Below are positions 1 to 46,635 of a stretch of 46,635 nt of DNA, piece by piece. Origin of the DNA: Octopus sinensis (Eukaryota); the NCBI RefSeq assembly GCF_006345805.1, contig NW_021834599.1, positions 1 through 46,635 of the forward strand, read 5' to 3'. The position numbers and the translations under genes were made by a program. The notes below the pieces were generated by a model, which searched no databases, was not told the origin of the DNA, and saw only the letters and a list, made by a program, of their open reading frames with translations. How positions within the stretch are numbered: the first letter of the stretch is position 1; the number at the start of each line of letters is the position of its first letter.

Positions 1-180
1 AGTAGTTTATCTGGCGCTCGTGACTTCGGTAAGCAGTCCACATCTCGCAACCGTATAGTAGGGTGGTAAGCACGACTGCCCGGTAGACTTTCAGCTTGGT
101 GTTGAGGCTGATTCCTCTCCGCTCCCAGACTTTCTTTCGCAGTCTCCCAAACGCGCTGCTTGCCTTGGAGATTCTGTTGA
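1..180 (-). mobile_element. RTE-clade LINE fragment (region just C-terminal of the RT core), 5'-truncated at about 180 and continuing out of the window
   Basis: Minus-strand translation NRISKASSAFGRLRKKVWERRGISLNTKLKVYRAVVLTTLLYGCEMWT is typical of RTE/BovB ORF2. It abuts a (TA)n run. Confidence 0.85.
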
Positions 181-199
181 TGATGATATATATACATAT

Positions 200-250
<51 letters not shown>

Positions 251-318
251 CATACATATGTATATAGGTTGCAAGACGCAACGAAAATTTTAGGACAATA
301 AAAATAAGAAAAAAGTGG

Positions 319-383
319 GAATTTTACCGGTGAGTGTTTTACATAATAAGGCACAAAAAGAAAATGATTCTCTCCAGACACAA
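319..383. repeat. Dispersed repeat fragment; inverted copy of 3991-4057
   Basis: gaattttaccggtgagtgttttacataataaggcacaaaaagaaaatgattctctccagacacaac closely matches the reverse complement of 3991-4057. Confidence 0.7.
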
Positions 384-509
384 CGGAATTATTGAACTTC
401 AGTATTACAACAACCAAAAAATAGAAACACATTTTCTTATGCGAATATAGTGTTGCGTTGACAATTTCAATTTAAAGTTTTTATTCATTCTGCAAATCTT
501 GTCCGTTGA

Positions 510-800
510 TCCCATGCTAAAAACGTCCAAACAGATATTGGTTTGAGTTTTACCTGTAGGGGTGAAAATGAAAAAATTGTCTTTGCTCCCCACACTGGAA
601 CCCCGGGATATGTCTGTGTGAAAAACAAGCCTTCTCTAATTGCAAAGAAGTAACTTTGAATGTCTGATCTTGGTACTTATCAATGGACATCGCAAGAGAC
701 TGACGTATTGGAAATTGAAGTCGTTTGAGTTCGAAGGGAATATTTGAAGGTATTAAACTTAAGTGAGGCATAAATATATCTTCACCTTTTCCAAAGACAA
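510..800 (-). mobile_element. Decayed Helitron Pif1-like helicase C-terminus (frameshifted)
   Basis: ORF 550..771 (LSLIPSNIPFELKRLQFPIRQSLAMSIDKYQDQT...CFSH) and ORF 405..593 (GSKDNFFIFTPTGKT) match the Helitron helicase pattern FKRxQFPxxxxFAMTINKSQGQT...FSHGQLYVAxSRV. Confidence 0.8.
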
Positions 801-922
801 AAAATATTCTGGCTTCTATGATATTTCTCGTTAATTTTTTGGATTTTCTTTTGTTATTGTCTGCTATTCATACAGGCGTACAAGAAGTGTATGAACATAC
901 ACACTACTTGTCTTTATACTTC

Positions 923-989
<67 letters not shown>

Positions 990-1423
990 GTATATATACA
1001 TATATGTGTGCGAGGAGAGAGAGAGAGAGGGAGAGAGAGAGAAAGAGAGAGAAATATAACTATAGATACAGGTACATAAAAATACCTTAGGAATGTGAAC
1101 TCAGGTTTCAAATTTCCCCAAGACACCTGATGAAGGCTGAAGGGTATAAAAAATAACATCTAGAATCACTTCCCTTGCGTCATATAAAAACGACGTGAGA
1201 GTTTCAAATTGAAATGGGTTCGTTTTTCGCTTGCGAAGGGGACACGAGCATTGGCGCACCAACAGACACACATACGCATGCAAGCTTCCTGCTGATACCT
1301 TTAACAATTAAACATCAACTAGCTTATAATTTACATTTAATTACACGCCACAACTATATAAAGTAATAACAATATCTAGTACAACCCTTTGTTATTATTT
1401 TGTTTCAGATATGCGTGTCTGAG

Positions 1424-1455
<32 letters not shown>

Positions 1456-1581
1456 TGTATGTATGAAGATATATAGACATTTATAAAGGTATATATAAAG
1501 ATAGATAGATAAATAGATAGATAGATATATAGATACATATATATATATATCTATATATCTATATCTATATATATATATATA

Positions 1582-1972
1582 TTTTACTTGTTTCAGTCAT
1601 TTGACTGCGGCCATGCTGGAGCACCAGCTTTAGTCGAGCAAATCGACCCCGGGACTTATTCTTTGTAAGCCCAGTACTTATTCTATCGGTCTCTTTTGCC
1701 GAACCGCTAGGTGACGGGGACGTACACACACCAGCATCGGTTGTCAAGCAATGCTAGGAGGACAAACACAGACACACAAACACACACATACATATATATA
1801 TATATGTACATGTATACGATAGGCTTCTTTCAGTTTCCGTCTACCAAATCCACTCAAAAGGCTTTGGTCGGCCCGGGGCTATAGCAGAAGACACTTGCCC
1901 AAGATGCCACGCAGTGGGACTGAACCCGGAACCATGTGGTTGGTTAGCAAGCCACACTGCCACTCCAGCGAC
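1582..1972 (-). mobile_element. tRNA-derived SINE with internal microsatellite
   Basis: The minus-strand head has a B-box-like ggttcagtccc. The body and tail (ctccagcatggccgcagtcaaatgactgaaac) are shared with copies at 2116, 26828 and 42800. Confidence 0.8.
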
Positions 1973-2115
1973 TATGTTTATATATTTATTGCCTAAACTG
2001 GCAAAACGACCATTCCGAATTATAACCATATATATATATATACATATGTATACATATATGGTTGTATGTATATATATATATATATATATATATGTATCTA
2101 TATATATTGTATACT

Positions 2116-2335
2116 CTTTTACATGTTTCAGTCATTTGACTGCGGCCATGCTGGAGCACCGACTTTTGTCCAGTAGATCGACCCGAGGACCTATTATTTG
2201 TAAACCTAGTACTTATTCTATCGGTCTTATATACCGAACCACTAAGTTATGGGGACGTAAACACACCAGCATCGGTTGTGAAACTATGTTGGGAGGACAA
2301 ACACAGACACAGTAACATACACACACACACATACA

Positions 2336-2387
<52 letters not shown>

Positions 2388-2541
2388 CATATATACGACG
2401 GGCTTCCTTCTGTTTCCGTGACAAAGCTTTGGTCGGTCCGTAGGCTATGGTAGAAGACATTTGCCCATGGTGCCATGTAGTGGGATTGAACACGGAACCA
2501 TGTGGTTGGTAAGCGAGCTACTTCCCATACAGACACTCCTG
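2116..2541 (-). mobile_element. tRNA-derived SINE, same family
   Basis: Colinear with 1582-1972 (gtttcagtcatttgactgcggccatgctggagcacc ... ggaaccatgtggttggtaagc). A further partial copy lies at about 2946-3050. Confidence 0.8.
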
Positions 2542-3079
2542 TTTATTAACCTGACAACAAGTTGAAGGTGAGCTCTGACTGGTTGTATGCAAATTAGTTC
2601 ATTAATGGGATCCGGAACACTCGAGGGAGAAAAAAAAATTTCGTGGCTGGGTCAAATGAGACGATGCAACCACCTTGGGTATGGGTGGACTGTGCTCAAA
2701 CACGAACAAACACCCACACATATAGATACATGCAAAGACGCACACTCGTAGCTATTTATGCTTTAAAAATGTTGACCTTAAAACCGTGACATTCTGAAGA
2801 AATTGTATGAGTGTGTGGGTCAGCCAATATGTGTGTGTGTGTGTGTGTGTGTGCTTTCATTTCTGTTTCGCTGAATTTGTGAAAGAGCAACGGGGAACTT
2901 GTTGACATCGATGACAATTTTCGTATATTGCTTCTTTTTTTTTTAATTTTTCAGTCATTAAATTGCGGCCATGCTGGGTTACTGCCTTGCAGGACTTTTA
3001 GTCGAACCAATTGACCTCATTAAAGTACATTTTTCAGCCTGGTAAGTATCCGCTCAGTTATATATATATATATATTATA

Positions 3080-3126
<47 letters not shown>

Positions 3127-3234
3127 ATATATATCAGTAACAATAAAGGGTGAAATTAATTAATTTGGAATAATTATTAATTACACCAAGTAGATTTCGG
3201 CATGTAAAAGCCTCATTCGAGGAAAATTTAAGTA

Positions 3235-3367
3235 ATACTAAGCAATTAAGGGTTTAGCAACTGAGATCCCCCTTTTAGTAGAAAGAATAGCTATAACTCT
3301 TTGACTGCTATTTCTAAATTCGGTGTGTGGTGAGGCAATTCGTTGCTAAACCCTTAATTGCTTAGTA

Positions 3368-3368
<1 letters not shown>
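3235..3368. repeat. Perfect 27-bp inverted repeat with 80-bp spacer, between (TA)n tracts
   Basis: atactaagcaattaagggtttagcaac (3235-3261) is the exact reverse complement of gttgctaaacccttaattgcttagtat (3342-3368). Confidence 0.9.
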
Positions 3369-3402
<34 letters not shown>

Positions 3403-4946
3403 CAGTCCTTAAATCGTAGTCTTCGTTTCTGCTGGGGGCTCTTTCCATAAAGAAGTTTAGCATATAGCATCTGTTTAGGGATCCTCTGATCATTAATCTA
3501 AAGAAAATGTCCAGTCCATCATTATACTCTGTGCTTTTATAATTTGACAAATTCAACTTCTCTTCTCTGGGCAACAAATTTTCCTTTTGATGCTTTTAAA
3601 ATATGAAAATTACTTTGACAGTCATTGACCAGAACAAGATGAAGATCTCAGTCAGTAAAGGAATTTGTCTGGGGTCTTCAAAGTTTGAAGTTACTCTTTT
3701 TAGTTTTATAAAGTCACTAAAAGTCCTACGTTTTCTCAATTTAAAGAAAACTAACACTTTTATAAATGAGTTTATTGCTACGCATTAAATGTTAAACTAA
3801 ATTTGCTCCAGCTGGTCTATATAAACAATAACCTATAGCTTTGAACAGCTTTATTATTTTGTTGTGTATTTACATGGCATATAATGTGTGAATAGAATTT
3901 CTCCCCCAGTTATCCAAGCAAAAAATCAGAAACTTATGTTATCAATTTATTTAGAAGAATTTTGTACAAAGTTTGATACAAAATAATTTTGTTGTGTCTG
4001 GGTAGAGTCATTCTCTTTTAGTGCCTTATTATTTAACACACTCAACGGTAAAATTTCGTTTTGCTTTAATAGTAATAATCAATTTCTGAATAAAGTTTAT
4101 TTTTATCTAATTTAAATATCTTGATTATTTAATTTGAAAACAATCAGGTTTGTTCACTTCTATCACAAAAGAATCCAATAAAAAGTGGAGAATACTTATG
4201 AATCTTCCTTTCCAATTCCACAAAAGTCTGCTCGGTAGAGCTTCCTGTCACATCTTATAATGTACATAAAGGTCTCATGTGTGTTACTTATTTAATCTTG
4301 GTCTCTGCTGTAAGAACTTGAAATCTAATTTCAAATTAAAATAACAGTGGAGTAATATGAAGGTAAATATTGTAAGGAAGAATTGTACTCTTCCTTTATC
4401 TGAAGTTATTTAAAAAGAGGGAGACACATGCAATTAAAACAACAAATGTTGTGTCATTATTTTATTATCTCAGACTTTTTCAGCACAGCTATTGTTTAAT
4501 TATAATTTTTTTGATTTATTTTCATATGTAAAATAGTGAAGTTTTATTTTTACTGACGAAAATTTCAGTAATTAGTAAATAACGAAGGTCATAAAGTAAG
4601 AATATAAAATTAGAATATTGTATATTGCACTCAAAACCCCCTGAATTTTTATTCAACCACCACCACTTTGGAGAGGCCTGTCTTAAACCACAACAGGACA
4701 AAGTGAGATATATCCTTAGATACATCATGTATTATATAGAAATACTATCTCTATAGGATATATAAAGGGAAAAGGCATCAATATATATATATACCAGGCA
4801 TTCTACTCTCAGATAAACATGAAGGTAGATAGCTATCAATATAGCAGAAGATATTAAAGCTGTCTATTTAACAATGGGGTTGCTTGGGGGGGGGGTTAGA
4901 TATACAACAACAGCAACAACAATAAATGAACATTTCAAAGTTTGTC

Positions 4947-4952
4947 TTTATT
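4947..4952 (-). promoter_or_regulatory. Candidate polyadenylation signal of the ANK-RING-death gene
   Basis: AATAAA on the minus strand about 245 nt after the stop codon at 5195. Weak evidence in AT-rich DNA. Confidence 0.35.
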
Positions 4953-5194
4953 TTAAATGTGAATTTTTAACAAAGGAGCCAAACCAGTGAAGGGATCACT
5001 ATGTGGCTGATATACCTGCTAGAATTAGCAGCTAAATTCACACGATATCACTGTACAGAAGGGCATATTGGACAATGTGGTTGTGGGTTCTCTTTGGAAA
5101 TAGGCATGATGGTCCTGACTGGAATGCGTTTGATCATAAGTCTCTGTTTGGTCAAGGTTAATCTGAGGCTAAACAACAACAGTTACACAGAAAT

Positions 5195-5394
5195 TCACTT
5201 TGCGTCTAATGACAGACATTCCATCGCAGCGAAACATTCAGCTTCTTCAAGAGCTGCACGTAATGTTGCGTGTGTCCGTGTTTCTGGGTCGCAATTTTTG
5301 AACCATTCGTAAAGAATCTGGTGGCCTTGTTTTACAGTGACATTAGACTCATCATCAATTTTCAGTTTAGTTGTATCAACTTCTAAAACAATAA
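5195..5394 (-). CDS. Terminal exon: death domain, C-terminal part
   Basis: Acceptor tcttttgcag. Translation [66 protein letters not shown] shows the death-domain pattern Q..LxxW...TxxxLxxAL. Confidence 0.85.
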
Positions 5395-8300
5395 CTGCAA
5401 AAGACACAACAATAAGAAATGAATGCAACAACATTGACAATAACATAAAACGGTGTGTACTGTAGGTTGTTATGAATATAACAAACAAACTTTATCAATA
5501 GAGAAGTAAAAAAAGAAATAGCTAAGAAACATGAAAAATATAAGACATTGTTTTCTATTGACAAAAATAACAAAGAGTTTGAATTAAACGAGATTTTTAA
5601 AGAAAATTAATTGAAAATTATACTTGAGAAAATATATGGTAAACGAGGGCAGGACAACTTTTGTGAAGGCAAAAGTATATCAGAACCTCAAGAATTAACA
5701 TTGACCTCCAACAGTGAAAGCATATGATCCATCCATTTCCTCTGCTCAATATTCTTGAAAGGGCTGTGGGGAAAGAGTCCTCAGGCACCTCCTCCATAGG
5801 GTCCTATCAGAAGCATCCATCATTAGACATTCTGCTTGTATTCTATGATGTGAAGAACTAAGACTATGGATATCATCCAACCATTTCTTTCTTGGCCTCC
5901 CCCTCGGTACCCTGTTCCATTGGTTTGACTTTGAGAACCTGTCCTGTAATTCATTCCTGCAACACCCTGATCACATGTCCGAGGTACCACAGATGTGGAG
6001 GAGATGTGGTTCAACCTGGAGAGACTCCCAGATCTCTGAACTGTAAATCCTATTGAGTAACATTACTCCAAAGACCCTTTAGAGGAATCCCATATACCTG
6101 TCTTATTCTGGTAGATTTCAGACCTGGTATTCAAAGGGTCATGAAAGTACTGTCCCTCTGTGCCATCTACTACCTTGCAAAGTTCCCAAGAGGACACTGG
6201 AAATCGAATGATCAGTGATTGTCCAACAGTCGATAATTCTAAGTCAAACTCAATCCCATTTCAAACTTCTCCAATGAACTCCAGGTTCGATCAATTCTAC
6301 AGAGCCTATTCAGTTATTATTATGTCAGTCTGAATGAGAGATGCCCCCTGCAGTTCGGCTTGACTTGTGAATGTTCATTTTCTGGTAAATTCCCTTAAAG
6401 GAATTCTCTGTTTTCGCCTGAGGAGAATGATAGGATTTCGCTGTGTCACCTTTATTAAATCTCTTTTTATTGAAGCATTTACAGACATATGTCATGTGGT
6501 AAAGTCATTGCAAAATGGCAAAATAAATTGGAATTATCAGCTTCCAACACAATAACCCAATAAATAATCTGTTTGAAGAAAGATGCTTTGTTTTAGATGT
6601 TAACTTTGGTACTTGTCCTTCATTACAATAACCTAACAGTGAACCTAAAGAAAATGTGAAACAAATTCACTCACCTGTTTACCCTTAAACAATATATTTT
6701 AGTTCCTTCTTCCAAAAGATAATATTAAACGCCATTTGTGTTTTCTAGTTTATCCATTATTACCAACCATGCTAACCTCAGTGGATATTTTATGAAATAT
6801 CAGGAATATCGTAAATAAAATTGTCATACAGGTAACCTATCAATTGGAAATGAGGAATGTAACTTGTTCTCATTCATTCTGACAAATAAAATAGATCAGG
6901 TGAAAGTAAAATATATAGAAATCAAATATACTCACCCACTTGCCACCAATCACGTCCTAACCTCTTAGCCACTCTCAGAAGATCCCTCTCCTTCAGAACT
7001 GGACTCCCTGAAATAAATATTTCCAAGTTTTATAATTGATTGTAAAACTTATTTATCTCTATAAATATTCTGTAGTTTATTGTTGTGGGACATTGTTATC
7101 ATCAGTGGTTGGCTGGTGACACTAGGGTTTTGCTCAGTATTTTTATACTTTCCATTGTGGGACCATGTAATAGCTCAATATTTAGGCCCGCAACAAAATA
7201 GACTAACTTTCCGAAACCTTGTTTCTCTTTAACAGAGACATCCTACATAATCTAACAATGTTGCAATTATTTCATTCAATTATCATTTCATAGTTCTCTC
7301 TCTCCTTTCATATATCTGTACCAAATCTATGACATGTGACTGTCCTCTGAACTCTACACTTCACTAAGCACCATTCTCCTCATCTTCTGCTAAAGTCCAA
7401 TATCATCCAATGTGGTCTCCAAAGATCTCGTCAGAATTGCATGACACACCACTTCAAGTAAAATAAACGTAATACCTGTTCTCTTTGCTGTTGGAAACTC
7501 TGAATTTATCATCCCACATCCCAGTTCACCTGGTCATTATCTGTGCAGGGAATATTTTAAGACTCCTTAATACAGGTGAGCAATGATCAGTTCTCCCAAA
7601 GATGAAACAAAAAGTGATATCAGGTGTCCTAAACACTGCACACTTGTACAAAACCCCATTAACTACATAAACCTGGACATCACACATTATTGCAGTGAAG
7701 ACATCTGAAATGGTACAAAGGACTGATACTCAAAAATATATAAGAAAGACGGGAATTCAAAGTGAGAGCTCCAATCTTTTATTTTCCAGAATGTTTGGCA
7801 TATTTGTTTTCTTTTAACCATCTTCGTTCTGTGACTTGATCTCAATGCCTTTACTCTTATTGCAAAATTAGTAGTGTACCATCGTCGTAATAGTTTTTTC
7901 AAGTTTCCTTTAAACTTCATCAGGGTTTCTCCTGCTATTGACCTTCACTTGTTTCTGCTGACCTTTCAGAAATGACGGGCTTCATTACTCATTGCATTGA
8001 ACCACATTTTCACCAGGTTCCTCAGTCTACCCGTTAATCCAGAACTATTTGCATATCCTTTTATTGTGTTTGTTACTATGTTATGTAATCCATTAATGTC
8101 TTCTCCAGTGTTTTCCTTTGAGCCATTTCTTATCAATCTCTGATTTAAGTAACATCTCCATAACAATCACAAACCAAATGACTGATTTTGTAGAAACTAC
8201 CAGCAAGTCCCATTTCAAATGATACCAGTCTATCGAGAAAGTTTTCCTCATGAACTGCATATTGAAATTTTTATAGCAGCTCCTCATCAGATCCTTAATC

Positions 8301-11300
8301 TTTTCTCATATATAAAACAGGTCACTGCTTCCATCCACCAATTTGTTTGCTAGAGAACCATAAACAGATCAAATCATACAACATTCAATCCCTTTTTTCT
8401 TCTTCCGTCTTGTACACATCCTAGATTTAAGACACATGTTCCACACAGCCAGGAATGCCAGAGGATTCCAGTCTTCGAGATACTTTTAGTCCCATATTCA
8501 TTATTCTGTAGATTTACAGTTGATCTCTTTGTGAATACAACCTTATAAATCTTGCCATCTATATTCAAGGTTGAAATTAGTCTGAACTAATCAATCGGTA
8601 TTTCTGTTCTCAGTATCTGCAAACAGAATTTCCTTGTAGAAGTTAAAGAGGAGCGTTTAATTTCGTTGACGACATGATCATTTTTCTAGGGCTTTTGGAG
8701 CAAAATTGTGCCCAAGGCCCATTTTAAAGTGGTTGATGTTAGGAAAGGCACATCACCATAGAAAAGCCGGAATGTGTTCCTCATCCAATCAAGGCGGACA
8801 GTATTTGTTGATAAGAACTGACATGGATAGGAATCATCCATCCAATCGATAGGAGCATAGACATCAGATGATAAATGATGAGGGTCATCAGTGTCTATCT
8901 TGGAGAGAGAGGGAGAGAGAGAACGGTTGTCTCAACATCAAACCTAATACTTTTACATGAATAAAGACAATGTTTAGGGGATGTAATGATAAATTTATTA
9001 TCAGTGAAAACAAAAAGGCAGGGTGTTCACATAAGGAACACATTTCATTGTAAATCTGTCACATTATGAGAGATATTTGCCTAAATAGCAACAACAGCAA
9101 TAACCTATCAGTAAACTTAGTAACTACATATTTTAGTCCTCCGTTTCAAAATACAGTATTAATTCTATTGTCTTCTAAATTATCCATTTTCTGAACCATG
9201 CCAACCCCGTTGGAGATTTTTGTGAAATTCCATTGATATCAAATGTCTAATAGAATTATTATACAGCTATATTTCAGATGTAAATTATGAATGGATCTTG
9301 TCCTCAGTCATTCTGATAAACTACAAATGCTCAGGTGAAGGTTAAAAATATAGAAATCCATGAGGTATGTTATTTGCTTCTCACCAACTGGCTGTGATGT
9401 TGTCAAGGCATCCTTCACAGAAGTTGGAGTCTTTGAAATGAATATTTTCAAGTTTTATAGTATAATTTCATTATAGTTATTGATAATCAACACTTTATTA
9501 TTGTGGGAAGGGCATACAGCTGTAAAAACCATTTCGTAGGGATGTGGTTGTGTGCCCATGTAAAAGTTATGTTAACTTTGAGGGTAACAAGGTGTAAAAT
9601 ATCAGATGAGGGTACAAGATAATGCTATGAAACATTCACACAGACAAGTTTAAGAGAGTTAATGAATGATAGCTGATTAATTATCATGTTAATGCGGCGT
9701 TTAAACACTAACTATCAATATAGATTGTATAAAATCTGTGTGAAGAACATGTGACATTTGTTACAATGAATATGGTTGTGTCTCAGCACAGTTGATATTA
9801 TGGTAGTTCCATGAGAAACCATAGAAAAATGTAACCATTTCCAGTACCGAATACTAATGATGAATTCTTTTCTTGGTCAAAACAATGACCAGGTTCCATG
9901 ATCTAATTTCAACATAACAATCAAGTCGGAAGTAAAACCAAAATGTGGAAGACTGAAAACAGTGACTCTCTTACAATTGAAACCATCTCAAAGCCAACAA
10001 TTGTCAGTATAACGATGTCTATATATGGACAGTAAACGTTATTCAAACATCGTAACAAGCGATAATTATATATATATAGTTAGAAAAGAGTGTGAGTTCA
10101 AGTCACACTGGAATCTCATACGTTCATTCCTTTCCATATATTGCATATGTTAGCATCAATGTTTTGTTCAAATGTGAACATATGTTCTCTGTCAATATGA
10201 ATGTTATCAAAATCACTGAATCGGTTTCCACAATCGATATTATTATACTGAGCTAATATGTTATACCAGACAGGAAACTACTGTAACAATCTAAGACAAA
10301 GAATTATGATGAGTTACTGGAAGACATCATCATCATCATCAACATTCAAAGTTGTTTTCCATGCTGAATGGGTTGGAAATCTGACAGGATCTGACAAGCC
10401 AGACAACTGCACCAGGCCCCAGATGGTTTCTTTGGCATGGTTTTCTACGGTAGGATGTTCTTATTGATGCCAACCACCTCACAGAGTGTACGTGGCCCCT
10501 TGTGTAACGCACAAGTACTGGAAATTTAGCCAAAAGCATGTAAGACAAAGACCCCACAGCCGGAGAGGGGGTATTGCAAATTCTCTCCCCGCATCCTGAT
10601 TCTTTTGTCATCACATTCCCTTCTCACCTCCTGAAAATGTCATCAGCTTCAGTGAAGCAAAACATCATAGAGTAGTGAGGACCGTCTCATTATATAGAAT
10701 GCACACAACTTGATTACTACTTGTGCTATAATTAAATGCTCCCAGAACACTTTAGGAAGTGGTGGTGTTGGAAACTAGGAAAGATGACACCACAAGTTGA
10801 AAGTAACGTTTGATATTGTTGGAAATTGATCATTTCTAATGCTTGTGCGACAATAAAATATACCCAGGACCCTTTATAAAATGGTGGGGTTAGAAAGGGT
10901 CTACCCCCTTAGAAAAGCTGCAATGTTTAAGTGAGATGTTTTCCTCAACAAATGACGGTTGGCAGTAATTTCAGATACAACTGACTTGGACAGTGATGAC
11001 CCACCTAGTGTATGGGAGCATGGAGAGCAGATGAGAAAAGATGAGGATGATATCATTTATTGTATTGAAACTTTTAACCAGCATCTTCTTGAAAAGACGG
11101 AGAGAAAGAGCAATGAGTGAGAGAGAGAGAATGAATGAGTACAATGAGATGACAAACAGGGCGAATATTCTCCTTAACGGGGGAGAACCGTTTCAGGGTT
11201 TATATTTAATTTTTGTATCTTTCTTTCTGCGAGTGATGAGTAACTGATGTTTGCATAAAGTACATTTATTGGATATTCGTGTTGTTGTAGAAGAACAGAA

Positions 11301-14300
11301 TTTCTTATAGCTAAGCATTCAATGAAATCTAGCAGTGGAACCTGTTCTCGGTCATTATTAGATATCAATATAGATTGTATATAATCTGAGTAAAGAACAT
11401 ATAACCTTCATCACAATGAATATGATTGTGTCTCAGCACAGCTAATATTATGGTAGTTCCATGAGCAAACGAAGAAAGATATAACCAAGTCCACTGCCAA
11501 ATACTAATGATTAATTCATTTCCTGGTCAAATAACAATGACTAACTTCCATTAAATAATTTGAACGCAACGATGTCAGTGTGCACACAAGGCAGAGTGAA
11601 GAGGCCTGAGAGAAGTGTTAGACATAAGAAGCATCAGATGTGGTGTACAAGAGAGACAACTGCACTGGTATGGTTATGGGTATGGATGAGGAGAATTGTG
11701 GGAAGAAGTGTTACACCCTAACAGTGGAAGGAACCCGTGGAAAGGGGTGACCCAGGAAGACAGGGGATGACGTGGTGAAATGACCTTCGAACGTTGGGCC
11801 TCACAGAGGTAATAGCAAGAGACAGAGACCTCTGTAAATATGACGTGATTAAGAGGACCCGGCAAGTGAAGTGAGATCACAGCTGTAGCCTATACCAGTG
11901 GCGCATAACCAGCCCCTTTTAAAAGTACCCTTGAATCACAGAGTGATAAGTTGCGCTTGAGAAGAATTTCTGAGTCAAGTAAAACCAAAAACCAGAAATC
12001 ACAAATCAAAATCAAATCAAGATCGAAATCAAAATGGAAATTGTAATTACGGCCGATGCCAGTGCCGCCTGGCTGGCACCCGTGCCGGTGGCACATAATA
12101 AGTACCATTCAAACATTGTTTGTTGACAGTGCCGCCTGACTGGTTCCCTGTGCCGTTGGCACATAAAAAGTACCTTCCGAACGTGGTTAATGCCAGCCCC
12201 AACTTCAACTGGCTCCTGTGTCGGTGGCACGTAAAAGGCACCCACCACACTCTCGGAGTGGTTGGCGTTAGGAATGGCATACATATGTGGAAACCTTGCC
12301 AGATCACATTGCAGCCTGACGCAGCCTACTGCCTTGCCAGTGAAATCGTCTGACCCATGCCACCATAAGAAACGGATGTTAAATGATGATGGTGATGATG
12401 ATGATGATGATGCGTTCTGTGACCAAATGACAAAATTAACTCTATTGTGTCTTCTAATTTGAACATTATTACCAACAGCATTAACCTCAATGGGTATTTC
12501 ATAAACTCACAGTAAATCGATATTTTAATTCAATATTATACAGATAATTGTTCAATTTGGAAAATAGGAATGGAAGCTGTTTCAGTTATTCTTTCAAGCA
12601 CAATATACTCGGGGAAGAAAACCTTACAGAAATCAATTGGGAACTATTATTTTATACTCACCAATTGCCTGAGATGCAGCCCCTAATCCTGACATGTAGC
12701 TCTTTTTTACACACCTGTCTTCAGACTTTGGAGCCCCTGAAATAAATATTTCCAAGCTTTACATTTGATATTAAAATGTCTGTATCTTTATTTTTATTAA
12801 TCTCTGTTGTTATAGTGAGTCATTCAATTGGTGACCTTACTGGCCAAATGTTGACCATTATGGTTTTGGTCAATATTTCTGTACTTTCTACAGCGGTCCC
12901 ATGTAATAGCCCAATGTTTCCACAATAAAACAGACTAACATTCCTAAATCCACCCTCTCCCTCTCTCTCTCTCTCTCTAGAAACACATTAAATATTCTAA
13001 CAATGTACCAATTATCTCATTTAATTAACACTTGATAAGAGTTTTCTCTTAGCTTTGTCTTTCTTTTCTTATAACTCTGCCAAATCTATGGCATGGCACT
13101 GTCCTCTCATCTCTCGAATTCACTAATCAACATTCCTCTCTAATTAAGTAAAACTGAGGTCATAAAGACTGTCCTTTATGTACATACCCTCCACCCCGCA
13201 CACAATCTGTCCCCTAAAAATCATCTCCACAAGCCAAATTCCAAACACCCTTCCCCACCATGATCCCTAACAAGATATAAAATGTAAGGTGAGGGTACAC
13301 GATGTTCCTATGACAAAATATGTTAACATTTCAGACATACAAATGTAAGAGAGTTAATGAATTATAGCTTATTAATTATCATGATAATTGGGTATATATG
13401 TGATACAATGGCACAGTGCCTGACGGTGCAATACTAGATATCAATATAGATTGTATATAATCTGAGTAAAGATCATATAACCTTCATTACAATGAATATG
13501 ATTGTGTCTCAGCACAGCTAATATTATGGTAGTTCCATGAGCAAACGAAGAAAGATATAACCAAGTCCACTGCCAAATACTAATGATTAATTCATTTCCT
13601 GGTCAAATAACAATGACTATCTTTCATTAAATAATTTGAACGCAACAATCAAGACCAAAGGGTGAAACACTCAGAAAACTGTGCCTCTTTTAGCAATAAT
13701 ATCATCTAAAATCTAACAAGTGTGAGAAAAAGAATGACTATATGGATGGTAAATGTTGTTCAAACAATGTAATAAGTGTATATTATATATAGTTACAAAC
13801 AGGGATTTGTGAGATCAAGTCACACAGTGAACTCATATTTTATTCCTATCTTTATAGTTTATGTCAACACCGATATTTTGTTTAAATGTAAACAGATGTT
13901 CACCGTTCAATACTAAATTTAATATTTAATCAACGTTAATGATCATTATACTTATAATCTTAGAGATTTGATTTTTAATTTCTTTAATTTATAACAAAGT
14001 TATTCTAACCTGAGACATTCAGGGTACGTACCTAAACAACATATCATGACAGACATCTGGCTACATAACAATAACAACAACAATAACCTATGAGAAAACT
14101 TTGGAAAGACCTTAGTAGCAAAAGAAACAAAAACTTTCTCGTTACCTCACCTGTTTACAAATAAACAACAAAATGTTCTAGTTCTCTGTCCTAAAAGACA
14201 TCATTAACTCTATTATGTCTTCTTATTTAACCATTTTACCAACCACGTTAACCTTGATTTTATGAAATTTCAGTGGAATATTTAATAGAATCCTTTTTAC

Positions 14301-17300
14301 AGCTAATGCGGAAACTAGGGATTGACGAGCGATTATAAGAGTTGAAGAGGCCCTGTAGTAAGGTGAGGATCGGCAATGAGTATAGTGAAGAAGAATTCTG
14401 GATAGAAGTAGGAGTTCACTAGGGATCATTCCTGAACCCCTCATTTTCATCATAGTCCACCAGGCAATAACAGAAATGAAAAATTAAAAGCAATTCAAGA
14501 TCGAAATCAAAATGCAAATTGGAGTTGTGACCGATGCCAGTGCCGCCTGACTGGCACCTGTTCCTGTGTCACGTTATAAGTACCATAGAAGCATAGGTCC
14601 TTGTCACTGCCGCCTGACTAGTTCCCTGTGCCGCTGGCACGTAAAAAGCACCATCCGAATGTGGTCGATGCCAGCCCCCACCCCGACTGGCTCCTGTGTC
14701 GGTGGCACGTAAAAAGCACCCACCACACTCTCGGAGTGGTTGGCATTAGGAATGGCATACATATGTGGAAACCTTGCCAGATCACATTGCAGCCTGGCGC
14801 AGCCTACTGCCTTGCCAGTGAAATCGTCCGACCCATGCCACGATAAGAAATGGATGTTAAATGATGATGATGATGAGTTCTCTGACCAAATGACAAAATT
14901 AACTCTATTGTGTCTTCTAATTTGAACATTATTACCAACAGCATTAACCTCAATGGGTGTTTCATAAACTCTCAGTAAATCGATATCTCTAATTCAATTA
15001 TTATACAGATAATTGTTCAATTGGAAAATAGGAAAGGAAGCTGTTTTCAGTTATTCTTTCGAGCACAATATACTCGGGGGAAGAAAACCTTACAGAAATC
15101 AATTGGGAACTATTATTTTATACTCACCTATTGCCTGAGATGCAGCCCCTAATTCCTGACATGTAGCCTCTGTTTGTACACACCTGTCCTCACACTTTGG
15201 AGCCCCTGAAATAAATATTTCCAAGTTTTACATTTAATAATAAACTTTCTTTATCTTTATTTTTATTAAACTCTATCTTGTTATTGTGAGACATTCAATT
15301 CCTGTCGTTACTGGTCAAATGTTGACCATTATGGTTTTGGTCAATATTTCTGTACTTTCTACAGTGGTCCCATGTAATAGCCCAATATGTCCAAAATAAA
15401 ACAGACTAACATTCCTATATCCACCCTCTCTCTCTCTCTCTCTCTCTAAGAACACATTAAATATTCTAACAATGTACCAATTATCTCATTTAATTAACAC
15501 TTGATAAGAGTTTTCTCTTAGCTTTGTCTTTCTTTTCTTATAACTGTGCCAAATCTATGGCATGGCACAGTCCTCTCATCTCTAGAATTCACTAATCAAC
15601 ATTCCTCTCTAATTAAGTAAAACTGAGGTCATAAAGACATGTCCTTTATGTGCATACCATCCACCCCGCATACAATCTGTCCCCTAAAAATCATCTCCAC
15701 AAGCCAAATTCCATACACCCTTCCCCAACATGATCCCTAACAAGATATAAAATGTAAGGTGAGGGTACAGGATGTTCCTATGACAAAATAAGTTTACATT
15801 TCATACATAAATATGTAAGAGAGTTAATGAATTATAGCTTATTAATTATCATGATAATTGGGTATATATGTGATACAATGGCACTGTGCTTGACGGTGCA
15901 ATACTAGATATCAATATAGATTGTATATAATCTGAGTAAAGAACATATAACCTTCATTACTATGAATATGATTGTGTCTCAGCACAGCTAATATTATGGT
16001 AGTTCCATGAGCAAACGAAGAAAGATATAACCAAGTCCACTGCCAAATACTAATGATTAATTCATTTCCTGGTCAAATAAGAATGACTATCATTCATTAA
16101 ATAATTTGAACGCAACGATGTCAGTGTGCACACAAGGCAGAGTGAAGAGGCCTGAGAGAAGTGTTAGACATAAGAAGCATCAGATGTGGTGTACAAGAGA
16201 GACAACTGCACTGGTATTGTCATGTGTATGGATGAGGAGAGCTGTGGGAAGAAGTGTTACACCCTAACAGTGGAACGAACCCGTGGAAAGGAGTGACCCA
16301 GGAAGACAGGGCATGACGTGGTGAAACGACCTTCGAATGTTGGGCCTCACAGAGGTAATGGCAAGAGACAGAGACCTCTGTAAATATGATGTGATTAAGA
16401 GGACTCGGCAAGTGAAGTGAGATCACAGCTGTAGCATATACCAGTGGCGCATAACCAGCCCCTTTTAAAAGTACCCTTGAATCACAGAGTGATAAGTTGC
16501 GCTTGAGAAGAATTTCTGAGTCAAGTAAAACCAAAAACCAGAAATCACAAATCAAAATCAAATCAAGATCGAAATCAAAATGCAAATTGTAATTATGGCT
16601 GATGCCAGTGCCGCCTGGCTGGCACCCGTGCCGGTGGCACATAATAAGTACCATTCAAACGTTGTTTGTTGCCAGTGCCGCCCGACAGGTTCCCTGTGCC
16701 GGTGGCACGTAAAAAACACCATCCGAACGTGGTCAATGCCAGTTCCCACTTCAACTGGCTCCCATGCTACTATAAAAACGGACGTTAAACGATGATGATG
16801 AGGAGGAGGATGATAATGATGATGATGATGATGATGATGATGAGTTTCGTGACCAAATGACAATATTAACTCTATTGTGTCTTCTAATTTGAACATTATT
16901 ACCCACAGCATTAACCTCAATGGATATTTCATAAACTCTCAGTAAATCGATATCTCTAATTCAATTTTTATACAGATAATTGTTCAATTGGAAAATAGGA
17001 ATGGAAGCTGTTTTCAGTTATTCTTTCGAGCACAATATACTCGGGGGAAGAAAACCTCCAAAATGTGAGGACAGGTGTACACACCGTCCTCTTTATTTTT
17101 ATTAACCTCTATCTTGTTATTGTGAGACATTCAATTTCTGTTGTTACTGGTCAAATGTTGACCATTATGGTTTTGGTCAATATTTCTGTACTTTCTACAG
17201 TGGTCCCATGTAATAGTCCAATATGTCCACAATAAAACAGACTAACATTTCTATATCCACCATCTGCCTCTCTCTCTCTCTCTCTCTCTCTCTCTAAAAA

Positions 17301-20300
17301 CACCTTTGGGAACGAACCCGTGGAAAGGAGTGACCCAATTGGGAACTGTTATTTTATACTCACCAATTGCCTGAGATGTATCCCCTAATTCCTGACATGT
17401 AGCCTCTGTTTGTACACACCTGTCCTCACATTTTGGAGCCCCTGAAATAAATATTTCCAAGTTTTACATTTAAAAATAAACTTTCTTCATCTTTATTTTT
17501 ATTAACCTCTATCTTGTTATTGTGAGACATTCAATTTCTGTTGTTACTGGTCAAATGTTGACCATTATGGTTTTGGTCAATATTTCTGTACTTTCTACAG
17601 TGGTCCCATGTAATAGCACAATATGTCCACAATAAAACAGACTAACATTTCTATATCCACCATCTCTCTCTCTCTCTCTCTCTCTCTCTAAAAACACCTT
17701 AAATATTCTAACAATGTTGCAATTATCTCATTTAATTAACACCTTGATGACAGTTTTCTCTTAGCTTTGTCTTTCTTTTCTTATAACTGTGCCAAATCTA
17801 TGGCATGGCACAGTCCTCTCATCTCTAGAATTCACTAATCAACATTCCTCTCTAATTAAGTAAAACTGCGCCCATAAAGACATGTCCTTTACGTGCATAC
17901 CCCCCACCCCGCACACAATCTGTTCCCTAAAAATCATCTCCACAAGCCAAATTCCATACACCCTTCCCCAACATGATCCCTAACAAGGTGTAAAATGTTA
18001 GGTAAGGGTATACGAGGTCCCTATGACAAAATATGTTTATATTTCAGACATACAAATGTAAGAGAGTTAATGAATTATAGCTTATTAATTATCTTGATAA
18101 TTAGGTATATATGTGATACAATGGCACTGTGCTTGACGGTGCAATACTAGATATCAATATAGATTGTATATAATCTGAGTAAAGAACATATAGCCTTCAT
18201 TACTATGAATATGATTGTGTCTCAGCACAGCTAATATTATGGTAGTTCCATGAGCAAACGAAGAAATATATAACCAAGTCCACTGCCAAATACTAATGAT
18301 TAATTCATTTCCCGGTCAAATAACAATGACTATCTTTCATTAAATAATTTGAACGCAACGATGTCAGTGTGCACACAAGGCAGAGTGAAGAGGCCTGAGA
18401 GAAGTGTTACACATAAGAAGGATCAGATGTGGTGTACAAGAGAGACAACTGCACTGGTATGGTCATGGTATGGATGAGGAGAGCTGTGGGAAGAAGTGTT
18501 ACACCCTAACAGTGGAAGGAACGCGTGGAAAGGGGTGACCCAGGAAGACAGGGCATGACGTGGTGAAACGACCTTCGAACGTTGGGCCTCACAGAGGTAA
18601 TGGCAAGAGACAGAGACCTCTGTAAATATGATGTGATTAAGAGGACCCGGCAAGTGAAGTGAGATCACAGCTGTAGCCTATACCAGTGTTGCATAACCAG
18701 CCCTTTTTAAAAGTACCCTTGAATTACAGAGTGATAAGTTGCGCTTGAGAAGAATTTCTGAGTCAAGTAAAACCAAAAACCAGAAATCACAAATCAAAAT
18801 CAAATCAAGATCGAAATCAAAATGGAAATTGTAATTATGGCCGATGCCAGTGCCGCGTGGCTGGCATCTGTGCCGGTGGCACCATAATAAGTACCATTCA
18901 AACATTGTTTGTTGCCAGTGCCGCCCGACTGGTTCCCTGTGCCGGTGGCACGTAAAAAGCACCATCAGAACGTGGTCAATGCCAGCCCCCACCCCGACTG
19001 GCTCCTGTGTCAGTTGCACGTAAAAGGCACCCACCACACTCTCGGAGTGGTTGACGTTAGGAATGGCATACATATGTGGAAACCTTGCCAGATCACATTG
19101 CAGCCTGACGCATCCTACTGCCTTGCCAGTGAAATCGTCCGACCCATGCCACCATAAGAAACGGATGTTAATGATGATGATGATGATGATGATGATGAGT
19201 TCTGTGACCAAATGACAATATTAACTCTATTGTGTCTTCTAATTTGAACATTATTACCAACAGCATTAATCTCAATGGGTATTTCATAAACTCTCAGTAA
19301 ATCGATATCTTTAATTCAATTATTATACAGATAATCGTTCAATTGGAAAATAGGAATGGAAGCTGTTTTCAGTTATTCTTTCGAGCACAATATACTCGGG
19401 GGAAGAAAACCTTACAGAAATCAATTGGGAACTATTATTTTATACTCACCTATTGCCTGAGATGCAGCCCCTAATTCCTGACATGTAGCCTCTGTTTGTA
19501 CACACCTGTCTTCAAACTTTGGAGCCTCTGAAATAAATATTTCCAAGTTTTACATTTAAAATAAATTTTCTTCATCTTTATTTTTTAAACTCTATCTTGT
19601 TATTGTGAGACATTCAATTCCTGTCGTTACTGGTCAAATGTTGACCATTATGGTTTTGGTCAATATTTCTGTACTTTCTACAGTGGTCCCATGTAATAGC
19701 CCAATATGTCCACAATAAAACAGACTAACATTCCTAAATCCACCCTCTCTCTCTCTCTCTCTCTCTAAAAACACATTAAATATTCTAACAATGTACCAAT
19801 TATCTCATTTAATTAACACTTGATAACAGTTTTCTCTTAGCTTTGTCTTTCTCTTCTTATAACTGTGCCAAACCTATGGCATGGCACAGTCCTCTCATCT
19901 CTAGAATTCACTAATCAACATTCCTCTCTAATTAAGTAAAACTGAGTTCATAAAGATGTCCTTTATGTGTATCCCCTCCACCCCGCACACAATCTGTCCC
20001 CTAATAAACATCTGCACAAGCCAAATTCCATACACCCTTCCCCAACATGATCCCTAACAAGATATAAAATGTAAGGTGAGGGTACACGATGTTCCTATGA
20101 CAAAATAAGTTTACATTTCATACATACAAATGTAAGAGAGTTAATGAATTATAGCTTATTAATTATCATGATAATTGGGTATATATGTGATACAATGGCA
20201 CTGTGCTTGACGGTGCAATACTAGATATCAATATAGTTGTAATACTGAGTAAAGAACATATAACCTTCATTACTATGAATATGATTGTGTCTCAGCACAG

Positions 20301-23300
20301 CTAATATTATGGTAGTTCCATGAGCAAACGAAGAAAGATATAACCAAGTCCACTGCCAAATACTAATGATTAATTCATTTCCTGGTCAAATAACAATGAC
20401 TAACTTCCATTAAATAATTTGAACGCAACAATCAAGACCAAAGGGTGAAACACTCAGAAAACTGTGCCTCTTTTAGCAATAATATCATCTAAAATCTAAC
20501 AAGTGTGAGAAAAAGAATGACTATATGGATGGTAAATGTTGTTCAAACAATGTAATAAGTGTATATTATATATAGTTACAAACAAAGATATGTGTATTCA
20601 AGTCATATTCAATTTCTGATCGTATATTTTGTATAAACACCAATAATTTGTTTAAATATAAACATATATTCACGGTTCAATACTAAATTTAACATGTAAT
20701 AAAATTAAGTTCATGATGAATATTCTTATACAGAGTTAACATTTAATTATAATTTTCTAATTTGCAACTTCAAAATGTATTCTAACCAGAGACATTCAGG
20801 GTACACAACCCCAGAAAATACAAAATATTACGACAGACATCTGGCTACATAACAACATCAAGAATAACCTATCAGAAAACTTACGAAAGATCTTAGTAGA
20901 AAAACAAACAACTATTTTATTAATTCACGAGTTTACACCTAAAATAATAAATTATAGTTCCATCTTCCAGAAGACAATATTAACTCTATTGTGGCTTTTA
21001 ATTTATCCATTTTACCAAACATGTTAAACATGACTTTATGAAATTTCAGTAATATTTTTAATACAATTACTTTAGAGCTAACCTTTCAAATGGAAATTAG
21101 AGATGGGATTTGTTCTCCACCATTCTAATACGCAAAATAGCTGAGGTGAATGTAAAATCTATAGAAATTAATTAAGATCTCTTATTTTAAACTCATCAAC
21201 TGTCTCTGCCACAGTCTGCACTCCCTTCTCTTCAAACTTTGGACTCTCTGAAATATGTGTCTCAAGTTTTATATTTATTTATAGCACAAGTTCTTTATTT
21301 ATTTAATAATCTATATTTTATTAATGAGAAACATTCATACCATCAATGGCCAACCGGCGATCATAATTGTTTTGGTCAATATTTTTATACTTTCAACAGT
21401 GGACCCATGTAATAGCCAATATTTAGCTCCAAAACGAACTCTAGTTGATCTTTGTAAATTTCCTCTCTCTGTAAGATATCCTACATAATCTAACAATGCT
21501 GTAATTATATCACTTAATTATCACCTAATAACAGTTAATCTGTAGGGTTTGGGTTCCTTGCTTATATCTATGCCAAATCTATTGCCTTTTCAAAACCCTG
21601 ATCTTCACTAACAACCTGTTTGATTCCAGTGTCAAAAATTTATTCATCAAAGAATAACAACAAACACATGTCACAACCACTTCAAGAAGGAGAAACATAC
21701 ACCTGATCTCTTTGTTAAACATTGTTGCTGATAATCCCTAATTTTAACTTCACAGTTCACCAGAATGTCATCTCATTCAAGATATATTTGAAGGTTTCAT
21801 GATCTGGTTGGAATGTGACACTCAAGTCAGAACCAAAACCTAAATTTGAGAGACGGACAAAACAGTGTCTCTGTTAGCCTTGATATCACCCAAAGACCAA
21901 CACAGCAACATGGAGTTGCGTGTTGAAGTCTCAAACACAGGTGACACATACATTTTACTCCTTTAAAATATTCTACTAAATTTAATACTTTACCAAAGAT
22001 GACACTGATGTCCTTGTAAGTACTGTTGTATTTACTTATCTTCTAACAACTCATAATTAATTATAGTGTTGATGGAGATTTATTGATACTTCAGTTACTC
22101 ACTAATTATCTTGCAGAATCTTCCATTATCTTTACGTTGCAGACTACAACCCTCTTGAAGTGTGACATGTTTCCTACTTGGATAAGGTCAATGTTTGGTG
22201 GATGTAGTGTGAGAGATATACTATTACAGAGAACAGACACTAGGAACACCTTTTATCATAAATCTGCCAGATTATGGCAGACCTCTGTCTACATAACAAC
22301 ATGAAGTATATTATTCTACACAATAAGGGCAATGGGACAAGCAGGACAAACAGACAGATCAGCAGAGATTTTCTTACCATCTCCAGTTCTGCTCGTTACA
22401 GGTTTCCCGCACTTCAGACATCGTTGAAGTGTAACGTTTGAACATCCCTTACATATTACAAGGTGTCCACATGGATGGACTTTTGTTGTGGCCGCTTTAT
22501 TTCTGCACCACAAACATCTGTGGACAAAACAGAAATATCCAATCAATAACATTCATTTATAACAAATATTATATTATTTACATGTTCGGAATAGAGAATA
22601 TTATTATAAGATACATCAGTAACTACCAAGAGTAGAGCAGGAACTCTTCTTTAAACATTTACATACATACAGCATTTTGTGTAGTTAAATGACGCAGAAA
22701 CACACACACACACACACATACATACACACACATGCATACATACATTGATAAATGTTTGTCTTGACCCTGACACATCATAGAAATTTGTTGACACACAGTG
22801 AACTGCATATATTCCAGAAATATATTTCACTTCTAACATCGAACTCATTTCTTCTGAAGAAATATATCTACACAGGTTTCTTTATATACACATACTGTAT
22901 TGTATACATCCCGTCAACACAGATTAGCAGATGAGGTTTCCAGCACTGCAGAGTGGCAGAAATTACCCGAAACTAGTACTGGTCAGCTAGACACATCCCT
23001 AGAAGATGGTAGGGGTTCGCTCCCCTGCTCGCAATTTATCGGATGCAGTTCCGCATTGTTAACCAACTGGAGGAGTTGTTCTCTTGGGGTTCAAAATTCG
23101 CAGTGGAGTCCATTGGAACAGATAGTCACGCTGGCGTGGCCTACGAGTATTACTTATATATATACATATACATATACATATACAGAGAGAGAGAGTGAGA
23201 GAGAGAATTCACGAAAAGAAAAAACAAGACGAAGACAAGTAGTGTAGACAACAAACATATGTATAAGTTTAACGCTCGGGAAGTGAAAAAGTCTTTAAAG

Positions 23301-26300
23301 TTTCGAGCCTACACTCTTCAACAGGAAGGAATACAGAAGGAAACAAGGAGAGAAAATAAAGAATGTGTAGTGGCTAGCGATCTATCATATATGTATATAT
23401 ATATACATATTCAATTCAATTCAATATTTTTTTCAATTCATTTTTTTATTGGCTCAAAAAGCGAAAGCAAGGTTATGTAGGAGGACAGGGAGTTATGTAT
23501 AGAGAGGGTGGTCATACAAAGAGTTCAGACCATTTCTGGTCAATAGAGACTTTGAACCGAGCGGTCGTCGACATCTTCACTATGTCGTCCGGCAGCTTAT
23601 TCCACGGATCCGCAACCCGGACGGAGAAAGCCCCTCTCCTTCGATTGAGATGAAATTGTCGTAGATAGAGCTTTTCGGAATGACCCCGCAGCCGACGCTC
23701 TGGAGCAGGAGTAAAGAACTGCTCTTTCGAGAGGTTACACTTTCTGCTTATGATGTTGTGAGCAAGAATGAGATCACCACGGCGTCGTCGTTTTTCTAGA
23801 GAATAAAGGTCGAGCGTCTTCAGCCTTTCTTCATAAGACAAATGCTTAAGACCAAGAACCATGCGGGTAGCCAGCTTCTGGACTCTTTCGAGATTCTGTA
23901 TGTCTTTGAGGAGATAAGGAGAAGAGGCTTGAATCCCATACTCCAATATGGGTCTCACCCGCGTGACATAGAGTGGTAGGAATATGGCTGCTGTGAGCAT
24001 TCCGAATGACCGTTGAATCAAGAACAGAATTCCGCGTGCTTTGTTGGCAGCATGGACGCACTGGGCCGAAGGCGAAAAGGAGGAATCCACCAAGATACCC
24101 AGGTGCTTTACCTGATCGGTCATCTCCAGCAGCAGACGACCCGGCTCGAAATCAAGTTGAGTTGCAGGAGGAGAGCCAGCAGGCAGATGACCACACTTTG
24201 ACACGTTCAGACACAGGTCCCGTTTGTTTGACCACCTCCGAACTTGGTGGAGGCATCGACGAAGATCCTCTATATCACTGCGAGGAGCAACCAGTTTGAC
24301 ATCGTCGGCAAATAGAAGGGTGTGTTGCGTGAGGTCGTCGGGCAAGTCATTTATGAAGACTAAAAATAATAACGGCCCAAGCACTGAACATTGAGGCACG
24401 CCACTGCTCACACTGGAGACGTCGGACCGCGAACCATTAAATTGGACTTGGAAGGAGCGATCTGAGAGGAAGGCACCAACCCATCGTACAATATCCGGAT
24501 GGAAACTATATGCTTGAAGCTTGACAAGTAATAGGCGGTGGTTAACCGAGTCAAAAGCATTGGCAAAGTCCAATAAAACGATGTCAACAGCATCACCATC
24601 ATCCAGGATACGCGCCACCAATTCTTCCATTACCAGAAAGCTGGTCAAGCATGATCTCTTCAGCACGAAGCCGTGTTGGGAATCAGAGATAGAGGCTGTG
24701 TTTTGGAGGTGGAGCAACATACTTTTCTTAAGGATGGTTTCGACTATCTTGCTGAATATTGAAGTAAGGGAAACCGGTTGGTAGTTAAGTGGGTCTTTGC
24801 GGCACCCTTTCTTGAAAATAGGGCAGATTATCGCTGTTCTCTAGTCCGCAGGTACAACACCCGTCGCTAATGACATATTGAATAGAAGTGTTAAAGGTTG
24901 GCAGATGACCGGAGCCAACGCTTTGATAACCTGTGGGTGTATGCCATCAGGGCCGTGACCCTTGTTGATATCGAGGCCTTAAATAACGCGTTCGACTTCG
25001 TCCCGAGTGATGACCAATCTAGGCATTGGAGGTACCCATCTATCAAATGGAGGGGGTTCACGACCATCATCTTGTTTGAAAATTGTCGAAAAAGCCTCGG
25101 CAAATAACTAACTCTGCTGATAAGGGTCCTCAATCGATACACCTGTTGATTATGTGTCACGATGCTTCCCCTTTATTGATGGCGTCGTATATTTGTTCCT
25201 TAAACGTGACATCTTCTTTTCTACTACATTAAATTTTTCTCCTCTTCTAATTTGGCTGACTACAAAACTATGGAAAATTGCCACTGTCATTTCCTTATCC
25301 AAGAAGGGTATTAAAAAGGTGACCCCTTAATAACTACCAATTATTGTCCAATCATTTTCATTAGCTGCCTCATCAAATTTATGGTGTTCTGTGACAGAGA
25401 GAGATACTTTGAAGAATCTGGAATTCACATAACCTTATTCCATCCTCACAATTTGGATTTTTCCCTAATTCTAGCTGCTGTAACCAACTCACAGAATTTC
25501 TTCAAGACAATCACCTAAATAACATATTGTGGCTTTTGGGTAGATGTTATTTACCTCGACTTCACCAAAGCCTTTAATTCTCTGCCACACAAACGAATTA
25601 TGTTGAAGCTGTCTGATTTTTGGGTGAGGATTAATTTACTTAAATCTCTGATGTCGTTCATTCTTGCTTAACAAGAAGTAGTCACAGTGTAATGATACTA
25701 TAGAATCACACCTGAAGATTGGTAGGATCTGTTTTAGTCCATTGTTGTTTCTGGAAATGTATTAATTTAATTGATGCCAAACTGAAGCAGGTTACTCTAC
25801 GCTACAGATCATTGCTTCAGCCTCATCTGGACATTTTGCAGCAAGGTGCTATCTAAATCAAGCTAGTTGTAGATAGGTGCACCACTATACATTATGGAAG
25901 GTAAACAATTTCCTCCACAACACCCAACTTCAGAAGTCTACTGGTGAACTGGACCTCGGGATTAATGTCAAGAAGGACATTTGACGGATGATTCCCATTC
26001 CTAAAGTCATCAAAAAGATCGAAAGTATCTTAGCATCTCTCTGAAAACGCTTTGTCTTGCACTTTGTCAAGTTGTCTATTTAAAGTTACGTATGGGAAAT
26101 GGTATGTCCAAACTTACGGTATTCACCTCCAATCTGGAACCCCATCCTGTCTAGAATATTACGTACAGCTAGGCAAATACACTCTGTCACTCACCATATC
26201 TTGAATGTATTGTTTCTCTCGGTATCATCTGAGTACATTAAAATTTGGATGTCTAACAGCTGACTCAGTGGAATCCCACAAGAATATCCACCATCTTCCC

Positions 26301-26987
26301 AACAACAACTTTGGTAATCGTTTTGAAAGCAATTTCTCCAACACCAGCAGACATGCTTAGAACAAAGAGAAAAGCAGTGCAGCACCCATGACTTTCAGAA
26401 ATATTTTTCGCTGTTCAGAATTTTTGAAGCATGAAATAAACTGATATCTCTTGTTAGATATCAGGACACTGCATTCTTCAAAACTTCCATATTTCCTGAA
26501 ATTCCCTAACACTCTTCCTGATGTACCTATGTCTTCTTTCTTTGATATAACTCTTTTACTGTTTCCCTCCTTTCGGGTTGTTTTATTATATGTATCGTGC
26601 ATCTACTTCTAGCTTCCATTGCTGCCTTTCTTTGACTAATTGCAGTTTTCTGTCCCCTATTTTGCCCCTTTCCAGTAACTTCAGCTGCGCTCTATAGACA
26701 TTATATTATTATTACAACATTCACATAAACGATCATTTGTAAAAGTAGAGAAAATCTTCTGAGGCTTGTCAATTGAAGAAAACAGATCTATATTTATGCA
26801 GACCAAAAATCAATATCTCTGAACAATAGGCGCAGGAGTAGATGTGGTAAGTAGCTTGCTTACCAACCACATGGTTCTGGGTTCAGTCCCACTGCGTGGC
26901 ACTTTCGGCAAGTGACTTCTACTATAGCTTCGGACTGACCAATGCTTTTTGAGTGGATTTGGTAGAGGGAAACTGAAAGAAGCCCAT

Positions 26988-27050
<63 letters not shown>

Positions 27051-46635: not shown

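Follow-up and report, generated by a model that had tools for sequence, protein, structure and literature searches.

Short exons with candidate LC8-binding motifs, apparently duplicated from a death-domain exon, in a large family of octopus ANK-RING-death-domain genes

The window, by which we mean the whole stretch of 46,635 nt of Octopus sinensis contig NW_021834599.1 that was analysed, contains on its minus strand a gene for an ANK-RING-death-domain protein, which RefSeq labels 'MIB2-like' and which is one of more than 100 such loci; its parts are listed in Table 1. A preliminary description of this DNA had proposed that phase-1/1 mini-exons between the RING and the death domain encode EDRCVQTE three times and EEKGVQTV once, as candidate sites for LC8, and this stands in part. 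The three EDRCVQTE exons are present as described, all 78 nt long with AG/GT, the RING exon and death-domain exon 1 flank the array, and the spacing of 26 aa between motifs holds once the 78 nt exons are joined. The EEKGVQTV copy is not a phase-1/1 cassette; it is 51 nt long and has no GT donor. Because the donor reads AT, this unit would either be skipped or, on read-through, end at a stop 26 codons later. The copy at 12662..12736 encodes EDRCVKKS and has lost the motif, and the proposed limits of the array (12662..21247) proved too narrow, since the repeat unit extends to the copy at 9385..9432 and to death-domain exon 1. When a cassette is defined by a length that is a multiple of 3, equal phases and AG/GT, both splice sites are found in four of the six window units. 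The preliminary description did not mention that these exons go back to death-domain exon 1, how large the family is, or that the EEKGVQTV copy has a dead donor.

Table 1. Parts of the ANK-RING-death-domain gene in the window
Feature	Position	Strand	Remarks
Ankyrin-repeat exon, 210 nt	29771..29980	-	Matched by several RefSeq models, P0005 among them; Pfam Ank above cut-off
Exon joining ankyrin repeats to RING, 176 nt	27964..28139	-	
RING exon (zf-C3HC4_3), ends in phase 1	22378..22517	-	Pfam 31.6 bits (cut-off 27)
EEKGVQTV unit, 51 nt, donor AT	21197..21247	-	Bypassed by joint 19527-22378
EDRCVQTE mini-exon, 78 nt, phase 1/1, AG/GT	19450..19527	-	In 5/8 RefSeq models
EDRCVQTE mini-exon, 78 nt, phase 1/1, AG/GT intact	17364..17441	-	In 0/8 RefSeq models
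Inverted 28 nt mini-exon piece	17056..17083	+	Inverted repeat I7; complementary to 17411-17438
EDRCVQTE mini-exon, 78 nt, phase 1/1, AG/GT	15128..15205	-	In 5/8 RefSeq models
Motif-less in-frame mini-exon (EDRCVKKS), 75 nt	12662..12736	-	In 5/8 RefSeq models
Motif-less 48 nt unit, acceptor AA not AG, unused at locus	9385..9432	-	
Death-domain exon 1, phase 1/1, 72 nt, covering helix 1 and the start of helix 2	6936..7007	-	
Last exon, remaining death domain and stop	5195..5394	-	Pfam Death below cut-off; PIDD death domain E 0.004-0.006

The eight RefSeq models on the contig use only the mini-exons starting at 19527, 15205 and 12736, in all seven non-empty subsets, and never that at 17441, so that each model carries 0-2 motifs, not four. 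The inverted piece is a remnant at the site of one deleted unit; its junction is present once in genome G000. The exon at 17364..17441 is predicted to be masked by a hairpin (fold z -2.8). Spliced joints lie at mini-exon edges in three of four runs, and as these runs are only presumed to be RNA contigs, read depth was left unused. Isoforms of O. bimaculoides carry 3, 4 and 5 units, motif-less units are spliced into P0004, P0018 and P0075, and in some RefSeq models a spliced exon has a donor that reads CT in the assembly. Since the paralogues are 96-99 % identical, the joints and RefSeq isoforms hold for the family and cannot be assigned to the window locus; the earlier expectation that mini-exons are included in or skipped from transcripts is borne out at the first of these levels only. 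The donor of the EEKG unit is AT in 23 of 24 distinct copies and TT in the remaining one, and the unit occurs in none of the 188 fetched proteins; the spliced joint from the RING to 19527 skips it. This donor-less copy is the unit next to the RING in each of the 10 mapped paralogous arrays and in the window. A splice site is likewise dead in three of four ARPIF-type units, and seven fetched protein models terminate by mini-exon read-through.

The RING fold is nearest to the RINGs of cIAP2, XIAP and IDOL (a weak Foldseek match, E 0.012), a class that is activated by dimerisation. Active RING E3 ligases have zinc ligands and a P-x-C-R end that activates the E2. The zinc ligands of the window RING are present and it ends in L-x-C-G rather than P-x-C-R, which makes ligase activity of this locus doubtful; the P-x-C-R end is found in 14 of 43 distinct RINGs of the family, whose members are predicted to be ubiquitin ligases. 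The evidence for the death domain is concordant, though each part is weak alone: Pfam Death matches have E-values of 0.0008-0.15 and fall below the cut-off in all six members scanned, PIDD is matched with E 0.004, and Foldseek finds p84, RAIDD, FADD and RIPK1 with a probability of about 1 and E 0.13-0.5. The RING class and the death domain suggest that dimerisation of an LC8 client through a neighbouring domain could occur here. A role of the family in innate immunity or cell death is probable. None of the named matches lies outside Octopus (names covered 10 clusters of the 81 matches in one search), and the family is likely to be restricted to this genus; a structure search of the atlas gave a TM of 0.35 at most, and a feature search gave no usable match.

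The sequences indicate that the mini-exons arose by tandem duplication of death-domain exon 1 and then diverged. The introns on both sides of that exon are 70-74 % identical to the mini-exon flanks, and an HMM of the upstream intron alone retrieves both kinds of exon, with death-domain exon 1 accounting for 68 of the 248 units (three flank-only matches were left out before clustering). We infer that the direction was from death-domain exon to mini-exon, with death-domain exon 1 as the parent; the intron tree intermixes the two, but being unrooted and poorly resolved (12/39 branches starred) it gives no order of events. The motif would have arisen when position -1 changed from L to V or T and position +1 from R, K or D to T, next to a pre-existing K at -3, with Q at position 0 already present in some death-domain exons before the conversion. 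V at -1 is found in 23 of 37 unit types and T at +1 in 20 of 37, and neither in any of 28 death-domain exon 1 sequences; these types are an undersample, with 20 further paralogous stretches lying outside the set. Genes carry 1-6 young copies, of which 54 of 55 overall retain AG/GT; some family members (P0106) are without any unit, and two of 11 mapped genes are without a live motif.

The EDRCVQTE peptides of the three window exons follow the rules for LC8 sites (a [TVI]-Q-[TV] anchor, K/R at -3, D/S at -4, D/E at +2 and no internal Pro). A reading of the motif as a RHIM was ruled out, because the definition of a RHIM includes a Gly following V-Q-x and there is none here. The full LC8 consensus occurs three times in the six frames of the window, compared with 0.05 times in 100 shuffles, the three being copies of one origin. 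In the excerpts available, the peptide agrees with the published consensus (PMC3078936) at D(-4), R(-3), V(-1), Q, T(+1) and E(+2) and satisfies the rules in section 9 of PMC6607443, which also reports many peptides that have the anchor and yet fail to bind LC8. Paralogous units are nearly identical to verified sites: EDKGVQTD differs from gephyrin EDKGVQCE at 2/8 positions, EDKVTQTL differs at 1/8 from Bmf EDKATQTL, whose Kd for LC8 is 0.75 uM, and further units of the family read KETQT. VQT is present in 44 of 55 young copies and absent from 11. K/R-x-[VTI]QT is found in 53 of 91 RING and death-domain proteins and in none of the other 38; its count among type representatives (11/37) is an undercount, since the 78 nt class is represented by a VKT variant. 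Canonical LC8 genes are present in G000. In the AlphaFold model residues 180-206 are coil with pLDDT below 50, a proxy for disorder, between a RING and a death domain at about 80, and the linker holding the motifs is thus predicted to be disordered.

Conservation of the motif differs with the comparison made. When 10 O. bimaculoides units were set against their best matches among 66 O. sinensis/vulgaris units (frameshifted units excluded), the motif positions -4, -3, -1, 0 and +1 were identical in 41/50 cases, other positions in 48/90 and the wildcard at -2 in only 1/10; the rank test on these related, hand-cut units and best-match partners gave p 0.005 for the motif and 0.033 for the anchor alone. 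Over the 37 pooled types the values were 0.047 and 0.13 respectively, and P3 and K4, which do not belong to the core motif, were as conserved as V-Q. Within G000 neither the motif (p 0.10) nor the anchor (p 0.23) reached significance. The test set beforehand in the preliminary description, that VQT be more conserved than its flanks, therefore came out in favour of the motif across Octopus species and not within G000. Pairwise counts among the present-day sequences of 17 live types in G000, from which frameshifted and splice-dead units are excluded, gave pN 0.41 and pS 0.76 for motif codons, and 0.51 for both in the remaining codons. The young 78 nt copies diverge like their introns (0.055 versus 0.050-0.060), show no excess conservation of the motif and have lost Gln in 9/55 cases; they do not bear out the earlier suggestion of a tuned valency as opposed to drift. 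Alignment A3, in which V189 and Q190 are invariant, is not counted as evidence because its rows were chosen for bearing the motif. The identification of the peptides as LC8 motifs is nevertheless upheld at the level of sequence by the match to the consensus, near-identity to verified sites, predicted disorder and retention across species.

We put at roughly 0.55 the probability that the mini-exons, as duplicates of the exon for helix 1 of the death domain, form a variable, alternatively spliced row whose K/R-x-V/T-Q-T peptides bind LC8 and thereby zip two chains together. LC8 would take up the peptides as beta-strands and hold the two chains parallel in the linker that separates the RING from the death domain, pairing the IAP/IDOL-like RINGs and the death domains. 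Through its death domain the ligase would be brought to RIPK1/PIDD-like platforms that act in immunity or cell death. More live motifs would bring more avidity and a longer, stiffer linker, copies without the motif would serve as spacers, and read-through of a mini-exon donor would yield forms that lack the death domain and can still pair through LC8. As the peptides closely match LC8 docking sites, the strength of ligase pairing would likely be governed by how many of these exons a gene has and how they are spliced. We propose only tentatively that the more than 100 loci, each having its particular row of live, spacer and dead cassettes, together with combinatorial splicing amount to a dial running from 0 to 6 LC8 dimers, by which the pairing and the reach of the ligases would be adjusted at RIPK1/PIDD-like platforms, with the read-through forms acting as LC8-linked dominant negatives.

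The array might instead be a neutral by-product, in which a symmetric exon keeps duplicating by unequal crossing-over, the copies are tolerated as spacers, and VQT, inherited from one old copy, is decaying. The intron-like variation of young copies and their frequent loss of Gln agree with this, as do the common dead donors and acceptors (EEKG 24/24, ARPIF 3/4) and the lack of the motif from many live types, from 38/91 proteins and from the unit-less P0106. It is rather unlikely, however, given that the species share the motif positions but differ most at the wildcard that lies among them, that V(-1) uses four different codons and Q two among live types, and that swaps within the motif move toward the canonical KETQT.

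It seems improbable that selection acts on the units as spacers or as docking sites of a different partner, for instance a TRAF-type protein, with copy number setting the reach from RING to death domain without LC8. The TRAF-type motif is [PSAT]-x-[QE]-E, and several unit types contain the words TCQE, TVEE, TQEE and ASEE; units that lack the LC8 motif are included by splicing, and P3, K4 and E6 are also constrained. These words are, however, degenerate, shift in position between types and are absent from the KxVQTV units of O. bimaculoides, and the conserved pattern is specifically K-x-V-Q-T. It is equally doubtful that the array serves mainly as a switch between full-length and death-domain-less products, with donor read-through to a conserved intronic stop producing ANK-RING decoys and the motif being secondary: the read-through protein models and the constant first place of the EEKG copy would fit, whereas that copy is used by no fetched protein, the models may reflect unspliced RNA or contig ends, and conservation of the motif is left unexplained.

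If binding to LC8 is real, the family would let one trace how the exon of a folded domain gave rise to a short linear motif, since the genome still contains the intermediates, and it would provide a natural series on how LC8 valency and spacing (17 versus 26 aa) act on dimerisation and activity. Where the exons came from and how far the family has expanded hold even should LC8 binding fail, and 'MIB2-like' is a misleading label that hides many octopus proteins, probably ligases of innate immunity or cell death. Neither an octopus ANK-RING-death-domain array of LC8-motif exons nor, in the portions available, LC8 control of a RING ligase was found in the literature searched.

The RefSeq name derives from a likeness to Mind bomb MIB1 and MIB2, in which ankyrin repeats are followed by a zf-C3HC4_3 RING. 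The N-terminal region of Mind bomb consists of MIB_HERC2, ZZ and mib-repeat domains, none of which was found in Pfam scans of six members of up to 634 aa; the octopus family also differs in its single RING, its more than 100 loci and its C-terminal death domain, which Mind bomb is not known to have. Mammalian MIB2 is described as ubiquitylating RIPK1 and cFLIP (PMC7815719, in the part available). Oyster BIR-DD-RING IAPs are comparable as expanded molluscan RING and death-domain proteins tied to immune challenge, although the octopus proteins have ANK instead of BIR and place the death domain after the RING; the available part of that source reports only 10-11 IAP genes in octopuses and yielded no exon array for the oyster (PMC8917759). 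The nearest death domains outside the family are those of the octopod RIPK1-like P0184 (37 % identity over 87 aa) and of PIDD (E 0.004-0.006). P0184, RIPK1-like P0154, Argonauta P0143 and PIDD share this likeness and have neither RING nor mini-exon array, and we infer that the octopus family death domain may interact with RIPK1-like or PIDD proteins.

Among LC8 clients, gephyrin and Bmf are matched by octopus family units at 6-7 of 8 positions; each has one known site and they are unrelated proteins, so that the likeness would be convergent. Myosin Va resembles the octopus genes in having an LC8 site under splicing control, binding being abolished in an alternatively spliced form (PMC3078936, in part); it is a single-site on/off switch, in contrast to a count over an exon array. 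ASCIZ/ATMIN, KANK1 L2 and Nup159 carry several QT-type motifs in a disordered linker, and in the excerpts available such multivalent clients are described as having avidity, heterogeneity and rod length set by spacing and motif strength (PMC10046861, PMC12803091, PMC12057147). Unlike these, the octopus candidate motifs each appear to form their own skippable exon, which varies in number by paralogue and isoform, stems from the exon of a folded domain and resides in a RING-death-domain protein.

Eight RefSeq isoforms map to the minus strand of the window, which is one complete contig of the Octopus sinensis genome, and they comprise ankyrin, linker and RING exons, mini-exons and two death-domain exons. 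When the last exon was used as a query, 36 proteins were found, every one from Octopus and RefSeq 'MIB2-like' models included. In six members scanned with Pfam, ankyrin and zf-C3HC4_3 scored above the cut-off and Death below it; the Mind bomb N-terminal domain was found in none of the six, and Mind bomb membership is therefore rejected. The closest solved death domain is that of PIDD (E-values 0.004-0.006), the nearest named sequences outside the family are octopod RIPK1-like proteins, and the RING model is nearest, though weakly, to IAP and IDOL RINGs. The RING of this locus is without the P-x-C-R end present in 14 of 43 family RINGs. Only a short part of the ankyrin region maps here whereas paralogues carry more repeats, so the 5′ end of the gene may be missing from the contig. 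Two protein searches of the genome yielded 141 and 131 matches; the last death-domain exon accounts for over 100 of these, some of which may be assembly duplicates.

The same death-domain type occurs in tandem runs with both parts of the domain close together, at G000:C1:41735454-41762731 (nine matches spaced about 3-3.6 kb) and C1:107080291-107100343 of this genome. It also ends protein P0120 (1283 aa; by eye it has leucine-rich repeats together with a seven-helix receptor region) and P0001, a RING-LRR model; the module seems to have been shuffled onto receptors. At the paralogous locus of proteins P0008, P0044 and P0047, isoforms differ by swapped ankyrin segments, which suggests duplicated alternative exons there too.

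Features of the window
Feature	Position	Strand
EEKGVQTV copy	21247-21197	minus
78-nt mini-exon, EDRCVQTE	19527-19450	minus
Mini-exon unused in RefSeq	17441-17364	minus
Inverted 28-nt mini-exon piece	17056-17083	
Partner of the inverted piece	17411-17438	
75-nt unit without motif, in frame, reads EDRCVKKS	12736-12662	minus
Sixth unit, dead acceptor	9432-9385	minus
Death-domain exon 1, 72 nt, phase 1/1	7007-6936	minus
Decayed LINE reverse-transcriptase fragment (by eye), intronic	23560-25300	minus
Simple repeat (TAGA), about 354 copies	32783-34200	
Simple repeat (ATC), about 779 copies, near contig end	43958-46293	

The preliminary description placed EDRCVQTE three times and EEKGVQTV once in phase-1/1 exons, any subset of which could be skipped. 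Three 78-nt phase-1/1 exons with intact AG/GT do encode EDRCVQTE, but at the donor of the EEKGVQTV copy the window reads AT; of 24 distinct copies, 23 likewise have AT and one has TT. This copy is absent from all 188 fetched proteins. RefSeq models X1-X8 cover all seven non-empty subsets of three exons, with 0-2 motifs each, but none of the eight uses the mini-exon at 17441-17364. Past this exon, the inverted piece replaces a deleted unit, and a long stem is predicted between it and the motif codons of its neighbour (z −2.8); such a hairpin might mask the exon and lead to its skipping. The inverted junction occurs once in the genome and may reflect either a private allele or an error of assembly.

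Among the 15 of 154 joints listed for contigs of sequencing runs presumed to be RNA, the RING exon is joined to position 19527 at exon edges in at least one run, mini-exons are joined to one another at exon edges in at least three runs, and to death-domain exon 1 in at least three. Since paralogues are 96-99 % identical, these joints show splicing of mini-exons in the family and are not attributable to this locus. Octopus bimaculoides isoforms carry three, four or five diverged units.

The introns flanking death-domain exon 1 are about 70-74 % identical to those of the mini-exons, both upstream and downstream, and a profile of the upstream intron alone recovered 248 units across the fetched loci, with death-domain exon 1 itself accounting for 68. 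From the start of the exon onward, the peptide alignment is free of gaps (ESRKLEEKDLLRVA vs ESPMFEEKEVQTVS; O. bimaculoides P0066). Because the death domain has relatives outside the family, we infer that the death-domain exon gave rise to the mini-exons; the intron tree of the units is unrooted and weakly resolved. Certain 72-nt units have a death-domain-exon-like end and no motif, and look like later re-duplications. Ten paralogous arrays and that of the window hold one to six young copies each, a live motif being absent in two of the 11. The subfamily of P0112, P0129 and P0132, with up to six 17-aa units containing CPxC and VKT instead of VQT, is a Cys-rich, motif-less branch of the array.

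PMC3078936 gives the LC8 consensus as [D/S]-K-x-[T/V/I]-Q-[T/V]-[D/E], and PMC6607443 describes K or R at −3, preceded by a polar residue (−4), and D/E/P at +2. EDRCVQTE conforms to these rules, with a chance expectation of 0.05 per window. Further unit peptides are EDKEVQTV, EDKCVQTE, EDKGVQTD, EDKVTQTL and DKETQTQ, close in sequence to the LC8 sites quoted for gephyrin (EDKGVQCE; PMC12057147) and Bmf (EDKATQTL). The linker is predicted as coil (pLDDT <50), and the genome carries canonical 89-residue LC8 genes. The dynein light chain family has 22 matches there, several intronless and diverged, with LC8 at loci L031-L040; LC8-like genes may have expanded too.

Between species the motif tends to be kept over its flanks; within the genome the rank tests are not significant. 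When 10 O. bimaculoides units were compared with their best matches among 66 O. sinensis/vulgaris units, the five motif positions were identical in 41/50 cases, other positions in 48/90 and the wildcard (−2) in 1/10; the rank p of 0.005, like the non-significant within-genome values (0.23 and 0.10) and those over pooled types (0.13 and 0.047), is rough because the units are related and partly hand-cut. V(−1) is found in 23 and T(+1) in 20 of 37 types, whereas the 28 sequences of death-domain exon 1 contain neither; motif codons of 17 live types have pN 0.41 vs pS 0.76. Unit positions P3 and K4 are conserved to the same degree as V-Q, young copies diverge as much as their own introns, the Gln is lost in 9/55 of them, and 38 of 91 RING and death-domain proteins have no motif. 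We read this, from sequence comparison, as an old selected motif with selection relaxed on any single young copy.

We infer LC8 binding, dimerisation, ligase activity and the pathway of the family. In the reading we prefer, at a probability of roughly 0.55, LC8 dimers would bind units of two chains in parallel, unit number would set avidity and the spacing between RING and death domain, and through its death domain the ligase would reach RIPK1/PIDD-like platforms. An avidity model allows relaxed selection on single young copies, but drift explains the pattern too, and neutral duplication of the mini-exons, although unlikely, is the strongest of the rivals; the intron-like divergence of young copies agrees with it, and the cross-species identity of the motif positions speaks for selection. 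The units might instead be a spacer or a site for another partner, to which the equal conservation of P3 and K4 could be fitted; we find this improbable. Read-through of a mini-exon ends seven protein models, which would lack the death domain, so that the array could be a switch between full-length and truncated forms; we give this equally little weight. More tentative than the dimer-pairing reading is the wider proposal that octopuses possess combinatorial, LC8-gated death-domain E3 ligases built by duplicating a death-domain exon into docking cassettes.

The preliminary description singled this out as its leading candidate for an undescribed system. In the searchable literature no report was found of the family, of its exon array or of a RING ligase under LC8 control, although octopus genome papers or their supplements may mention the expansion. 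The mini-exon array is real. Clients with several LC8 sites are known, as is the control of a single site by splicing: in myosin Va, according to PMC3078936, splicing controls one LC8 site, and multivalent clients are described in PMC10046861 and PMC12803091, where LC8 dimers bind two chains of ASCIZ and KANK1 in parallel, the arrangement proposed here by analogy.
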